Shown: in pieces, positions 1 to 64,000 of the stretch
Layout: the number at the start of each line of letters is the position of its first letter
How positions within the stretch are numbered: the first letter of the stretch is position 1
Source: Candidatus Aenigmatarchaeota archaeon
Lineage (GTDB): Archaea; Aenigmatarchaeota; Aenigmatarchaeia; CG10238-14; SCSR01
Length of the DNA: 64,000 nucleotides
Assembly (NCBI GenBank): GCA_039091335.1
Contig: JAWCME010000002.1
Location: 8,735 to 72,734, forward strand
Direction of reading: 5' to 3'
The notes under the pieces: generated by a model
What the model was told of the DNA's origin: nothing
Database searches by the model: none
What the model saw: the letters and a program-made list of their open reading frames with translations, nothing else
Program-made: the position numbers and the translations under genes

Positions 1-281
1 TGCATATAGTCCTTTATTCTTTTTTTAACATCTTCTATTATGTTAGACGCCAAAGTCGTGTATTTTTCTTCCAACACTCTTTTTTCTTCAAGCCTTTTGT
101 TTATTACTTGAAATACAGTAAAAAGAATTAAAGCAAATGAAACAAAAAAACTAACCATACTTCCTATTGTTAGTATAAATTTACCCGTTGTAGTCGGCTC
201 TAATGGTTTTAAAAATAGAAGTAAATATATACCAATCAAAGCTAAAACAGTTCCAACAACAATTCTGACTCTTATCTTCAT
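1..281 (-). CDS. hypothetical membrane protein, C-terminus cut by window edge
   Basis: Own translation from ATG 281-279 on the minus strand: MKIRVRIVVGTVLALIGIYLLLFLKPLE... with two hydrophobic helices. Open to position 1. Not in the ORF track. Confidence 0.4.
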   Translation of the reverse strand, partial: MKIRVRIVVGTVLALIGIYLLLFLKPLEPTTTGKFILTIGSMVSFFVSFALILFTVFQVINKRLEEKRVLEEKYTTLASNIIEDVKKRIKDYM

Positions 282-358
282 TAATACTAACTAAGAACTC
301 AAAGTTTAAATAAATTTAATAAATTTTATATATAATTTTATAGTGGGTAAAATGAAGA

Positions 359-3292
359 GTGATGGACGGATTGTGTGATTTAAAAATTCATAATACTAAT
401 TCTAAAAATAGTTTTATGTTTGAAAAAAACATTAAAAAAGAGGAGGAAATAGCAATTTTTTGGGAAAAGAATAGAATTTATGAAAAAGCTAAAAATTTGA
501 GAAAAAATTCAAAAAAGTTTTTCTTTCTCGACGGCCCGCCATATGCTACTGGTAGCATTCACATAGGTACTGCGATGAATAAAATTTTAAAGGATTTCTA
601 CATTCGTTTTTTCAGAATGCTTGGGTTTAATGTTTGGGATCAACCTGGATACGATTGTCATGGCGTTCCTATAGAAAACAAAGTGGAAAAGAAGCTTGGT
701 TTTAAATCAAAAAAGGATATAGAAAAGTTTGGTGTTGAAAATTTCATAAACGAGTGCAAAAAATTTGCAACAGAGTTTATAGACGTGATGAACAATCAGT
801 TTAAAAATCTTGGAGTATGGATGAACTGGAAAAACCCATATTTGACTTTAAACAACGAATACATAGAGGGAGCATGGTTTACGTTTAAAAAAGCGTTTGA
901 GAACGGTTTCCTTTATAAAGGAAATTATCCTGTTCATGTTTGCCCTCGTTGCGAGACTGCAGTAGCTTACAACGAGATAGAGTATGCTTCTACCGAAGAC
1001 CCAGCAATATACGTTAAATTTAGAATTAAAGACGATCCGAACACATTCTTGGTTTGTTATACAACAACACCATGGACCATTCCTGCAAATACAGGTATAA
1101 TGGCTAAGGGAAGTGCTGAATACGTAAAAATTCAGGTAGAAAATGAATTTCTAATTATAGCAAAAAAACTTTTAGAAGAAGTGATGAAAAAGGCTGGTAT
1201 TAAGAGTTACAAAATAATAGAGACAATAAAAGGAAAGGAATTGGAAGGAATAAGGTATGAATACCCATTTCCGGATATTTTTCAATTCCAAAAAGAACTT
1301 ATTAATGCTCATAGAGTGATTTTATCAGAGCAGTTTGTCAGTTTAGAGGAAGGCACAGGTCTTGTACACACCGCCCCTGGTCACGGACAGGAAGATTATA
1401 ATGTTGGGTTGGAGGCAGGTTTGCCCATTGTCTCTCCTTTAAAGATGGATGGAACCTTTGATGAAAGATGCGGTAAATTTTCTAATATGTATGTAAAGGA
1501 TGCAGATAAATTAATAGTTGAAGAACTAAAGAAGAGGGGATTGCTTCTTCATGAAGAAAAAATTATTCATGAATACCCATTTTGTTGGCGATGTTCTTCA
1601 CCTTTAATTTTGATGGCTGTACCACAATGGTTCTTCAAGATTACTGATATAAGGAAAAAACTATTGCAAGAAAATAGAAAAATAAAATGGGTTCCTGATT
1701 GGGCTGGAGAAAGATTCCAAAATTGGTTGGAGCAGCTTGGTGATTGGCCCATCTCAAGGCAAAGATACTGGGGAATTCCACTTCCAATCTGGATTTGCGA
1801 TAAATGTGAAAATGTTGAAGTAATAGGTTCTAGAAAAGAATTGCCAGTTATTCCTAAAGATTTTCATAAACCGCACATAGATAAAATTGAATGGAAGTGT
1901 AAGAAGTGTGGGGGGAAAATGAGAAGGGTACAAGATGTTTTGGACGTTTGGTTTGATTCGGGGGTTGCGCCATGGGCTTCTCTTGGCTATCCAAAAAAGA
2001 AATTATTATTTAAAAAACTTTGGCCGGTAGACTTTATACTAGAAGGTCCTGACCAAATTCGTGGTTGGTGGAATTCCTTGATGATAACAGGCATGATGAC
2101 TTTTAAAAGAAGACCATTTAATAGTGTTTTGTATCATGGTTTTGTTTTGGATGCTCACGGAGTAAAGATGAGCAAAAGTAAGGGTAATATAGTTGAACCA
2201 CAAGAAGTGATTAATAAGTATGGAAGGGACATACTAAGATTTTTATTCCTTTCTTCCGCTCCTTGGGATGACTACTGGTTTGACTGGAAAAATATAGAAA
2301 AATTGGCAAGGGATTTTGTTATTGTTAGAAACACATTTAACTTTGTTAAAACCTATGTCACGAGCAGGGGAAACGGAAAAGGATTTAAAAAAGAAGATTT
2401 ATGGATACTATCAAGAATAAACAGTCTAATTAAAAATTCTACAGAGTACTGTAAAAACTATCAAGCGCAAAAAGCTGCGCAAGAAATCCTTAATTTTATT
2501 CTTAACGATTTTTCTAGGTGGTATATCAAAATAATTAGAGATAGGGTTTGGATATCCTATCAAGGAAAGGATAAAAAGGCAGCATTCTTTACATTATTTT
2601 ATGTTGCTGAAAATTTAGCAAGACTTCTTTCTCCTTTTGTTCCTTTTTTTGCAGAACAAGTGTTTCAAGATATAATTAAACCAATAAAGAAAAAACCAGA
2701 ATCAATTCATTTATGTGGTTGGCCTAGACCAAACAATAAGCTAATAAACAAAAAAATTGAAGAGCAAATGGATTTGATTAGAGAGATTTTTGAGGCATGT
2801 AGTGAGGCAAGACAAAAAGCAAAAATTAAGCTAAGATGGCCGATAAAGGAGATGATAATAACTTCTAAAGAAAAAAGGGTTTTGGGTGCAGCAAAAAAGT
2901 TTAAAGAAGTTTTATTAAATATTTGCAACGCAAAAACTATTTCTATTACGCCAAAGAAGCCTGTTGGAGAGTTTTCAGAAGCTGCCTTTAGTTTGGGAAA
3001 GGTTTTAGTTTGTAGTAAGATTGATGAAAAACTTTTGGAAGAGGCCTTAATTCGTGAAATTGTAAGAAAGGTGCAAGAGATGAGAAAGAAATACGGTTTT
3101 AAGGTAAGAGAAAGTATATCATTAACTTTAAGTTCTGATGATAGGACGAACAAAATTTTGGAAAAACATAAGAGTAAAATAAAAATGGAAGTTGGTGCAA
3201 AGGAGTTGAGTATAGGAAAGATTAAAGGAGATTATTCCGACTCGATTGAATTCGAAAAACAAGAAATTAAAATTAGTTTTAGCAAGGTTTGA
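359..3292 (+). CDS. ileS: isoleucyl-tRNA synthetase
   Basis: HIGH motif (GSIHIGTAMNK), KMSKS (VKMSKSKGN) and the IleRS-type WPISRQRYWGIPLP motif. A TATA-like TTTATATATAA lies near 325-335, so the true start may be ATG 362 (leaderless). Confidence 0.95.
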   Translation: MMDGLCDLKIHNTNSKNSFMFEKNIKKEEEIAIFWEKNRIYEKAKNLRKNSKKFFFLDGPPYATGSIHIGTAMNKILKDFYIRFFRMLGFNVWDQPGYDCHGVPIENKVEKKLGFKSKKDIEKFGVENFINECKKFATEFIDVMNNQFKNLGVWMNWKNPYLTLNNEYIEGAWFTFKKAFENGFLYKGNYPVHVCPRCETAVAYNEIEYASTEDPAIYVKFRIKDDPNTFLVCYTTTPWTIPANTGIMAKGSAEYVKIQVENEFLIIAKKLLEEVMKKAGIKSYKIIETIKGKELEGIRYEYPFPDIFQFQKELINAHRVILSEQFVSLEEGTGLVHTAPGHGQEDYNVGLEAGLPIVSPLKMDGTFDERCGKFSNMYVKDADKLIVEELKKRGLLLHEEKIIHEYPFCWRCSSPLILMAVPQWFFKITDIRKKLLQENRKIKWVPDWAGERFQNWLEQLGDWPISRQRYWGIPLPIWICDKCENVEVIGSRKELPVIPKDFHKPHIDKIEWKCKKCGGKMRRVQDVLDVWFDSGVAPWASLGYPKKKLLFKKLWPVDFILEGPDQIRGWWNSLMITGMMTFKRRPFNSVLYHGFVLDAHGVKMSKSKGNIVEPQEVINKYGRDILRFLFLSSAPWDDYWFDWKNIEKLARDFVIVRNTFNFVKTYVTSRGNGKGFKKEDLWILSRINSLIKNSTEYCKNYQAQKAAQEILNFILNDFSRWYIKIIRDRVWISYQGKDKKAAFFTLFYVAENLARLLSPFVPFFAEQVFQDIIKPIKKKPESIHLCGWPRPNNKLINKKIEEQMDLIREIFEACSEARQKAKIKLRWPIKEMIITSKEKRVLGAAKKFKEVLLNICNAKTISITPKKPVGEFSEAAFSLGKVLVCSKIDEKLLEEALIREIVRKVQEMRKKYGFKVRESISLTLSSDDRTNKILEKHKSKIKMEVGAKELSIGKIKGDYSDSIEFEKQEIKISFSKV

Positions 3293-3296
3293 GGAC

Positions 3297-3638
3297 ATGA
3301 TAGATTCAAGTGAATTTGGATTTATTGTAGTTGATAGAAAAAAATACAATCACGATGTGATCGTTACTTATAAAGGAAAGGTAAAGAGATGTGAACTTGA
3401 GAAAAGGCATCTTTTCTCGGAAAAAGAGTTTTTGATGCTTTTAAACGAAAACCCGGAAGTTATTGTTATAGGTACCGGTCAGTACGGTGAATGTAAAGTC
3501 TCTGAAAAAATTTTAAAAATGGTTGAAGAAAGGGGAATAAAGATAATTATTAAAGAAACAAAGGAGGCGATCATAGAATTTAATGAATTAATGGAGGCGG
3601 GTAAAAAACCAGTAGCTTATATTCATGTAACATGTTGA
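3297..3638 (+). CDS. Mth938/DUF498-like domain protein
   Basis: Family-like pattern EVIVIGTGQYG...GIKIIIKETKEAIIEFNEL. Start moved to ATG 3297 just after the ileS stop; the track start at 3246 overlaps ileS. Confidence 0.55.
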   Translation: MIDSSEFGFIVVDRKKYNHDVIVTYKGKVKRCELEKRHLFSEKEFLMLLNENPEVIVIGTGQYGECKVSEKILKMVEERGIKIIIKETKEAIIEFNELMEAGKKPVAYIHVTC

Positions 3639-3647
3639 TTTAAAAAT

Positions 3648-4325
3648 TTGTCCATTAATTTTAATATGGCAAAATCAGAGAGAAAAATCGCAGTTGCTGT
3701 TTATTATGGAATAAAGTTGATAGAAAAAAATATAAACGAATTACTGGAAAAATTGAATGTTGATTGTGTTTATCACAATTATGACGAAAATTCCTATGTC
3801 GTTAATTCAAAATATTTCTGGGACATCATAAAAGACGCTAAAAAATCGAAAATAGATAGGATAGTTCTTTGTGGGGGGCATTTTGGTGTTTGTCATTCAT
3901 ACGCATATAGGAAAATTGCTGAGGAAGTTTTGGAAAAGGAAATGGAAATTATTTTGCCACTTGATTGTATATACGATGTTGGAATAAAGTATTTTGGATA
4001 TTCGTCACCAGAAAAGGAAATTGTTTTATCCAGATTAAAAAGCGAAGAAATTATCCAGGAATTTATTGAAAAATATTTGGTACGTAGAATATTACGTAAA
4101 AACATTGTTAGCAGTTTTTATGGTGGTTTGTCAATGTTTACAAGATTTAGCGGGAGTATTAGCAAAAAATTTTCTGAAAAATATGATGAACATTGTTGGC
4201 TATTTCCTTCTAATAGGATTTTTTTCGATGAAGATGAGATTTTAATAGAAGAAGGGAAAAATAATCGGGCATTAATATCTCGCTTGTTTACAACAAACAA
4301 AAAAGTTTTAAAATATTTGCTCTAA
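3648..4325 (+). CDS. hypothetical protein
   Basis: 225-aa ORF in the coding strand context. Only a weak isochorismatase-like hint (IVLCGGHFGVCHSYA). Confidence 0.4.
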   Translation: MSINFNMAKSERKIAVAVYYGIKLIEKNINELLEKLNVDCVYHNYDENSYVVNSKYFWDIIKDAKKSKIDRIVLCGGHFGVCHSYAYRKIAEEVLEKEMEIILPLDCIYDVGIKYFGYSSPEKEIVLSRLKSEEIIQEFIEKYLVRRILRKNIVSSFYGGLSMFTRFSGSISKKFSEKYDEHCWLFPSNRIFFDEDEILIEEGKNNRALISRLFTTNKKVLKYLL

Positions 4326-4363
4326 AAAACAGATTTAAATATTTTATTATCAATTATTTTTTC

Positions 4364-4660
4364 GTGGAATCAAAGGAAATTATGAAGTGGCTTTTAACAA
4401 CGCCATATGAGTTTACTAAAAAATATTTAAAAGAAAGGGAAAAAAACTTCAGCACAAATTTCTTTTATTTTTACTTTCCGCTTGCTTTCACTTGCTGTGG
4501 AAGAGCTATTCTAGCTTCTATACCCCTGCTTAAACTCTATCCGGAGTTTTCAATTCTCTTCCCCCCAATATTTCTTTTTGAGGGATGTATGGAATCGATA
4601 ATTGCATACAAAAAAATAAAAAAAAACAAATCAAAGAGAGAAAATTTAGCCCAATTTTAA
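4364..4660 (+). CDS. hypothetical small membrane protein
   Basis: 98-aa ORF with a GTG start and hydrophobic segments. No recognisable family. Confidence 0.3.
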   Translation: MESKEIMKWLLTTPYEFTKKYLKEREKNFSTNFFYFYFPLAFTCCGRAILASIPLLKLYPEFSILFPPIFLFEGCMESIIAYKKIKKNKSKRENLAQF

Positions 4661-4709
4661 TTAAAATAGCTTATAAAATATTATCAGTGTTGTACAAAGA
4701 AGTGAATAT

Positions 4710-7037
4710 ATGGTTACGAAAAAAGAGTTGATAGAAAAGTTAAACAAGAACCCAGAAAGGTATTGGAAAGTTAAACTCTTCGATGAAGTTGGTTTTAAAA
4801 GGAAGAAATGCATAAATTGCGGGAAGTTCTTTTGGACTTTAACAGAGCAAGAAAAATGTAACGATTCTACTTGTAGACCATATGATTTTATAGGAAACCC
4901 GCCGACAAATAAAAGGCTTGGCTTTTTTGAGACTTGGAATGAAATAGAAAAATTTTTTGTGAAAAGGGGGCATACTTCAATAAAACCATATCCGGTTGTT
5001 TGTAGATGGTTCCCTCTATATTTTACAATAGCGGGGGTTGTGGATTTTTACAGAATAAGTGATGGAAAGCTTGAGTTCGAATTTCCAGCAAATCCTATAA
5101 TTCTGCCGCAAATTTGCCTTCGTTTTAATGATATAGCAAATACAGGAGTAAATGCAAGGTCTTATACTTGTTTTGGTATGATTCAACAAAGCTCTTTGTA
5201 CGACGGAAGAGAAGGTTATTGGAAGGACGAATGCATGGAAATTGATTTTGATTTACTAGTAAAGGTCTTTGGAATAAACCCAGAGGAAATAGTTTTTATA
5301 GAGGATGCTTGGCTCGGGCCTTCTGCCTTTGGAAGTAGTTTGGAATATCATGTTAGGGGATTAGAATTGGGTAATGCTGTGTTTACAGAGTTTTTAGGAA
5401 CTCCTGATAATTATGAGGAAATGAAAGAAAAGGTCATTGATATGGGTGCCGGGTGGGAAAGATTTACATGGATAACACAAGGCACTCCTACAAGCTATGA
5501 TTGTGTTTTTGGTTCTGTGCTAAAAAAATTAAAAAAAGAATGTGATGTGGAATACGATGAAGAATTTTTTCTCAATTATTCAAAATTTTCTGGTGTGTTA
5601 AACTTGGATGAGGTTAAGAGTTTAAAGGAGGAAAGAGTAAGAATTGCAGAAATGCTGAACGTTTCTATAGAAGAATTGGAAAAAAAAGTAGCCACGATGG
5701 AGGCGCTGTATTCAATAGCAGATCATTCCCGTGCCTTAGTTTTTGCAATTTCTGATGGTGGGCTTCCTTCAAACGTTGGAGGAGGTTATAATTTAAGAGT
5801 AATTTTGAGAAGGGCCTTAAATTTTATAAATAAGTTTAAATGGAACATAAAACTACAAGATGTTGCTATTTGGCATATAGATTATCTAAAAAAAATTTTC
5901 CCGGAGTTAAAAAATCAGAAGGAAGAGATTTTAAAAATTCTTGATGTGGAGGAAAAAAGGTATAATCAAGCAAAAGAAAGGAGTAGAAGAATAGTTGAAT
6001 CCTTGTCTGGAAAAAAGATTACAGAAGAAGATTTAATAACACTATACGAGTCTGAGGGAATTACTCCAGACCAATTAGGATTAGAAACACCAAACGATTT
6101 TTATGTTAAAATTACCGAAAGGCATATGAAACCAAAGGAGGAAGAGAGAAAAATAAAGTTAGATGTAAGCAAACTGCCTCCAACAAAAATTCTTTACTAT
6201 GACCAAATTTATGAGTTTGATGCAATGGTTTTGGGAGTTTTTGGGGATTATGTTGTGCTCGACCAGACAGCCTTCTATCCAAGAAGTGGGGGTCAAGAGC
6301 CAGATTCCGGAACTATAAATGGATTTAAGGTTATAGATGTTGAAAAAATTGGCTCGGTCATAATTCATAAGCTTGAAAACCATAATTTAAAAACAAACCA
6401 AAAAGTATCTTGTGTTTTAGATAAAGAGAGAAGAGTTATTCTATCCAAACACCATGTAGCTACTCATCTTATAAATGCTGCTTCAAGAAAGATTCTTGGT
6501 AAACATGTATGGCAGCACTCGGCTTTTAAGGACATAGACGGAGCAAGGCTTGACATAACACACTATGAAAGCTTAACACAAGAGCAAGTCGAGAGAATAG
6601 AGAATCTTGCAAACGATTTTGTTAGAATGGCTTTACCAATTAACACAGAAATATTACCAAGAGGTGAAGCTGAAAAAAAGTATGGTTTTACGATATACCA
6701 GGGAGGTGCTTTCCCAGAGAAAACCCTTAGAATTGTTAAAATTGGAGACGTTGATATAGAAGCGTGTGGTGGAACGCATCATATGCTTGAAAATACAAAA
6801 GATATTGGATGTGTAATAATTCAAAGGACTAAAAGAATACAGGACGGAGTGGTTAGAATAGAGTTTGTTGCAGGAGACGTTGCACTAAAGTATTTGAAAG
6901 AAAAGGAAAAAATATTGATAGACGTGGCGAATTTTTTAAATGTCAAAGAAGAGGACGTTCCAAAAGAAGTAGAAAAAATTTTCAAAAGATGGAAAGAACT
7001 TAGAAAAAATATTAAAAAACTTAAAGTGGTGAAATGA
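4710..7037 (+). CDS. alaS: alanyl-tRNA synthetase, archaeal type, lacking the C-terminal C-Ala domain
   Basis: Archaeal AlaRS N-terminus (CINCGKFFWT). Editing-domain motifs HHVATH (HxxxH) and CGGTHH (CxxxH). Ends about 80 aa after the editing motifs. Confidence 0.93.
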   Translation: MVTKKELIEKLNKNPERYWKVKLFDEVGFKRKKCINCGKFFWTLTEQEKCNDSTCRPYDFIGNPPTNKRLGFFETWNEIEKFFVKRGHTSIKPYPVVCRWFPLYFTIAGVVDFYRISDGKLEFEFPANPIILPQICLRFNDIANTGVNARSYTCFGMIQQSSLYDGREGYWKDECMEIDFDLLVKVFGINPEEIVFIEDAWLGPSAFGSSLEYHVRGLELGNAVFTEFLGTPDNYEEMKEKVIDMGAGWERFTWITQGTPTSYDCVFGSVLKKLKKECDVEYDEEFFLNYSKFSGVLNLDEVKSLKEERVRIAEMLNVSIEELEKKVATMEALYSIADHSRALVFAISDGGLPSNVGGGYNLRVILRRALNFINKFKWNIKLQDVAIWHIDYLKKIFPELKNQKEEILKILDVEEKRYNQAKERSRRIVESLSGKKITEEDLITLYESEGITPDQLGLETPNDFYVKITERHMKPKEEERKIKLDVSKLPPTKILYYDQIYEFDAMVLGVFGDYVVLDQTAFYPRSGGQEPDSGTINGFKVIDVEKIGSVIIHKLENHNLKTNQKVSCVLDKERRVILSKHHVATHLINAASRKILGKHVWQHSAFKDIDGARLDITHYESLTQEQVERIENLANDFVRMALPINTEILPRGEAEKKYGFTIYQGGAFPEKTLRIVKIGDVDIEACGGTHHMLENTKDIGCVIIQRTKRIQDGVVRIEFVAGDVALKYLKEKEKILIDVANFLNVKEEDVPKEVEKIFKRWKELRKNIKKLKVVK

Positions 7038-7186
7038 TTGAATTAAGAAAGAAAGAAAAAATACTGAAGGAAGCTTCTGCCATACTTAAGGTTGAAGATA
7101 AAGATTTGTTAAGGGTTATAGACAGATTCAAGAAGGAAATAGATGAGATGGAGAAAAAAATAAAAGAATTTAAATCTAATCTTTGA
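7034..7186 (+). CDS. 50-aa coiled-coil ORF resembling the AlaRS C-terminal helix
   Basis: ATGA overlap with the alaS stop. MIELRKKEKILKEASAILKVEDKDLLRVIDRFKKEIDEMEKKIKEFKSNL parallels the alaS tail EKEKILIDVANFLNVKEEDVPKEVEKIFKRWKELRKNIKKLK. Below the track cutoff. Confidence 0.4.
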   Translation: MIELRKKEKILKEASAILKVEDKDLLRVIDRFKKEIDEMEKKIKEFKSNL

Positions 7187-7196
7187 GTTATTTTAT

Positions 7197-7805
7197 ATGG
7201 ATTTTTCAGACGAGATGATAAAAAAATCAAATGTTCTTGTAAAAACATTAGAAAAATATATCTCAATTCTAGAAGAACAAAAAGAAACATTGGATGAAAT
7301 TTATAAAAATATAGAAAATGCAAAAGCAATCCATACTTGGGGGAAAGGTAGGTCTGGAACGGCAGCCGTGGCTCTTGCCCTTAGGTTAAAACAATTTGGA
7401 TATAATGTTTGGTTTATTGGTGATACGATTAAGGAGCCTATTAGAAGAGGGGACGTTGTTATACTTTTTTCCGGATCTGGTGAGACTGCTGAGATAGTGG
7501 ATGTTGCTAAAAAGGCAAGAAGAGACGAAGCAACAGTAATTTCAATAACATCTTATAAAGAAAGTGAATTGGCTAAATTTTCAGACTTGATATTTTGGTT
7601 ACCAGGAGGAATGGAAAAGAAGAAGGGCTGGGACTACCTAGAAGCTCAGCTTACAAATAAAAAACAACCTTTTTATGGTGGGGGGGAGTTTGAGCTTTTG
7701 GCATATCTCTTTCAAGAATCTTTTGTAAATTCAATAGGAAGCTACAAAGGAATTTCTCAAGGAAAAATTGCAAAGGAGCATGAAAGGGACGAGACTATTT
7801 CTTAA
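7197..7805 (+). CDS. SIS-domain sugar-phosphate isomerase (6-phospho-3-hexuloisomerase-like)
   Basis: GKGRSG...GDVVILFSGSGETAEIVDVAKKA matches the SIS/PHI pattern. Confidence 0.65.
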   Translation: MDFSDEMIKKSNVLVKTLEKYISILEEQKETLDEIYKNIENAKAIHTWGKGRSGTAAVALALRLKQFGYNVWFIGDTIKEPIRRGDVVILFSGSGETAEIVDVAKKARRDEATVISITSYKESELAKFSDLIFWLPGGMEKKKGWDYLEAQLTNKKQPFYGGGEFELLAYLFQESFVNSIGSYKGISQGKIAKEHERDETIS

Positions 7806-8382
7806 TCTTTGGTAAGATCATCAATATTTCTTTTGGGTCTCCTATTGCAATACAATTTCCTTCTAAGTAAAACTTTCCTACCAAAGCAGAAGTTATTGCA
7901 TCTAGCTCGTCGCCAGTAATTTTTTCTTTTATTCCCTTTATACCAAAATTTATCAACCCATCTCTAAGTTTTTCTATTCCTTTCTGTTTTCTTGGGATTT
8001 TAAGTATATCTTGTGCAGCGCCAGGATAAACTTCTATTACCTTTAATCCTTTATTTTCAAAAATTTTCCTAAGTTTAATCCCCCTTTTTGTCAAGGCCCT
8101 CATTGGTCCAAGTGTTATTGGAAAAAACTTTATCCCGATTTTTAAAAGCTCCCTGTCACATTCTCTCAAATGAATATTACTTCTTTCCTCCAGACTTTTT
8201 CTTCCTATCGGTAAAGCTAGGGGGGCGTCTATTGCAACAACCTTTGGCTTTGATTTTAAAGTTTCTTCAATAATTTCTTTGTCAGAAAAGAGCAAAGAGG
8301 TTTTTACCTTATTTTTTTCAAGAACGCAAAATCCTGTGGGCCTTTTCTTACTACCTGCTAAGTCGATTCCTATTACTCTCAT
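7795..8382 (-). CDS. DUF429-like RNase H-fold protein
   Basis: MRVIGIDLAGS...VVAIDAPL pattern. Start set to ATG 8382, which makes an ATGA overlap with the upstream stop. Confidence 0.5.
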   Translation of the reverse strand: MRVIGIDLAGSKKRPTGFCVLEKNKVKTSLLFSDKEIIEETLKSKPKVVAIDAPLALPIGRKSLEERSNIHLRECDRELLKIGIKFFPITLGPMRALTKRGIKLRKIFENKGLKVIEVYPGAAQDILKIPRKQKGIEKLRDGLINFGIKGIKEKITGDELDAITSALVGKFYLEGNCIAIGDPKEILMILPKIKK

Positions 8383-8804
8383 ACCTTTCTCACAATACAC
8401 GCCACAGGGGGCTTGACTATCAAGTCACAAACAACATCAAAAACTACATCTTTAGTGATGTTTTTAATTTTTTTCTCCCCCCTATAGCTTTTTATTGTTA
8501 GTGAAGTATAATTTTCTAAAACTTCTTGTAAGAATATTTGGTCAGGAAATCTATTTGCAATTTCTTCTAAAAAATTTATTTGTTCTCTACACTCTATGCA
8601 ATTCTTTTGATAATAATATTTTATTATTGTTTTTCCATTTTCTATTAAAAACATTTCCTTCTCAGGCCCGAGTTCGTAATCCACTATATTCTTCTCAGGA
8701 AGATTTATTTTGTTTTTTTCTGTTGTCCTAAACGAGATAAATGTAAAAGTTGAGAATACCATCAGTATGATAAAGAATATTGCAATTAGGCTCTTTTTCT
8801 CCAT
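8379..8804 (-). CDS. membrane-anchored thioredoxin-like protein (CxxC)
   Basis: N-terminal TM helix plus a CIEC motif in a Trx-like context. Weak call. Confidence 0.35.
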   Translation of the reverse strand: MEKKSLIAIFFIILMVFSTFTFISFRTTEKNKINLPEKNIVDYELGPEKEMFLIENGKTIIKYYYQKNCIECREQINFLEEIANRFPDQIFLQEVLENYTSLTIKSYRGEKKIKNITKDVVFDVVCDLIVKPPVACIVRKV

Positions 8805-8862
8805 TTACTTCAAAATAATATTCATAAAAAGAAATAAATTGTTTTTTTTATTAAATTTATTT

Positions 8863-9654
8863 GTGGTGCTTGAAAGAATAGTTTCTATAAAGGAGGCTGT
8901 AAGAAATCCATATTGGTTGTTTGTTATAGGTGGAGTGGTTTCAGTAATATGTCTATTTGTTTCTTTGACTGTTTTTGAAAGTTCAATTGGTCTATTCTTC
9001 TCCTTTTTAGTTACGATGACGATGATGCCGTTTATGATTAATTTGATGAGATACGAGGAGGCAAGGCAGGAAGAACTGATTAAAAAAGGAAAAGAATTGA
9101 GTGTTTTGGAGAGAAACAAAAACATATTAAAAGTTTATGTTTCGTTCTTTTGTGGAATGATACTTTCACTTTCAATAATATATCTCATGCTTCCAGAAAG
9201 GATTGTAGAAAAGGCGTTTCAAGACCAGATAAACGAAATAAACGCGATAAGGGCAAGGGTTGTTTTTGCAGACACCTTTACAAGAATAATAGTAAATAAT
9301 GTTGGAGTGCTTTCCCTCTCTTTTTTGTTTTCAGTTTTGTTCGGTGCAGGTGCTATTTTCATCCTAACGTGGAATGCTTCTGTGTTATCTGCTGCAATAG
9401 GTATGGTTGCCAAGAGTGTTGGAGGGATGAAAGGGTTACCAATAGCAATATTAACGTTTTTCCCACATGGTAGCTTAGAAATTCTTGCATACTTTATAGG
9501 TGGAATATCAGGAGGAATAGTTTCAGCAGCATTAACAAGAAGGAAGACAGAAGGGCTTTACCTTATACTCAAGGATAGCTTTAGCCTTTTGATAATATCA
9601 CTTTTGTTACTTGTTGTTGCTGCTTTAATAGAGTCGATACAAATAGTGATTTAA
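8863..9654 (+). CDS. SpoIIM/DUF95-family integral membrane protein
   Basis: Multi-TM protein with FPHGSLEILAYFIGG, typical of the family. The track start at 8710 overlaps the convergent gene, so a GTG at 8863/8866 is preferred. Start uncertain. Confidence 0.5.
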   Translation: MVLERIVSIKEAVRNPYWLFVIGGVVSVICLFVSLTVFESSIGLFFSFLVTMTMMPFMINLMRYEEARQEELIKKGKELSVLERNKNILKVYVSFFCGMILSLSIIYLMLPERIVEKAFQDQINEINAIRARVVFADTFTRIIVNNVGVLSLSFLFSVLFGAGAIFILTWNASVLSAAIGMVAKSVGGMKGLPIAILTFFPHGSLEILAYFIGGISGGIVSAALTRRKTEGLYLILKDSFSLLIISLLLLVVAALIESIQIVI

Positions 9655-12327
9655 TCATTCAAGATAAATTCCTGGTTTTCCGTACTTTGCTCTTTCTGCC
9701 CTGTTTTCTGGGTCATATCTCTTTGGGTCAGATGAAATAAATAGTTTTAATTTTTCAAATTCAAACTTCTTTTTTATAAAATCTACAGCTTCTCTAAAAT
9801 ATTCCAATTCTTTTTTTGTAGAAAAATATAGATAAGCACTCCTCTTTTTTCCTTTAAGTTTTATAATCTCATTTAAATCTTGTAAGAACTTTTTCAGTAT
9901 CTCCTCAAGCTCGACTACCTCTTTTTTAAATTCCTTTGGATTATATTTTGGCCATTTTTCGATACAAACAATTTTTTTATTTCCTAGTTTTTCCCATAGC
10001 TCTTCGCAAACATGTGGTAAGAGCGGCGTAAAAAGTTTTATTCCAATGTTTAAAAATTCAAGCAATACTTTTCTGTTGCAATTTTTTATTCCACCGTTCC
10101 TTTCTATGTACCATTTCAAATCATTTGTTAAATCAAAGAAAGCACATTGTGCAGCACTTCTAAACTTTAACTCTTCATAATTTTCTGTAGCAAGTTTTAT
10201 ATGAAGTTGAAGTTTGCTCCTCAAGAACAAATCTATTTTTTCCACATTTTTTCTCGTCGCTTTTTTTACGTTTGAGACAATACTTTCTAAAAAATTTATT
10301 CTTGAAATGTAAGTTGATAAATTCTCTTCGACCCAATCTGCATCGTTCAATCCTTCATTAGATGCAATTAGATTAATTCTCACAAGGTCAGAACCAAATT
10401 CATTAATTAGTTTTCTTATTGGTATTATATTTCCCTTTGACTTACTCATCTTCTCCCCACCAACTTGAACATATCCATTAACACCAATCCCTCTTGGCCA
10501 GTATTTCTGGTTTTTCCATATGGCAACATGATGAAACAAATAAAATGTTAAGTGGTTTTGAACCAAATCCTTACCAGAGTTTCTTAAGTCAACAGGATAA
10601 AAATAATCAAACTCCCTTCTCATTTCATCTAAGATTTTTTTATCTATACCAACTTTTTTACTCAAAACTTTAGAGTTACCTTTTCCAAGAAAGATGTAGT
10701 CAAAAACATCATCAGTTAGTTTTTCTGCTTCAATTTTTCTCTCGTTTATTATTCTTGCTATAGTATAGTAAGCAGGATATATGACACTATCAGATAAAGT
10801 TTCTATAATCCACTCTTTATCCCAAGGCAAATTAGTTCCAAGACCAGTTTTTCTCGTACATGCCTTATCTTTTAACCATTCGACAGTATTTTCAAACTGT
10901 GTTCTAACTTCTTCCGGATAGAATTTCATCTTTTTTATCAACTTCCTTACCTTTTCCTTCCATTTTTCATCAGAATATCTTAAGAACCACTGGTTTTCTA
11001 AAATTTTTACATGGTTTGGAGTTGTACACCTACAAATAACAGGGGCGCTGGGTTCCCACATTTTCTCTGCAATACCACTTTCAAAAAATTCTTTATAAAG
11101 CCTTTCCTTTATTTCAGAAACCTTAAATCCAGCATATTTGCCACACCTATCGTTTAAAATTCCAAGATGAAACTCTTTTTTATAAATTATTGAGGTTGCT
11201 TCATCCAGCTTCTTTCTTTCATCTTGAGATTTTATTCCTATTTTTCTACAAATTTCTTCAGCAGGATTTTCGCCAAAGCCTTCTGTTTTAATCACAGTAA
11301 TTGGTTTTATATCAAAAGTTCCATACTTTTTTAATTCCCCACTATTTTTCAAATCTTCTATTCCAATCCAATCATATGGTGCATGGGAAGGAACCGACAT
11401 AACAATTCCTGTGCCAAAATTTGGGTCTACAAACTTTGCTGGAAGGATTGGAACCTTTTCCTTCAATACAGGATTTTCTGCGTATTTTCCTATTAAATCT
11501 TCTCCTTTTAGCTCTCCTTTTACAGAAACATTCTTTAACTGATCCCTTAACTTTTCTACTGCCCCTTCGCTCAAAATCCATTTTTCCCCATCAACTTCTG
11601 CCAAACAATATTTAACATCAGGATTAACCCATATGTTTGTCACACCAAAAACAGTTTCTGGTCTGAGAGTTGCAGTTGGTAAAATCTTATCATCCAATGA
11701 AAATTTTATGATTAAATGTTCTACGGGACTTTCTCCTATTCCCTCAAGCCTATCATGGTCTCCTGTAGGAGATTTACATTTTGGACACCAAATTACAGGA
11801 TGAGTCCCTTGATAAACATACCCCATTTTTCTTAATGTGTTATACTGCCACTCTATGAAACGAGAATAAGTTGGATTCATTTTTGTTGTTATAAAAGTTC
11901 TCCTCCAATCTATGGAAAAGCCGGCTATCTTTAAATCTTCAATCCATCTCTTCATCCAGAATTTTGCTACAAACTCTGGTCCGTATTCAATAAAATTTTT
12001 TATATCTTTGTCAGTTGCCCCAAAGGTTTTGAAAGTTTCAATTTGAATAGAATCTTTTAATTTAACTCTTTCTATACTTCCAACTATCGGCTCCCCTGTT
12101 GCATGAAAGCCTTGTGGATAAAGCACGTTAAAACCCTGCATCCTTTTAAACCTTGCATAAGAGTCGCATCTAAACGCAGAAAATGCGTGTCCTATGTGCA
12201 TCGAACCATTAACATAAGGGTAGGGCCAGGTGATGAAAAATTTTGGTTTGTTCTTTACATTAGCCTCAAAGATTTTCTTCTTTCTCCATATTTTTTCCCA
12301 CTTCTTCTCTATTTTTTTAATGTTCAT
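9655..12327 (-). CDS. leuS: leucyl-tRNA synthetase
   Basis: HIGH (GSMHIGHAF), KMSKS (EKMSKSKGN) and archaeal LeuRS architecture. Confidence 0.95.
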   Translation of the reverse strand: MNIKKIEKKWEKIWRKKKIFEANVKNKPKFFITWPYPYVNGSMHIGHAFSAFRCDSYARFKRMQGFNVLYPQGFHATGEPIVGSIERVKLKDSIQIETFKTFGATDKDIKNFIEYGPEFVAKFWMKRWIEDLKIAGFSIDWRRTFITTKMNPTYSRFIEWQYNTLRKMGYVYQGTHPVIWCPKCKSPTGDHDRLEGIGESPVEHLIIKFSLDDKILPTATLRPETVFGVTNIWVNPDVKYCLAEVDGEKWILSEGAVEKLRDQLKNVSVKGELKGEDLIGKYAENPVLKEKVPILPAKFVDPNFGTGIVMSVPSHAPYDWIGIEDLKNSGELKKYGTFDIKPITVIKTEGFGENPAEEICRKIGIKSQDERKKLDEATSIIYKKEFHLGILNDRCGKYAGFKVSEIKERLYKEFFESGIAEKMWEPSAPVICRCTTPNHVKILENQWFLRYSDEKWKEKVRKLIKKMKFYPEEVRTQFENTVEWLKDKACTRKTGLGTNLPWDKEWIIETLSDSVIYPAYYTIARIINERKIEAEKLTDDVFDYIFLGKGNSKVLSKKVGIDKKILDEMRREFDYFYPVDLRNSGKDLVQNHLTFYLFHHVAIWKNQKYWPRGIGVNGYVQVGGEKMSKSKGNIIPIRKLINEFGSDLVRINLIASNEGLNDADWVEENLSTYISRINFLESIVSNVKKATRKNVEKIDLFLRSKLQLHIKLATENYEELKFRSAAQCAFFDLTNDLKWYIERNGGIKNCNRKVLLEFLNIGIKLFTPLLPHVCEELWEKLGNKKIVCIEKWPKYNPKEFKKEVVELEEILKKFLQDLNEIIKLKGKKRSAYLYFSTKKELEYFREAVDFIKKKFEFEKLKLFISSDPKRYDPENRAERAKYGKPGIYLE

Positions 12328-12365
12328 TAAATCGCTTTTTATTTTATAAATTATTAAACATCATA

Positions 12366-12731
12366 TTAAAAATTTTCAAAATAATTTCTGATGTTCGGCA
12401 ATAATTTTCCTAATAAACAAAAAAGCAAATCATCTCTTATGTTGATTATATTTGCTTTCTTCATACTTTTCCTTGAAAAAGTAAATCCACTTAACCTCAA
12501 GTCAAGGAGTGCAGTAGCACCATGAGCAACATGAGGACTTATACCAAATTCCTTGCTCCATCCATCCCTTATATTTTCGCTTTCTTCAATCCAGTTGCTT
12601 TCAGTGTCTTCTATTATGTTAGGAACTTCTTTTCTTAATTTTTTGAAATATTTTGAAATTTTTTTATCTACTTCATTTTCATCTGCCTGAGTCGTTCTAA
12701 AATCAAATTCTACTATGTCACTTAAAAACAA
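12366..12731 (-). CDS. hypothetical protein downstream of, or possibly fused to, the nucleotidyltransferase
   Basis: 121-aa ORF overlapping the upstream NTase ORF by 10 nt. Its frame stays open a further 22 codons upstream, across an A6 run. Confidence 0.35.
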   Translation of the reverse strand: MFLSDIVEFDFRTTQADENEVDKKISKYFKKLRKEVPNIIEDTESNWIEESENIRDGWSKEFGISPHVAHGATALLDLRLSGFTFSRKSMKKANIINIRDDLLFCLLGKLLPNIRNYFENF

Positions 12732-13180
12732 TTCTTCCTGTTCGTATGGGTTTTTTGGAGTTCTTGGGAGTATAAATAAATAATCTCAACTCTTTCGATC
12801 TGCGGAAATCTTCTTTTTAAGTCTAGGCTATAAGTTATAAGCGCTCTTCTTGTTTCTTTTAACACACTCTTTCTTTTTGTTCCAATAAAAACAATATCTA
12901 TGTCATCCTTATAGTTGATTGTCCCTCTTATAACAGAGCCTCTTATCCCACAAATTAATGTGGTGGAATATATTTTCCTCGTTGTTTCAAATACACTTTC
13001 TAGAGATAAAAAGGCTGTTTTTAGCGTTGTTTTATAAAAGTCGTCAGAAAAATATCTCTCAAACATTGTTTTTAATCTTTTGTATTGAGATTCTGGCAAT
13101 TCTTCCATTTTAGTTTTAACTTTTTTTGGTAAACTTTCATAAAATTCATCATAGTTTTTGTACAGGTCAACCTGTTCCAT
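12722..13180 (-). CDS. nucleotidyltransferase-domain protein (MNT-like)
   Basis: GIRGSVIRGT...DDIDIV matches the minimal NTase motif (GS...DxD). Confidence 0.55.
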   Translation of the reverse strand: MEQVDLYKNYDEFYESLPKKVKTKMEELPESQYKRLKTMFERYFSDDFYKTTLKTAFLSLESVFETTRKIYSTTLICGIRGSVIRGTINYKDDIDIVFIGTKRKSVLKETRRALITYSLDLKRRFPQIERVEIIYLYSQELQKTHTNRKNCF

Positions 13181-13287
13181 GCCCTTTTCACTAAATGTAA
13201 TTTTTTTAATATTAAAAAAATTAAAGTTAAATTTTTTTATAGTATATTTTTAAAAACCATAATTATTAAAAATGTTTAGAAAGAAAT

Positions 13288-15288
13288 TTAACGGTATGTT
13301 GAAGGCAATTCTATTCCGTTAATTTCTTTTAAATCGGTTAACTCGTTCATTTTTATCATTCTGTCAGAAAAAGTATAAAGCACATCATCTATGTAAAGAG
13401 ATCTTTTTATCCTAGAAAGATAGTCATAATATTCTTCGGTTTTATTTGTATGTGTCACCTTCCCTTTCAACACAAACCCATTCTCTAAATCAACATTAAA
13501 TACATAAGCACCCTGCCAAACATTCCATTTCTTTTCTTCTATGTTTTCTCCCTCTATAACCCTAAGTGGTATGACCAAAATATTCTTTGATTTACTGAAC
13601 AAGAATGCTTTATGATCCCTTAGTGCGTCTGAATCCGTGCCTCTCTCCCCAATTATGTATTTTGAAATTTCTTTTGGGTTTGAAACATCGGTAATATCAA
13701 AAAGGGACAGTTTCATTCCTTTTATTCTACCCTCTTCTGTAGCATCTCTTCCAACACCAATAAGATGTGTTTCATCATACGGATGCAAATAGTCCGAAAC
13801 ACCAGTAATTTTCAAATAACCCAAAACCTTGGGGTTGTTTGGACTTCCCAAATCTATTACAAACAACGGATCAATCTGTCTGAAAGTTACCACATATCCC
13901 TTGTCTCCAATAAACCTAACTGAATAAATTCTTTCCCCGGAGGCGAGGTCCTCTATTTTTCCAACTATTTTTAGACCATCGTCAAGAATATAAACATGGT
14001 TTAATGATTCGTTTATCCATCCTGTTGTTGTAGCTATTCTGAAATAACTATTGTATTCGTCCATAGAAAATTGGTTTAAAATATAGCCAGGAACCTCACC
14101 ACTTGCCTTGTATTCTATTTTTTCATTCTCAACAGAAATTTTATGAATAATTGTTTTTTCAACCTCCTTTTCAATTTCCCTATAAATATTAAATACCCTT
14201 TCTTCCACAATCTTCATAAAATTTGTTGCTTCTTCTGGGTTCAAAGAGTTTATATAGTTACGAAACTCTTCTTCTATTTTTGCAATTTTTTCTTGTTTGC
14301 TTATATCTGAATTTTTTATCTCTCTTATTTTGGCTTGGATATGTGCGGGGAAAATAGGAATAAGTTTGTCAACTACTTTGTCATAAAAATCTAGGTAGTT
14401 AAATGTTTTAGTGTAAACAATAAAGATGTTTTTAGTTGAAACGTACATGTTTTGGCTATATCCCAAAAGAAATGTTTTAATTGAAATTTCTTCTTCGTCT
14501 TTCTGTGTATTTATTGACAATATGTTTGTATAGATGTAAGAAGAGTCGGGAAAATCAAAATAATAAATTTCTGAAGCAGGTATAGTTTTTAGTTTGTTTT
14601 CGTATTGAACTGTTGGTAAAGGCATTAGTTCTCCATAATATATTGGCTGATTGATTATCACATACACATAATCTCCTATCATCCTGGAATCAAAATAGTT
14701 GCCATCCACAGATACATTTCTTTTTAAAACAGGATTTTCTCTGTCTGATATATCATAAACTTTTATAAATGTTTTTGGCGTATGTGAAATTATTTCCGTT
14801 CTACCAATACCCCCTTTAACACTCTCAATCGTTGGGCCATAGCAATCGCATGACCCAAAAACAACCAATTTGTCGCCATTTATAAATATTTCATAAGGGA
14901 CTCCGTTCAATTCTATCTTAGATAAAATTTTGGCATCTTCTGCTGGATAAGCGTCGATAATAATGACATTTCTACCTGAGACTACATATAAGTATTTTCC
15001 GTCATTTTTTATAATGTCTGCCTCATCAACTCCAGTTACTTGCACATTTGTGGTTGAATAATCTTCTGACACATCAATTGTGGCCGGAATACCCTTTGCG
15101 GAAGCAATTTCAAGGACGGGCGTGTAGAAAGGTATATAAGTTTCGGTGTTTCTCTTTACAAAACTGTTTAATTCGTCGTAAGAAGAGAATTTTTTCAGTT
15201 TTTGCTCAATAACGATTGGGGGTTTAGTAAGATATAGACTAAAAAGAATTACAAGAGCTAGCCCCATGATTAAAATTTTTTTATACAT
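13288..15288 (-). CDS. secreted beta-propeller domain protein
   Basis: N-terminal signal/TM segment. STTNVQVTGVDEADIIKNDGKYLYVV is typical of the archaeal beta-propeller family. Confidence 0.75.
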   Translation of the reverse strand: MYKKILIMGLALVILFSLYLTKPPIVIEQKLKKFSSYDELNSFVKRNTETYIPFYTPVLEIASAKGIPATIDVSEDYSTTNVQVTGVDEADIIKNDGKYLYVVSGRNVIIIDAYPAEDAKILSKIELNGVPYEIFINGDKLVVFGSCDCYGPTIESVKGGIGRTEIISHTPKTFIKVYDISDRENPVLKRNVSVDGNYFDSRMIGDYVYVIINQPIYYGELMPLPTVQYENKLKTIPASEIYYFDFPDSSYIYTNILSINTQKDEEEISIKTFLLGYSQNMYVSTKNIFIVYTKTFNYLDFYDKVVDKLIPIFPAHIQAKIREIKNSDISKQEKIAKIEEEFRNYINSLNPEEATNFMKIVEERVFNIYREIEKEVEKTIIHKISVENEKIEYKASGEVPGYILNQFSMDEYNSYFRIATTTGWINESLNHVYILDDGLKIVGKIEDLASGERIYSVRFIGDKGYVVTFRQIDPLFVIDLGSPNNPKVLGYLKITGVSDYLHPYDETHLIGVGRDATEEGRIKGMKLSLFDITDVSNPKEISKYIIGERGTDSDALRDHKAFLFSKSKNILVIPLRVIEGENIEEKKWNVWQGAYVFNVDLENGFVLKGKVTHTNKTEEYYDYLSRIKRSLYIDDVLYTFSDRMIKMNELTDLKEINGIELPSTYR

Positions 15289-15291
15289 ACT

Positions 15292-15798
15292 TCACCTTTT
15301 AGTTTTTATTTTTAAAAAATAAACAAAAAAGCCAATTGATGAAGCAACAAATAGTGTGATGGAAAGTAAAAGGAGTGGTGCTACTACAGTTTTTGAAATT
15401 CCTTTCAAAACTTCACCACCAACAAAAGCTTCTGCTCTATACTCTCGGTATTGTATAAAGTATTGCACAAAAGCAAAAAGTCCTCCCACAAAAGCCAATA
15501 TAGAGCTAACAAGAAGGATGACCAACTTCCTAGATTTACTTGAAATAATCCCATATCCTTTTTCAGTTAAAGTATAAAAAACCCACTTCTTTCCAGGCTC
15601 TTCAATCTTTTTTACTAACTCACTTTTGGCTAAAATATCTAAGTGCTCCACTATCGTTGCATCGCTTTTGTTTAGAATCTTGCTTAAGTCAGATGGTGTT
15701 CTTTTTCCTTTGGAAAGTTCTTTCAATATGTTCATCCTTGTATCTACAGACAAAACCTTCAATATTTCTCTGTCTACAATAGTTACTGGCTCTTCCAT
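15292..15798 (-). CDS. ArsR-family winged-helix regulator with C-terminal TM helices
   Basis: ILKVLSVDTRMNILKEL...RTPSDLSKILNKSDATIVEHL wHTH, followed by two hydrophobic helices. Confidence 0.65.
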   Translation of the reverse strand: MEEPVTIVDREILKVLSVDTRMNILKELSKGKRTPSDLSKILNKSDATIVEHLDILAKSELVKKIEEPGKKWVFYTLTEKGYGIISSKSRKLVILLVSSILAFVGGLFAFVQYFIQYREYRAEAFVGGEVLKGISKTVVAPLLLLSITLFVASSIGFFVYFLKIKTKR

Positions 15799-15934
15799 AA
15801 TTTAAATTGCTAACAAAAGAATAAAACAGTGTCGATTTTATTAGGTGTTAACCGAACTTTTCTCAGGCAGTAAAAAATAATTTTAGTTTTTTACTGAATA
15901 AAAATAAAGTTAAAAACAAAAGATAAATTATAAA

Positions 15935-16024
15935 GCCCCCGTAGCTCAACTTGGATAGAGCAGTGGCCTTCTAAGCCATTGGTTGCGGGTTCAAAAGCTT
16001 AGACTGAAATTCCCGTCGGGGGCA
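15935..16024 (+). tRNA. tRNA-Arg(UCU) with a 15-nt intron in the T-loop
   Basis: Hand-folded cloverleaf. Acceptor GCCCCCG/CGGGGGC, D arm GCTC/GAGC, anticodon arm GTGGC-CTTCTAA-GCCAT, T stem GCGGG/CCCGT. The T-loop is 22 nt instead of 7. Confidence 0.9.
15996..16010 (+). other. BHB intron at tRNA position 59/60
   Basis: The T stem forms the outer helix. Central helix TTCA(15990-93)/TGAA(16005-08), bulges AAA(15994-96) and ATT(16009-11). Excision leaves TTCAAAT. Confidence 0.8.
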
Positions 16025-16104
16025 CTTCCAAAAAATCGATTTTTAGGGAATTCTAAGATACATGTAAAGTTTATTACCTTTCAATAAACAATATTAATGT
16101 GTAA

Positions 16105-16878
16105 ATGACAAGGGTTATAAACATAGCATCAGGAAAAGGTGGGGTGGGAAAGACAACTTTAACTACAAATTTGGCATATGCCCTGGCAAAAATGGGTCAA
16201 GATGTTACGGTTGTGGACACAAACCTAACCACACCAAACCTTGGTATACATCTTGGTTTATATTTAGCTCCAAATAATTTGCAGGGAGTGCTAAAAGGAG
16301 ATACTAACCTTAAAGATGCAATATATCCACATACATTTGGGTTTAAGGTAATTCCAGCTGGTCTTGGAATAGATAGTTTGATTGGAGTAGACCCATCCAG
16401 ACTATACGAAGTACTTTCCGGATTGTTTGGAAAAACGGATTATGTAATATTGGACTCTGCACCTGGTTTGGGAAGGGAGGCTATTTCTTCCATAAACGCT
16501 TGTGAAGAAGTTTTGATCGTAACAAACCCGGATCTTCCAAGTATTATAGATGCATTAAAAGTTTCGAGGATAGCTATCAATACAGGGAAAAAAATAATTG
16601 GTGTTGTTGTAAACAGGAGAAATAAAAGACGAGATGAGTTTAGTTCAAATAGAATAGAAAACATTCTTGGAATTCCTATATTGGCAGAAATTCCAGAGGA
16701 TAAAAATATACCAAAAAGCATAATGTTAAAAAGGCCTGTGCTGGAAGTTTTTCCAAATTCACCATCATCAATAGAAATAAAAAGACTTGCATTCAAAATA
16801 CTTGGAATTGAGGGAGGATCAGAATTTAGAGGTAAGCTTGGTCTTCTTGGAAGAATGGTAAAATGGATTACCGGATGA
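16105..16878 (+). CDS. MinD/ParA-family P-loop ATPase
   Basis: Deviant Walker A SGKGGVGKTT and MinD-like length. Confidence 0.85.
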   Translation: MTRVINIASGKGGVGKTTLTTNLAYALAKMGQDVTVVDTNLTTPNLGIHLGLYLAPNNLQGVLKGDTNLKDAIYPHTFGFKVIPAGLGIDSLIGVDPSRLYEVLSGLFGKTDYVILDSAPGLGREAISSINACEEVLIVTNPDLPSIIDALKVSRIAINTGKKIIGVVVNRRNKRRDEFSSNRIENILGIPILAEIPEDKNIPKSIMLKRPVLEVFPNSPSSIEIKRLAFKILGIEGGSEFRGKLGLLGRMVKWITG

Positions 16879-18511
16879 AGTTAAGTAAGGCCTCCAAATC
16901 AATCTCAAAGCATGATACGGGCATTTCAATTTTCCAGTTTTCTATAACCTCTGGATGGATTTCACCAAACATTCCAACTTCTTTTCCGTTGATTTTAACT
17001 AGGCAGCATCTTCCATCAATAAAAGAGGGATGGGAAAATTCTTCAATATTAAAATTAAGACCCAAACTTTTAATCAAGCTTTCAACCACTCCCTTTACTT
17101 CAGAGAAACTTGATTTGGAATGACAAATCGTACATCCAACCTTTCTTATAGTTTTTGTTAGTACCTCCTCGTTTTCGTCCATAACAACAACATCGCCAAT
17201 TTCAAATATGTTTTGAGGATATTCCACATGCTTGTTCAAAGACAATACTTTTAAAAGGCTTGGTATTATCCAAACTCTAAGGCAATTATACTCTTCAGAT
17301 ACAGGGTTTTCTATTTCTATTGCCTCTCCTTTTAACCTCATCTTATCGAATTGGTCAAAAAAATTTGTGAGAGTTGGTCTTAGAACTTCAATGAAACCAA
17401 AACCAACCATAAGATTCCTAATTTTTTCACAAAAATTTTCAAGCGGTAGGTCAAGTCCAACAGTTGCCAAGTTTGGCATTTCTGGTATCAAGTTATTATA
17501 ACCATAAGCTATTGCCACATCTTCTACTATATCAACAGAATGAAGTATGTCATTCCTATAACAAGGAATTATTACGTTTATCTTCTTTCCTTTCTTCTCA
17601 ATAGTTCCATATCCCATTCTTTCTAAAAGCATGCAAATTTCTTTTTTGCTCAAATTCAAACCTATTAACTTATTCACAAAATCAGTATCAATCTCCATGT
17701 TTTCCTCTTCCAATACTGGTGTTTTTTCAGCTTTCTTTCCGTACTTTACCTTTACAGCTTCAACTCTACATCCCCTATCAATCAAGTTAGTAACCAATAT
17801 GTTTAGGGTTTGAAGAGTTGACTTCTTCTCGGTTCCTGTTACTTCAACAAACATAGATTTCGTCCCTTCTTTTATTCTTGTGCGCTCAGAATTTAATATC
17901 GGTGGAAAACTGAATATTCCCTTAGAATCGACATATACAGGGAATTCCCCAGAAAGAACATGAGCAAATTCAATTCCTTTTTGGGTGTTTGTTAGCACTT
18001 CCTTCAGGCTCATTTCCTTTTTTTCCCCAAGAGGTAAAAATTTTGCTTCTGGGCTTGCGGTTTTGTAGGAGATTGGTGGTTCTATCTTTTCAAGGTCATG
18101 AATTCCGATAGCAACCCTTTTCCTATTTCTTCCAATAGTTTCATGCAATGCTTCTTGTATGTTCATAAGGCTTCTTATTAGTTCATCACTAAGCTTCACA
18201 TTCTTAACTATGGCACATGCAATATATGGCCTACTTTTAACTTCCCCAACCATCACCTCTGTTTTTGCCTCCTCTACATGGTATTTTACTAATCCTGTTT
18301 CAATCCCTAAGAAATACCTTATTGCTCTTGCCAGTCCTTCTATTCCAAAAAGGTCTGCTCTGTCGGGTGTTAGTTCAACTGTTATTTCATTTTTCTCAAT
18401 TTTTTCTACATTAAGTTTTATCATATTTATAGCTTCTTCTATCTCTTTTTCTGTTATGTCCTTTCCTATTAGCTTGATCAAATCTTTTTTATCATAAGTT
18501 AGTGTTGGCAC
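16868..18511 (-). CDS. pheT: phenylalanyl-tRNA synthetase beta subunit
   Basis: Archaeal PheT pattern. A GTG at 18511-18509 gives the typical MPTLTYDK N-terminus and overlaps the pheS TAG stop by 1 nt (TAGTG). The track start TTG 18541 lies inside pheS. Confidence 0.9.
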   Translation of the reverse strand: MPTLTYDKKDLIKLIGKDITEKEIEEAINMIKLNVEKIEKNEITVELTPDRADLFGIEGLARAIRYFLGIETGLVKYHVEEAKTEVMVGEVKSRPYIACAIVKNVKLSDELIRSLMNIQEALHETIGRNRKRVAIGIHDLEKIEPPISYKTASPEAKFLPLGEKKEMSLKEVLTNTQKGIEFAHVLSGEFPVYVDSKGIFSFPPILNSERTRIKEGTKSMFVEVTGTEKKSTLQTLNILVTNLIDRGCRVEAVKVKYGKKAEKTPVLEEENMEIDTDFVNKLIGLNLSKKEICMLLERMGYGTIEKKGKKINVIIPCYRNDILHSVDIVEDVAIAYGYNNLIPEMPNLATVGLDLPLENFCEKIRNLMVGFGFIEVLRPTLTNFFDQFDKMRLKGEAIEIENPVSEEYNCLRVWIIPSLLKVLSLNKHVEYPQNIFEIGDVVVMDENEEVLTKTIRKVGCTICHSKSSFSEVKGVVESLIKSLGLNFNIEEFSHPSFIDGRCCLVKINGKEVGMFGEIHPEVIENWKIEMPVSCFEIDLEALLNFIR

Positions 18512-20019
18512 TATATCACCAGTTCTTTGTTTCTTAACCAATTCAAGTCGTCTGAATAAAGATACCTTATATCCTCAACACCAAGCCTAACCATTGCCAT
18601 CCTACCAATACCAAGTCCCCATGCTAAAACTGGTACTTCTATTCCAAGAGGAACTGTTACTTCTGGCCTAAAAATACCAGCACCACCAAACTCGAACCAA
18701 CCAAGCTTAGGATGATAAGCTATACCTTCTACACTCGGTTCTGTAAATGGGAAGAAGGATGGCTTAAACCTAACTTTTTCTACTTCCATAATAGCTACTG
18801 CTATTTCCTTAAGGAAGCCCAAAAGGTTCCTTAAGTTTAAGTCTTCTCCCACAACTATACCTTCGCAATGTTCAAACTCTATGAAGTGCTTAGCATCTAT
18901 CACATCTGGCCTGAATACTCTATCTATCATAAACATTTTATGAGGCAGTTTCTTTCCTTTTAACGAATAAAGTGTTCTTGAAGATACAGCGGTTCCATGA
19001 CTTCTTAGTATAAGTCTTCTTGCAAGATCAAAGTCCCAGTTTCCCCAGCCTTTACTTCCTGTTATCCATCCATTTTTGTGTGTTTCTTCAACCCTCTCCC
19101 ACAACTCTTTATCCAGAACTTTCCCAAATTTTATGTTTTTGACAGTATATATGTCGTGAACACTTCTAGCAGGATGGTCAGACGGCATAAATAAGGCATC
19201 ACAATTCCAAAAATTTAGCTCAACAAAAGGTCCTCTTGCTTCCACAAAACCAAGACCAATAAGTCTTTTCCTTATTTTGTCTATGATTTGTCTGTACGGA
19301 TGAATTTTTCCAGGATAAATTTTTGGTGCGGGAAGGAAAACGTCATACTTTCTAATCTTTTTATTTTTCCACTCTCCAGTTTTGATAATTTCTGGAGTAA
19401 GTTGACCAATTTCTTCAACTACTTCCTTTAACTTTTCAGACAAGCTTTTTCCAAGCTCGGAAAGAAAGAAGTTCCTTTCTACTTCAACTACTTTTTTAAT
19501 TATTCCCCTTTTGATAAAATCTTCAACAAGCCCTATATTTTCTACCTCTTCTATTCTATGCCTTCCTACCATCAATCTTTTGATCAATTCTTCTCCTTCT
19601 GTAATCATTCTTACTGCTTTTTCCCCAGCATCCGTTAAAAAAATTTTTCCTTCCTTTATCTCAATCCATCCGTTCTTCCTTGCCCAAATTATTCCTATCT
19701 CAGCCCTTTCAATCTTGTCTTTAATTTTCGAAATTTCATTTATTCCAGAATCTATTGCTTGAATAAGATTTTTTTCTGGAAGTCCATACCTTACATATTC
19801 TATTCCCTCTTCTGTCAATTCTAGGAATTCAAACTTAATTTCTTCTGTTTCCAAAATACCTTTAGCTCTTGCCCAAAGACATGCTCTTTCTATTTCATCC
19901 TTTTTAAGTCCGCTCTCTTTGGATATTTCTTCGACCCCCGTCTTTCCTAAAACCATTAAAGCCCTTACTACCTTTTTCTCGTTTTCATGCAGTTTTTCTA
20001 TCAATTCTTCAACTCCCAT
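18511..20019 (-). CDS. pheS: phenylalanyl-tRNA synthetase alpha subunit
   Basis: Class II motifs: HPARS, FRPDVIDAKHFIEFEHCEG, FPFTEPS, GAGIFRPEV. Confidence 0.93.
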   Translation of the reverse strand: MGVEELIEKLHENEKKVVRALMVLGKTGVEEISKESGLKKDEIERACLWARAKGILETEEIKFEFLELTEEGIEYVRYGLPEKNLIQAIDSGINEISKIKDKIERAEIGIIWARKNGWIEIKEGKIFLTDAGEKAVRMITEGEELIKRLMVGRHRIEEVENIGLVEDFIKRGIIKKVVEVERNFFLSELGKSLSEKLKEVVEEIGQLTPEIIKTGEWKNKKIRKYDVFLPAPKIYPGKIHPYRQIIDKIRKRLIGLGFVEARGPFVELNFWNCDALFMPSDHPARSVHDIYTVKNIKFGKVLDKELWERVEETHKNGWITGSKGWGNWDFDLARRLILRSHGTAVSSRTLYSLKGKKLPHKMFMIDRVFRPDVIDAKHFIEFEHCEGIVVGEDLNLRNLLGFLKEIAVAIMEVEKVRFKPSFFPFTEPSVEGIAYHPKLGWFEFGGAGIFRPEVTVPLGIEVPVLAWGLGIGRMAMVRLGVEDIRYLYSDDLNWLRNKELVI

Positions 20020-20049
20020 TTATAAAAATATTTTTATTGCAAGTATAAA

Positions 20050-20286
20050 TTAAACAACCCTCCACCCATTATCATTTTTCTCTACAGGAAGTTTTTTTAA
20101 TATCCTTCCCACATTAAACGGATTAATTTCTATTCCATTTCTTTTCAATATTTCTGATATTTCTGTTGCAGTATAGTATTTTCTATTCGTACCACATAAC
20201 TCTTTAAGTGTTTTATACACCATCTCCACAATTTTTTCATAACCAAACTTATTTATAATTTCTCTTTCTTTTTTGTTGTATCTCAT
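20050..20286 (-). CDS. small winged-helix protein
   Basis: 78 aa. A strong SD AAAGGAGGGAG sits 4 nt upstream of its ATG, inside the upstream ORF. Confidence 0.4.
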   Translation of the reverse strand: MRYNKKEREIINKFGYEKIVEMVYKTLKELCGTNRKYYTATEISEILKRNGIEINPFNVGRILKKLPVEKNDNGWRVV

Positions 20287-20509
20287 TTTCTCCCTCCTTT
20301 AAAAAATTTAAAAAAATTATCCCAAGGTTTGTGATTTTTACAGGAATTCCCTTGTTTTTTTGATCACCACATTCTATGATACCAAGCTCTTTAAGTTTTT
20401 TGGCATTCCACCTCAATGTAGATTCTGGGATGTTATGTTTTTTAGAAATTTCATACAAGAGCGAAGTAATGGTTATATTTTTCCATTTTATCATTTCGTT
20501 TAATATCAA
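20249..20509 (-). CDS. small HTH protein
   Basis: 86 aa with an HTH-like segment, ISKKHNIPESTLRWNAKKLKELGII. Start may be the internal ATG (MIKWKN...). Confidence 0.4.
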   Translation of the reverse strand: MILNEMIKWKNITITSLLYEISKKHNIPESTLRWNAKKLKELGIIECGDQKNKGIPVKITNLGIIFLNFLKEGENEIQQKRKRNYK

Positions 20510-20651
20510 AATCCCATGCTTATTAATTACTCTAAGGAAAATGTTACTTAACTTCTTGGAAGAAATTGGTATGGCATCTTAATTAATTTGTGTTGTATTA
20601 TTTATAAAGATAATGCGCAAATTTTATTGCAGTTATAAGAGAAAAAGTAAA

Positions 20652-21359
20652 TTACCTAACTGGTGTGTAAAAATTCTTATATGTCCTTCCTGTTAGAAAA
20701 TAGGTTAATGTAAAAAAAATATATTTATAGGCGGTTTTAATTCTTCCCCATTTTTCAAATCTTCTAACAGAATTAAAGACTAAGATTTTTTCTTTAAAAA
20801 CGATTTTTCCAACCTTTGAGATTCTTTTGGATAAATCTAAATCTTCATCAAAATATAAATTTTCATTAAAGCCACCAACACTTTTAAAGGCGTCCTTTCT
20901 GTAGGCACAAAAAATTCCTGGAATACAGGGGGTTTTTAAAAATATAGAGAACTTTATAAAGTTGTTAATAAACCAATAGATAAGATAATCGATTATCTTA
21001 TTGCTAATTGGTAAAATTAGGCAAGCCACGCCAACCACTTCCTTTTTTTTAAAAACTTTGGCTAACTCGCTTAAGGTATTGTATAGTATTAGTGTATCCG
21101 CATCAACAAAAACCAATATATCCCCTTTTGCGACAGATGCTCCGGCATTCCTGCCTACTGCAGGGCATTTCTTCTTCGTAATAACTATTTTATTAGCATA
21201 CTTTCTGGCTATTTTAAGAGTGTTGTCTCTGCTTCTTCCATCAGACACTATTATTTCTACCTTTCCTCCATAGTCTTGATTTTTTATACTTCTTAATGTA
21301 GCCTCAAGATATTTTTCTTCGTTATATGTTGGGACTATTACTGAAATTAGCGGTTTCAT
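20652..21359 (-). CDS. family 2 glycosyltransferase
   Basis: ISVIVPTYNEEKYL and DADT motifs. Confidence 0.8.
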   Translation of the reverse strand: MKPLISVIVPTYNEEKYLEATLRSIKNQDYGGKVEIIVSDGRSRDNTLKIARKYANKIVITKKKCPAVGRNAGASVAKGDILVFVDADTLILYNTLSELAKVFKKKEVVGVACLILPISNKIIDYLIYWFINNFIKFSIFLKTPCIPGIFCAYRKDAFKSVGGFNENLYFDEDLDLSKRISKVGKIVFKEKILVFNSVRRFEKWGRIKTAYKYIFFTLTYFLTGRTYKNFYTPVR

Positions 21360-21432
21360 AATTTTTTATTAATCTCATTAAAAACTTTAAATATTATCTA
21401 AATTAGCAAATAAAACTAAATTATCTGGTAAT

Positions 21433-22557
21433 TCAATCTCTTAACATAAATTTATCAATTTTATTTTTTGCGTCCTCCCTTTTTTTTTGATGTTCTTTGA
21501 TGAATTTTTTTATCCTTTCCGAAAGAATTTCTTTGCACTCACCACACAACCTATTTCCTTTTTTACAATCTTCAAAAATTTTTTGCACTTTTTTATCATC
21601 TTCTTCAAATAAAAAGTAATAGTACTGATAAACTGGGCATAATTCAGGGTTTCCACCCTTCTCCTTCTGCTCTTTTATTGTCGGTTGTCCAGCATCAAAG
21701 GCATTCATCACCTTTCTTTCAATTTTTTCTTCTGTGTCAGATGTAAATATAGCTGTTTCTGGTTCGCTCGAGCTCATCTTTCCTCCTTTTCCTAATCCAG
21801 GAAAGAACTTAGAGTGGATTTCTGCTGGCTTATAAAAATTCAGTTTTGGTGCAACATCCCTTGCCATCCTCCAGTAGGGAGATTGGTCTATTGCCGCAGG
21901 TATAAGACAGGGTATATTCTTTCCTTTTAATACTGAAGGAAGAAAGCAAGGAACCGCCTGAATTGCTGGGAAGAAAACAATTCCTATGTTTGAAGTATTT
22001 TTAAAACCAAATATTGATTTTACAGTAGAAAATGTAACATGTTTTGCAATTTGTATAGCAATCTTATACTGCGTTTTTGCATATTCTGTATTAGAGAAAA
22101 TAAACGTTTTTTTATAGTCAAAGTCACATGCTATGACATCTAGAACATTGTCATAAGTATAACCAATAGTATCTTGAAGGCTAAGCTCGGGCTTAACTAA
22201 AAACTTTTCATCATCTGTCATTTGAAAATACAACTCTGCATCAAATTTTTTTTGTAGCCAACTTGTGAATATCCAAGGTATTAAATGTCCTATGTGTGTG
22301 TGCCCAGAAGGTCCTCTTCCTGTATAAAGAAAAAATTTCTCTCCATTTTCATATCTTTCCAATATCCAATCCATATCTCTGTGAGAGAAAAATATTTTTC
22401 TTCTCAAAAGAAAATGAAGTTCTTTCGTATGTTTCTTTATTCTTTCCAAAAGTTCATCTGTTATTCTTTTTACGCCAAACTCCTTTATCAGTTTTTCATA
22501 ATCTACTTCTCCCCTAACTTCCCAAGGAGTTACTAAAAACTTTTTTTGTTTTATCAT
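21433..22557 (-). CDS. trpS: tryptophanyl-tRNA synthetase (archaeal/eukaryal type)
   Basis: TPWEVRGEVDYEKLIKEFG N-terminus, HIGH (GHTHIGH) and KMSSS. Confidence 0.9.
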   Translation of the reverse strand: MIKQKKFLVTPWEVRGEVDYEKLIKEFGVKRITDELLERIKKHTKELHFLLRRKIFFSHRDMDWILERYENGEKFFLYTGRGPSGHTHIGHLIPWIFTSWLQKKFDAELYFQMTDDEKFLVKPELSLQDTIGYTYDNVLDVIACDFDYKKTFIFSNTEYAKTQYKIAIQIAKHVTFSTVKSIFGFKNTSNIGIVFFPAIQAVPCFLPSVLKGKNIPCLIPAAIDQSPYWRMARDVAPKLNFYKPAEIHSKFFPGLGKGGKMSSSEPETAIFTSDTEEKIERKVMNAFDAGQPTIKEQKEKGGNPELCPVYQYYYFLFEEDDKKVQKIFEDCKKGNRLCGECKEILSERIKKFIKEHQKKREDAKNKIDKFMLRD

Positions 22558-22622
22558 AGCTTATTATTCATTTTGTTTTTAAATTTAAAAATTAAAAATA
22601 TTTTAATTTACTTGGTGATTGT

Positions 22623-23066
22623 TTGGCTGTATTTAAGTTGGTAGTAAGCGAACCAGAAACAAAGAAGAGTTATCAGTTAGAAGTAGAGCAGAGTAAAGTT
22701 CAGTCTCTAATCGGAAAAAAAATTGGAGAAGAATTTCCTGGAGACCTTATTGGTTTAAATGGCTATATGTTAAAGATTACAGGAGGAACTGACAAGGATG
22801 GCTTTCCCATGCACCCATCTGTTTCTGGAATGGGAAGAAAAAAAGTTTTGTTGTCCTCTCCACCCTGTTTTCATCCAAGGTTAAAGGGGGAGAGAAGGAG
22901 AAAAACGGTAAGAGGAAACACAATAAGCGAAGATATAGTCCAAATAAATGTTAAGGTTACAAAAAAAGGAGAAAAGCCTTTAGAGGAATTAATCCCTGTT
23001 AAGCCCAAAGAAAAGAAAGAAGAGGAAAAAACAAAAGAGGAGATAGAAACAAAAACAGAAAAATAA
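22623..23066 (+). CDS. rps6e: ribosomal protein S6e
   Basis: MAVFKLVVSEPETKKSYQLEV pattern. TTG start preceded by SD GGTGAT (22614-22619). Confidence 0.9.
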   Translation: MAVFKLVVSEPETKKSYQLEVEQSKVQSLIGKKIGEEFPGDLIGLNGYMLKITGGTDKDGFPMHPSVSGMGRKKVLLSSPPCFHPRLKGERRRKTVRGNTISEDIVQINVKVTKKGEKPLEELIPVKPKEKKEEEKTKEEIETKTEK

Positions 23067-23127
23067 ATTACAAATAAAAATTTCATCTTTATTTTTATTT
23101 ATTAGAAAATATTTGAAGGGGTGATGA

Positions 23128-24373
23128 AAAGTAACAAAAGAGATTAATCCAAAGCTAATACCTAAATGTAACATAGGTATGGTCGGACATTGCTAAAGCA
23201 ACCGAAAACGTTGCGCATGGAAAGACAAGCCTAGTTGAAACAATTACTGGAAAGTCAACACTAATGCATTCTGAAGAATTGAAAAGGGGAATTACAATTC
23301 GCTTGGGTTATGCGGATGCAAAAATTTACAAATGTATAAAATGTGGAAAATATTGTTCAAGCGAAAAATGTCCTTTCTGTTTTTCTGATTGTGAGCTTCA
23401 AAGAACAGTAAGTTTTGTGGACGCCCCTGGACATGAAACTTTAATGGCCACAGTTTTAACTGGTGCTGCATTAATGAATGGGGCGATTCTTGTGATTGCA
23501 GCAAACGAGAAGTGTCCTCAGCCGCAGACTCGTGAGCATCTTACTGCTTTGGAAGTCGTTGGAATTAAAAATGTGATAATAGTTCAAAGCAAGATAGATT
23601 TGGTTACAGAAGAAAGGGCATTGGATAGCTATAAAGAAATAAAAGAATTCATTAAAGGAAGTAGCATAGAGAATTCCCCAATAATACCGGTTTCCTCTAA
23701 ACAGAGAATAAACATAAGTTCAGTTATAGAGGCAATAGAGGAATTCATTCCAGACCCGGAATTAGATGAGAAAAAAGAACTGAGAATGCTTGTTGCAAGA
23801 AGCTTTGACATAAATAAACCTGGTACAAGCCCGGAAAAGCTTGTTGGTGGGGTTTTGGGTGGAGCAATAATTCAGGGAAAATTAAGAGTTGGGGAGGAAA
23901 TTGAAATTAGACCAGGTGTAATGGTCGGCTCAAAAAGAATTCCGCTTTTTACTCATGTTTTAGGGATTAAAAAATCGAATATAGAAATGGAAGAGGCTGG
24001 TCCAGGAGGTTTGCTTGGGGTATTAACTGGCTTAGACCCATTTTTAACTAAGTCTGATTCTCTTGTGGGAAGTGTGGTTGGTCTTCCAGGAAAAATTCCA
24101 GAAACAAGAGAGGAGTTAAGAATAAATGTTAATTTACTTGAGAGAGCAGTTGGTTCAAAGGATTTGAGCGCAATATCTCCAATTAAAATAGGAGAAGAGC
24201 TTATGATAAACGTAGGAACAGCACGATCTATAGGAAAGGTTAGCTCAATTAAAAAAGATTATATTGAATTAAAACTTAAAATACCAGTATGTGCTGAGGA
24301 AAAAGAAAGGATAGCGATTTCTAGGTCAATCCTTGGAAGATGGAGGCTTATTGGTTGGGGTGTAATAAAGTAG
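23128..24373 (+). CDS. eif2g: translation initiation factor aIF2 gamma, interrupted by a 19-nt intron
   Basis: Exon 1 (to 23188) encodes ...KLIPKCNIGMVGH. Exon 2 (from 23208) encodes VAHGKTSLVETITGKSTLMHSEELKRGITIRLGYA..., and the track ORF 23264-24373 is only its distal part. The 5' end has no standard in-frame start codon (see findings). Confidence 0.9.
23189..23207 (+). other. BHB-type intron in the aIF2-gamma pre-mRNA
   Basis: Central helix TCGG(23183-86)/CCGA(23202-05), bulges ACA(23187-89) and AAA(23206-08), inner helix TTGC/GCAA with loop TAAA. Removal restores GHVAHGKT in frame. Confidence 0.75.
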
Positions 24374-24374
24374 T

Positions 24375-24806
24375 TTATGCGCAGAATACAGATGCTTGAA
24401 TGCTTTTTCCAATTGGAGGCACTATTCTATAAACACATGTTTTTGGACCTGTGCAATCAGTGTTTTTGAGTGTTCCTGTCTTACCAGGCTCTATTCTACT
24501 AGTATCACCAGTTACTGAGTCAGCGGCATAATTTCCACCAGAAGTTCTTATTACTGTTATACTACCACAAGTCGCCGCATTTTCTGATATTGTACAACTA
24601 CCACTTACAAAACTTATATCAGATGTTCCTATATTTCTTATCATTATAGTTACAATACCTCCTGTACAGTAACTATCGACTATTTCAATTCCCTGAGTAG
24701 CTCCAGTAAAAACCCCGCTTATATACATATAAGCCATTCCTGCCAAAGCTATTGTTATTACTAACATTAAAATAGTAGCAATTACAGCAGAAACACCCTT
24801 TTCCAT
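24375..24806 (-). CDS. archaeal type IV pilin-like protein (class III signal peptide)
   Basis: N-terminus MEKGVSAVIATILMLVITIALAG. Confidence 0.65.
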   Translation of the reverse strand: MEKGVSAVIATILMLVITIALAGMAYMYISGVFTGATQGIEIVDSYCTGGIVTIMIRNIGTSDISFVSGSCTISENAATCGSITVIRTSGGNYAADSVTGDTSRIEPGKTGTLKNTDCTGPKTCVYRIVPPIGKSIQASVFCA

Positions 24807-24869
24807 TCCTTCACCTTATTAATTTTTGTTTTTTTTAATTTAAATATTATTTAAATAGAAAATATTTTT

Positions 24870-25238
24870 GTGAGAATTGTTTTTGACACCAATTTCTTAA
24901 TCGATATGATAAAGTTTAAGGTGGATATAGAAGAAATAGAAGAGCTGGTTGGAAAATGTAATTTTTTTATTTTTGATAGTGTAATAGAGGAGCTAGAAAA
25001 AATTGCAAAAACAAGAAAAAAAGATGGTATGAACGCGAAGCTCGCGCTAAATTTTTTAAAGTCTAGAAAATTTAAAACAATTAAAACGAAGTTTAAAAGC
25101 ACAGACGAGGCTATAGTCAATAGTTTAGAAAAGGATTCAATAGTTGCCACTAACGACTCGGAGTTGAGAAAAATATTAAAAGCTAAAGGAATAAAAACAA
25201 TTTATTTAAGATCCAAAAAACATTTAGAGGTAGGTTGA
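24870..25238 (+). CDS. PIN-domain nuclease (Fcf1-like)
   Basis: GTG start. Contains IVFDTNFLID...ATNDSELRKILK. Confidence 0.7.
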   Translation: MRIVFDTNFLIDMIKFKVDIEEIEELVGKCNFFIFDSVIEELEKIAKTRKKDGMNAKLALNFLKSRKFKTIKTKFKSTDEAIVNSLEKDSIVATNDSELRKILKAKGIKTIYLRSKKHLEVG

Positions 25239-25242
25239 TAAA

Positions 25243-25779
25243 ATGGTAAACTATTGGAAAGAATTGCCCACAGGTCCAAATCCGCCAGAAGAAATATTCA
25301 TAGTTGTGGAAATACCAAAAGGATGGAGAAATAAAATAGAGTTTGATAAAGAATTAAATGTTTTTGTCCTTGATAGAGTTTTATATTCTCCCTTTCACTA
25401 TGACTGGGCAGATTATGGCATAATTCCAAAGACTTTTTGTGAAGACGGAGACCCAGCAGATGGCTTTGTTTTGATGAGAGAAGGAACCTTTCCTGGTTGT
25501 GTGATTAAATGTAGGCCGATTGGGTTGCTTAAAATGATAGACTCTGGTGAAAAAGATGATAAAATAATAGCAGTACCTTCAAAAGACCCATTTTTTTCAG
25601 GAATAAAAGACATTTCAGACATTTCTAGTCATTTGCTCAAAGAGATTTCACATTTTTTTTCTCACTACAAAGACCTGCAGGAAAAAAAGGTTGAAGTTAT
25701 AGGGTGGGAAGGGGCCAAAGAAGCAAAGGAATTTATAAAAAGGGCAAAAGAACTATACAAGGAAAAATTTGGAGATTGA
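25243..25779 (+). CDS. ppa: inorganic pyrophosphatase, family I
   Basis: VVEIPKGWRNKIEFDKE and DGDPADGFVL motifs. Confidence 0.92.
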   Translation: MVNYWKELPTGPNPPEEIFIVVEIPKGWRNKIEFDKELNVFVLDRVLYSPFHYDWADYGIIPKTFCEDGDPADGFVLMREGTFPGCVIKCRPIGLLKMIDSGEKDDKIIAVPSKDPFFSGIKDISDISSHLLKEISHFFSHYKDLQEKKVEVIGWEGAKEAKEFIKRAKELYKEKFGD

Positions 25780-25780
25780 G

Positions 25781-26341
25781 ATGTATAGAGTTGTTACAGT
25801 TGAAGGAAGAATAAGGGTTCCTCCGGAAAAACTCAACATGAAGGTTAAAGAAGCTGTAAAGGAAAGTATTGCTGATTGGTTTGAAGGAAAAATAGACCAA
25901 AGGCTTGGTGTTATACTCTCAGTTGTTTCTGTTGAAAAAATAGGTGAGGGAAAAATAGTAGCAGGAGACCCAGGAGTTTATTATATGGCCACGTTTAAGC
26001 TTCTGACATTTAAGCCAGAATTGCATGAGATAGTTTATGGAGAAGTAATAGATAACACGGAATTCGGTTCATTTGTTCGTATAGGTCCAATGGACGGTTT
26101 GATTCATATCTCTCAGTTAATGGATGATTTTGTAAGCTATGACAGCAAAAATTCTGTCTTCCTTGGAAAAGAAACCAAAAAAACGTTGAAAGAAGGAGAC
26201 AAAGTAAGGGCAAGGATAATATCTGTTTCTTTGGGAAAAGGCGAGGAAAACAAAATTGGCTTAACGATGAGGCAGAATTTACTTGGTTCATTGAATTGGA
26301 TAGAGGAGGAGAAGAGGAAGCAGAAGAAGGGAAGGGAATAA
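25781..26341 (+). CDS. rpo7: RNA polymerase subunit Rpo7 (E')
   Basis: MYRVVTVEGRIRVPPEKL N-terminus and a C-terminal S1 domain. Start moved to ATG 25781. Confidence 0.88.
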   Translation: MYRVVTVEGRIRVPPEKLNMKVKEAVKESIADWFEGKIDQRLGVILSVVSVEKIGEGKIVAGDPGVYYMATFKLLTFKPELHEIVYGEVIDNTEFGSFVRIGPMDGLIHISQLMDDFVSYDSKNSVFLGKETKKTLKEGDKVRARIISVSLGKGEENKIGLTMRQNLLGSLNWIEEEKRKQKKGRE

Positions 26342-26343
26342 AA

Positions 26344-26532
26344 ATGGTTAAAAAAATTCAAGTTTGTAGAAACTGTAGAAGGTTCACGACAGAAACTTTT
26401 TGTAATGTTTGTAAGTCTACAAACCTATCTACGAGCTGGAAGGGGGTAGTAGTTATATTAAACACAGAAAGTGAGATAGCAAAAACACTAAAAGTTGAAG
26501 AGCCAGGAAGATACGCACTTTATGTTGGATGA
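26344..26532 (+). CDS. spt4: transcription elongation factor Spt4 (RpoE'')
   Basis: MVKKIQVCRNCRRF...CNVCKS zinc ribbon followed by WKGVVVIL. Start at ATG 26344. Confidence 0.8.
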   Translation: MVKKIQVCRNCRRFTTETFCNVCKSTNLSTSWKGVVVILNTESEIAKTLKVEEPGRYALYVG

Positions 26533-26536
26533 AGCC

Positions 26537-27031
26537 ATGAAAAAAAAGAAAGCAATTTTTATAGGAAGGTTTCAACCAATTCATTTTGGGCATGTTAAAG
26601 CAATTAAAGAAGCTATTAAAAGGTTTGATTTGACTATTGTTGTGGGTAGTACTAACCAGAAGAGAAGTTTTGAAAACCCATTTTCATTCAAAGAGAGAAA
26701 AGAAATGATTTCAAGGGTTTTCAGAGGAATTAGAATTGTTGGTGTTCCTGACACCAAAAACAATGGAGAATGGGTCAGGATGGTTAAGAGGAAGGTAAAA
26801 TTTGATGTTGTTATCTCTGGCAGCAAATGGGTAAACAAATGTTTCAAAAGATTTAATATAAGAGTGATTAAACCAAAACATTACAAAAGAAGAATTTTTA
26901 AAGGAGAAGAAATAAGGAGGAGGATTGTTGAGAATAAAAAATGGGTAAAACTTGTTCCAAAGGCCGTTGTTTCTTACATAAGAAAAATTAAAGGAATAGA
27001 AAGGATAAAGAAATTATATGGAAAAGCTTAA
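26537..27031 (+). CDS. nicotinamide-nucleotide adenylyltransferase
   Basis: FIGRFQPIHFGHVKAIKEA motif. Start at ATG 26537, after the spt4 stop. Confidence 0.8.
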   Translation: MKKKKAIFIGRFQPIHFGHVKAIKEAIKRFDLTIVVGSTNQKRSFENPFSFKERKEMISRVFRGIRIVGVPDTKNNGEWVRMVKRKVKFDVVISGSKWVNKCFKRFNIRVIKPKHYKRRIFKGEEIRRRIVENKKWVKLVPKAVVSYIRKIKGIERIKKLYGKA

Positions 27032-27764
27032 GGGAAAAATTGCAATAGTTACTGGCTCAGGTCAGGGAATAGGGAAAGAAATTGTAAAGACATTTGCTTC
27101 AGAAGGAGCTAAAGTAATAGTTTCTGACATAACAGATAAGGTATTTGAAGTTGCGAATGAAATAGAAAAAGATGGTTTTGAGGCATTTCCAATAAAATGC
27201 GATGTATCTAGTTTTAAAGAAGTTAAAAAAATGGTTGAAAAAACCATAGAAAGGTTTGGTAAGATTGACATATTAGTTAACAATGCAGGAATATTTCCAT
27301 TTAAACCATTTACTGAGATGAATGAGGAGGATTGGAATAGAGTATTAGAAGTAAATTTAAAAGGAACTTTCAATTGTACAAGGGCTGTGATTGAAAAAAT
27401 GGTTGAACAGAAATATGGAAAAATAATAAACATTTCTTCTATAGCAGGTACGATAGTAGGATTTGATAAGTTATCTCATTACTGTGCAAGTAAAGCAGGA
27501 ATAGTTGGTTTTACTCGTGCTCTTGCTTTAGAGCTTGCTCAATACGGAATAAATGTAAATGCAATTGCTCCAGGTCCAATAGAAACTCCTGGCACCCAAA
27601 TCCTTGGAAAGGACGTTTATGAAGATATTAAGAAAAAAATACCAATGGGGAGGTGGGGGAAGCCAAAGGACATAGCAAACTTAGCTTTGTTTTTAGCTTC
27701 AGATGATTCTGATTTTATTACAGGGCAATGCATAGTTGCAGATGGTGGATATTCAAATCAATAA
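27018..27764 (+). CDS. short-chain dehydrogenase/reductase (FabG-like)
   Basis: TGSGQGIG, NNAG and YxxxK (YCASK) motifs. Confidence 0.85.
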   Translation: MEKLKGKIAIVTGSGQGIGKEIVKTFASEGAKVIVSDITDKVFEVANEIEKDGFEAFPIKCDVSSFKEVKKMVEKTIERFGKIDILVNNAGIFPFKPFTEMNEEDWNRVLEVNLKGTFNCTRAVIEKMVEQKYGKIINISSIAGTIVGFDKLSHYCASKAGIVGFTRALALELAQYGINVNAIAPGPIETPGTQILGKDVYEDIKKKIPMGRWGKPKDIANLALFLASDDSDFITGQCIVADGGYSNQ

Positions 27765-27765
27765 G

Positions 27766-28698
27766 TTAAGAAAGCTTAGTTAAATATTCATATGCAGAAA
27801 GGGCAGCCTTAGCTCCTTCTCCAGCAGCGATTATTATTTGCTTCCATTTTACGTCTGTCACATCTCCAGCAGCAAAAAGACCAGGAACACTTGTGTTACA
27901 GTTTTGGTCTACATCTATTTCATTCTTTTCGTTTAAAACCAATCCCTCCGGAACTTCAAAACTGATGCTTGGTTCTAATCCAATCTCTACCACAACTCCC
28001 CTTACCTTTAAATCAATCCCCTTTTTTGTTATTAAGTCAATTACTTCTATTCCTTCTACCTTTCCTTCTCCCTTTATTTCATTCACCTTTGTATTGTTAA
28101 AAATCTTTACAAACTTCAATTCCTTTACTTTTTCTATCAATATCTCATCACCAGTCAATTCAGGAGCAATGTTGATCAAATATATTTTATTTGTAAACTT
28201 TGCTAGCTCTAAAACAGCCTGTAAAGCGGAATTGCCACCACCTATTACTGCGACTGGCTTATCCTTGAAAAATACTGCATCACAAATCGCACAATAAGTT
28301 ACCCCTTTTCCAATAAGCCTTTTTTCTCCAGGAACATTAAGGCTACGTGGCTTTTTTCCAGTTGCAATGATAACGCTTTTTGCCCAGTAAACACCGTTTT
28401 CTGTTTCTACTTTAAAAAGTTTGTCTATCTTCTTTATCGACCGAACCACTTCTTGTATAACCTTTATTTTAAAAACCTTTAGGTGTTCATCAAATCTTCT
28501 AACAAGTTCTTGCCCAGGAATCATCGTAAAGCCAGTATAGTTTTCTACATCAGTAGATAAATTTGCTTGTCCACCTATATCTAGGGTTAAAACAAGTATA
28601 TCAAGTTTTTTTCTCGCTAGATAAATTGCTGCTGTTATTCCTGCAGGACCAGCACCAACTATTATAGAATCATAAGGAACTATAGATGCTACTTTCAT
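27766..28698 (-). CDS. trxB: thioredoxin reductase
   Basis: GAGPAG, redox-active CAICD, GGGNSA and GDV motifs. Confidence 0.88.
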   Translation of the reverse strand: MKVASIVPYDSIIVGAGPAGITAAIYLARKKLDILVLTLDIGGQANLSTDVENYTGFTMIPGQELVRRFDEHLKVFKIKVIQEVVRSIKKIDKLFKVETENGVYWAKSVIIATGKKPRSLNVPGEKRLIGKGVTYCAICDAVFFKDKPVAVIGGGNSALQAVLELAKFTNKIYLINIAPELTGDEILIEKVKELKFVKIFNNTKVNEIKGEGKVEGIEVIDLITKKGIDLKVRGVVVEIGLEPSISFEVPEGLVLNEKNEIDVDQNCNTSVPGLFAAGDVTDVKWKQIIIAAGEGAKAALSAYEYLTKLS

Positions 28699-28718
28699 TC
28701 TCTCTAATTAATTTTAAA

Positions 28719-29579
28719 TTAATATCTTATAAAATTCTTTATTACATTTGGAATTTCTTCTATTAAATCGCTTGTAATAATACCCTCGCTGTATTTTTTT
28801 GCTGCAATTTCTCCACTTTTTCCGTTAATGTATGCTGCAGCGCAGGCTGCGGTAAAAACATCTACATTTCTTGCAAGATATGCTCCTAAGATTCCAGCCA
28901 AAGTATCACCCATTCCCCCTTTTGTCATTACAGGGGAGCCAGTTCTATTTAAAGCAACTTTAGTTCCATCAGAGATCACATCAACATGACCCTTTAACAA
29001 TATTGTTGTTTTAAGTTTTTTTGCAGTTTCTCTAACAACCTCAGCCCTTTCTTTTAAATTTTTTGAGACCTTAACCCCAGACAACACATACATTTCAAAG
29101 GAGTGGGGGGTAAGAACAAAATTTTTGTTTTTTATTACCTCCTTTTTTAATGAGATTGCGTGAATTGCATCAGCGTCTATTACACAGGGCAAATCAAGAT
29201 TTTTAAGATATTCTAAAACAGCATCAAAAACTTCTTCTTTCCTACAAAGCCCACCTCCTATAACAACAGCACTCTTGTTTTTTGTGAATTCGATTAGCTC
29301 TGGCAAATGTTTTTTATTTAAAAACTCTCCTTTCAAAGGATACGCTATCAAGTCTGGCAAAAAAGATGCTATGATATTTGCAGCCCTTTCCGGTGCAAGT
29401 ATTGTTACTAAATCTACCCCGGCCCTTAAAGCGGCCAATGCATTAAATACAGGAGAACCAGAATAATGTTTGCTTCCTCCTATAACCAATAAATGTCCAA
29501 AACAATATTTATGCGACCAAGCGTCTCTCTTCCTATAGATTTTTTTGAGAACACTTTCATTCACTTCAATCATTTTCAT
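28719..29579 (-). CDS. NAD(P)H-hydrate dehydratase (YjeF C-terminal type)
   Basis: GSKHYSGSPV...KGGMGDTLAGILG pattern. Confidence 0.8.
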   Translation of the reverse strand: MKMIEVNESVLKKIYRKRDAWSHKYCFGHLLVIGGSKHYSGSPVFNALAALRAGVDLVTILAPERAANIIASFLPDLIAYPLKGEFLNKKHLPELIEFTKNKSAVVIGGGLCRKEEVFDAVLEYLKNLDLPCVIDADAIHAISLKKEVIKNKNFVLTPHSFEMYVLSGVKVSKNLKERAEVVRETAKKLKTTILLKGHVDVISDGTKVALNRTGSPVMTKGGMGDTLAGILGAYLARNVDVFTAACAAAYINGKSGEIAAKKYSEGIITSDLIEEIPNVIKNFIRY

Positions 29580-29616
29580 AATTTAATTATACTGTTTATT
29601 ATTAATTAAGAGAGGA

Positions 29617-30108
29617 ATGAAAAAAATAAGGGTTGGTATCTTTTCATTTACTTGTGATGAAGGATGTAGTATGAGCATACTTGAAATATTAAATAAAAAA
29701 TTTTTTGAATGGAAGGATTTTATTAAAATAGAACATTTCAGGCTTTTGAAATCAAAGAGCAGAACAAAAAATTTAGATGTTGCGTTTATAGAAGGAGCAA
29801 TATCAACATTTAAAGAAAAGAAAAGTATAGAGGAAATAAGAAAAAATTGTAAAAAAATTGTTTTGATTGGGAGCTGTGCAATTAGCGGTTCTCCTTCAAA
29901 CGCAAGAAATTTTTTTGATGAAGAAAGAAAAAAAGAGATTCAAGGGATTATTAAAAAATTTGGTCATATGGAAAAGGTTTTTGCGGCGAGTGAAATAATT
30001 AAGGCAGACTATTATGTTTTTGGATGTCCGATAGAAGAAAGGTGTTTTGTTGAGACGATGGAAAAAATTTTAAAGGAATTTGGTGTTAAGGGTGCATCAT
30101 GGGTTTGA
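29617..30108 (+). CDS. [NiFe]-hydrogenase small subunit, short group 3-like
   Basis: 163 aa. Cys ligand pattern CDEGC, GSCA and GCP, consistent with a proximal cluster only. Confidence 0.75.
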   Translation: MKKIRVGIFSFTCDEGCSMSILEILNKKFFEWKDFIKIEHFRLLKSKSRTKNLDVAFIEGAISTFKEKKSIEEIRKNCKKIVLIGSCAISGSPSNARNFFDEERKKEIQGIIKKFGHMEKVFAASEIIKADYYVFGCPIEERCFVETMEKILKEFGVKGASWV

Positions 30109-31369
30109 GTTGAATATAGATGGTATAAGTAAGACAGAGGGGCATGCTGGTCTTGAAATAAAAGTAAGGAATAATAAAGTGGAGGAAGTAAAATTAAAGG
30201 TAAGCGAGAACAAAAGGTTTTTCACGCAAGCAGTTAGGGGGAAAAAATTTTATGAGGTTCCAAATTTTCTATCTAGGATATGTGGTACTTGCAGTATTGC
30301 ACATGTGCTCGCATCCATAGAAGCCATAGAAAGGGCTTTGGGTATTGAAATTTCACATCAAACAATTGTGCTAAGAAGGTTACTTATGTTTGGTTTGATT
30401 ATAAGGGACCATGCGATGCATCTCTATTTTCTTTCCTTGCCAGACGTATTTAAAAAAGATTCTATAATTGAGCTTTTAGAAAAAAAGCCAGAAATTGTAA
30501 GAGATGCATTTGAAATCAAGGCTGCTGGAAACAGCATTAGCAAGCTAGTTGGTGGAAGGGCAATCCACCCCTATCTATGCACCATAGGTGGTTTTTTGAA
30601 AATTCCAAAAGAAGAAGAGATAAGAAAAACATTGAAAGAATTGAAGGCGATTAGGGAAAAAATTTTCCCACTTCTCGAAATCTTTTACGATTCAAACCTA
30701 TCTTTTGAAAATGAAACAAACTATGTTGCCCTTTGCACACCAAGTTTTGACTTTTTGGAAGGTGAAATAAGAAGTTCAGATGGCTTAATCATTCCTGAAG
30801 ATAGGTTTTGGGATTTTGTAAACAGGGTTGTTTTGCCTTACTCTCAATCAACAGCCTTCCAATTTTCAGGCAAGCCTTATAGGGTTGGGGCTTTGGCAAG
30901 AATAAACTTAAACTCAAAAGCATTGGATGAGGATACAAAGAAAGATGTCAAAATTTACTTAAAAAAATTCCCTTCTCACAACATTTTTTATAACAATCTT
31001 GCACAAGGAATAGAAATACTTCACTCAATAGACGCTTCAATAAAAATACTTGAGGGGTATGATTTCAAGGAAGAAAGAATAAAAGAAATAAAGGTAAAGG
31101 AAGGGGAGGGGGTTGGTGTGGTAGAAGCACCAAGGGGAACTCTTTATCATATGGTTTACTTGGATTCAGAAGGCAAAGTTAGATTTATGAATCTTGTGAT
31201 ACCAACTGCCCAAAACCAAATCCAAATGGAGCTTGACATAAGAGATTTAGTGCAGAAAAATTTAGGGAAGAGAAAACACTCAATACAACACAAGGTTGAG
31301 GCTTTGATAAGGGCGTATGACCCATGTTTTAGCTGTGCAAGCCATTTCTTAAAGGTTAGATGGGTCTGA
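30080..31369 (+). CDS. [NiFe]-hydrogenase large subunit
   Basis: N-terminal RICGTCSIAH and C-terminal DPCFSCASH Ni-binding motifs. Start ambiguous (TTG/GTG at 30080-30110). Confidence 0.88.
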   Translation: MVLRVHHGFELNIDGISKTEGHAGLEIKVRNNKVEEVKLKVSENKRFFTQAVRGKKFYEVPNFLSRICGTCSIAHVLASIEAIERALGIEISHQTIVLRRLLMFGLIIRDHAMHLYFLSLPDVFKKDSIIELLEKKPEIVRDAFEIKAAGNSISKLVGGRAIHPYLCTIGGFLKIPKEEEIRKTLKELKAIREKIFPLLEIFYDSNLSFENETNYVALCTPSFDFLEGEIRSSDGLIIPEDRFWDFVNRVVLPYSQSTAFQFSGKPYRVGALARINLNSKALDEDTKKDVKIYLKKFPSHNIFYNNLAQGIEILHSIDASIKILEGYDFKEERIKEIKVKEGEGVGVVEAPRGTLYHMVYLDSEGKVRFMNLVIPTAQNQIQMELDIRDLVQKNLGKRKHSIQHKVEALIRAYDPCFSCASHFLKVRWV

Positions 31370-32161
31370 AAGCAAATTTACAAGCTTTTGAACAATGTTT
31401 TTTTTCTTTGAAATAGGAATACATATTATTTTAAAACTTTCAATAAGTCCCAATCTCTTCAAAATTCTTAGCTCAAAACTTAAATCAAAGTCGTGCATAG
31501 AAAAAATCTTTTCTCTTTTTATTCTTTTAAAATCTTCTATTATCTCAACATTTTTTATTCCTTTTGCGACATCCATTATGATGAGGTTTTTTCCCTCTTT
31601 CTCCAAGTTCTCAACAACATCAAAAAACGTAAAATTTATCCAAGGAAGTTCATGTTTCAATTTTTTCGCTATGTTTATTGCAACATTGTTTTCCTTCAAA
31701 AGAGGATTTCCAAAAACAAGAATCTTAATTTTTTCTGGTTTATCTACTATATAATTCCAATGAATAACAACAGCATCTCCTGTTCTAACGTCTAAAAAAC
31801 TTCTGTATTTTTTAACCTTTCCACAAACTTTAACCAAGGGATTTTTTCCTACTTTCAAAACCTTACCAAACTTTACTTTACATTTTTCTCTTATTCCAGG
31901 AATTTTATTATGTTCTTTGAGAAAATACCTTCTTATCACTTCTTTGTCTATTTTTTTCTTCCCCATTTTTTTCGCAATTTTTTTGAGATAAAAAAGAGCA
32001 ACTTCAAAAAGTTTTTCATTCCCATCTGGTATTTTTTCTCCAAACTCATGCAGAAACAAAAGCCTTCTTACTTCTTCTCTCCCTATTTTAATCTTTTTTT
32101 TCGGGTTTTCTAGGCAAGGTAATGCATAGGAGAAAAAAATATTTTTATCTTCAATCTCCAT
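31349..32161 (-). CDS. fusion protein: N-terminal unknown region, HypC-like module and hydrogenase maturation endopeptidase
   Basis: The C-terminal half (ILVFGNPLLKENNVAINIA...IIMDVAKG...SMHDFDL) is HycI/HybD-like. The middle CKVKFGKVLKVGKNPLVKVCGKVKKY...GDAVVIHWNYIV aligns to the HypC pattern. Confidence 0.65.
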   Translation of the reverse strand: MEIEDKNIFFSYALPCLENPKKKIKIGREEVRRLLFLHEFGEKIPDGNEKLFEVALFYLKKIAKKMGKKKIDKEVIRRYFLKEHNKIPGIREKCKVKFGKVLKVGKNPLVKVCGKVKKYRSFLDVRTGDAVVIHWNYIVDKPEKIKILVFGNPLLKENNVAINIAKKLKHELPWINFTFFDVVENLEKEGKNLIIMDVAKGIKNVEIIEDFKRIKREKIFSMHDFDLSFELRILKRLGLIESFKIICIPISKKKNIVQKLVNLLSDPSNL

Positions 32162-32324
32162 TTTCTATCCTTTCCACTGCAAAATTATTCACACAAACAA
32201 CTCTATCTCCAACCCTTAATCCGTTAATCATTGAAATATTTACTCTTGATTTTTTCCCGTTAAAATTTACTAAAGCTATTTTTCCTTTCAATTTTTCAAC
32301 CTTTCCTATTTTTGAAAAACACAT
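32151..32324 (-). CDS. hypC: hydrogenase maturation chaperone HypC
   Basis: MCFSKIGKVEKL...VGDRVVCVNNFAV. The start must be the Met directly before Cys (32324); the track start at 32348 lies in a TATA-like element. Confidence 0.75.
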   Translation of the reverse strand: MCFSKIGKVEKLKGKIALVNFNGKKSRVNISMINGLRVGDRVVCVNNFAVERIENGD

Positions 32325-32357
32325 ACTAAAAATTAATATAAAAGCCATATAAATTAA

Positions 32358-33386
<1,029 letters not shown>

Positions 33387-33394
33387 CGATTAAA

Positions 33395-34609
33395 ATGGAG
33401 AAAATTTTTACTTTGGATGATTTTGATTTTAACGAAAAAACGGTTCTTGTTAGGGTTGACATAAATGTGCCATACGATGCTTCTACGAAAAAAATTGAAG
33501 ATTCGGAAAGAATTAGGGAGCATGCAATAACGATAAAAGAGCTTGCAGAGAAGAATGCTAAGGTTGTAGTTCTTGCGCATCAGGGAAGAAAAGGTGATCC
33601 AGATTTTATCAATTTAAATCAACACGCATCTCTTTTGAGCAAGCATGTTGGAAAAAAGGTGGAGTTTGTGGATGATGTTGTTGGCGAAAAGGCCATTAAT
33701 AAAATAAAATCAATGAGAGGGGGAGAAATAGTTCTTTTGGATAATGTTAGGTTTTTAGAAGATGAAACTTTAGAGCTATCCCCAAAAGAGCATTCTAAAA
33801 GCAAGATTGTAACTGTTTTATCACCAATCTCAGATTATTTTGTATTAGACGGTTTTTCTGTTTCCCATCGTTCCCATGCTTCTGTTGTTGGTTTTTCAGA
33901 AATTCTGCCTTGTATAGCGGGAAGAATAATGGAAAAAGAACTAAAAGCTCTTGAAAAGTTTTTTGTTGCAAAAAACAAGACATTTGTGCTTGGTGGAGCA
34001 AAGGTTGAAGAGTGTTTGGATATAATTGATTACTTTCTTAAAAAAAAGAAAGAAGAAGTTAGAGTAGTGTTGCTATCTGGTGTTATAGCAGAACTATTTT
34101 TAATATCCAAAGGTTATGAATTGGGAAAAGGAACAAAAGATTTTTTAATAAAAAAAGATTATTTGAAGTTTATACCGCAAATAAAAGAAATCATTCAAAA
34201 ACATGGAGAAAAAATTGAGCTACCAATAGATTTTGCTGTTGAGGTAAACGGAGGGAGAAAAGAATTTGACTTGGAGGATTTGCCTGTAGAGCAACAAATT
34301 TTAGATATAGGAAAAAAGACTGCGCTCAAATATTCAAAAGAAATTGAGGCTTCAGAATTTATAATTTTTAAAGGCCCTGCAGGAGTTTATGAGAAGAAGA
34401 ATTTTGAATTTGGTACTAAAATTCTTTTAGATGCAATAACAAATTCCAAGGCATTTTCTTTAGCAGGGGGCGGGGATACTCTAACTGCAATAGAAAAATT
34501 GAATGTGGATAAAGGCAAATTTTCATACATAAGTCTAGGGGGTGGGGCTTTAATTACATATCTTTCTGGAAAAAATATGCCTGGGATAGAAATATTGAAA
34601 AAACTATAA
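33395..34609 (+). CDS. pgk: phosphoglycerate kinase
   Basis: VLVRVDINVP, hinge and GGGDT motifs. Confidence 0.93.
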   Translation: MEKIFTLDDFDFNEKTVLVRVDINVPYDASTKKIEDSERIREHAITIKELAEKNAKVVVLAHQGRKGDPDFINLNQHASLLSKHVGKKVEFVDDVVGEKAINKIKSMRGGEIVLLDNVRFLEDETLELSPKEHSKSKIVTVLSPISDYFVLDGFSVSHRSHASVVGFSEILPCIAGRIMEKELKALEKFFVAKNKTFVLGGAKVEECLDIIDYFLKKKKEEVRVVLLSGVIAELFLISKGYELGKGTKDFLIKKDYLKFIPQIKEIIQKHGEKIELPIDFAVEVNGGRKEFDLEDLPVEQQILDIGKKTALKYSKEIEASEFIIFKGPAGVYEKKNFEFGTKILLDAITNSKAFSLAGGGDTLTAIEKLNVDKGKFSYISLGGGALITYLSGKNMPGIEILKKL

Positions 34610-34801
34610 CTTCTTTACGATTTCAATTATTATTTTGTTTCTCAGCCCTTGGTCTTTAAATACTTCTTCTATTATCATATTCCTTAATTTTTCTTTGTCT
34701 ATTGATTCCATTAAAATGTTTGTTATTTTTTCTGTAATTTCTTGACTTGTCTTTGCGCCCTCTACTATAGATTTTATAATTTTTTCATCAACATCTTCCA
34801 T
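34604..34801 (-). CDS. hypothetical small helical protein
   Basis: 65-aa ORF with no recognisable family. Confidence 0.3.
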   Translation of the reverse strand: MEDVDEKIIKSIVEGAKTSQEITEKITNILMESIDKEKLRNMIIEEVFKDQGLRNKIIIEIVKKL

Positions 34802-35024
34802 AGCTATCTATTTAAGATAGATGGTAAAAGATTTATCTTTTACATTAACTCTTTTTAAATGTTAAAATGGGTTTGACGGAAGAAGTATTTGAAATAATAA
34901 TTTCCAATTTAAAAAAAGATGAAGAGCTGTTTAATGAAGTGGTTAATTTCTTAAACAGACAAGAAAAAAGGGAAGTATTAACTGCTTTTTTAAAGAGGGT
35001 TTTAATAGAGGCAAGTGAAAAAAT

Positions 35025-35699
35025 CTATTCTTGAATAGCTTTAGCGAAATCTTCTAAAACATTTGTTGGTTTTTCCGAATTTACAACAGCAGACGCAACC
35101 AATATCCCCTTGGTTCCAAGTTTTAAGGCTGCTTTAACATCACTACCAGAGCTGATTCCAGCACCACATAAAACCTTGATTCTGGGATTGATCCTTCTAA
35201 TTTCATCAACAAACTTTTTCACACTGTAAGCTTTAACCTTTGATATTGCCCTTCCACTTCCAATGAGAAGTGGGTCTTCAAAAGCGATGAAATCTGGACT
35301 AAGACGTGCAATTTTTTTTGCCTTTTCCAAGCTTTCTGAGCAAACAACAGAAACCAAGTCGTATTTTCTTGCTATTTCCAAGCATTTTTCAATTCTACTT
35401 AAATCAATTTTTTTCTCAGAATGATTTATTATTGTTCCTATTGCCCCAGCTTCTCTTATCGCCATTGCAGTAATGTGTCCAGTATAAGCACCTTCCTCTA
35501 CAGCATCTATATGTTGTGCAAATACCTTTACCTTAGTTTTTTCAGAAATAGTTTTAATGTCTGTGTATTGTGGGGCCACTGCTATCTCAACACCATATTT
35601 TTTAGAAACCATCTCGCACGCTTTAGCAATTTTTAATGCATTCCTTCCCGTTCCTTTCTTATAACATTTAAAATTAACAAGGATTAGCGGAATTTCCAT
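35025..35699 (-). CDS. tpiA: triosephosphate isomerase, short archaeal type
   Basis: 224 aa. LILVNFKCY...INHSEKK...GAGISSG pattern. Confidence 0.9.
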   Translation of the reverse strand: MEIPLILVNFKCYKKGTGRNALKIAKACEMVSKKYGVEIAVAPQYTDIKTISEKTKVKVFAQHIDAVEEGAYTGHITAMAIREAGAIGTIINHSEKKIDLSRIEKCLEIARKYDLVSVVCSESLEKAKKIARLSPDFIAFEDPLLIGSGRAISKVKAYSVKKFVDEIRRINPRIKVLCGAGISSGSDVKAALKLGTKGILVASAVVNSEKPTNVLEDFAKAIQE

Positions 35700-35732
35700 A
35701 ACATTAATTTAATTCTAAATCAAATAAATAAT

Positions 35733-36857
35733 ATGGCAGAAAAAATTACATTGAGCTTGATTAAGGCAGATATAGGAAGTGTTTGTGGCCATCATGTCGT
35801 GCACCCAAAACAAATTGAACTTGCAAAAAAGTTGCTCGAGTCTTCTAAGAAAAAAGGCAAGATAATAGATTATTATGTTTTTAATTGTGGCGATGATTTA
35901 GAGCTACTATTTACTCATAGGGAAGGAGAAAACAACCCAAAAATTCACGAAATGGCATGGAATGTATTTAAGGAAGTTACCGAAAAGGTTTCAAAAAAAC
36001 TAAAGCTTTATGCTGCAGGTCAAGACCTTCTAGTAGAAACATTTTCTGGGAACGTAAAAGGAATGGGTCCTGGTGTTGCTGAAATGGAAATAGAAGAGAG
36101 GCCATCAGAATCTATTGTTGTTTTTGCTGCTGATAAAACAGAGCCAGGAGCATGGAATTTACCCTTGTATAAAATTTTTGCTGACCCGTCTAATACAGCA
36201 GGTCTAATACTTTCTGAAGACATGTCTTACGGATTTACTTTTAGAGTTCTTGATGTGATCGAAGGTAAGTACATAGACTTAAACTGCCCAGAGGACATCT
36301 ATAACCTCATTTCCTTAATAGGAACGACAGGAAGGTTTGTTGTTGAAAGGGTATTTAGAAGAAAGGATAAAATGCTTGCTGCTGTTGCAAGCACCACAAG
36401 ACTAAGAATAATCGCTCATCGATATACCGGAAAGGACGACCCAGTTTTGATGATAAGGTTACAACACCAATTCCCTGCTCTTGGGGAAGTTCTTTCAGCA
36501 TTTGTACCTGCTTATTTAGTTAGTGGAGCAATGCGTGGTTCTCATCGCCTACCACTACTTCCAGTCAGCCTTAAAGATGCAAAATGTTCTTACTGGGACG
36601 GTCCACCAAGATGTGTAGCACTTGGTTTTAACTTGTGCGAAGGAAAAATTGTTGGAAAAGGAGATGAACCAGCAGACCTTTTTGACGATCCTGCCTTTGA
36701 TTATGCAAGACTGAAGGCAATGGAAATTTCTCAGTATATAAGGCAGCATGGCGAATTTGAACCAGCAAGACTTCCAGAAGAAGACTTGGAATATCTTGGT
36801 ATATCCAAAATAAGAGAAAAATTGAAGGAAAGATGGGTGAAATTGAAGGAGCAGTGA
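35733..36857 (+). CDS. fbp: fructose-1,6-bisphosphate aldolase/phosphatase (class V FBPase)
   Basis: ITLSLIKADIGSVCGHH N-terminus and the family length of about 370 aa. Confidence 0.93.
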   Translation: MAEKITLSLIKADIGSVCGHHVVHPKQIELAKKLLESSKKKGKIIDYYVFNCGDDLELLFTHREGENNPKIHEMAWNVFKEVTEKVSKKLKLYAAGQDLLVETFSGNVKGMGPGVAEMEIEERPSESIVVFAADKTEPGAWNLPLYKIFADPSNTAGLILSEDMSYGFTFRVLDVIEGKYIDLNCPEDIYNLISLIGTTGRFVVERVFRRKDKMLAAVASTTRLRIIAHRYTGKDDPVLMIRLQHQFPALGEVLSAFVPAYLVSGAMRGSHRLPLLPVSLKDAKCSYWDGPPRCVALGFNLCEGKIVGKGDEPADLFDDPAFDYARLKAMEISQYIRQHGEFEPARLPEEDLEYLGISKIREKLKERWVKLKEQ

Positions 36858-36877
36858 ATTAAAAAAGTAAATATAAT

Positions 36878-38119
36878 TTATTCCATACGTTCTGCAAATA
36901 GTCTTGATTTAAAATCAGAAATAATTGCCATGAAATTTGCAAATCCGTCTTGGGGAGACGGAAAGCATGAAAAGTATCTATGTACATCACCATCTCCCCA
37001 CCACTTTGTACATATATAATAAAGATGATCGCTCGTTTGGAGTAGGCGCCAAATTCTTTTAAATTCTTGATTTTTAGATTTTTTTATAATTCCCTCAAGA
37101 TTTTTTATCTCCTCAAAACAAATTTGTTGCATCCTATTCCCAAGCCAAGCTGAAACATCCCTTTCCATATCAGCCCATGAAGATGTACAAAATTCAAAAA
37201 CATCTATCTCACCAACAGGATAATTCTTTTTTATGGTTTCAGATGGCGTTGAAAATTGTAATTGTTCGTACTTTAATATTTCATAAGGCAATGCTTTCAA
37301 AAACCAAAATATACCAGACTCTGGCCAATGGTGCTCTCCAAATGTTTCATAATCCATGAAAAGGTTTATGCATTGTCCTGGGGTTGCATTTATCCATGCA
37401 GCAAACTTGTCTGCTGTCAACGGCCACTGATCCCAATCTTTAGCTGAAAATCTGTAGCCAATGTCGTCGCTTAGCCTATAATTCCTTAATAAAACCCTAA
37501 TCCTTTTATCTTGTCCTGGGTCATTCGGAAAACAAAACTTCCTTATATAAACATAATTTGGACTTCTCCATCCCAAAATTCTTTCAGCGCCCTCAGTAAA
37601 AATTCCTTTAAACCCGAGATCTTCTACAATCTTTGCTATTATATTGTTGTAAATCATTTCTGTATTAACAAAAACTTTTGGCTCTACACCAAAAAATTCC
37701 TTCATGGCTTGAGTATGCATCTTAACCTGTTCTACAAACTCTTCTTTTGATTCAAAAAGACTTGATAGGGAATGATAATATGTTTCTCCCAAAAATTCAA
37801 CGCAACCGGTTCTACCCAATTCCTTAAAGCTTTCAATCACATCTTCATTAAACATCTTACACAGTTCTAAAAAAACCCCAGTTATTGAAAAACTGACTTT
37901 GAATTTTTTCTTTTCTCCTTTAAGGTTGTCTATTGCTTCAAGAAGAATCGAGTTGGCGTTTAGATAGCACCTGTTTGCAATTCTGTCAAAAACAAACTTA
38001 TTCAAACCATGGTTGAAATAATTGTAAAAAATGTTTTCGTTTTTTATGTTTCCGTTTGGCTGAAAATTTGCTATTCTAAATGGCTGATGAACCTTGAAGC
38101 AAAGATTTATATCTACCAT
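36878..38119 (-). CDS. glycoside hydrolase family 57 protein
   Basis: N-terminal FKVHQPFR (HQP motif) and GH57-like layout. Confidence 0.75.
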   Translation of the reverse strand: MVDINLCFKVHQPFRIANFQPNGNIKNENIFYNYFNHGLNKFVFDRIANRCYLNANSILLEAIDNLKGEKKKFKVSFSITGVFLELCKMFNEDVIESFKELGRTGCVEFLGETYYHSLSSLFESKEEFVEQVKMHTQAMKEFFGVEPKVFVNTEMIYNNIIAKIVEDLGFKGIFTEGAERILGWRSPNYVYIRKFCFPNDPGQDKRIRVLLRNYRLSDDIGYRFSAKDWDQWPLTADKFAAWINATPGQCINLFMDYETFGEHHWPESGIFWFLKALPYEILKYEQLQFSTPSETIKKNYPVGEIDVFEFCTSSWADMERDVSAWLGNRMQQICFEEIKNLEGIIKKSKNQEFKRIWRLLQTSDHLYYICTKWWGDGDVHRYFSCFPSPQDGFANFMAIISDFKSRLFAERME

Positions 38120-38155
38120 CTATTCTTATTTAATTTCACCTTAAATAAATTAATT

Positions 38156-40141
38156 ATGGACATACTTGGAGAGGGATTAGATAGTCGTTCTTATATACTT
38201 TCAGGAACAAAATCTTTTTTTCACAGATTTTGCAACACAGGATTTAAAAATAAATGGTGTGGTCTTTGGTCTCCGCCCTATAAGTTCTTGGAATATTTTG
38301 CTTTTAAGTTAAATGAACAGTGGTTAAGCCCAGAAAACTGTGTGAGTTTTAGCTATGACGAGGCTTCTTCTTCACATTACTTCAATTTGGGGGATATTAT
38401 AGCAAAAGAATTTTTATTTGTACCAAATAACAAGGGAATGGTTTGTATATTAACGATACAAAACAAATCAGAAGAAAAGAAAAATATAAAGTTGTTTTTA
38501 GAAGTTGCAGTTAATATTAGACGGGCGAATGAAAACTGGCATGAAAGAGTGTATAGTACAAAAGTGATAGAAAAAGGAGTTATGGTGAACTCAGAACTTG
38601 GCTCTTTTTTCTTTGGTAGCATACCCATAGGAAGAATTGAGTTAATAAATTATTATAAAGAGCACTATCCTTCAGGAGAAAGACAAAGATGTTTTATACC
38701 ATGCAATTATTATATAGATCTGGTTGTTGATAAAAAATCTAACGAAGATGTGTTTTTCTTTTTTTCTTGTGGAAAAAATGAGGAGGAAGCCCTGAATGAG
38801 TATAGTAATACAACAAACTTTTTTGCTTCAGAGTATGTGAAAAAAGAGAAAAAATATTTAGAAATATTTTCAAAGTCAAGGCTTGAAACAGGAATAAATT
38901 TTGTGGACCAACTATTCAAATGGAGCATAGTAAGTATAGAAAAGCTTGGTTTTGAGTCCGATTTTGGTTTTGGGTATTTTGCTGGCTATCCTTGGTTTAC
39001 ACAGTTTTGGGGAAGAGACCTTGGATGGATGATTCCTGCTATTGTTGATTATGGAAATTTTGAAGGAGCAAAGGAAAGTTTAGATACGCTCTCGAAATTC
39101 CAACGAAAAGGGTGCATACCAAACATAATTTATATGGATGGAAGAGTAGAATATAACTCAGTAGACTCAACTTTACTTTGGATAATTGCTCTCCGACATT
39201 ACATAAAAAATTCTGGAGATTTAGCGTTTTTGAATGAAAAAATGAAAAATTTGGTAGATGCTTTAAAGTGGTGTGAAAATAGGGAGGAAAACGGTTTTAT
39301 AAAATCGTATCCAAACGAAACTTGGATGGACAGCATTAATAGAGAAGGGAAGCCAATAGAAGTTCAGGCTTTTTGGATATATGCACTTAAATGTGCTGGT
39401 GAGTTGTTTGGTTTAGTTGGCAATTCAGAGTTAAGAAAAAAACTGAAGGAAAAATCTAGAAAGTTAAATTATTTTTTTGAAGAAAATTTTTGGAAGGAGG
39501 AAAAGGGATACTATCTTGATAATTTGAATAACAGCATGGAAACGATAAACCCAATTTTTAGTGTATTTTTTGAAGTATCAAAAAGAGAGAAGAAGATTTT
39601 GAAAAAAATTGAAGAAGACTTTTTCTCCGATTTTGGGATAGCTTGTGTATCAAGAAAAGATAAAATATACGATCCGAGGGGGTATCATACCGGAAGCGCA
39701 TGGGGGTGGATTACTGCATTAACAGCGTGCGTTGAATTTAAAAACGATATAGATAAGGCAATGAAAATTTTAAACATTCTTTTTAACAACTTGAATAAAG
39801 GATGTGTTGGGGCAATAGGAGAAGCATGGAATTCTGAAGATGGAAGCAGTTTGTTGAAAAAAAATGGTTTTGAGGAAGAGGGGGCATGCTTACAAGGATG
39901 GAGTTCGGCCTTAGTTATAAGGTGCATAGACGAATACATGCTTGGAATTAAACCAGATGCAATAACAAATACAATAATTATTTCTCCTTCAATAAAAGAT
40001 GGGATGAGCGTTTTTAGGAGGAAGAGAATAGGAGAAGATTATGTTGATATAATAATTAAAAGGGAAAAAAATATGTTGGATGTAAGTTATAGAAGTACGT
40101 TAGGTAAGGCATACAGGATAATAAAGGTTCCTAATTTATGA
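38156..40141 (+). CDS. glycogen debranching enzyme (amylo-alpha-1,6-glucosidase type)
   Basis: GYPWFTQFWGRD and a C-terminal (alpha/alpha)6-like region. Start moved to ATG 38156 because the track start overlaps the divergent GH57 gene. Confidence 0.85.
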   Translation: MDILGEGLDSRSYILSGTKSFFHRFCNTGFKNKWCGLWSPPYKFLEYFAFKLNEQWLSPENCVSFSYDEASSSHYFNLGDIIAKEFLFVPNNKGMVCILTIQNKSEEKKNIKLFLEVAVNIRRANENWHERVYSTKVIEKGVMVNSELGSFFFGSIPIGRIELINYYKEHYPSGERQRCFIPCNYYIDLVVDKKSNEDVFFFFSCGKNEEEALNEYSNTTNFFASEYVKKEKKYLEIFSKSRLETGINFVDQLFKWSIVSIEKLGFESDFGFGYFAGYPWFTQFWGRDLGWMIPAIVDYGNFEGAKESLDTLSKFQRKGCIPNIIYMDGRVEYNSVDSTLLWIIALRHYIKNSGDLAFLNEKMKNLVDALKWCENREENGFIKSYPNETWMDSINREGKPIEVQAFWIYALKCAGELFGLVGNSELRKKLKEKSRKLNYFFEENFWKEEKGYYLDNLNNSMETINPIFSVFFEVSKREKKILKKIEEDFFSDFGIACVSRKDKIYDPRGYHTGSAWGWITALTACVEFKNDIDKAMKILNILFNNLNKGCVGAIGEAWNSEDGSSLLKKNGFEEEGACLQGWSSALVIRCIDEYMLGIKPDAITNTIIISPSIKDGMSVFRRKRIGEDYVDIIIKREKNMLDVSYRSTLGKAYRIIKVPNL

Positions 40142-40348
40142 TTATTCTAAAAGCTTATACAAAACTCCCTTTTTATCGTTTATTATTTCTATCTTGCCTT
40201 CTCTTCCTAGCCAGCCAAGCGCACCAAAAACATCATTAATTTTTAGTTGTGTTTCCTTGGCTATAGCTGAAACAGTTAATGGTCCCTTTTCTTTCAAAAC
40301 ACCCCAAACCTTACCAGCATTTAATCCAAATACTTCTTCTGGTTTCAT
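40142..40348 (-). CDS. small winged-helix protein (DUF2582-like)
   Basis: 68 aa. GKVWGVLKEKGPLTVSAIAKET...ALGWLGREGKI. Confidence 0.5.
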   Translation of the reverse strand: MKPEEVFGLNAGKVWGVLKEKGPLTVSAIAKETQLKINDVFGALGWLGREGKIEIINDKKGVLYKLLE

Positions 40349-40358
40349 TAATTAGTTT

Positions 40359-41072
40359 TTATAATCCTTTAAAATAAATTTTTCTATGTTTATCTGGGTT
40401 TTCAAGGATGTGTATAAGCTCACTCTTGCTTTTCTTAAAAATTTTTATTGGATTTTCTGATTCCATTCCATCTAAAAATTTAAATTCTCCACCACTATAT
40501 TTTTTGTTTTTAACAAAACTTATTTTGTCTTTTTCTAAATTGTAAATAACATGAAAAGGAAATCCCCTGTTTTTTACCTTGTTATAGTCATGTCCAGCGT
40601 CTTTTGGAACAAAGTTAAATACAAGACAATCCCTTTTATATGATATTATTCTGTGTAAAAAGTTTGGATGGATGAATATTGAATTACCTTCTTTCATATG
40701 TATGAAAAAGGTTTTGTAGTTGGTTATGTCGGATAGTTGGAAAAAGCAGTCGTTCTTAATTACATGGTAGGCTTCTCCTTTGTATTTTTCATGGACATGT
40801 CCATACGTTAAAAATGGTTCCCCAATTTTTGATGTTGACATTATTCCATGACGAAGAAGTGTAAAGTCGCACGAAAGATTTTTTATTTCAAAATGAAATA
40901 CTTGATAGACTTCTACATCTCCTTTGTTTTTTAGAAAATTTATTCCATTAGTAATGTCTAGTATGACCCTGTCTTTGACTAGGGCAGATGCAAACCTTTT
41001 CCAGCATTCTGGTTTTTTTCTGAATGAAACTTCAATCCTGTCATTTAATTCATTCACTTTTAAACCAAACAT
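40359..41072 (-). CDS. pgi: cupin-type glucose-6-phosphate isomerase
   Basis: LTYGHVHEKYKGEAYHV matches the cupin PGI metal motif (TxGHxH...ExY). Confidence 0.65.
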   Translation of the reverse strand: MFGLKVNELNDRIEVSFRKKPECWKRFASALVKDRVILDITNGINFLKNKGDVEVYQVFHFEIKNLSCDFTLLRHGIMSTSKIGEPFLTYGHVHEKYKGEAYHVIKNDCFFQLSDITNYKTFFIHMKEGNSIFIHPNFLHRIISYKRDCLVFNFVPKDAGHDYNKVKNRGFPFHVIYNLEKDKISFVKNKKYSGGEFKFLDGMESENPIKIFKKSKSELIHILENPDKHRKIYFKGL

Positions 41073-41122
41073 ATTTACTAATAGATTTTTAGTTTATTAA
41101 AACCTCTAAGAAAATTAAATTT

Positions 41123-42379
41123 ATGAGAGTTTTTTACGTCCCTTGGCTTCATTTCCATCAACCACTTGTATGGGACAACAGCAAGCTTATAAGCAATGTT
41201 CAAAAAATGATTTTTTCTAAGGATTCAAGAGAAAGATGGGACGGCAAATTAATTTCAAGGGCTTATAAAAATCCTGCAAAATACATTAAACAACTTAGGG
41301 AGGAAGGTCATGATGCAAAGATAATGCTGGATTTTTCCGGCATTTTATTAGAAAGCTTGCATGAACTATCTAAACAAGGGTTTTTTGATAAACTTGAAGT
41401 AAACGGAGAAAAAATTGGGGATATAATAAAAATCTATAAAGAGGTTTTGAAAAAATTTCCAGATTCAATAGAGATTGCAGGAACCCCATATTCTCATTGC
41501 TACTTTCCTTCTACACCAGAAGATGATTGGCGTTTACAAATTGAAGAATGGAAAAAAGTTTTTAAAAAAATTTTTGGAATAAAAGCATTGAAAAGAGTAA
41601 GGGGATTTTGGCTTCCAGAAATGGGTGTTCCTGGATTTGAGGATAAACTTTTAAAGTTGATAAGTTTGATAAAGGAAACTGGGTTCGAGTGGATAATTTT
41701 GCCTTTACAATGCTTGGAAGGATACGAGAAGCTTTCTTTTGAAGGAAAAATCAAAATTGCATGCCAGCCCCATTTACTCAGAGTTAAGGATGAAACCATA
41801 ACAACAATATTTAGAATCCCAACATATTTTATAGACCAACAGGCCGGATGTGCTGTAGAGGAGCTCTATAAAAGATTAATTTTTTTAGGGAATGTTTTTG
41901 AGAAAATAAGCAAAAAACCTGCATTAGTTGTTCCTGCTAGCGACGGAGAAAATGGAAATGTGATGATGAACGAATTTTTCCCAAAAACCTTTTTACCATT
42001 TTTTAAGGAAAAAAAAGATGAAAAAATTTGTTCTCTTTTAGTTTCCGATTTTCTTGATAATTTTTATGAATTGCCACCAAAAAGTGAAATAAAAATTAAG
42101 ACCTTTGGGTCATCTTGGGTTGGTACACACAAGTTCTGGACGGAAGGAATAGAACGTTCAAAATTAATTGAAAGAAATTATAAACTGAGCAAAAATTTTC
42201 ATCTCGTCGAAGAAAAATTGAAAATAAAAGGGAAAAAAGAGTTTGAAAATTTGAAGAAACTACTTCTTATATCAGAAACAAGCTGCTACTTGTACTGGGG
42301 CACAAGTTTTTGGCTTGAGCAGGGGATGAAAACAATGGAATTTCTTGAAAATAAAATTTCAGAGGTGAAAAAACGGTGA
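41123..42379 (+). CDS. GH57-like glycoside hydrolase
   Basis: N-terminal WLHFHQPLVW (HQP motif). Confidence 0.6.
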   Translation: MRVFYVPWLHFHQPLVWDNSKLISNVQKMIFSKDSRERWDGKLISRAYKNPAKYIKQLREEGHDAKIMLDFSGILLESLHELSKQGFFDKLEVNGEKIGDIIKIYKEVLKKFPDSIEIAGTPYSHCYFPSTPEDDWRLQIEEWKKVFKKIFGIKALKRVRGFWLPEMGVPGFEDKLLKLISLIKETGFEWIILPLQCLEGYEKLSFEGKIKIACQPHLLRVKDETITTIFRIPTYFIDQQAGCAVEELYKRLIFLGNVFEKISKKPALVVPASDGENGNVMMNEFFPKTFLPFFKEKKDEKICSLLVSDFLDNFYELPPKSEIKIKTFGSSWVGTHKFWTEGIERSKLIERNYKLSKNFHLVEEKLKIKGKKEFENLKKLLLISETSCYLYWGTSFWLEQGMKTMEFLENKISEVKKR

Positions 42380-43866
42380 ACTTAACTTTTTTTGGAGGGG
42401 TTAATGAAATAGGAGGAAATAAAATTTTAATCGAAGAAAAAGACACTAGAATACTTTTAGACTTTGGAATGAGTTTTAATCTATATAAAAAATACTATGC
42501 TGAATTTTTGCAACCAAGAAAATGTAATGCACTCTTTGATTACATCGAGTTTGGCTTATTGCCAAAAATAGAAGGAATATATCGTGAAGACTACCTTTTA
42601 TATTGTGGTTTGAAGTATCCAAATAAACCCCTTGTAGATGCTTTGTTTCTTTCTCATGCACATTTAGACCATTCTGCTTTTCTTCATTTTTTGAGATTAG
42701 ACATACCCATTTACTGTACAGAAGAAACTTATCTTATTCTTAAAGCTCTAGAAGAAACCTCAGCAAGACCTTTTATGGATTTGGTCAATTTGAAGAAAGA
42801 TTTTTATTTTATCAAAACTCAAAAAGGAAACTATAAAAGATTGGAAGGAGATGATGCAAAAATAGAAAGAGATTTTGTGATAATGAAACCATTTAAAAAA
42901 TATTATGTTGGTGGGATAGAAGTTGAGGCTGTACCCGTTGACCATTCCTTGCCCGGTGCAGTGGGGTTTATGGTTTATACTAATTCTGGAAATGTTGCGT
43001 ATACTGGAGATTTAAGATTTCATGGTAGAAGAAAAGAATTGAGCAGGGAGTTTGTAAAAGTTGCTAAAAAGGCCGACTTAGAACTAATGTTGTGCGAAGG
43101 TACAAGGGTGGATGAGAAAGAGAATGTTACAGAAGAGGATGTAGAAGAAAAATCAAAAAACATCATTTTAGAAACTCATGGCCATGTTGTGGTTAATTAT
43201 CCAATAAGAGATTTAGACAGATTACTAACTTTCTTTGAAGTTGCCAAAGATGTTGATAGAAAACTAGTGGTTAATTTAAAGCAGGCTTTTTTGCTAAAAA
43301 TTTTTGAAAAATTCGGAATTTATCCAAAATTAAAAGAAGTGGTTGTTTATATTCCAAGAAAAGGTTGGGGGTTGCAAAGTGATGAATTTTTTGTTTATCT
43401 TGAAGAGGGGGGTTGGGTGAATGCAAGCAAAACAGGTAAGGATGAAATAATGAAAGATTATGATAAATGGGAGAGAGAATTCTTAGAATTAGAAAATAGA
43501 ATAACTTATAAGGAAATAAGAGACAACCCAAAAGATTACATTTTTAGATGTGATAATTTTGAATTAAAAGAACTAATAGACATAAAACCGAAAAACGGAG
43601 TTTACATAAGGTCTTTAACAGAACCTTTTGATGAAGATATGATAATTGAAGAAAAAAGAGTAAAAAACTGGTTAGAACATTTTAATTTATTGCCAATGCA
43701 TCACATCCATTCTTCTGGGCATCTTAATGGAAAAGAAATAAGTGAAATAATCAATGAAATTATGCCAAGGAAATTAATACCCATTCATACAAAGAATCCT
43801 GGTGGGTTCGAAAGAATTGTAGATAGGGACATTAAGATTGAGTATGCCAAATTAAAATACGAATAA
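42376..43866 (+). CDS. metallo-beta-lactamase/beta-CASP hydrolase (RNase J-like)
   Basis: LSHAHLDH, a VDH motif, CEGTRVD and C-terminal HSSGH. ATGA-type overlap with the upstream gene. Confidence 0.65.
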   Translation: MNLTFFGGVNEIGGNKILIEEKDTRILLDFGMSFNLYKKYYAEFLQPRKCNALFDYIEFGLLPKIEGIYREDYLLYCGLKYPNKPLVDALFLSHAHLDHSAFLHFLRLDIPIYCTEETYLILKALEETSARPFMDLVNLKKDFYFIKTQKGNYKRLEGDDAKIERDFVIMKPFKKYYVGGIEVEAVPVDHSLPGAVGFMVYTNSGNVAYTGDLRFHGRRKELSREFVKVAKKADLELMLCEGTRVDEKENVTEEDVEEKSKNIILETHGHVVVNYPIRDLDRLLTFFEVAKDVDRKLVVNLKQAFLLKIFEKFGIYPKLKEVVVYIPRKGWGLQSDEFFVYLEEGGWVNASKTGKDEIMKDYDKWEREFLELENRITYKEIRDNPKDYIFRCDNFELKELIDIKPKNGVYIRSLTEPFDEDMIIEEKRVKNWLEHFNLLPMHHIHSSGHLNGKEISEIINEIMPRKLIPIHTKNPGGFERIVDRDIKIEYAKLKYE

Positions 43867-44064
43867 TACAGTTTCGTCTTTTTATCAAGACCTTACTTAT
43901 TTTGCTTTTGGGCATTAAAAATCTTAACACAAACTATTTTTTATTGTTTATCATTAATTTTTATATTATTTTTATCTACTAATGTTAAATATTAAAAATC
44001 AAATTTTTTCTAGAGAAAGTAATAATTTTATAAAGAAATTGAGTTAAATTTAAATATTGATATA

Positions 44065-45234
44065 ATGAGGATAGCTATATTTTCCTGGGAGTCTTTACAC
44101 TCGATTTCTGTTGGTGGGTTGGCACTTCATGTTACAGAGCTTGCAGCTGCATTGGAGAGAAAGGGGAACGAAGTTCATGTTTTTACTAGAATAGCACCTA
44201 ATCAAAAGCTCTACGAAGTTATAGATGATGTACATTATCATAGATGTCCTTTCGGTTTTAACTCAGACTTGATACAAGAGATGAATAACATGAGTAGATC
44301 AATGGCACATTTCTTTTTTGAAACAGAAAATGTGGCAGGAAATTTTGACATAATTCATGGCCATGATTGGCATGTAGTAAACGCGTTGGACGAAATTAAA
44401 AAAACTAGGAACAAAAAAATAATTTTTACTCTCCATTCAAACCAATTTGGAAGAGATGGAAATCACTTTCACGACGGGACTGCAAGAACAATAACAAACA
44501 TAGAGTGGTACGGAACATATATTGCTGATAGAATAATAGTTTGTTCTTATGCGATGAAAGAAGAGACAAAGTGGTTACACCGTGTCCCAGAAGAAAAAAT
44601 AAGGGTAATTCCAAACGGAATTTGGGTAAGGGATTTTGATGGTTTTATAGACCCATGGAAGGATGCAAAAGCAAAGTATGGAATTGGTCCCCTAGACCCC
44701 CTAGTTCTTTTTGTCGGAAGGATGACTTACCAGAAGGGTGTAGATTTTCTTTTAGAAGCTATACCAGATGTTTTAAAAGACTATCCACAGGCAAAATTTG
44801 TTTTTGTTGGAGATGGTTATATGAAAAACCAGCTTGAAAATAGGGCAAAAGAATTAAGGATAAGTCATGCAGTAAGGTTTACTGGTTATATTTCAAACGA
44901 GGAAAAAACAAATCTGATGAAAGCAAGCGAATGTATTGTAGTTCCAAGTAGGAATGAACCGTTTGGAATTGTTGTATTAGAGGCATGGGCATGTGGCAAG
45001 CCGGTAATCTCTACTCATGGCACAGGAGCAGGAGAAATTATTTGGCACGAAGTTACAGGACTAAAAGTCTACCAAAACCCTAACTCTATAGCATGGGGGA
45101 TAAAATATATTCTATCAAATCCAGAAAAAGCAAGGTGGATGGGTAGTAATGGTAGATTTGCTGCCGAAAATGTTTTTAATTGGGATAAAGTTGCTGAACA
45201 AACCATAGAAGTTTATAAGGAGGTATTGAGATGA
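44065..45234 (+). CDS. group 1 glycosyltransferase, archaeal glycogen-synthase-like
   Basis: MRIAIFSWESLHSISVGGLALHV N-terminus and EPFGIVVLEA motif. Confidence 0.8.
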   Translation: MRIAIFSWESLHSISVGGLALHVTELAAALERKGNEVHVFTRIAPNQKLYEVIDDVHYHRCPFGFNSDLIQEMNNMSRSMAHFFFETENVAGNFDIIHGHDWHVVNALDEIKKTRNKKIIFTLHSNQFGRDGNHFHDGTARTITNIEWYGTYIADRIIVCSYAMKEETKWLHRVPEEKIRVIPNGIWVRDFDGFIDPWKDAKAKYGIGPLDPLVLFVGRMTYQKGVDFLLEAIPDVLKDYPQAKFVFVGDGYMKNQLENRAKELRISHAVRFTGYISNEEKTNLMKASECIVVPSRNEPFGIVVLEAWACGKPVISTHGTGAGEIIWHEVTGLKVYQNPNSIAWGIKYILSNPEKARWMGSNGRFAAENVFNWDKVAEQTIEVYKEVLR

Positions 45235-45452
45235 AGTGTTGGTTTTGCGAAAAAGAGGCAAGAGGGATATGTATAGCATGCGGAAGAGCGGTTTGTCACG
45301 AGCATGGATATAAGCTGGATGAATTCACACATGCAAAATCGGACACAAGCACAGGGTTTGCAAGCTATTTTAAGGCATTTAATGTGTTGAAATGTAAAGA
45401 TTGCAAGATAGAATGGGAAAGTTGGGAACAAGGAAAGAAGATTTTAAAATGA
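45231..45452 (+). CDS. small Cys-rich zinc-ribbon protein (DUF2180-like)
   Basis: MKCWFCEKEARGICIACGRAVCHEH...CKDC. ATGA overlap with the upstream GT gene. Confidence 0.5.
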   Translation: MKCWFCEKEARGICIACGRAVCHEHGYKLDEFTHAKSDTSTGFASYFKAFNVLKCKDCKIEWESWEQGKKILK

Positions 45453-45479
45453 GCGTCTAGATAAAAAATAAACTTAAAG

Positions 45480-46406
45480 TTAATTTATAAATTTTTTATA
45501 GTATTCTATTGTTTTTTCAATACCCTCTTCCAATTTAACCTTGGCTTCAAAGTTAAGAACCTCTTTTGCTTTTTTAGTATCAGCTAAAGTGTGATAAACA
45601 TAATTTTTAATCGGGTTTTTGATATAACTTGGGGTAATGTTTTTTCCCAATTTTTTATTTAAAATTTCTACAATAGAATTAAAACTCAAATTCTTTCCAG
45701 AACCAACATTTATTATTTCAAAATTTATATCCTTCTCCATTGCAAGCATATTGGCTTTTACCACGTCCTCAATAAATATAAAATCTCTTGATTGCGTACC
45801 ATCGCCATAAATTGTCGGTCTTTTGTTTTTTAACATGCGCCATAGGAATTGAGATATTATGTTTGCAAATCTTCCTTTAAACTCTTCTCCTGGACCATAA
45901 ACACTAAATAACCTTAATATTATACACTCCATTCCATAAAACTTGTTATATAACTCAGCAAACCTTTCTATTGCTATTCTCGTTTCTGTATAAAAATCTG
46001 TTACAATAGGACTCATATCCTCTTTCCATGGAGTTGGTAGTCCATTATATACGCTAGAAGAAGAGCTTAGTATAACTTTGCTCCCATTCTTTCTTGCGAG
46101 CTCAAATAGCGAAATAGAATCTTTTATTGAATTTTGAATTAAATTTTTGTTCTTTACATACATCTGAGATGAAGATGGAATTCCGTAATGGAACATTACA
46201 TCAAAACTTGGTAATTTAAAATTTGAAATTTTCCCAATACTTCCTTTTAAAAAATTAATTTCCATTCCTTCCAAATTTTTTGTTGAGCCCGTATGAAGGT
46301 TGTCTATCACAAAAACTTCATGTCCCATATTAAATAGTTTTCTGACGATGTGTGAGCCTATAAAACCTGCACCACCAGTAACTAAAACCCGCATTATTTT
46401 TACCAT
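45480..46406 (-). CDS. NAD-dependent sugar epimerase/dehydratase
   Basis: VLVTGGAGFIGSH and a YxxxK-type SDR fold. Confidence 0.85.
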   Translation of the reverse strand: MVKIMRVLVTGGAGFIGSHIVRKLFNMGHEVFVIDNLHTGSTKNLEGMEINFLKGSIGKISNFKLPSFDVMFHYGIPSSSQMYVKNKNLIQNSIKDSISLFELARKNGSKVILSSSSSVYNGLPTPWKEDMSPIVTDFYTETRIAIERFAELYNKFYGMECIILRLFSVYGPGEEFKGRFANIISQFLWRMLKNKRPTIYGDGTQSRDFIFIEDVVKANMLAMEKDINFEIINVGSGKNLSFNSIVEILNKKLGKNITPSYIKNPIKNYVYHTLADTKKAKEVLNFEAKVKLEEGIEKTIEYYKKFIN

Positions 46407-47326
46407 TTGTTTTTTAAAAAATTTATTATTTCTTTTTCTTCTGGAAACCTTTTTTTACCAAATTTTGTTGTTGATAAGGCGCCAGCAGCATTTGCAAATT
46501 TTCCACAATCTTTCAAGCTTAAACCAGATAAAAATGCCTTTATGAAGCCCGCATCAAAAATGTCACCTGCACCAGTGGTTTGTATAGCTTTAACTTTAAA
46601 TCCCTTAACAAAAAATATTTCAGAGTCCCTACCAATCATACACCCCATTCTACCAAGTTTTAAAGCAACTATCCCCTTACAATAGTCCAATAGTCTTGAA
46701 ATTATCTCCTTTGGTTCAGAAAGTTTTGTTATTGCTTTTCCCTCTTCATAATCAGGAAAGAAAAAATCTGTTATTCCCAATATTTTTATAACATCTTTTA
46801 CTCTTCCACTTGGCCAGTTCCTTGGATCCCAATTCGGATCTAAGCTAGTTTTCATGTTCTTTTTTCTCGCCTGTTTGAAAATTTCATAAACATCCTTTCT
46901 CAGGCTCTCAAGTAAATTAAACCCACCCATGTGTAAAATTTTTCCTTCTATTTCTTTAAGAGAAAAATCCTTTCTTGATAAATTTGAGTTGCTCCCCCCG
47001 AAAGTTATCATTGCCCTTTTCATATCTTCAAAAGTTAAAGAAATTGTTATTCCCGCTTCTTCACATTCAACCCTCTTTATTTTTGTTTCCACACAAGCTT
47101 TCTTAATTTCTTTGATTAAAAACTCAGAGACGAAATCATATCCCAGGCGTCCTATGAAACGTGTTTTGAGTCCAAGCTTGGAGCAAGCCGAAGCAAAAAT
47201 AGCAGAAGAGCCCCCAAGTTGAACTATCAATTTAGGTATTGTTGTCTGTTTGTCTTTTTCAGGATAATTTTTCAAGGGAAGAGAAATAATATCGAGGTTT
47301 ATATCACCAATCACACTCAAATCCAT
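46400..47326 (-). CDS. PfkB-family carbohydrate kinase
   Basis: C-terminal TTGAGDIFDAGF motif. Confidence 0.8.
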   Translation of the reverse strand: MDLSVIGDINLDIISLPLKNYPEKDKQTTIPKLIVQLGGSSAIFASACSKLGLKTRFIGRLGYDFVSEFLIKEIKKACVETKIKRVECEEAGITISLTFEDMKRAMITFGGSNSNLSRKDFSLKEIEGKILHMGGFNLLESLRKDVYEIFKQARKKNMKTSLDPNWDPRNWPSGRVKDVIKILGITDFFFPDYEEGKAITKLSEPKEIISRLLDYCKGIVALKLGRMGCMIGRDSEIFFVKGFKVKAIQTTGAGDIFDAGFIKAFLSGLSLKDCGKFANAAGALSTTKFGKKRFPEEKEIINFLKNKW

Positions 47327-47363
47327 ATAATTTATTTAGGATATTGAAACTAAATTTAGTTTT

Positions 47364-48866
47364 ATGAATGAAAATTTAAAACCAACTGTCTTGCTTGTTT
47401 CTGCTGAGCTTAAGAGTTTCAAGTCAAGGGCAGGGGGGCTGGGTCCTGCTGTTGAAGAACTTGCTTATGCTTTGAGTAAATTTGGATGTAAAGTAAGTGT
47501 AGTGAGCTTGCTCTACAAGTACAAAAGGAATGAAAGGGATGAAATTGAAGAAATAGATTACACTGACATTCCTTTAGAAGATTTAGCAACTATAAGTTTT
47601 TGGGTAAGTAATGAAAAAGTGAGCGCTAATATCAAGAGAGTTGAAAAAAATGGAGTTACATTCTACTTTTTAGAGAATGAAAGATTTGCAAATCTTTTGT
47701 ACGAAGGAGACGGACTTAAGAGAGCAATTTTCCTGGGAAGAGGGACTTTAGATTTAGTAAAACTTTTGGACGGTATTGAGGTGGTTCACCTAAACGATGC
47801 CCATACAGGCTTAATTCCAGTTTTCTTTAAGGCTGAATATAGATATCATGGTGACCCCAAGCTTAAAAATTTGAAATTTGTCTATACAATCCATAATGCT
47901 GGGAAAGCATACCAACAAATCTTTGATGGTGAAAGATTTTGGGAGTTGGGAATAGGAGAAGAATGGAGGGAAAAAGTAACATGGGAAGGGAAAATCAACT
48001 TAACTTATGCTGCTGTAGTCCTTTCAGATATCTGTAATACAGTTAGTCCAGACTATGCTAACACTTTGCTGAAAAATGGCGAAGGCCTGGCTGAAATTTT
48101 CAGGTCTAAGAAGGTTTTTGGAATTACCAATGGTATAGATGTAGATTACTGGATGATGCCTGAATTCAAAGATGTGAAATCGATAAAGGCCCTGAAAGAA
48201 AAGAAGAAGAAAGCTAAGATTGAATTGCTAAAAGAAGTAGAGAAGATAAAAGGTGATAGGCTTTCTGAAGAAAAACTCACAATAGTAATACCAAGGAGGT
48301 TTGCTGACCAAAAAGGTTTTGAAATTTTCTTAAATCATGTTGATGAAATAGTGAAAGATAGGGAAGAGGGTGGTATAGGAGCCCAAATCATAATTCTTGG
48401 TAGGGCTGCTCTAGGAGACCCAATAGGAAGAAGATGGGTAGAGGTGTGTAAAAAACTTGATGAAGAGTTAGATAATAAATTTGTTTTCATATATGGTTTC
48501 AATGAAGAGCTTGCTAAGAAGATGTACTGGGGAGGGGATTTGATTATTTATCCGTCTCTACCAGAAAAAGAGCCTTGTGGCACAGGATATATGATGGCCA
48601 GTATCAATGGTACATTAACTCTTGGAACTGATACAGGTGGTATGGTTGATAAAATTATAGATTTTAAGAACGGGTTTAAAATTGGGAAGGAAAATTATTC
48701 TTGGGAAGCATTTTTTGAAAAACTGAAAAAAATCTCAGAGTTATTTTATGAAAAAAAAGGAGACTGGAATAAAATTGTCTGGGCCGCTTTCAACACAGAT
48801 GTTGACATAAATAAGGTTGCTAAAGAATACTTAACAAAATTATATTTTCCAGCGCTAAAAAAATAA
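47364..48866 (+). CDS. glgA: glycogen/starch synthase (GT5)
   Basis: KSRAGGLGPAV, TIHNAGKAYQ, VSPDYA and GITNGID motifs. Confidence 0.8.
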   Translation: MNENLKPTVLLVSAELKSFKSRAGGLGPAVEELAYALSKFGCKVSVVSLLYKYKRNERDEIEEIDYTDIPLEDLATISFWVSNEKVSANIKRVEKNGVTFYFLENERFANLLYEGDGLKRAIFLGRGTLDLVKLLDGIEVVHLNDAHTGLIPVFFKAEYRYHGDPKLKNLKFVYTIHNAGKAYQQIFDGERFWELGIGEEWREKVTWEGKINLTYAAVVLSDICNTVSPDYANTLLKNGEGLAEIFRSKKVFGITNGIDVDYWMMPEFKDVKSIKALKEKKKKAKIELLKEVEKIKGDRLSEEKLTIVIPRRFADQKGFEIFLNHVDEIVKDREEGGIGAQIIILGRAALGDPIGRRWVEVCKKLDEELDNKFVFIYGFNEELAKKMYWGGDLIIYPSLPEKEPCGTGYMMASINGTLTLGTDTGGMVDKIIDFKNGFKIGKENYSWEAFFEKLKKISELFYEKKGDWNKIVWAAFNTDVDINKVAKEYLTKLYFPALKK

Positions 48867-48867
48867 T

Positions 48868-50043
48868 ATGAGAATCGCTTTCTTTTCTTGGGAGTATCCA
48901 CCCTTCTTGGTGGGTGGTCTTGGAACTTACTCTTTTAACATGGTTAAAAAATATGTTGAAAGGGGAAATGAAGTTTCAGTTTTTACAATGAATTTTAATT
49001 CAAAAGAATTTGAAGAAAAAAATGGGATAAAAATCTATAGGCCTTTTTATCCGGATAGTTCAAAGGCAATTTCAATTTTTGCTAATTTTGACATACTAAG
49101 CTGGGGTGAAAACATCAAACTCTTTTCAGACATTTTCAACTACAACCTTCTCTCAGCCAAGAAGTTCATCGAAGTTTCAAAAAAAGAAAAGTTCGATGTA
49201 ATAGCGATACACGACTGGATTTCAGCCTTTTCTGGGCTCATGCTTAAACAAACCAAAATTCCAACAGTTTTTCACTTACATTCTGTGGAAGAAGTGAGAA
49301 ACTACTTTGGTTCAGAAACTTTGAAAAGGTTGGAAAGGGAGATGGCAAAAGAAGCGGAGAAGATAATTACCGTTTCTGAATCCATGAAAAATTTTTTGAG
49401 TTCAATAGGGTATGAAAGAGAAAAAATTTCAGTTTGTTGGAATGGAGCCGACCCTGAAGTTTTAGACCCTAAAAAAGTTGATTTTGATTTGGTAGAAAAA
49501 TTGAGGGAAAAGTACAACCTTCGAGAAGAGAGAGTTATTTTCTTTATCGGTAGACTTACATGGTTCAAGGGAATTTTTAATCTAGTCAAAGCAATGCCCA
49601 TTGTATTGAAAGAATTTCCAGAAACAAAATTGATAATGGTAGGAATCGGTGAAGTGAAATTTCTAATGGATTTGGTAAAAAATCTATGTTTGGAAAAAAA
49701 AGTAGTTCTAGTTAACAAGTGGTTGAAAGACGAAGAAAAACTTGCTCATTTTGCTTTAGCCGATGTTTGCGTTTTTCCAAGCATAAACGAGCCTTTTGGT
49801 ATAGTTGCTTCTGAGGCCATGGCAATGGAAAAACCAGTTGTGGTGGGAGCTTCGGGAGTTTCTGGTTTCAAAGAACAAGTTGTTCCGGCTGGAGAAAAAA
49901 GAACGGGCGTGCATGTTGATGGTAATAGTCCAGAAGAAACAAAAAAATGGGGAAAGAATGGAAGAAAGCTAGTTTTGGAAAAATTCAATTTTGATGTAGC
50001 TTCAGATAGAACATTATCAATTTATGAAGATTTAATCAAATAA
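48868..50043 (+). CDS. group 1 glycosyltransferase, paralog of 44065-45234
   Basis: MRIAFFSWEYPPFLVGGLGTY and EPFGIVASEA. The C-terminal region is about 12 aa shorter than the paralog. Confidence 0.8.
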   Translation: MRIAFFSWEYPPFLVGGLGTYSFNMVKKYVERGNEVSVFTMNFNSKEFEEKNGIKIYRPFYPDSSKAISIFANFDILSWGENIKLFSDIFNYNLLSAKKFIEVSKKEKFDVIAIHDWISAFSGLMLKQTKIPTVFHLHSVEEVRNYFGSETLKRLEREMAKEAEKIITVSESMKNFLSSIGYEREKISVCWNGADPEVLDPKKVDFDLVEKLREKYNLREERVIFFIGRLTWFKGIFNLVKAMPIVLKEFPETKLIMVGIGEVKFLMDLVKNLCLEKKVVLVNKWLKDEEKLAHFALADVCVFPSINEPFGIVASEAMAMEKPVVVGASGVSGFKEQVVPAGEKRTGVHVDGNSPEETKKWGKNGRKLVLEKFNFDVASDRTLSIYEDLIK

Positions 50044-50046
50044 TAA

Positions 50047-50820
50047 TTGATGTCAAGAATAATAAGCATAATTTCTGGAAAGGGCGGAGTTGGAAAAACA
50101 ACCTTAACTGCAAATCTTGGGGTGGCGCTGGCAAAATTTGGAAAAAGAGTGGTAGCAGTAGATTGTAATCTAACCACATCTCATCTTGGTTTTTATTTTG
50201 GTTTGTATTATTATTCAAAAACATTGAATCATGTTTTAAAAGGAGAGGCCGCTGTTTCTGACACAATCTACAATTTTTATCCAAATTTTTCGATTATTCC
50301 AGCTTCTCTCTCATTAGAAGATTTGGTTGGGGTTGAAATCTCTCAACTCAAGCCATCTTTGGATGAACTTTCCTCAAAGAACGATATAATTTTGCTAGAT
50401 TCTGCTCCTGGAATTGGAAGGGAGGCTTTAAGTGTTTTAACAATAAGCAAAGAGGCAATTTTTGTTGCAACCCCAAACATACCATCTATTGCAGATGTTA
50501 TGAAATGTAGTAAGTTAGTAAAAGAATTGGAAGTTGAGCCTATAGGAATTGTATTGAACATGGTAAAGAAAAATTCAACCGAACTAAGCGAAACGGAGGT
50601 TGAAGAATTAACAAACCTTCCGATACTTGCAAAAATACCATACGATAAGAATGTGGAAAAGAGCTTAAAATTAGGTTTACCTTTGATTTATGTTAAGCCA
50701 TATTCTCCTGCAAGTGTGGAAATAACAAATTTGGCAGCGCTTCTATTAGGAGAAAAGCCTTTAAAAAAAGGATTTTTCCATAGGATAATATCAACATTTA
50801 GGTCAGCTATAAATTTTTAA
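50047..50820 (+). CDS. MinD/ParA-family P-loop ATPase, second copy
   Basis: SGKGGVGKTT. Same 257-aa length as the 16105-16878 copy. Confidence 0.85.
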   Translation: MMSRIISIISGKGGVGKTTLTANLGVALAKFGKRVVAVDCNLTTSHLGFYFGLYYYSKTLNHVLKGEAAVSDTIYNFYPNFSIIPASLSLEDLVGVEISQLKPSLDELSSKNDIILLDSAPGIGREALSVLTISKEAIFVATPNIPSIADVMKCSKLVKELEVEPIGIVLNMVKKNSTELSETEVEELTNLPILAKIPYDKNVEKSLKLGLPLIYVKPYSPASVEITNLAALLLGEKPLKKGFFHRIISTFRSAINF

Positions 50821-50837
50821 AAGCAATAATTTAAAAA

Positions 50838-51083
50838 ATGGAAATTACTGTTTTGAAAGAAAAAGATAATCAATTATTGAAAAGAAAGGAAATTTTACTA
50901 GAGTTAAGTCATTTATCACAACCAACCCCAAAAAAAGAAGAAGTAAAAGAAAAAGTAGCTTCTTTGTATAACGTAGAAAAGGATAGGGTATTTGTCCAAT
51001 ACATATTTACAAAAAAAGGGATACCTAAATCAATAGCTAAGGTTAAAATAGAGGAGGGGAAGGTTGAAACACAAACAAGTTAG
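50838..51083 (+). CDS. rps24e: ribosomal protein S24e
   Basis: [23 protein letters not shown] pattern. Confidence 0.85.
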
Positions 51084-51237
51084 ACAAGCAGATTTTTTTG
51101 CAGTAGAAGAAGGAAAAATAAATAGAAAATTGAGAAGTTGCCCTAGGTGCGGAAGCGGTGTTTTTATGGCCGAGCATGAACAGGAAGGAAAGAAAAGATA
51201 CTATTGTGGAAAGTGCCGTATGACCATTTGGGAATAA
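51064..51237 (+). CDS. rps27ae: ribosomal protein S27ae
   Basis: Own translation: ...[34 protein letters not shown] start after SD GGAGGGG, overlapping the rps24e end. Below the track cutoff. Confidence 0.8.
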
Positions 51238-51239
51238 AA

Positions 51240-51485
51240 TTAAATTGGTTCTGCTAAAAACCCCTTTTCAACTTTTGTTATTTTTACTCTAACTTTTGTC
51301 CTTGGTTTTTTGATTCCGGAAGACCAGATGAGTTCACTCAATCTCTTGTCAATCTTAACTTCTCCTTTGACCTTTTCTTCTAACTCCTTTTTAATAATTT
51401 TCATCGCTTCCTTAGCTCTTTTCCAGTTCGGTGTTTTAACCAAACCTTTTCTTATGTTTATGGTTAGTATTTTTTCCTCAACCAT
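51240..51485 (-). CDS. rpl31e: ribosomal protein L31e
   Basis: ILTINIRKGLVKTPNWKRAKEAMKIIK pattern. Confidence 0.88.
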   Translation of the reverse strand: MVEEKILTINIRKGLVKTPNWKRAKEAMKIIKKELEEKVKGEVKIDKRLSELIWSSGIKKPRTKVRVKITKVEKGFLAEPI

Positions 51486-51569
51486 ATTCTTTTATTTTAT
51501 GAATTAGCTTAAAAAGGTATTGAAACTTCTTCAAAAACTTTATCTATTAAAAAAAACAAAAGAAAAAAT

Positions 51570-52016
51570 ATGAAAGGAATAAGCGCAATGATTGCTGTAG
51601 TTCTTCTAATAGCATTCACAGTAGCAGTAGGGGGACTAATAAGCGTTTGGTTCACAACATTCACAAGAACAACAACAAGTGGTGTAGAAGCAGCAACAAC
51701 AAACCAAACAAGATGTGCAGGTGCATATATAAAAGTAGACAGTGTCAAATCTCTTGGCGATTATGTTGGTATCGATAATACTAATACTACGGTAATATAT
51801 TCAAATCCCTCCCCACATACAATATCCTCCATTTCAATAATCTCAAATGGTGGAGAAAGTTTTGTTGGAACAACAACTTCGCTAGAACCTTCTGGAATAG
51901 GAAAATCCTATCTTAACCTTTCCTCTGGAACATCAGTAATTTTAAAAGGACTATGCCTAGCTTCAGTTCCAGTAGAAGGAAGCTGCAAAGTTGGAGAAGT
52001 TTGTTGGCAAATTTGA
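51570..52016 (+). CDS. archaeal type IV pilin-like protein (class III signal peptide)
   Basis: N-terminus MKGISAMIAVVLLIAFTVAVGG. Confidence 0.65.
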   Translation: MKGISAMIAVVLLIAFTVAVGGLISVWFTTFTRTTTSGVEAATTNQTRCAGAYIKVDSVKSLGDYVGIDNTNTTVIYSNPSPHTISSISIISNGGESFVGTTTSLEPSGIGKSYLNLSSGTSVILKGLCLASVPVEGSCKVGEVCWQI

Positions 52017-52018
52017 TT

Positions 52019-52168
52019 TTATATTTTAATCCTTTTCCTGTTTACTCTAATTCTTCTTGTTCTGGCTCTCTTTAACCCAAATTTTTTTATATCGGCCCAT
52101 CTTGGAGCTTGCTTTACTTTCATTATTGCTCCAAGTTTAATCTTCTTAGCAATATTTTTTTTACTCAT
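52019..52168 (-). CDS. rpl39e: ribosomal protein L39e
   Basis: Own translation: MSKKNIAKKIKLGAIMKVKQAPRWADIKKFGLKRARTRRIRVNRKRIKI. ATGA overlap with the rrp42 stop. Below the track cutoff. Confidence 0.65.
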   Translation of the reverse strand: MSKKNIAKKIKLGAIMKVKQAPRWADIKKFGLKRARTRRIRVNRKRIKI

Positions 52169-52926
52169 AAAATCACTAACTCCCTTATTTCCTTGCTTTT
52201 TTCTATTGCCATCTCAATCATCTTTTCTATGTCTTCTGGGGACAATTCCTCATTTCCTTGTTTTTGAATAGAGCAGATCTTATCATCGTCCCTTACACAT
52301 ACCGCCAGCTTCGCATTGATAACATTTTCTTCTTCAAAATTTGGATCAACTAAAAATCTTTCTTTGATTTTTGCCACACTGATATTTATTGGTTTAAAAA
52401 CAACAGGCAAACTTTTTTCAAACTCTCCCCTAACTATTTTATCTCCCTCAAGTCTTGGTATTTTTGTGTTTAAAAGGGCAGCAACACTTGCCAAGGCCGA
52501 GGCATCAAGCAAATTTCCATGATGATTGAGGATATGGATGTCTATAAATACACCCCAAACCATTTTCCCTGGCTCTAAACAAATCTTTTCAAGTTCTATT
52601 GCCTTTGATTCCCTTATTCCCCTATCAACAATTCTCGCAAGCTCTATTGCGTCTTCTCCTGGTGGGCCTAACTCAAAATCAGGAGAAGCGAGTGGTGTGA
52701 ATTCTGCACTGACGGATAAAACCCCATGCTCAGGAGAATCAGGAAAGGGCTGTGTTATATCAAGCTTAACTCCTGCCATAACCTCTGTTTCACCCATTTT
52801 AACAAGTGCAGAGCCTTCAGCTTTTTTAATTATCCCTGTTTTTATTTCTATTTTTCTAAATTGGTCAAAAGACCTACCATCCACTCTTTTACCTTTTTCT
52901 AATAATTCTATTGTATAATTTTCCAT
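52165..52926 (-). CDS. rrp42: exosome complex subunit Rrp42
   Basis: RNase PH-like fold, GKRVDGRSFDQFR N-terminus, and position after rrp41. Confidence 0.9.
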   Translation of the reverse strand: MENYTIELLEKGKRVDGRSFDQFRKIEIKTGIIKKAEGSALVKMGETEVMAGVKLDITQPFPDSPEHGVLSVSAEFTPLASPDFELGPPGEDAIELARIVDRGIRESKAIELEKICLEPGKMVWGVFIDIHILNHHGNLLDASALASVAALLNTKIPRLEGDKIVRGEFEKSLPVVFKPINISVAKIKERFLVDPNFEEENVINAKLAVCVRDDDKICSIQKQGNEELSPEDIEKMIEMAIEKSKEIRELVIL

Positions 52927-53633
52927 TACAATCTACCATACTTTTCTTTCAAAACCTTTTTTTGTATTTCATATATTTTTTTGCAAGACTCTGTCCCCAT
53001 TTCTATAAGTTTCTTAATCTCTTCTCTTGTTAGAATTCCGTCCATCTGTAATAGTGTTATTTTATTTTTTGTTGGTAATATCGCAAACGCAACATCTGCC
53101 TCAGAGTGTTGGTCTTCTATGCCAGAGAGGTCAACTATGAGCTTATCGTCTATCTTTCCGATAGAGCATGCTGCCACCAAATCTTTCATAGGAATTCCTG
53201 CATCAGCAAGTGCTAGGCTAGCAGCATTTAATCCAGTAACACGAGTTGAGCCGTCTGCCTGTAAAACTTCTATAAAAACATCTATAACCGCCCTTGGAAA
53301 TTCTTCAAGAAATATTACCGGTTCAAGTGCAAGCCTCACAACTTTTGAGATTTCTGTGCTTCTTCTATCTGGTCCAGGGCTTTTCCTTTCATCTACACTA
53401 AATGGTGCCATGTTATATCTACACCTCAAAATACATTTCTCCGGCTCCCTAAGATGCTCCGGAAAAAGTGCTTTTGGTCCGTACACAGAAGCAATAACTA
53501 TGGTATTACCAAACCTTACCATGGCAGAACCATCTGCCCTAGAAACAGCATCTAGTTTTATCTCTATCTCTCTCATCTCTTCCGGTAATCTTCCATCAAG
53601 TCTTTTCCCCTCTTTTATCAACTCTACTTTCAT
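52926..53633 (-). CDS. rrp41: exosome complex exonuclease Rrp41
   Basis: RLDGRLPEEMREIEI...ADGSA RNase PH pattern. Confidence 0.92.
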   Translation of the reverse strand: MKVELIKEGKRLDGRLPEEMREIEIKLDAVSRADGSAMVRFGNTIVIASVYGPKALFPEHLREPEKCILRCRYNMAPFSVDERKSPGPDRRSTEISKVVRLALEPVIFLEEFPRAVIDVFIEVLQADGSTRVTGLNAASLALADAGIPMKDLVAACSIGKIDDKLIVDLSGIEDQHSEADVAFAILPTKNKITLLQMDGILTREEIKKLIEMGTESCKKIYEIQKKVLKEKYGRL

Positions 53634-54289
53634 TCGCTCAACATCCTCTCTATTTTTTCGGTCAACCCAATTAAATGAGACTCCTTCTCTATCGTTAAAA
53701 TTGCCTCTATAACTTTCGCTTTATTCACCCCATTTATCCAAACTATTCCATTTTGACCAGCTATAATCTCACATCCACTCTTAGATTTAAGTATTGTTAT
53801 CATACTTCCTCCCCTTCCTATTACTCTTGGTATTTTTGTTGGGGTGATTTTTATAGTAGTTCCTCCATATAACTTTCTTGCGCCTATAGTTTTCATACTT
53901 ATTGTAACGGTTTTGTTTTTTGCTACTTTTGATATCTTGCAATATATAAGCTCTCCCAAGTCATAATATCTACTAATATCTGTTTTGAGGATGTCAACAT
54001 ATTCTCCCACAGCTTCGCTGATAGGAAGGAATGCAGTATAAGGCGAATTTATGTCAACGACCCAGCCAGAAGTTTGTATGTCGCTTATTGTTCCAATAAC
54101 CATATCTCCAACAGATGGAATATAAACTCCAGAAAGTGCCACTACTGTTATTTCGTTTTCAGTTATCTTTGGTATTCCAAGAACCTTTGCAAAAACCTCT
54201 TCTCCTTCAGCATAAGCACCTCTTCCAATTCTCCTTCCTTTCCTTTCTCCTATTTTTTCTCCGGGCAATACTATCTCTCTAACTTCCAT
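53630..54289 (-). CDS. rrp4: exosome RNA-binding subunit Rrp4 (S1+KH)
   Basis: IVLPGEKIG N-terminus, an S1 domain and a KH domain (VIGRGGSMI). Confidence 0.9.
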   Translation of the reverse strand: MEVREIVLPGEKIGERKGRRIGRGAYAEGEEVFAKVLGIPKITENEITVVALSGVYIPSVGDMVIGTISDIQTSGWVVDINSPYTAFLPISEAVGEYVDILKTDISRYYDLGELIYCKISKVAKNKTVTISMKTIGARKLYGGTTIKITPTKIPRVIGRGGSMITILKSKSGCEIIAGQNGIVWINGVNKAKVIEAILTIEKESHLIGLTEKIERMLSE

Positions 54290-54995
54290 ATTCTTCCCTC
54301 TTTACTATTTTTAGTTCAAAGTCACCATGAGTAATTGAAGAAATTTTTTGAAAAAGTTCGTCTTTAATACCAGCCAAAACTTGTAGGCTAACTTTTAAAC
54401 TTCCGTCATTCAACCAAGTCTCTGATAATAAATTACCATAATTCCTTAGAAAAGAATAACCTTTTCCAGCATATTGAGCAGGAATTTTTATCTCCAGAGT
54501 TAGTTTTTGAAAGCTTATTGGTATGACTGTTTTTATTGCTTTCACCACATTATCAACCTGTTGCTCTGCATCAAGAAAAGGGTCTATGTTTATTCCAACC
54601 TTTTCTATTGCGCTTAATATTCTCTGAGGAGGATGTGGGGAGTTTGTTTGTGGGTTTATCCCTCTTCTTGAAATTATGTCTGCTATTTGGTTTTTTTTAG
54701 TTTTAATCATTTCCCTTCTTTGTTCTGTTGTAAGTTGTATCTCTCCTTCCTTTATTATTTTTTCTGCAACTTTAAGCACATCGGTTGTGCCAAAAACATT
54801 TTGCAATTCTGATTCCGGAATAGTTTCAGTGCTTCTAACATCACGATATATTGCCGGATATGCAAGTACATCTTCTATCAAAACCTTCTCCCCCTTCTTT
54901 AGTCCTAAGGCTTTGTAAGGATCTACCAACACCTCAAATTTTTTTCCAGAGCGATGTAGTCTAGCAATAACCGCCTTCTCTATGCTTACAGTCAA
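54279..54995 (-). CDS. sdo1: SBDS-family ribosome maturation protein
   Basis: AVIARLHRSGKKFEVLVDP pattern. TTG start after a GTGATGG SD-like element. Confidence 0.88.
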   Translation of the reverse strand: MTVSIEKAVIARLHRSGKKFEVLVDPYKALGLKKGEKVLIEDVLAYPAIYRDVRSTETIPESELQNVFGTTDVLKVAEKIIKEGEIQLTTEQRREMIKTKKNQIADIISRRGINPQTNSPHPPQRILSAIEKVGINIDPFLDAEQQVDNVVKAIKTVIPISFQKLTLEIKIPAQYAGKGYSFLRNYGNLLSETWLNDGSLKVSLQVLAGIKDELFQKISSITHGDFELKIVKREEYGS

Positions 54996-54999
54996 ACCA

Positions 55000-55739
55000 T
55001 CACTTAATTTTTTCCGTCTCTTCTCTACTTAACTTTCTAAATTTTCCATCCTTTTCTATTATTGCAATATCTATACTCTCTTCTTTTCCAATTTTTTCTG
55101 ATTTTGATAGAATATCAATTGCAAGTCTTATTGCTTCCTTTCTGTCCATTCCCTCCCTCCATTTCTGTCTCAATGTTTTGTTTGCTAGCGTCCCACCCCT
55201 TCCTATGCCGTATGCCTTCCACTCATAAAGCATACCAGAAGGATCTGATTCTATTAGATGCGCTCCAGTTTTGTCAACACCTCCAATAAGAATGGTTGTT
55301 CCAAAGGGTCTTAGTCCTGCATATAATGTGGAGAGTTGCATTCTATCACCTATTGCCCTTGCAATACCCCAAACATCTATAGGTTCTTCATAGGTTATTT
55401 TATGTACTTGTGCCTTTATTCTTGCTTGGTTTATCAAAACCCTAGCATCAGCTAACAACCCAGCTGAGACAGAACCTATGTGTTCATCTATCTGGAATAT
55501 CTTCTCCACGGATTCTGAAACGATTAATGTGCCTGTTGGCTTTATTGTTGCAAGTAGCACACCGTCCTTAAAGATAATTCCAAGGCAAGTTGTTCCTCTT
55601 TTGACAGCTTCTTTTGCATATTCTACTTGAAATAGTCTTCCGTCTGGGGAGAAGACAGCAATTGTTCTATCATAACCCATATGAGCAACCTTCAGCTATT
55701 AGCTGAAGGTTAATACTCTGGAAGTATTTGTGGTGGCAT
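55000..55739 (-). CDS. psmA: proteasome alpha subunit, with a 9-codon first exon and a 32-nt intron
   Basis: Exon 2 (55680-55000) is the track ORF, MGYDRTIAVFSPDGRLFQVEYA.... Exon 1 (55739-55713) is ATG CCA CCA CAA ATA CTT CCA GAG TAT, preceded by SD GAGGTGAT. The spliced product begins MPPQILPEYMGYDR.... Confidence 0.85.
55681..55712 (-). other. BHB-type intron in the psmA pre-mRNA
   Basis: On the minus strand: central helix GAGT(55718-15)/GCTC(55686-83), bulges ATT(55714-12) and ATA(55682-80), 10-12 bp inner palindrome, 4-bp outer helix. Confidence 0.75.
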
Positions 55740-55744
55740 TATTC

Positions 55745-55752
55745 ATCACCTC
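55745..55752 (-). promoter_or_regulatory. Shine-Dalgarno element for psmA exon 1
   Basis: GAGGTGAT lies 5 nt upstream of ATG 55739. The same GGTGAT-type element precedes rps6e and other genes here. Confidence 0.5.
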
Positions 55753-55815
55753 ATTTTTCTCCTAATCATAATAATCAATTTATTTTTATTAGTTTTTCAT
55801 GTTTTAAAATGTATG

Positions 55816-56154
55816 CTATAAACCCAAGGATTTTATTGTTCCAGATACTTTTAATATTTTAAAAATTACCCTTGAGTCTCCTAGTCTTGAGATAAGACCT
55901 AAACAAGAAATAACTTTTTGCACAGATTTGTTATTGCACTTTATTACTCCAACTTGTTCTTTTTCCTTATACAAATTCTTTATTATCCACAAAGAAGTTT
56001 GAGAAAAGCCATGCTCTCCAAAAAACTCTAAGCAGGAATTAATTATTGCGTGTTCTAAATCAGAATAGACTATTGGTTCTTCGGAAATAACCTTAAATTT
56101 TATGTATCTTTCTTTTTCCCTTAGCGTGGGCAACAAATTCTTTAGTTTTTTCAT
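55816..56154 (-). CDS. rnp2: RNase P protein component Pop5 (Rnp2)
   Basis: LPTLREKERYIKFKVISE pattern. Confidence 0.8.
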   Translation of the reverse strand: MKKLKNLLPTLREKERYIKFKVISEEPIVYSDLEHAIINSCLEFFGEHGFSQTSLWIIKNLYKEKEQVGVIKCNNKSVQKVISCLGLISRLGDSRVIFKILKVSGTIKSLGL

Positions 56155-56579
56155 TTTTTTCTCCTCATAATATCTATCAAAATTTTTCTATGGTCAAAAC
56201 CGAGATTTAGTTTTAAAGCCTCTTTTATTGGAAAAAAATCAACTTCTTCTGCTTCTCTTCTCGCTTTAACTCTATTTCCTATGGGTTTACAAAAGTATGC
56301 AATAGATATAACATGTCCTCTTGGGTCACGATTAGGAGAATCATAAATACCAATTAAATCCAGAATTTTTACTTCAAGTCCAGTTTCTTCTTTAACCTCT
56401 CTTATGCATGCCTCTTTTGTTTTTTCCCCAGGAATAACAAATCCTCCCGGAAGCGCATAACTCCCTTTAAACGGTTGTGTTTTTCTTTTCAATAAAAGCA
56501 CTCTTCCTCTATGAATAACAACAGCATCTACAGCCACAGGCACGGTTGGTCTTGTTACTTTTATTGCAGACATTCTCAT
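56151..56579 (-). CDS. NUDIX hydrolase
   Basis: Nudix box GGFVIPGEKTKEACIREVKEETGL. Start set to the ATG at 56579, which makes an ATGA overlap with the rnp3 stop. Confidence 0.85.
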   Translation of the reverse strand: MRMSAIKVTRPTVPVAVDAVVIHRGRVLLLKRKTQPFKGSYALPGGFVIPGEKTKEACIREVKEETGLEVKILDLIGIYDSPNRDPRGHVISIAYFCKPIGNRVKARREAEEVDFFPIKEALKLNLGFDHRKILIDIMRRKK

Positions 56580-57292
56580 CTCACTATCTTTACTCCAGGC
56601 ATAATCCATTTTTCATCCTTCCTCTCTTCAATCATCTTAATAATATTACTTGGAATATTTGTTATTGCATCCTTTGCTTCTTTATATTCTAGGCCAAGCT
56701 GACAAGCCATTGATACCAAGCATTCTGGGGCCCTAAGTTCCCAGCAAGATATTGCACCAGAGCAAAGTATTATTTTTGCACCAAACTTTTTTGCTAAAAA
56801 AACATTCTGTGCAATATTTTTTAATACGATACTCCTATTCCTTTTTGTAGATAGAAGAATTTCTCTAAAGTTTATTTCTATTGCTACATTATTCTCTGCA
56901 GCCAGTCTTACTGAAACATGGTCAAGCCCGGAATCATTTCTATTGTATTCGGGATGTGTCAAAATATCAACTTCTGGCGTCCCACACGCCTTTCTGTTTA
57001 AATTTAAATCCCCTCCTCTTGCCAGTAGAATATCAAACTCTCTTCTTCTATTTGCTAATTGTATCAATTCCTTTATGTTTCTGGCTTCAAAACCTAGTAG
57101 AATTTTTATTTTGGTTTTTTCTTCAACTCTTTTGATTTCAGCTTTTAATATTTCCTCCTCTTCCTTTCTAAGAGGATAAGAAGTAAAACAAATTCCACAA
57201 TATCCCAATTCTTTTGCCATGGACGCCAATTCTTCTAGGCTAGACTCACCACCTGAGAATGCACTATGTACATGTAAGTCATACGCCTTCAT
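56576..57292 (-). CDS. rnp3: RNase P protein component Rpp30 (Rnp3), PHP fold
   Basis: MKAYDLHVHS N-terminus and family length. Confidence 0.8.
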   Translation of the reverse strand: MKAYDLHVHSAFSGGESSLEELASMAKELGYCGICFTSYPLRKEEEEILKAEIKRVEEKTKIKILLGFEARNIKELIQLANRRREFDILLARGGDLNLNRKACGTPEVDILTHPEYNRNDSGLDHVSVRLAAENNVAIEINFREILLSTKRNRSIVLKNIAQNVFLAKKFGAKIILCSGAISCWELRAPECLVSMACQLGLEYKEAKDAITNIPSNIIKMIEERKDEKWIMPGVKIVR

Positions 57293-57326
57293 AATTATCT
57301 TGGTTTTGTTTTAAACTTAAATTTGA

Positions 57327-57830
57327 CTACTTTTTTCTTGATTTTTTGGCAGCAGCAGTTAATCCCCTTAAAGCCCTTTTTCTATGTGCAGGTAGAGATA
57401 TCCAATTAATCTTTGGGTCTTTAATTATATTTGGATTTTTAGGGTCTACAAGCAAACATTCAAACCATTTATACATACCATCTTCACCCACATAGTAGCT
57501 TCCAATTACTTCAAGGTTCGGGAATTTTCTGTTCGCTTTCTGTTCGGCTATTGCTTGTAAAGATTGTTTTGGTGTAAATTTTACTAGTCCTGACTTCGAC
57601 GGTTTCCTTCCTCTCCTTCCATAAAGTTTTCTCCTTCTTCCTCCCTTCCTTACTTTTACTCTAGCTACTACATATCCCTTCTTGGCTTTATATCCCAATT
57701 CCCTTGCTCTATCGAGACGAGTTGGCTTTTCTATTTTTTCTACTGTATGCTGCCTTCTCCATTCTATTAATTTTTCCTTTAACTCTTTCTTCCAATTTTC
57801 CTTTATATAATGATACATTCCTTTGACCAT
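57327..57830 (-). CDS. rpl15e: ribosomal protein L15e
   Basis: [11 protein letters not shown]...[16 protein letters not shown] pattern. Confidence 0.92.
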
Positions 57831-57889
57831 GGTTTCACTTTACATTAACTTTATATATATTACAGATTAAATTGTTTTAAAGGTGAAGT

Positions 57890-58138
57890 ATGCATCCAAT
57901 AGGTAAAATAATAGTAGGAGCAATCCTGATGATAGGTAGTGTATACTACATTTTCCGAGGAATACCAGGTATGTTTGAACCAGCACTTCCTGCTTTGATA
58001 GTAGTATTAAATGGAGCAATTCCACCATTCGTTTTCCTTATAGGACTTTTCATAGTATGGCTAGAATTAGACGAGCTTAGAATAGAGAGGGAACTGAAGC
58101 AGGAAGAAAAGAAGGCAAGAGCAAAAAGAAAGAGATAA
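57890..58138 (+). CDS. hypothetical small membrane protein
   Basis: 82 aa with two TM helices and a charged tail. SD-like AAAGGTGAAGT lies before the ATG. Confidence 0.35.
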   Translation: MHPIGKIIVGAILMIGSVYYIFRGIPGMFEPALPALIVVLNGAIPPFVFLIGLFIVWLELDELRIERELKQEEKKARAKRKR

Positions 58139-58187
58139 GTCCTTTCATTTTTAAATTTTATTAGTACTATTTTTTAAAGGTAAGTTT

Positions 58188-59213
58188 ATGGGTATTCAGC
58201 TAACAGGAATTATTCCAAAAAAAGAAATAGATTTGAATTCTCTTTCTGGAAAAAAAATTGGAATAGACGGGTATAATGCAGCATATCAGTTTTTAAGCAT
58301 TATTAGGCAAAGACCAACAGGAGAATTTCTAAGGGATTCGAAAGGAAACATAACCTCTCATCTAAGTGGAATATTCTATAGGACTGCAATACTTATAGAG
58401 GCAGGAATAAAGCCTTTATATGTTTGGGATGGAGAACCACCAGAATTCAAGAAGAGAGTTGTGGAAGAAAGAGTTGAAAGAAGAGAAGAGGCAAGAAAAA
58501 AATGGATGGAAGCATTAGAAAAGGGAGAAGAGGCAATGCCATATGCTCAGGCCGCAGTAATGCTTACAAAAGAGATAATTGAAGAATCAAAGAAACTTTT
58601 GGAATACATGGGTATACCTTCTATTCAAGCAAAAAGCGAAGGTGAAGCTCAGCTTGCGTTTCTAGCGAAAAAAGGAGAAATATGGGCATCAGCTTCTCAA
58701 GACTGGGACAGTATTTTGTTTGGTTCGCCAAGACTTTTAAGGAATTTATCAATTACAGGGAAAAGAAAACTTCCAAGAAAAGAAGTATACATAGAAATTA
58801 AACCAGAGATAGTAGAGCTTGATTTTGTTCTCTCGAGTTTGGGGATAACAAGAGAACAACTTGTTATGATTGGAATTTTAATAGGGACAGATTATAATCC
58901 CGGGGGGGTTGAGGGGTTTGGACCAAAAAAGGCCTTAAGCCTTGTAAAGGAATGTAAAAGTTTGGATGAAATACTTAAAAGGATAGAATGGAAGTTTGAA
59001 GTTGGGGCTGAAGATATATACAACTTCTTTATGCACCCACCTGTTAATGAAAAATATAAAATACAATTTAAAGAGCCGAACAAGGAAAAGATAATTGAAT
59101 TTATGGTAGAAGAGCATGACTTTTCAAGAGAAAGGGTAGAAAAGGTGGTTGATAAGCTTCAGCAATCCTTTGCTACAGGAACACAGGCTAGTTTGAAAGG
59201 ATGGTTAAAATAA
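58188..59213 (+). CDS. fen: flap endonuclease FEN1
   Basis: MGIQLTGIIP...GKKIGIDGYNAAYQFL, GEAQLA and H3TH (IGTDYNPGG) motifs. Confidence 0.93.
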   Translation: MGIQLTGIIPKKEIDLNSLSGKKIGIDGYNAAYQFLSIIRQRPTGEFLRDSKGNITSHLSGIFYRTAILIEAGIKPLYVWDGEPPEFKKRVVEERVERREEARKKWMEALEKGEEAMPYAQAAVMLTKEIIEESKKLLEYMGIPSIQAKSEGEAQLAFLAKKGEIWASASQDWDSILFGSPRLLRNLSITGKRKLPRKEVYIEIKPEIVELDFVLSSLGITREQLVMIGILIGTDYNPGGVEGFGPKKALSLVKECKSLDEILKRIEWKFEVGAEDIYNFFMHPPVNEKYKIQFKEPNKEKIIEFMVEEHDFSRERVEKVVDKLQQSFATGTQASLKGWLK

Positions 59214-59236
59214 ATTTAGAAAGATAAATTATTTTC

Positions 59237-60736
59237 ATGGAATTAGAAAAAATAATCTCTATCGCAAAGTCAAGAGGGTTCTTTTGGCCATCTTTTGAAA
59301 TCTACGGAGGAGTTGCTGGGTTTTGGGACTATGGTCCACTGGGATGTGTTTTAAAAAGGAAGTTTGAAAATTTTTGGATAGATTTTTTTGGAAAAAAAGA
59401 GGGGTTTGTAGAAGTAGAGACACCATCTTTAATGCCAAAAGAAGTTTTTGTTGCTTCTAAACATTTAGAAAAATTTGTAGATCCGATAACGAGATGTAAG
59501 AGATGCAACTCAGTATACAGGGCAGACCACCTTATTCAAGAAAAGTTAAAGTTGAGTAAAGAGGAAACAGAAGGTCTTAGTTTGGAAAAGCTTTCGGAGA
59601 TCATAGAAAAAAATAAGATAAAATGCAAATGTGGTGGAGAGTTAAGAAAAGTAGAATTTTTTAACATGATGTTTAAAACAATTGTCGGGACTCAGAAAGA
59701 ATTTTTTCTTCGTCCAGAAACAGCACAAGGCCAGTTCTTATGTTTCAAAAGGGTTTTTGAGTTGCAAGGAAGGAAACTTCCTCTTGGAATAATTCAAATA
59801 GGGAAAGCTTTCAGGAATGAAATATCCCCTAGACAGGGAATAATAAGGCTAAGAGAGTTTACCCAAGCCGAGGCAGAAGTATTCTTTGATGAGGAAGAAA
59901 TTAATGAGTTTGAAAAATTTGAAGAAATAAAAGATTATGAGTTGAATTTGTTCACACTTAAAAACAGGAAAGAAGAAAAAATTTTAAAAATTAAAGCAAG
60001 TGAAATAGTTAGAAAAAAAATATTGCCAAAGCTTATTGTTTATTTTATGGCAAAAGTCCAACAATTTTTTGAAATTCTTGGCATTCCAAGAGAAAGTATG
60101 CGTTTCAAGGAAATGTCGAATGAAGAAAAACCGTTTTATACAAGATACGCTTGGGACCTTGAAATATTTACCAAAGCATTTGGTTGGGTTGAGTGCGTCG
60201 CAAACAACTACAGGACAGACTGGGATCTTTCTGGTCATATGAACATGAGCAGAGAAGATTTAAGGGTTTTTAAAGATGGAAAAAAATTTTTACCCCATGT
60301 TTGGGAAATTTCTTTTGGTATTGATAGACCAATCTACTGTCTTTTTGAGCATTGGCTTACAGAAATTAAAGATAGGGTTGTGTTGAGAATTCCTCCGAAA
60401 CTTGCTCCATTTGATGTAGCCGTTTTTCCTTTGGTTGCAAAGAACGGTCTTAACGCAAAGGCAAAAGAGGTTTTTAAACTACTTTTTGAAAGAGGGTTTA
60501 ACGTGAAGTATGAAGAAAAGGACTCAATAGGAAGAAGGTATTATAGGGAAGATATGGGAGGTACGCCGTATTGTGTTACTGTAGATTATGAAAGCATGGA
60601 AAAGGAAGATGTAACAATAAGAGAAAGGGATTCAAGTGCACAAGTGAGGGTTAAAATAAAGGATTTACCTGAAATTCTTAGAAGATTGTTAGAAAAAGAG
60701 TTGGAGTTTAGTGGTGCTGGAAAAACACTAGGTTGA
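59237..60736 (+). CDS. glyS: glycyl-tRNA synthetase (archaeal/eukaryal alpha2 type)
   Basis: RGFFWPSFEIYGGVAGFWDYGPLG, FRNEISPR and GIDRP motifs. Confidence 0.92.
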   Translation: MELEKIISIAKSRGFFWPSFEIYGGVAGFWDYGPLGCVLKRKFENFWIDFFGKKEGFVEVETPSLMPKEVFVASKHLEKFVDPITRCKRCNSVYRADHLIQEKLKLSKEETEGLSLEKLSEIIEKNKIKCKCGGELRKVEFFNMMFKTIVGTQKEFFLRPETAQGQFLCFKRVFELQGRKLPLGIIQIGKAFRNEISPRQGIIRLREFTQAEAEVFFDEEEINEFEKFEEIKDYELNLFTLKNRKEEKILKIKASEIVRKKILPKLIVYFMAKVQQFFEILGIPRESMRFKEMSNEEKPFYTRYAWDLEIFTKAFGWVECVANNYRTDWDLSGHMNMSREDLRVFKDGKKFLPHVWEISFGIDRPIYCLFEHWLTEIKDRVVLRIPPKLAPFDVAVFPLVAKNGLNAKAKEVFKLLFERGFNVKYEEKDSIGRRYYREDMGGTPYCVTVDYESMEKEDVTIRERDSSAQVRVKIKDLPEILRRLLEKELEFSGAGKTLG

Positions 60737-61075
60737 TTTTCCTCTATATATTTTTGCAAAATTTGGTGTTATTATTAAAAAGTCTTCGTCAACTCCTGCT
60801 ATATCTCCGTTCATCGCTAAACATGTTTTCCTAAGCTTATCAACGCTTCTTTTAAGTTCTGTTATGTCTTTTTGTCTTATTTCCCTTATTTTTAGGAATA
60901 TTATGTTACCTTCTCTGAGCATTTTTTGTATTCTTTCTGTATCTGCATAATCCCTAAGATTTTCTATCTTTATGTTTATTTTTTCTTCTTCTGGTACAGG
61001 CTCTACTTCAACAAACTCCTCCTTCTCTTCCTTTGTTCTCCTCTTAAGCAAATCTTTAAGAGCCATTTCAATCAA
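60728..61075 (-). CDS. sepF: SepF-like cell division protein
   Basis: C-terminal domain pattern LRDYADTERIQKMLREGNIIFLKI...GDIAGVDEDFLIITP. Confidence 0.65.
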   Translation of the reverse strand: MIEMALKDLLKRRTKEEKEEFVEVEPVPEEEKINIKIENLRDYADTERIQKMLREGNIIFLKIREIRQKDITELKRSVDKLRKTCLAMNGDIAGVDEDFLIITPNFAKIYRGKST

Positions 61076-61102
61076 TATTAATTATTTTTTAAAATTAAAA
61101 AA

Positions 61103-61357
61103 TTAGCTTATTTCCCTCCTTTTTTCTTCTAGTATGCTTACAGCATTCCATATCTTTGTTCTAGCATAGACCGGCATGTTTGGGTCGTTTATTATTTCGT
61201 CTAGGATATGAATTGCTGTACTTATTTTTACTTCTAGAGATTCTTTACTATTCAATACATTTTTTGAATCTTCTGCAGCCTTTCTTATGTTCTTTGGAAC
61301 AGTTTTATCGTTTATTATTTGATCCAAAAATGAGATTGCTTTGGTTATTTCTTCCAT
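61103..61357 (-). CDS. UPF0147-family protein
   Basis: DKTVPKNIRKAAE...ILDEIINDPNMPVYARTKIWN pattern. Confidence 0.7.
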   Translation of the reverse strand: MEEITKAISFLDQIINDKTVPKNIRKAAEDSKNVLNSKESLEVKISTAIHILDEIINDPNMPVYARTKIWNAVSILEEKRREIS

Positions 61358-61402
61358 AACATCACTTTATATAAAATTAATTAAATGAAGACTAAAAAAT
61401 TA

Positions 61403-61738
61403 TCAAATTTTTTCCCTTATTTTTGTTTCTAATTCTTTCAGCTTTTCGTTTGTTTTTGCTTCGCTTTTCTCTAAACTTTTTATTCTTATTTCTATAGATT
61501 CTTTTGCTTCACTAAGCTCCTTTTTAAGTTCTTCAACGGGCTTTTTTATCATTACCTGCCCAGCAATTTTATATGCTTCATTTTCCTTTGTTTTGTTTAA
61601 CTCTTCAAGCGCCCTCTCTATCTCAAAAATTTGCATGTTTAAACTTTCTTTCTGTAGCAGTATTGTTTGAAGTTGCTGTTGATAAGCCTGAAATTGTGTT
61701 ATCATATTTTTTGTTTCTTCAGACATCTCTTCTGGCAA
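61403..61738 (-). CDS. pfdB: prefoldin beta subunit
   Basis: QFQAYQQQLQTILLQKESLNMQIFEIERALEEL coiled-coil pattern. Confidence 0.85.
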   Translation of the reverse strand: MPEEMSEETKNMITQFQAYQQQLQTILLQKESLNMQIFEIERALEELNKTKENEAYKIAGQVMIKKPVEELKKELSEAKESIEIRIKSLEKSEAKTNEKLKELETKIREKI

Positions 61739-61769
61739 AAAATCACCACATATTATTTAATTGTATAAA

Positions 61770-61926
61770 CTATATAGATTCAACCCTTTTTATTACTTCT
61801 GGTCTCGTTTTTGCCAAAATTCTATGGGCCCTGCTTGCTTTAAAGCAAGCAAGTAAACCCGCAATATGGACATCTAATGTTTTCTTCCACATTCACAATT
61901 TTCTTACATTTTACACACTTATACAT
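61770..61926 (-). CDS. rpoP: RNA polymerase subunit P (Rpo12/RpoP), interrupted by a 31-nt intron
   Basis: Exon 1 (61926-61855) encodes MYKCVKCKKIVNVEENIRCPYCGF. Exon 2 (61823-61770) encodes RILAKTRPEVIKRVESI*. Unspliced, the frame stops after CPYCGFTCLL. Lies between rpl37ae and pfdB and is absent from the track. Confidence 0.8.
61824..61854 (-). other. BHB-type intron in the rpoP pre-mRNA
   Basis: On the minus strand: central helix GGGT(61860-57)/GCCC(61829-26), bulges TTA(61856-54) and ATA(61825-23), 9-bp inner helix CTTGCTTGC/GCAAGCAGG with loop TTTAAA. Confidence 0.75.
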
Positions 61927-61927
61927 A

Positions 61928-62146
61928 TCACTCCCCCTTTAAGTAATATGCTGGACCAGCAAACTTTAAACCGCATTTTTTACATTTCCATATTCCACAA
62001 GCAACCCTTTTAACATATGGTAAATTACACTTTGGACAAACATATCTTTTTCTTTCCTCCTTTTCAATCTTAGACACAGTTAGTCTAATCTTCCTTCCGT
62101 ATCTTGTCCCAAACCTTCCTGCTGAGCCAACCTTTTTCTTAGCCAT
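61928..62146 (-). CDS. rpl37ae: ribosomal protein L37ae
   Basis: [11 protein letters not shown]...CPKC...CKKC zinc ribbon. Confidence 0.92.
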
Positions 62147-62407
62147 TTATTTCACTATTCTGAATTCTTTTTTCCCCTTTATGTTTTCCAGTATCTTTAT
62201 TAACATCCCTTCCGTTATTTCGTTTTTTATTTTTCCTGTTTGAAAAAGCTGGATTAGATACAACTCCACTTGTGCGGCAAGTTCTGGTTTTACCATCCTA
62301 ACTCTACCGAGCCTTTCTAATGCTTCCTTTGAAAGTATTTTTTTCATCAAAATTCTTTTTAGTTCTTCAATTTTTTTCATCTCCTCTATGCTGATTTCTT
62401 CGTTCAC
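62147..62407 (-). CDS. PDCD5-like DNA-binding protein
   Basis: ILSKEALERLGRVRMVKPELAAQVE pattern. Confidence 0.75.
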   Translation of the reverse strand: MNEEISIEEMKKIEELKRILMKKILSKEALERLGRVRMVKPELAAQVELYLIQLFQTGKIKNEITEGMLIKILENIKGKKEFRIVK

Positions 62408-62820
62408 TCCTTGCTCACCTCAAACGCTATTCTGTCTAGAAGTTTTTTCCCCTTGTTTGTTATTACTCTTCCCCCCCTTTCTTTTTTCAAAAGTCCAGCC
62501 CTTTCAAGCTGTTGTAAGATCTTTCTTATTATATTTCCAGAGGCTTTTCTAAACTGTGGTGGGCGATGCCCCCTCCTTTTTCTCCCCCCGTAATATGTTC
62601 TTAATCTTTCAACGCCGACTGGACCATCAATATAAATTCTTCTGAGAATGGATGCCGCTCTAATATACCAAAAGTCTTTTTGAAATGGAGGTCTTTCTTT
62701 ATGAGATCCTGACTTTACGAAATTTGCCCAGTGAGGCGTAGATATTTCTTTAAAAAGTTTAAGTTCCTCCTTTAACTTATTCACGAGTTTATGTGGGTTT
62801 ACTTCCCTTGCTGTTACCAT
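62404..62820 (-). CDS. rps19e: ribosomal protein S19e
   Basis: VTAREVNPHKLVNKLKEELK...YIRAASILRRIY pattern. Confidence 0.92.
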   Translation of the reverse strand: MVTAREVNPHKLVNKLKEELKLFKEISTPHWANFVKSGSHKERPPFQKDFWYIRAASILRRIYIDGPVGVERLRTYYGGRKRRGHRPPQFRKASGNIIRKILQQLERAGLLKKERGGRVITNKGKKLLDRIAFEVSKE

Positions 62821-62859
62821 AAAATATAAATTTAAATTTTATTTATTAAAGGGTTTGTG

Positions 62860-63096
62860 TTAGGCAGAGAGCATTATATAACTTGTCAAGCATATTATTA
62901 TTATAAAACCACTTAGGATAAGAAGCACAATCAGCATAGAAAAACTAAAAGAATTGAATTTTTTACACGTTTCTGGAGGGTTATTGCCCTTACATACTTC
63001 TGAAAATTTTACTATGTTGTCGAAAACAAAAAATAGCATGATTGTAGCGATGAAGACTGTTAATAGTCCAAAACCAACATGGGAAAAAGCCTTCAT
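62860..63096 (-). CDS. hypothetical small membrane protein
   Basis: 78 aa with two TM helices. Overlaps the rnp4 stop by 4 nt. Confidence 0.3.
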   Translation of the reverse strand: MKAFSHVGFGLLTVFIATIMLFFVFDNIVKFSEVCKGNNPPETCKKFNSFSFSMLIVLLILSGFIIIICLTSYIMLSA

Positions 63097-63392
63097 TTTT
63101 TCACCAAATATCTATAAATTTTTTTACAGTTTGAACACTTAACTGTAACGTATCCATTCTCAATTCTAATTGTTGAAGATATTCCTGGAATTAGAAAACT
63201 ATTGCATTCTTTACAAAATTTTCTCTTTAATTCTTTCTTTAATCTTACATTGTACCTTAGTCCAATTTTTCTTGCAAGTTCTACGTATCTTCTACTCCTT
63301 TCAGGATGTTTTTTTAATTCTTTCTCTGCAAGGTTGAACAATATTTCAATTCTTTCTTTAGCTATTTTTTTTGTCCAGGCAGCTTTTTTCAT
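63093..63392 (-). CDS. rnp4: RNase P protein component Rpr2/Rpp21 (Rnp4)
   Basis: ERIEILFNLAEK...RRYVELARKIG...CKEC...CSNC zinc ribbon. Confidence 0.8.
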   Translation of the reverse strand: MKKAAWTKKIAKERIEILFNLAEKELKKHPERSRRYVELARKIGLRYNVRLKKELKRKFCKECNSFLIPGISSTIRIENGYVTVKCSNCKKIYRYLVKK

Positions 63393-63472
63393 CTAATAAT
63401 AAATTGTTTTAAAATAAATTGAGTAAAGAATAAAAATGGGTCCGACCGGATTCGAACCGGTGACCTCCGCCG

Positions 63473-63484
63473 TTCTGATACATT
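63473..63484 (-). other. tRNA-Val intron 2 (canonical position 37/38)
   Basis: The 12 nt AATGTATCAGAA. Central helix CTGA/TCAG, bulges CGA and AAC. The anticodon stem forms the outer helix. Confidence 0.7.
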
Positions 63485-63492
63485 CGTCAGGG

Positions 63493-63505
63493 TTCCGCTC
63501 TCTCT
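63493..63505 (-). other. tRNA-Val intron 1 (position 29/30), relaxed BHB
   Basis: The 13 nt AGAGAGAGCGGAA. Central helix ACGT/GCGG has 3 pairs plus an A-G mismatch. Bulges CGA and AAC; 4-bp outer helix TAGG/CCTG. Confidence 0.55.
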
Positions 63506-63540
63506 CGACGTCCTACCACTAGACCACGGACCCAACTTTA

Positions 63541-64000
63541 TCATATTTTGTAAAGGTAAACATAAAAATGTTCGGTCCTTATTTTTTTTACTTCTTTCCA
63601 CTCACTTAAAACATGGTCTGCAGAAATTATTCTTGTCCCCTTTCTAAGTTCTTTTTCTAGTTTTGGTTTAATTTCGTCGTTCAGTCTTTGCGATAGATAT
63701 AATGTTACTATAGTAGCATTACTTAAGTTTTCTTTAAAAAAATCATTTTCTATTAATTCAACCCTATCTTCAACTCTGTTTCTTTTAATATTCCATCTAC
63801 ATATTAAACAAAGAATTTTATTTTTTTCTATACCCACAGCCTTTATTCCATATTCTTTTGCAGCAGTTATTATTACTCTGCCAGTACCACATCCCAAATC
63901 ATAAAGTATATCATCCTTTTTAATTTCTGCTAACTCTAACATTTTCCTTATAGTTTTTTTTGATAATGGAACGAATATGGCTTCCCCTCTTACTAACTTT
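63541..64000 (-). CDS. class I SAM-dependent methyltransferase, N-terminus cut by window edge
   Basis: DILYDLGCGTGRVI motif I. The frame stays open upstream of the track Met (…KLVRGEAIFVPLSKKTIRKMLELAE) to position 64000. Confidence 0.75.
   Translation of the reverse strand, partial: KLVRGEAIFVPLSKKTIRKMLELAEIKKDDILYDLGCGTGRVIITAAKEYGIKAVGIEKNKILCLICRWNIKRNRVEDRVELIENDFFKENLSNATIVTLYLSQRLNDEIKPKLEKELRKGTRIISADHVLSEWKEVKKIRTEHFYVYLYKI

What the first reader, a model, noticed from the sequence alone, without database searches (positions are those of the whole stretch)
61823..61860. 31-nt BHB intron splits RNA polymerase subunit P (rpoP), a gene invisible to ORF calling
Between rpl37ae and pfdB, the minus strand encodes MYKCVKCKKIVNVEENIRCPYCGF, then TCLL and a stop. 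Thirty-one nt after the F codon, a shifted frame reads RILAKTRPEVIKRVESI*. Together these give a complete 41-aa RpoP: a CxxC...CPYCG zinc ribbon followed by the family's R/K-I-L...R-P tail. The fold (minus-strand sense) has central helix GGGT(61860-57)/GCCC(61829-26) with one G-U pair. Bulges are TTA(61856-54) and ATA(61825-23). A continuous 9-bp inner helix CTTGCTTGC/GCAAGCAGG closes on loop TTTAAA. Beyond C-G, the outer helix is weak. Cutting after the 2nd bulge nt removes exactly 61854-61824 and joins TTT|AGA in frame. This geometry is independent of the aIF2-gamma case but identical to it.
Basis: partly seen in the sequence, partly recalled or inferred. Interest (0 to 1): 0.9.

Follow-up and report, generated by a model that had tools for sequence, protein, structure and literature searches.

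The report
Short splicing intron interrupts archaeal rpoP
The gene for the smallest RNA polymerase subunit (RpoP) of this DPANN archaeon is interrupted by a 31-base hairpin with the shape cut by the archaeal tRNA-splicing enzyme; the same interruption occurs in three related lineages, and until now such introns in archaeal protein genes were known only from cbf5.

Summary
On the minus strand between rpl37ae and pfdB, 72 nt encode MYKCVKCKKIVNVEENIRCPYCGF. A 31-nt insert (61854-61824) follows, then 54 nt encode RILAKTRPEVIKRVESI*. Joining the two gives a 41-aa protein that matches RpoP profiles end to end, as well as uninterrupted orthologues do.

The insert has a 4-bp helix (GGGU/GCCC), two 3-nt bulges and a 10-bp hairpin. 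The outer helix is weak, so this is a relaxed bulge-helix-bulge (BHB) motif.

About 30 related loci carry an intact rpoP at this position. Three other lineages carry a 30- or 33-nt insert at the same codon boundary. These have different hairpin sequences, in-frame stops and compensatory base changes (8 of 14 pairs). Only RNA excision explains all four.

The window also holds two further conserved mRNA introns (aIF2-gamma 19 nt, psmA 32 nt) and three tRNA introns that follow the same cutting rule.

No RNA data, endonuclease gene or whole genome was available, so splicing itself is inferred. It is a new member of a known kind (cbf5-type pre-mRNA BHB intron), in a new gene and phylum (Aenigmatarchaeota).

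The parts
61928..62146 (-). rpl37ae (ribosomal protein L37ae), the upstream neighbour in the operon
   Evidence: 72-aa ORF; Pfam PF01780 on the identical Logan gene call; used as the synteny anchor
61931..61937 (-). Shine-Dalgarno-like GGGGGAG, 4 nt upstream of the rpoP ATG
   Evidence: read directly from the sequence; inferred function
61855..61926 (-). rpoP exon 1: MYKCVKCKKIVNVEENIRCPYCGF (zinc ribbon CxxC...CxxC)
   Evidence: alone it matches RpoP profile positions 3-31 of 44
61824..61854 (-). 31-nt intron ACUUGCUUGCUUUAAAGCAAGCAGGGCCCAU. Registers -1 and +1 give the same mRNA
   Evidence: homologous inserts of 30/33/33 nt at the same codon boundary in L029, L028 and L043
61857..61860 (-). 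central helix, 5' strand GGGU. It is exonic: the Gly codon plus the first base of the Phe codon
   Evidence: pairs with 61826-61829. Position 3 covaries, G-C in the window and L043, A-U in L028 and L029
61854..61856 (-). 5' bulge UUA; predicted cut after the 2nd nucleotide (61855|61854)
   Evidence: unpaired in the minimum-energy fold; 3-nt bulge in all four lineages with the third base always A
61830..61853 (-). inner hairpin: 10 bp (one U.G), loop UUAA
   Evidence: folds alone at -13.4 kcal/mol; 7 of its 9 counted pairs have changes on both sides among the four lineages
61840..61842 (-). TAA stop in the exon-1 frame inside the intron; it ends translation of unspliced RNA after 28 codons
61826..61829 (-). 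central helix, 3' strand GCCC (intronic)
61823..61825 (-). 3' bulge AUA; predicted cut after the 2nd nucleotide (61824|61823). It is only loosely defined because the outer helix is weak
   Evidence: the minimum-energy fold uses an alternative pairing here. The same position in relatives reads AGA, AAA, AGA
61820..61822 (-). 3' strand of the weak outer helix (GAA). G61822 pairs with C61861, followed by a G.A mismatch and a U-A pair
   Evidence: the C-G pair is invariant in four lineages. It is coding sequence, so this says little
61770..61823 (-). rpoP exon 2: RILAKTRPEVIKRVESI*
   Evidence: matches profile positions 27-42 of 44; synonymous changes exceed non-synonymous among intron-bearing lineages, e.g. 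9 against 3 of 18 codons
61403..61738 (-). pfdB (prefoldin beta), the downstream neighbour
   Evidence: TIGR02338, 79.4 bits, above its cut-off

Best explanation
rpoP (archaeal Rpo12) of this Aenigmatarchaeota-like DPANN archaeon carries a 31-nt archaeal-type (bulge-helix-bulge) intron.

Proposed mechanism:
1. The gene is transcribed with rpl37ae.
2. In the transcript, the last bases of exon 1 (GGGU) pair with the intron's GCCC. This 4-bp helix is flanked by two 3-nt bulges and stacks on a 10-bp intronic hairpin.
3. The tRNA-splicing endonuclease (EndA) cuts after the second nucleotide of each bulge.
4. An RtcB-type ligase joins the exons.
5. The spliced mRNA encodes the complete 41-aa zinc-ribbon subunit. 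Unspliced RNA yields only a 28-aa peptide that ends at a stop codon inside the intron.

Shown: the anatomy, the exact restoration of a full-length RpoP, and the conservation and covariation of the element in four lineages. Also shown: the same cutting rule restores two other proteins and two tRNAs in the same window.

Inferred: that cleavage and ligation occur, which enzymes do it, and the exact cut positions.
For: 1. The spliced product is a full-length RpoP. It scores like natural uninterrupted orthologues: 54-61 bits against 53-54.
2. About 30 syntenic loci have an intact rpoP whose sequence is continuous across the proposed junction.
3. Four lineages, from at least 9 samples or assemblies, have an insert at the same phase-0 codon boundary. 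Lengths are 31, 33, 30 and 33 nt, and every insert contains stop codons.
4. Structure is kept while sequence changes. The central helix reads GGGU/GCCC, GGGU/GCCU, GGAU/GUCC and GGAU/GUCA. 8 of 14 pairs change on both sides, 89% of cells are paired against 72% in shuffles (0/500), and slid controls give 29-50%.
5. Both exons are intact in all four lineages, with more synonymous than non-synonymous codon differences in exon 2.
6. Internal controls in the same window:
   - aIF2-gamma: removing 19 nt restores NIGMVGH|VAHGKT, which intact homologues read as GHVAHGKT. A 21-nt version sits at the same site in L045.
   - psmA: a 32-nt element, conserved in L044.
   - tRNA-Arg(UCT) and tRNA-Val(GAC) become perfect cloverleaves only after excision by the same rule.
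7. There is no second RpoP-like zinc ribbon and no other copy of the insert in the 64 kb.
Against: - There is no RNA-level evidence. The exact spliced proteins are absent from a 15-billion-protein collection, so no assembled spliced transcript is known.
- The outer helix is a single C-G pair, and the 3' bulge is not in the minimum-energy fold. The motif is therefore relaxed and needs an endonuclease with broad specificity.
- No endA or rtcB gene was found in the parts of the window examined. Their presence and type are unknown.
- In L028 the outermost pair of the central helix is a G.A mismatch.
- The bare geometry is common by chance in this AT-rich sequence.
- Covariation rests on only four sequences, and the structure was derived from one of them.
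- The rest of the genome could not be searched for another rpoP.
Confidence: 0.88

Rival explanations
1. The element is excised as proposed, but splicing is inefficient or conditional. The intron would then act mainly as a control point for RpoP supply, or for the stability of the rpl37ae-rpoP-pfdB transcript, rather than as a neutral passenger.
For: The 3' splice site is poorly defined: the outer helix is weak and the minimum-energy fold uses another pairing. The intron has been kept in four lineages whereas sister lineages lost it or never had it. The Haloferax 5'-UTR BHB intron affects expression of its gene (PMC7714728).
Against: Nothing in the sequence indicates a sensor or a regulator binding site. 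Hairpin sequences drift freely, as expected for a purely structural requirement. There are no expression data.
Confidence: 0.06
2. The interrupted rpoP is a pseudogene disabled by insertion of a small hairpin element, and a functional rpoP lies elsewhere in the genome.
For: Only 64 kb of the genome could be inspected. Gene callers find no gene here.
Against: - The insert sits at the same codon boundary in four diverged lineages (L37ae identity 69-81%). Both exons are intact and the start codon and ribosome-binding site are kept.
- Synonymous changes exceed non-synonymous ones.
- Compensatory changes maintain the helices.
- No other copy of the element and no second RpoP-like motif occur in the window.
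- All relatives keep rpoP at exactly this locus.
Confidence: 0.03
3. The ribosome, not an RNA-processing enzyme, skips the insert by translational bypassing (as in T4 gene 60), frameshifting or stop-codon readthrough.
For: A stable hairpin with a stop codon just after the take-off region superficially recalls the T4 gene 60 gap (my own knowledge).
Against: - No matching take-off and landing codons exist. Landing of tRNA-Phe on the TTT triplets in AATTTTGG gives the wrong frame and loses the conserved RI (read).
- Insert lengths of 30, 31, 33 and 33 nt need three different recoding events: a frameshift in one lineage and readthrough of one to three stops in the others.
- Readthrough would put 10-11 foreign residues into a 42-aa protein.
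- What is conserved is the helix-bulge geometry, including an exon-intron pair that covaries.
Confidence: 0.02
4. The insert is an assembly or sequencing artefact.
For: An apparent 1-nt homopolymer discrepancy elsewhere in the window (the start of aIF2-gamma, 23124-23130) shows the sequence may not be error-free.
Against: An independent Logan assembly is identical. Homologous inserts occur in at least 8 other assemblies from different samples. A 31-nt perfect hairpin is not a typical error.
Confidence: 0.01

Closest known systems
cbf5 pre-mRNA intron of Crenarchaeota (Watanabe 2002; Yoshinari 2006; Yokobori 2009, PMC2738675)
   Same: - A short BHB-type intron inside a protein-coding gene of the information-processing machinery.
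- Often a relaxed motif.
- Thought to depend on a splicing endonuclease with broad specificity.
- Patchy distribution read as gain and loss.
   Different: - Host gene: rpoP, at 41-42 codons far smaller than cbf5.
- Host lineage: DPANN/Aenigmatarchaeota instead of Desulfurococcales/Sulfolobales.
- Splicing of cbf5 was shown experimentally; here it is only inferred.
- Here at least two more mRNA introns lie within the same 64 kb.
BHB intron in the 5' UTR of Haloferax volcanii HVO_1309 mRNA (Schwarz 2020, PMC7714728)
   Same: An mRNA substrate of the tRNA-splicing endonuclease outside tRNA and rRNA.
   Different: It lies in the untranslated leader, so removing it does not rebuild a reading frame. 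It is euryarchaeal and was confirmed in vivo and in vitro.
Non-canonical tRNA introns with relaxed motifs (HBh', BHL) in Crenarchaeota, ARMAN and other DPANN (Marck & Grosjean 2003; Fujishima 2011; PMC5829648)
   Same: The same geometry and cutting rule. The window's own tRNA-Arg (T-loop, 15 nt) and tRNA-Val (29/30 and 37/38, 13 and 12 nt) are of this type. A weak outer helix is tolerated by endonucleases carrying extra loops.
   Different: The host RNA is an mRNA, so there is no mature tRNA body to help recognition. The exonic half of the motif is constrained by codons.
HAC1/XBP1 unconventional mRNA splicing in eukaryotes (Ire1 + tRNA ligase/RtcB)
   Same: Removal of a short intron from an mRNA by endonuclease and ligase, without a spliceosome, changing the reading frame downstream (my own knowledge; RtcB's role is mentioned in PMC8718801).
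   Different: A different endonuclease (Ire1) recognises two stem-loops, not a BHB. It is regulated by stress and there is no evolutionary link to this element.

Membership tests
Archaeal BHB (bulge-helix-bulge) intron | A 4-bp central helix formed between the end of exon 1 and the 3' part of the intron | tested here: met
   GGGU 61860-57 pairs with GCCC 61829-26. It is present in the minimum-energy fold. It is kept in four lineages, one pair covarying G-C/A-U. In L028 the outermost pair is G.A.
Archaeal BHB (bulge-helix-bulge) intron | Two 3-nt bulges on opposite strands flanking the central helix | tested here: inconclusive
   The 5' bulge UUA is clear in the fold. The 3' bulge AUA exists only if the single outer C-G pair forms, and the minimum-energy fold uses another pairing. 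This corresponds to the relaxed HBh' form described in PMC5829648.
Archaeal BHB (bulge-helix-bulge) intron | Outer helix (h) and inner helix (h') of the strict hBHBh' form | tested here: not met
   The inner helix is strong (10 bp). The outer helix is 1 bp, then a G.A mismatch. The strict form is therefore not met; only the relaxed form is. The psmA element in the same window does have a 4-bp outer helix.
Archaeal BHB (bulge-helix-bulge) intron | Cutting after the 2nd nucleotide of each bulge and joining the exons yields the functional product | tested here: met
   In silico this gives the 41-aa RpoP. The same rule restores RpoP in L028, L029 and L043, aIF2-gamma, PsmA and two tRNAs.
Archaeal BHB (bulge-helix-bulge) intron | Structure conserved through compensatory change | tested here: met
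   8 of 14 pairs change on both sides. Covariation score is 0.667 against 0.307 in shuffles (0/500). Slid controls give 0.07-0.18. Only four sequences were available.
Archaeal BHB (bulge-helix-bulge) intron | Cleavage by EndA and ligation by RtcB, demonstrated on RNA | not testable with these tools
   No transcript data. The exact spliced proteins are not in the collection. No endA or rtcB was found in the part of the window examined.
RpoP / Rpo12 / RPABC4 (Pfam PF03604; NCBIfam PRK00398 models) | Zinc ribbon CxxC...CxxC followed by a basic tail, with a score above the family threshold | tested here: met
   Pfam 27.8 bits against a gathering score of 24, covering profile 1-32 of 32. NCBIfam NF001606 gives 60.6 bits over positions 3-42 of 44.
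RpoP / Rpo12 / RPABC4 (Pfam PF03604; NCBIfam PRK00398 models) | NCBIfam equivalog cut-off (63-103 bits) | tested here: not met
   60.6 is below 72. Uninterrupted orthologues of relatives also fall below it (53-54 bits). The cut-off is therefore too strict for this clade and does not argue against membership.
RpoP / Rpo12 / RPABC4 (Pfam PF03604; NCBIfam PRK00398 models) | Conserved position directly downstream of rpl37ae, usually followed by pfdB, in related archaea | tested here: met
   The same arrangement holds in about 30 related loci.
Programmed translational bypassing (T4 gene 60 type) | Matching take-off and landing codons that keep the downstream frame | tested here: not met
   Landing on the TTT triplets downstream gives the wrong frame (read). 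Insert lengths and stops differ among lineages.

The most novel reading that the evidence does not exclude
This clade of Aenigmatarchaeota uses endonuclease-ligase splicing of mRNAs as a routine step of gene expression. The 64 kb hold three conserved BHB introns in essential genes (rpoP, aIF2-gamma, psmA) and three in two tRNAs. That density would scale to dozens per genome of about 1 Mb. It would be the first prokaryotic lineage with a population of protein-gene introns of the tRNA type, and current gene callers systematically miss or truncate the affected genes.
Probability: 0.45. Interest if true: 0.9.

Novelty: new member of a known kind. Interest (0 to 1): 0.78.

Why it matters
For more than twenty years, crenarchaeal cbf5 has been the only archaeal protein-coding gene known to have its reading frame split by a tRNA-type (BHB) intron. 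The only other known mRNA case is a 5'-UTR intron in Haloferax (PMC7714728; a 2025 paper, PMC12397907, still cites only the cbf5 work).

- **New cases.** A conserved, covarying intron in rpoP, plus two more in aIF2-gamma and psmA, would move this from a single curiosity to a recurring feature of a DPANN lineage.
- **Evolution.** It links the spread of mRNA introns to endonucleases of broad specificity.
- **Mechanism.** It raises the question of how splicing is reconciled with coupled transcription and translation in a cell without a nucleus.
- **Annotation.** RpoP is missing and aIF2-gamma is truncated in automatic annotations of these genomes. This distorts completeness estimates and claims of 'missing core genes' in DPANN archaea.

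Tried and rejected
- **Second rpoP or repeated mobile hairpin in the window.** None found: no other CxxC...C[PS]xCG motif in six frames, and no other copy of the insert with up to 6 mismatches.
- **Known RNA family.** Rfam gives only a tRNA at gathering threshold.
- **Geometry as evidence by itself.** Rejected. Compact H-B-hairpin motifs are as common in shuffles as in the window. Only criteria fitted after the fact separate real from shuffled sequence.
- **First synteny scans.** Two scans (26 loci) found no insert-bearing relative. The three other lineages appeared only by following the nearest L37ae homologues to their contigs.
- **RNA-level evidence.** Exact look-up of spliced proteins found nothing.
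- **Splicing enzymes in the window.** No RtcB motif. No EndA among 10 mid-sized ORFs.
- **tRNA at 63437-63533.** Alignment to the syntenic tRNA-Pro of relatives and brute-force single deletions led nowhere. The BHB rule with two introns solved it.
- **Further split genes.** 20 more large ORFs were scanned. The 14 that matched a family profile show no sign of interruption; only AlaRS lacks the C-terminal part of its profile.
- **Translational bypassing, frameshifting and readthrough.** Considered and rejected because insert lengths and stop codons are inconsistent among lineages.

Full report
**What is in the sequence.**
On the minus strand, the L37ae gene (61928-62146) is followed one base later by an ATG at 61926 that sits behind a GGGGGAG ribosome-binding site. 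The next 72 nt encode MYKCVKCKKIVNVEENIRCPYCGF. Reading on gives TCLL and a TAA stop (61842-61840). Thirty-one nucleotides after the Phe codon, in a shifted frame, 54 nt encode RILAKTRPEVIKRVESI and a stop.

The ORF list shows only a 28-aa ORF, a 40-aa out-of-register ORF, and a spurious 146-aa antisense ORF. The gene call on an independent Logan assembly, which is 100% identical to window 61607-63916, contains no rpoP. It calls part of the antisense ORF instead.

**What the joined product is.**
Deleting 61854-61824 gives a 41-aa protein.
- It passes the Pfam gathering score for the RNA polymerase 7-kDa subunit zinc ribbon (PF03604: 27.8 bits against 24, profile 1-32 of 32).
- It matches the NCBIfam RpoP model NF001606 over positions 3-42 of 44 (60.6 bits, E 9e-17).
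- Exon 1 alone covers positions 3-31 and the exon-2 ORF covers 27-42.
- The curated equivalog cut-off of 72 bits is not reached. Uninterrupted orthologues from relatives also score only 53-54 bits, so this reflects the clade and not the splice.

**The fold.**
The RNA 61880-61805 folds with the 4-bp helix GGGU/GCCC, the 3-nt bulge UUA and a 10-bp hairpin in its minimum-energy structure (-22.6 kcal/mol, z = -3.0). The second bulge (AUA) depends on a single outer C-G pair, and the minimum-energy fold prefers another local pairing. This is therefore the relaxed form of the bulge-helix-bulge motif (HBh' in the terms quoted in PMC5829648), not the strict hBHBh'.

The cut register cannot be fixed to the base from DNA alone. 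Shifts of -1 and +1 give the same mRNA.

**Is it more than chance?**
Not by shape alone.
- A scan for a 4-bp helix, 3-nt bulges and a stacked hairpin of at least 4 bp finds 442 sites, against about 514 in shuffled sequence.
- With at least 9 bp the count is 3 against 2.8. G.U-rich A/T hairpins are frequent at 33.5% G+C.
- Tightened criteria were: at most one G.U and at least three G-C pairs in the hairpin, and at least two G-C pairs in the central helix. With these the window has two hits against 0.03 per shuffle. Those criteria were chosen after seeing the elements.
- The two hits are the rpoP element and one in front of psmA. Both lie exactly where a gene is interrupted.

**Comparative evidence.**
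With L37ae as the anchor, 8 of 9 loci from species-representative genomes and all 17 metagenome loci have an uninterrupted rpoP directly downstream, usually followed by pfdB (L010 has no rpoP there). The nearest is Candidatus Aenigmatarchaeota. Their sequence is continuous across the proposed junction, for example L002 ...CPYCGYRIFVKIRPEVIKRVRAR.

Following the closest L37ae homologues to their contigs gave five more intron-free lineages and three lineages with an insert at the same codon boundary:

| Lineage | L37ae identity | Insert |
|---|---|---|
| L028 | 81% | 33 nt |
| L029-L034 (six assemblies, including an 880-kb contig) | 76% | 30 nt |
| L043 | 69% | 33 nt |

All share this layout: TGC | GG[GA]U | [UA]U-A | hairpin of 23-26 nt | G[CU]C[CUA] | A[UGA]-A | GAAU.

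The 30- and 33-nt inserts are in frame but contain stop codons, while the window's 31 nt shifts the frame. No single translational trick rescues all four, but excision from the RNA does.

On an alignment of the four (A1):
- 89.3% of cells are paired, against 72.3% in column shuffles (0 of 500 reach it) and 29-50% when partners are slid.
- 8 of 14 pairs have changes on both sides.
- One of these links the synonymous third base of the Gly codon (G or A) to its intronic partner (C or U).

Both exons are intact in all four lineages. In exon 2, synonymous codon differences outnumber non-synonymous ones between most intron-bearing lineages, for example 9 against 3 of 18. All four spliced products hit the RpoP models end to end.

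A rough neighbour-joining tree of S19e + L37ae + PfdB has no support values. It puts WIN, L029 and L043 in one subclade, interleaved with intron-free L002 and L035. That suggests one gain and precise losses, as proposed for cbf5 (PMC2738675).

**Internal controls in the same window.**
1. *aIF2-gamma.* The ORF 23264-24373 covers only profile positions 37-411 of 412. Upstream, another frame encodes ...NIGMVGH. A helix UCGG/CCGA with bulges ACA and AAA and a 4-bp hairpin defines a 19-nt intron (23189-23207). Removing it gives NIGMVGH|VAHGKTSLVE, and intact homologues read NIGM[LV]GHVAHGKT[ST]L. L045 has a 21-nt version at the same site with a compensatory hairpin change.
2. *psmA.* A 9-codon reading frame behind a good ribosome-binding site (55739-55713, MPPQILPEY) is joined in frame to MGYDRT... 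by removing a 32-nt element (55712-55681). That element has a perfect 11-bp hairpin and a 4-bp outer helix. L044 has the same arrangement (MVEILPEY|MGYDRT) with changed hairpin bases.
3. *tRNAs.* tRNA-Arg(UCT) at 15935-16024 has a 15-nt intron in the T-loop. ARAGORN missed it and it scores just under the Rfam threshold. The tRNA at 63437-63533 is tRNA-Val(GAC) with introns of 13 nt (29/30) and 12 nt (37/38). Both become perfect cloverleaves only after excision by the same rule.

The organism therefore must have an endonuclease that handles short, relaxed motifs at non-canonical sites.

**What is not shown.**
- There are no RNA data. The exact spliced proteins are absent from the large protein collection.
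- No endA or rtcB gene was seen in the parts of the window examined.
- Only 64 kb could be checked for a second rpoP (none).
- Of 20 further large ORFs scanned, the 14 that matched a family profile look uninterrupted; only AlaRS lacks the C-terminal part of its profile. The interrupted genes are thus a minority.

**Comparison with what is known.**
In the literature available here, BHB introns in archaeal mRNAs are known from cbf5 of Crenarchaeota and from the 5' UTR of one Haloferax mRNA. A 2020 paper says so explicitly, and a 2025 paper still cites only the cbf5 work. Searches for reports in DPANN, Aenigmatarchaeota, rpoP or other protein genes found none. Subscription journals are not covered.

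The element works like the cbf5 intron and like the non-canonical tRNA introns of lineages with broad-specificity endonucleases. It meets the relaxed but not the strict definition of the motif.

**Verdict.**
It is a new member of a known kind, in a new host gene and phylum. It comes with comparative support that is unusually strong for a prediction from sequence, and with evidence that the lineage holds several such mRNA introns.

Noticed in passing
window 23183-23208 (+), gene 23161-24373: aIF2-gamma is split by a 19-nt BHB intron (23189-23207). It has helix UCGG/CCGA, bulges ACA and AAA, and hairpin UUGC-UAAA-GCAA. Removal restores the P-loop as NIGMVGH|VAHGKT, which matches intact homologues. 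L045 has a 21-nt version at the same site with a compensatory hairpin change.
   Followed up: yes
window 55681-55739 (-), gene to 55000: The proteasome alpha gene has a 27-nt first exon (MPPQILPEY, with its own ribosome-binding site) and a 32-nt strict BHB intron (55712-55681; perfect 11-bp hairpin, 4-bp outer helix). The arrangement is conserved in L044 (MVEILPEY + 32 nt). Automatic calls start the protein at the internal MGYDRT.
   Followed up: yes
window 15935-16024 (+): This is an unannotated tRNA-Arg(UCT) with a 15-nt intron in the T-loop (15996-16010, helix UUCA/UGAA). ARAGORN missed it, and it scores 28.6 bits against an Rfam threshold of 29. After excision it is a perfect 75-nt cloverleaf.
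   Followed up: yes
window 63437-63533 (-): ARAGORN calls this tRNA Pro(cgg) or Leu(cag), depending on mode. It is best explained as tRNA-Val(GAC) with two introns. One is 13 nt at 29/30 (63505-63493; helix of 3 bp plus an A.G mismatch). The other is 12 nt at 37/38 (63484-63473; helix CUGA/UCAG).
   Followed up: yes
window 23121-23136 (+): Exon 1 of aIF2-gamma has no in-frame start codon. The ribosome-binding site and ATG at 23124 are one base out of frame (ATG AAAA GTA...). With AAA it would read MKVTKEINPKLIP, like homologues (MEKLVKINPKLIP). This is either a homopolymer error in the assembly or a real frameshift.
   Followed up: no
window 61573-62013 (+); L001 1904-2308: A 146-aa ORF antisense to rpoP, rpl37ae and pfdB is spurious. 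Part of it (134 residues) was nevertheless called as a gene in the public Logan annotation, in place of the missed rpoP.
   Followed up: partly
L038 2586-3773: In one intron-free relative, an IS605-family OrfB/TnpB-like gene (Pfam OrfB_IS605, Cas12f1-like_TNB) is inserted between rpoP and pfdB.
   Followed up: no
L002 1319-1408 and 1510-1603; L044 8751-8836: Relatives carry over-long tRNA genes: tRNA-Pro of 90 and 94 nt, and tRNA-Trp of 86 nt. These probably also contain introns, consistent with an intron-rich clade.
   Followed up: no
window 4710-7037 (+): The alanyl-tRNA synthetase ORF covers only profile positions 4-785 of 902 (TIGR03683), so the C-terminal part is missing from this ORF. 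I did not check whether it is encoded separately, lost or split.
   Followed up: no

Follow-up and report, generated by a model that had tools for sequence, protein, structure and literature searches.

The tRNA-Val(GAC) locus

The window analyzed here, i.e., the whole 64,000-nt stretch of DNA, carries on its minus strand a tRNA gene that is interrupted twice in its anticodon arm (Table 1). The precursor reads GGGTCCG TG GTCT AGTGGTA GGAC G TCG[AGAGAGAGCGGAA]CC CTGACG[AATGTATCAGAA]C GGCGG AGGTC ACCGG TTCGAAT CCGGT CGGACCC A, where the two bracketed segments are the putative introns. The Rfam model RF00005 aligns to it from end to end (50.1 bits, model positions 1-71) and leaves 36 nt of the anticodon arm unaligned. 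The 3′ CCA is not encoded in the gene, and the run of T residues that directly follows the discriminator base is likely to function as an archaeal transcription stop. A methyltransferase ORF is located 7 nt upstream of the gene, and the ORFs downstream encode Rpr2/Rpp21, a subunit of RNase P, and the ribosomal protein S19e.

The host genome is that of a DPANN archaeon with a small genome (570 kb, 33% G+C, 29 contigs, 87% complete), and its nearest named genomes are Aenigmatarchaeota MAGs, with a GlyRS identity of about 50%. No second Val tRNA gene was detected anywhere in this 87%-complete assembly, which leaves the gene described here as the only one detected.

Table 1. Features of the tRNA-Val(GAC) gene and of the predicted splice motifs (window coordinates).
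Feature	Position	Strand	Description
Whole tRNA-Val(GAC) gene	63437..63533	-	97-nt precursor body, G1 to discriminator A73; Rfam RF00005 and cloverleaf model, 0 mismatches
Exon 1, tRNA positions 1-29	63506..63533	-	Acceptor 5′ strand, D arm, G26, anticodon-stem U27 C28 G29
Putative intron 1, 13 nt, AGAGAGAGCGGAA	63493..63505	-	Non-canonical position 29/30 in the 5′ strand of the anticodon stem; removal restores TCGCC/GGCGG
Exon 2, 8 nt, tRNA positions 30-37	63485..63492	-	C30 C31 and loop C32 U33 G34 A35 C36 G37, with the anticodon GAC inside
Putative intron 2, 12 nt, AATGTATCAGAA	63473..63484	-	Canonical position 37/38; central helix CTGA/TCAG 4/4; outer helix 2 bp, or 5 bp once intron 1 is removed
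Exon 3, tRNA positions 38-73	63437..63472	-	C38, GGCGG stem strand, variable loop AGGTC, T arm, acceptor 3′ strand, A73
TTTTT run directly 3′ of A73	63432..63436	-	Read from the sequence
Intron-1 motif, central helix, 5′ strand A24 C25 G26 U27	63508..63511	-	D-stem 3′ strand, G26 and U27
Intron-1 motif, central helix, 3′ strand GCGG, followed by 3′ bulge AA|C30	63495..63498	-	Pairs with 63508-63511
Intron-1 motif, outer helix, 5′ strand U20 A21 G22 G23	63512..63515	-	Pairs with C31 C32 U33 G34
Intron-1 motif, outer helix, 3′ strand C31 C32 U33 G34	63488..63491	-	Also needed by the intron-2 motif; geometry and constrained folds
Intron-2 motif, central helix, 3′ strand TCAG	63475..63478	-	Pairs with C32 U33 G34 A35 at 63487-63490

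Two excisions restore the cloverleaf

Between G26 and the variable loop we counted 42 nt where 17 are needed, as had been noted originally. The original prediction explained this excess by two excisions, at 29/30 and 37/38, that yield an anticodon stem TCGCC/GGCGG and a loop CTGACGC with the anticodon GAC, and the sequence and the coordinates that it gave for both introns are exact. All 3,690 removals of one or two segments that leave 17 nt in the anticodon arm were enumerated. None of the single 25-nt removals in this enumeration produced a 5-bp anticodon stem; the best of them gave 4 bp and a loop TCAGAAC without U33. The models with the strongest stem (TCGCC/GGCGG) all excise either AGAGAGAGCGGAA or the same 13 nt together with the next C, and those ranked at the top excise exactly AGAGAGAGCGGAA. 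It is the BHB register, and not the stem, that determines where in the loop intron 2 is placed. Other intron-2 junctions, which would lead to the anticodons TAG, TGG or TGA, fit the stem equally well but are without a BHB register, and for those resulting in Leu or Ser anticodons the required long variable arm is missing; these junctions were rejected.

A BHB-aware search was also performed with a script that excises segments recursively wherever a relaxed BHB site is present and scores the cloverleaf that results. Its best model was the same two-intron Val(GAC) tRNA, with a score of 79 and no stem mismatches, compared to a score of 52 and four mismatches for the runner-up. A better cloverleaf with a single intron or with a different anticodon was searched for and not found. 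The two excisions are thus upheld by the enumeration and by the BHB-aware search, as well as by the orthologues described below.

When the doubly spliced sequence was submitted to ARAGORN, it was recognized as a perfect 72-nt tRNA-Val(GAC). The predicted spliced tRNA forms 21 of 21 stem pairs in stems of 7, 4, 5, and 5 bp and displays U8, A14, the D-loop GG, U33, a purine at position 37 and a TTCRA T loop; its anticodon loop would be CUGACGC. A35, C36, and A73 are identity elements of valine tRNAs. The spliced model has the anticodon GAC with A35 and C36, the discriminator A73 and a 5-nt variable loop.

Both introns are associated with relaxed motifs

The central helix of the intron-1 motif (ACGT/GCGG) consists of three base pairs, C25-G, G26-C, and U27-G, and an A24.G mismatch, and the outer helix of four, U20-G34, A21-U33, G22-C32, and G23-C31. 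The predicted cuts are C28 G29|A on the 5′ side and AA|C30 in the 3′ bulge. This confirms the geometry first described for intron 1, namely an intron that interrupts the 5′ strand of the anticodon stem and a relaxed motif that has one A-G mismatch and takes a 4-bp outer helix from the 3′ side of the D arm. In intron 2, all four pairs of the central helix are formed (4/4), with C32 U33 G34 A35 paired to the intron sequence TCAG, and the predicted cuts are C36 G37|A and, in the 3′ bulge, AA|C38. Its outer helix comprises 2 bp in the precursor and 5 bp once intron 1 is removed. The bulges of the two introns are alike, with CG|A on the 5′ side and AA|C on the 3′ side.

The inner helix h′ has 0 bp in both introns, which differs from the strict hBHBh′ (3-4-3) arrangement, and with a length of 12-13 nt the introns leave just 5-6 nt of loop beyond the central helix. 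What both introns do have is an outer helix, a 3-nt 3′ bulge, a central helix of about 4 bp, a terminal loop in which the predicted 5′ cut lies and the correct junction, which are the elements of the relaxed hBH/BHL type. Both are predicted to be relaxed hBH (bulge-helix-loop) motifs and not strict BHB motifs. Intron 2 had been described as a clean BHB; while the helix CTGA/TCAG and the bulges CGA and AAC were found as described, the motif is not a strict BHB because it is without an inner helix, and its 5′ bulge belongs to a terminal loop of 8 nt.

At random positions of the window, the intron-1 geometry is found in 0.45% of cases and the intron-2 geometry, with intron 1 removed, in 0.03%. 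Shuffled intron sequences reach the observed central helices in 3.9% (intron 1) and 0.9% (intron 2) of the trials. Two properties of intron 1 are unfavorable: its central helix contains only three standard pairs plus a conserved A.G, and Gly(GCC) genes with this intron do not conserve its outer helix (A22/C32). Other registers for the intron-1 central helix, in which nucleotides 25-28 would pair with the intron, found no support when the relatives were inspected.

The register of the intron-2 motif also bears on the exact position of the second splice site. If it were shifted by one nucleotide, the two excisions would produce the loop CUGACGA, with A38, instead of CUGACGC. ARAGORN indeed places intron 2 as ATGTATCAGAAC, and the cloverleaf alone cannot separate the two placements. 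However, the BHB rule applied to CTGA/TCAG, by which the cut falls behind the second of the three nucleotides in each flanking bulge, leads to G37|A and A|C38, and nucleotide 38 is a pyrimidine (T or C) and never A in relatives with and without the intron. The shifted site is very unlikely in our view, and the predicted identity of nucleotide 38 as C rests on the BHB register.

Folding of the precursor and order of splicing

The intron-2 motif uses C32-A35 for its central helix and C30/C31 for its outer helix, and the intron-1 motif uses C31-G34 for its outer helix. Since nucleotides 31-35 are common to both, the two motifs cannot form together, and splicing would therefore have to be sequential. 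An alternative fold of the pre-tRNA and a possibly ordered splicing had been proposed from the outset, which is reasonable in view of this competition.

In constrained folds of the full precursor, the two motif folds reached -28.2 and -29.8 kcal/mol, compared to -33.6 kcal/mol for the free ensemble, i.e., a cost of about 4-5 kcal/mol. Neither motif is present in the unconstrained MFE structure of the full precursor, which pairs the D region with intron 1 in a form that is not cuttable by the enzyme. Unconstrained folding was not accepted as an arbiter, as energy alone does not decide the junctions. After removal of intron 1, the fold containing the intron-2 motif is near the MFE, with -34.4 kcal/mol compared to -35.3 kcal/mol for the ensemble.

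According to the mechanism that we propose, the D stem would open, so that A24-U27 pair with GCGG of the intron and U20-G23 with C31-G34, thereby forming the intron-1 motif. EndA would cut out intron 1, RtcB would rejoin the ends and the RNA would refold. With intron 1 gone, the anticodon stem would have all of its 5 bp and would thereby provide the intron-2 motif with its outer helix; in a second round, intron 2 would be cut out and the ends joined to give the 72-nt tRNA with the anticodon loop CUGACGC. Because removal of intron 1 completes the stem that serves as the outer helix for intron 2, and the fold is then near the MFE, we predict that intron 1 is probably excised before intron 2. We infer the splicing itself as well as its order and the enzyme.

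Orthologous genes with filled and empty intron sites

A BLAST search with the precursor against 60 related genomes revealed that Val(GAC) of G055 and G051 is interrupted by both introns at these two positions. The two introns are likewise present in Val(GAC) of G063, and the pair also occurs in G013. The anticodon stems in G055, G051, and G063 are changed yet complementary, as in CCACC/GGTGG of G055 and CTGCC/GGCAG of G051. In other relatives, the introns occur singly or are absent: Val(GAC) of G016 contains the 37/38 intron only, Val(CAC) of G019 and G033 the 29/30 intron only, and Val(GAC) of G010 and G030 is intronless. The introns at 37/38 in the orthologues are 12-15 nt long.

All 118 genomes of the order were then covered by a search with the pattern GACG-N8-13-GCGKAA-CCYT, which resulted in 26 matches in 20 genomes, compared to 10 for the reversed-pattern control. 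Twenty-five of the 26 matches are located in tRNA genes for Val-GAC, Val-CAC, Val-TAC, and Gly-GCC, while the remaining one lies in 16S rRNA and was discarded as a false positive. In the 25 Val and Gly genes, which come from 20 genomes and are spread over 10 genera and two families, the 29/30 insert ends with GCGGAA, except for a single GCGTAA. The intron of G013 has GCGT, by which the intron-1 central helix becomes complete (4/4).

Several Gly genes with three introns, as well as genes whose outer helices are weak, were solved incorrectly by the BHB-aware script; for those, a stem test was used instead, in which the 3′ strand is located by its distance from the T arm alone, without any BHB rule. 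A perfect 5-bp stem across the 29/30 insert, with 3 nt before and 2 nt after it, was observed in 24 of the 24 resolvable genes. The pair types among these genes are C-G, T-A, and T-G at 27-43, C-G, T-A, and A-T at 28-42, and G-C and A-T at 29-41.

G075 and G010 are two species of one genus whose Val(GAC) exons are identical at 74 of 74 positions; the sole difference between the genes is the 12-nt segment AACTTAGCGGAA between G29 and C30. The two genes are read as a filled-site/empty-site pair for the 29/30 intron. Likewise, the predicted mature tRNA of our gene and the intronless Val(GAC) of G010 agree in 68 of 72 positions, and one difference is a compensated T-stem pair. The comparison with relatives is the strongest line of evidence and, at the level of sequence, settles the two-intron reading.

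The same genes speak to the question of whether the locus is a decaying pseudogene, which would be disabled by the 13-nt insert while a functional Val(GAC) gene resides in the unassembled 13% of the genome. The incompleteness of the assembly (87%), the failure to find EndA in it and the imperfect intron-1 motif (3 bp plus A.G) would agree with such a decay. However, the same insert is found at the same site in 25 genes from 10 genera and two families, and the stems around it covary; a neutral lesion would not persist in this way. In addition, the other stems are perfect and all scored conserved tRNA bases are in place, many other tRNA genes of the host genome have similar mini-introns, and a second Val-like gene was not found in the assembly. 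We consider a pseudogene highly improbable. The chance that the gene encodes a single-intron tRNA of another identity is negligible: ARAGORN reports a 99-nt tRNA-Pro(CGG) in the window and, in intron mode, a Leu(CAG) with a 26-nt intron, but these two calls contradict each other, the Leu(CAG) model has a 3-bp D stem and is without a long variable arm, a single 25-nt excision never gives a 5-bp stem with U33, both anticodons are already present on other genes of the host genome, and the acceptor, D, and T arms are near base-for-base identical to those of Val(GAC) in the relatives. Taken together, the locus is very probably a functional tRNA-Val(GAC) gene with two archaeal endonuclease-type mini-introns, one at position 29/30 and one at 37/38.

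As a separate observation, 24 of the 25 genes have a G facing A24 (63495 opposite 63511 in the window), and a single gene has a T, which would pair; the search pattern had allowed G and T equally. Simple helix pairing provides no explanation for this conserved A.G, which adjoins the 3′ bulge.

Splicing endonuclease and ligase

The 87%-complete assembly of the host contained no match to the EndA profile PF01974 and no tblastn match to the EndA proteins of two relatives. EndA is encoded in 59 of 61 related genomes, and the gene of the host most likely lies in the missing ∼13% of the genome. It is worth mentioning that most tRNA genes of the host need splicing, yet the EndA gene was not detected in the assembly.

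In the relatives, EndA is encoded by one alpha-type gene of ∼188 amino acids in each of the eight genomes examined, three of which have two-intron Val genes, and a second paralogue was not detected in these eight genomes. Compared to the strict-motif enzyme of M. jannaschii, the EndA of the relatives has six extra residues in a Lys-rich region (KLKRGPK) between the catalytic Tyr and His, and this insert aligns with the inserts of the N. equitans alpha and ARMAN-2 EndA. In the enzymes of Nanoarchaea and ARMAN-2, the loop was named L3, and L3-bearing alpha4-type EndA in DPANN accompanies an increased disruption of tRNA genes (Kaneta et al., 2018, PMC5829648).

The ligase RtcB is encoded in the host genome outside the window (PF01139, E = 4.6e-85, C25:37091-37729). 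The gene is truncated by the end of contig C25, so that only profile positions 1-209 of 426 are present. In two species of the genus g20, EndA is located ∼2.2 kb from a Val(CAC) gene with the 29/30 intron (G019:C1:84549-87354 and G033:C12:21567-24110), which may be a coincidence.

Comparison with known disrupted tRNA genes

Non-canonical intron positions, including 29/30, and tRNA genes with up to three introns have been reviewed (PMC4090602, PMC4033280), with 29/30 among the sites listed there as non-canonical (PMC4090602), and work on EndA has described relaxed hBH/BHL motifs (PMC3239211, PMC5829648). With at least two endonuclease-type introns, at least one of them non-canonical, defining the multiple-intron class, the Val gene falls within it through its introns at 29/30 and 37/38. 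Such a two-intron gene is not unusual for this genome or for archaea.

The multiple-intron genes of Thermoproteales and other archaea likewise combine a canonical 37/38 intron with a non-canonical one (Sugahara et al., 2007, 2008; reviewed in PMC4033280 and PMC4090602). Similar introns are spread among different tRNAs in Thermoproteales (PMC4090602, PMC4033280), a likeness of intron sequence across tRNA species that is also observed here. In contrast to the Thermoproteales genes, the Val gene belongs to an Aenigmatarchaeota-like DPANN host and not to a crenarchaeon, its introns of 12-13 nt lie near the lower limit of the known sizes, and a single alpha-type EndA is presumed to cut them instead of an (alpha-beta)2 enzyme.

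A 13-nt hBH intron of ARMAN-2 was cut in vitro (PMC3239211). Intron 1 resembles it in its length of 13 nt, its relaxed hBH motif, its non-canonical site, its ultrasmall DPANN host and, in the relatives of that host, an EndA with an extra loop near the active site. It differs from the ARMAN-2 intron in that it is located at 29/30 in the anticodon stem and borrows the D arm for its motif, and the enzyme of the relatives is a single-unit alpha type of ∼188 amino acids, unlike the three-unit epsilon2 EndA of ARMAN-2. Cleavage of the ARMAN-2 intron was shown biochemically (PMC3239211), whereas that of the Val intron is predicted from sequence.

The short alpha-type EndA of the relatives, with its insert aligned to the loop of the N. 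equitans and ARMAN-2 enzymes, resembles the L3-loop alpha4-type EndA of DPANN (PMC5829648); in contrast to the enzymes of that study, the insert is assigned to L3 by sequence alignment only, and the EndA was seen in relatives and not in the host genome. The split tRNA-Ala of Caldivirga maquilingensis (cited in PMC4090602) shares with our gene the break at 29/30 and a BHB-like motif at the junction, but there the products of two separate genes are joined in trans, while the Val gene has a 13-nt intron in cis.

The Val gene thus belongs to a known class, in which only its lineage and the presumed single-subunit enzyme are mildly new. The current understanding of tRNA splicing is unchanged, and the biological import is modest. 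With this gene, an Aenigmatarchaeota-like lineage joins the archaea with multi-intron tRNAs, and a clean filled-site/empty-site pair is now available for the 29/30 intron. The precursor may also serve as a natural substrate to examine whether a loop-bearing single-subunit EndA of DPANN cuts relaxed motifs and whether overlapping motifs impose an order on splicing. For annotation, it is relevant that standard tRNA finders call the Val gene Pro or Leu, or overlook such genes altogether; since the Val gene is mislabeled in this way, the genome would appear to be without a tRNA-Val.

Other tRNA genes and possible mobility of the 29/30 intron

Most tRNA matches in the host genome are 83-189 nt long, and ARAGORN recognized only 16 tRNA genes in it, four of them without an amino acid assignment. 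The best models of our script, which are unvalidated, need at least two excisions for Thr-CGT, Arg-CCT, Ala-TGC, and Glu-TTC besides Val-GAC. In these script models, many introns have a common form: they start with A, end with GAA or NAA and contain four nucleotides that are complementary to the immediately preceding exon sequence. Neither Val(TAC) or Val(CAC) nor any Gly tRNA was recognized in the assembly, and the genome may harbor further disrupted or split tRNA genes that are hidden from view. Matches of 113-189 nt that were partly solved are located at C23:24121-24257, C8:2293-2481, C1:95264-95388, and C27:403-515; the partly solved genes include a Glu-TTC whose model takes three excisions, a gene interrupted by a 93-nt insert and a Leu-CAA-like gene, for which three mismatches remain.

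The identical 12-nt sequence AACTTAGCGGAA is present at 29/30 in Val(GAC) of G075 (L084) and in Gly(GCC) of G078 (L100), G024 (L096), and G104 (L097). Its flanks GACGTCG|..|CCCTG are the same in G075 and G078, and the 5′ side is GACGCAG in G024 and G104. The 29/30 site is empty in G010 and G030, which belong to the same genus as G075. The occurrence of AACTTAGCGGAA in both Val and Gly genes suggests a transfer of the intron or gene conversion between tRNA genes. Furthermore, Val(CAC) and Gly(GCC) have the same 29/30 loop within one genome (A-GGTA-GCGGAA and AA-GGTA-GCGGAA), as seen in L093/L104 (G099) and L095/L105 (G102), and the orthologous Val(CAC) 29/30 introns of sister species differ (AGAAAGCGGAA and AAATTGCGGAA). 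These shared Val/Gly intron loops hint at homogenization within a genome.

It is possible, although we regard it as rather doubtful, that the 29/30 GCGGAA intron is a recently mobile or homogenizing element among the Val-GAC, Val-CAC, Val-TAC, and Gly-GCC genes that is combined with ordered splicing by a looped alpha4-type EndA. Its target would be GACG-YNN|CC-YT, and its movement would take place within the Aenigmatarchaeota-like order. The alpha4-type EndA with the extra loop would cut a precursor with an unfolded D arm, and intron 1 would be removed strictly before intron 2. The identical 12-mer in Val and Gly genes, the filled and empty sites in one genus and the loops shared within a genome would fit such mobility.

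A further interrupted gene is found within the window. The tRNA-Arg(TCT) gene at 15935-16024 on the plus strand contains a putative 15-nt intron, AGCTTAGACTGAAAT, in the T loop at position 59/60. Rfam reports it as a truncated 59-nt match of 28.6 bits, which is below the threshold, and ARAGORN misses the gene. After excision, the predicted tRNA forms a perfect cloverleaf with the T loop TTCAAAT.
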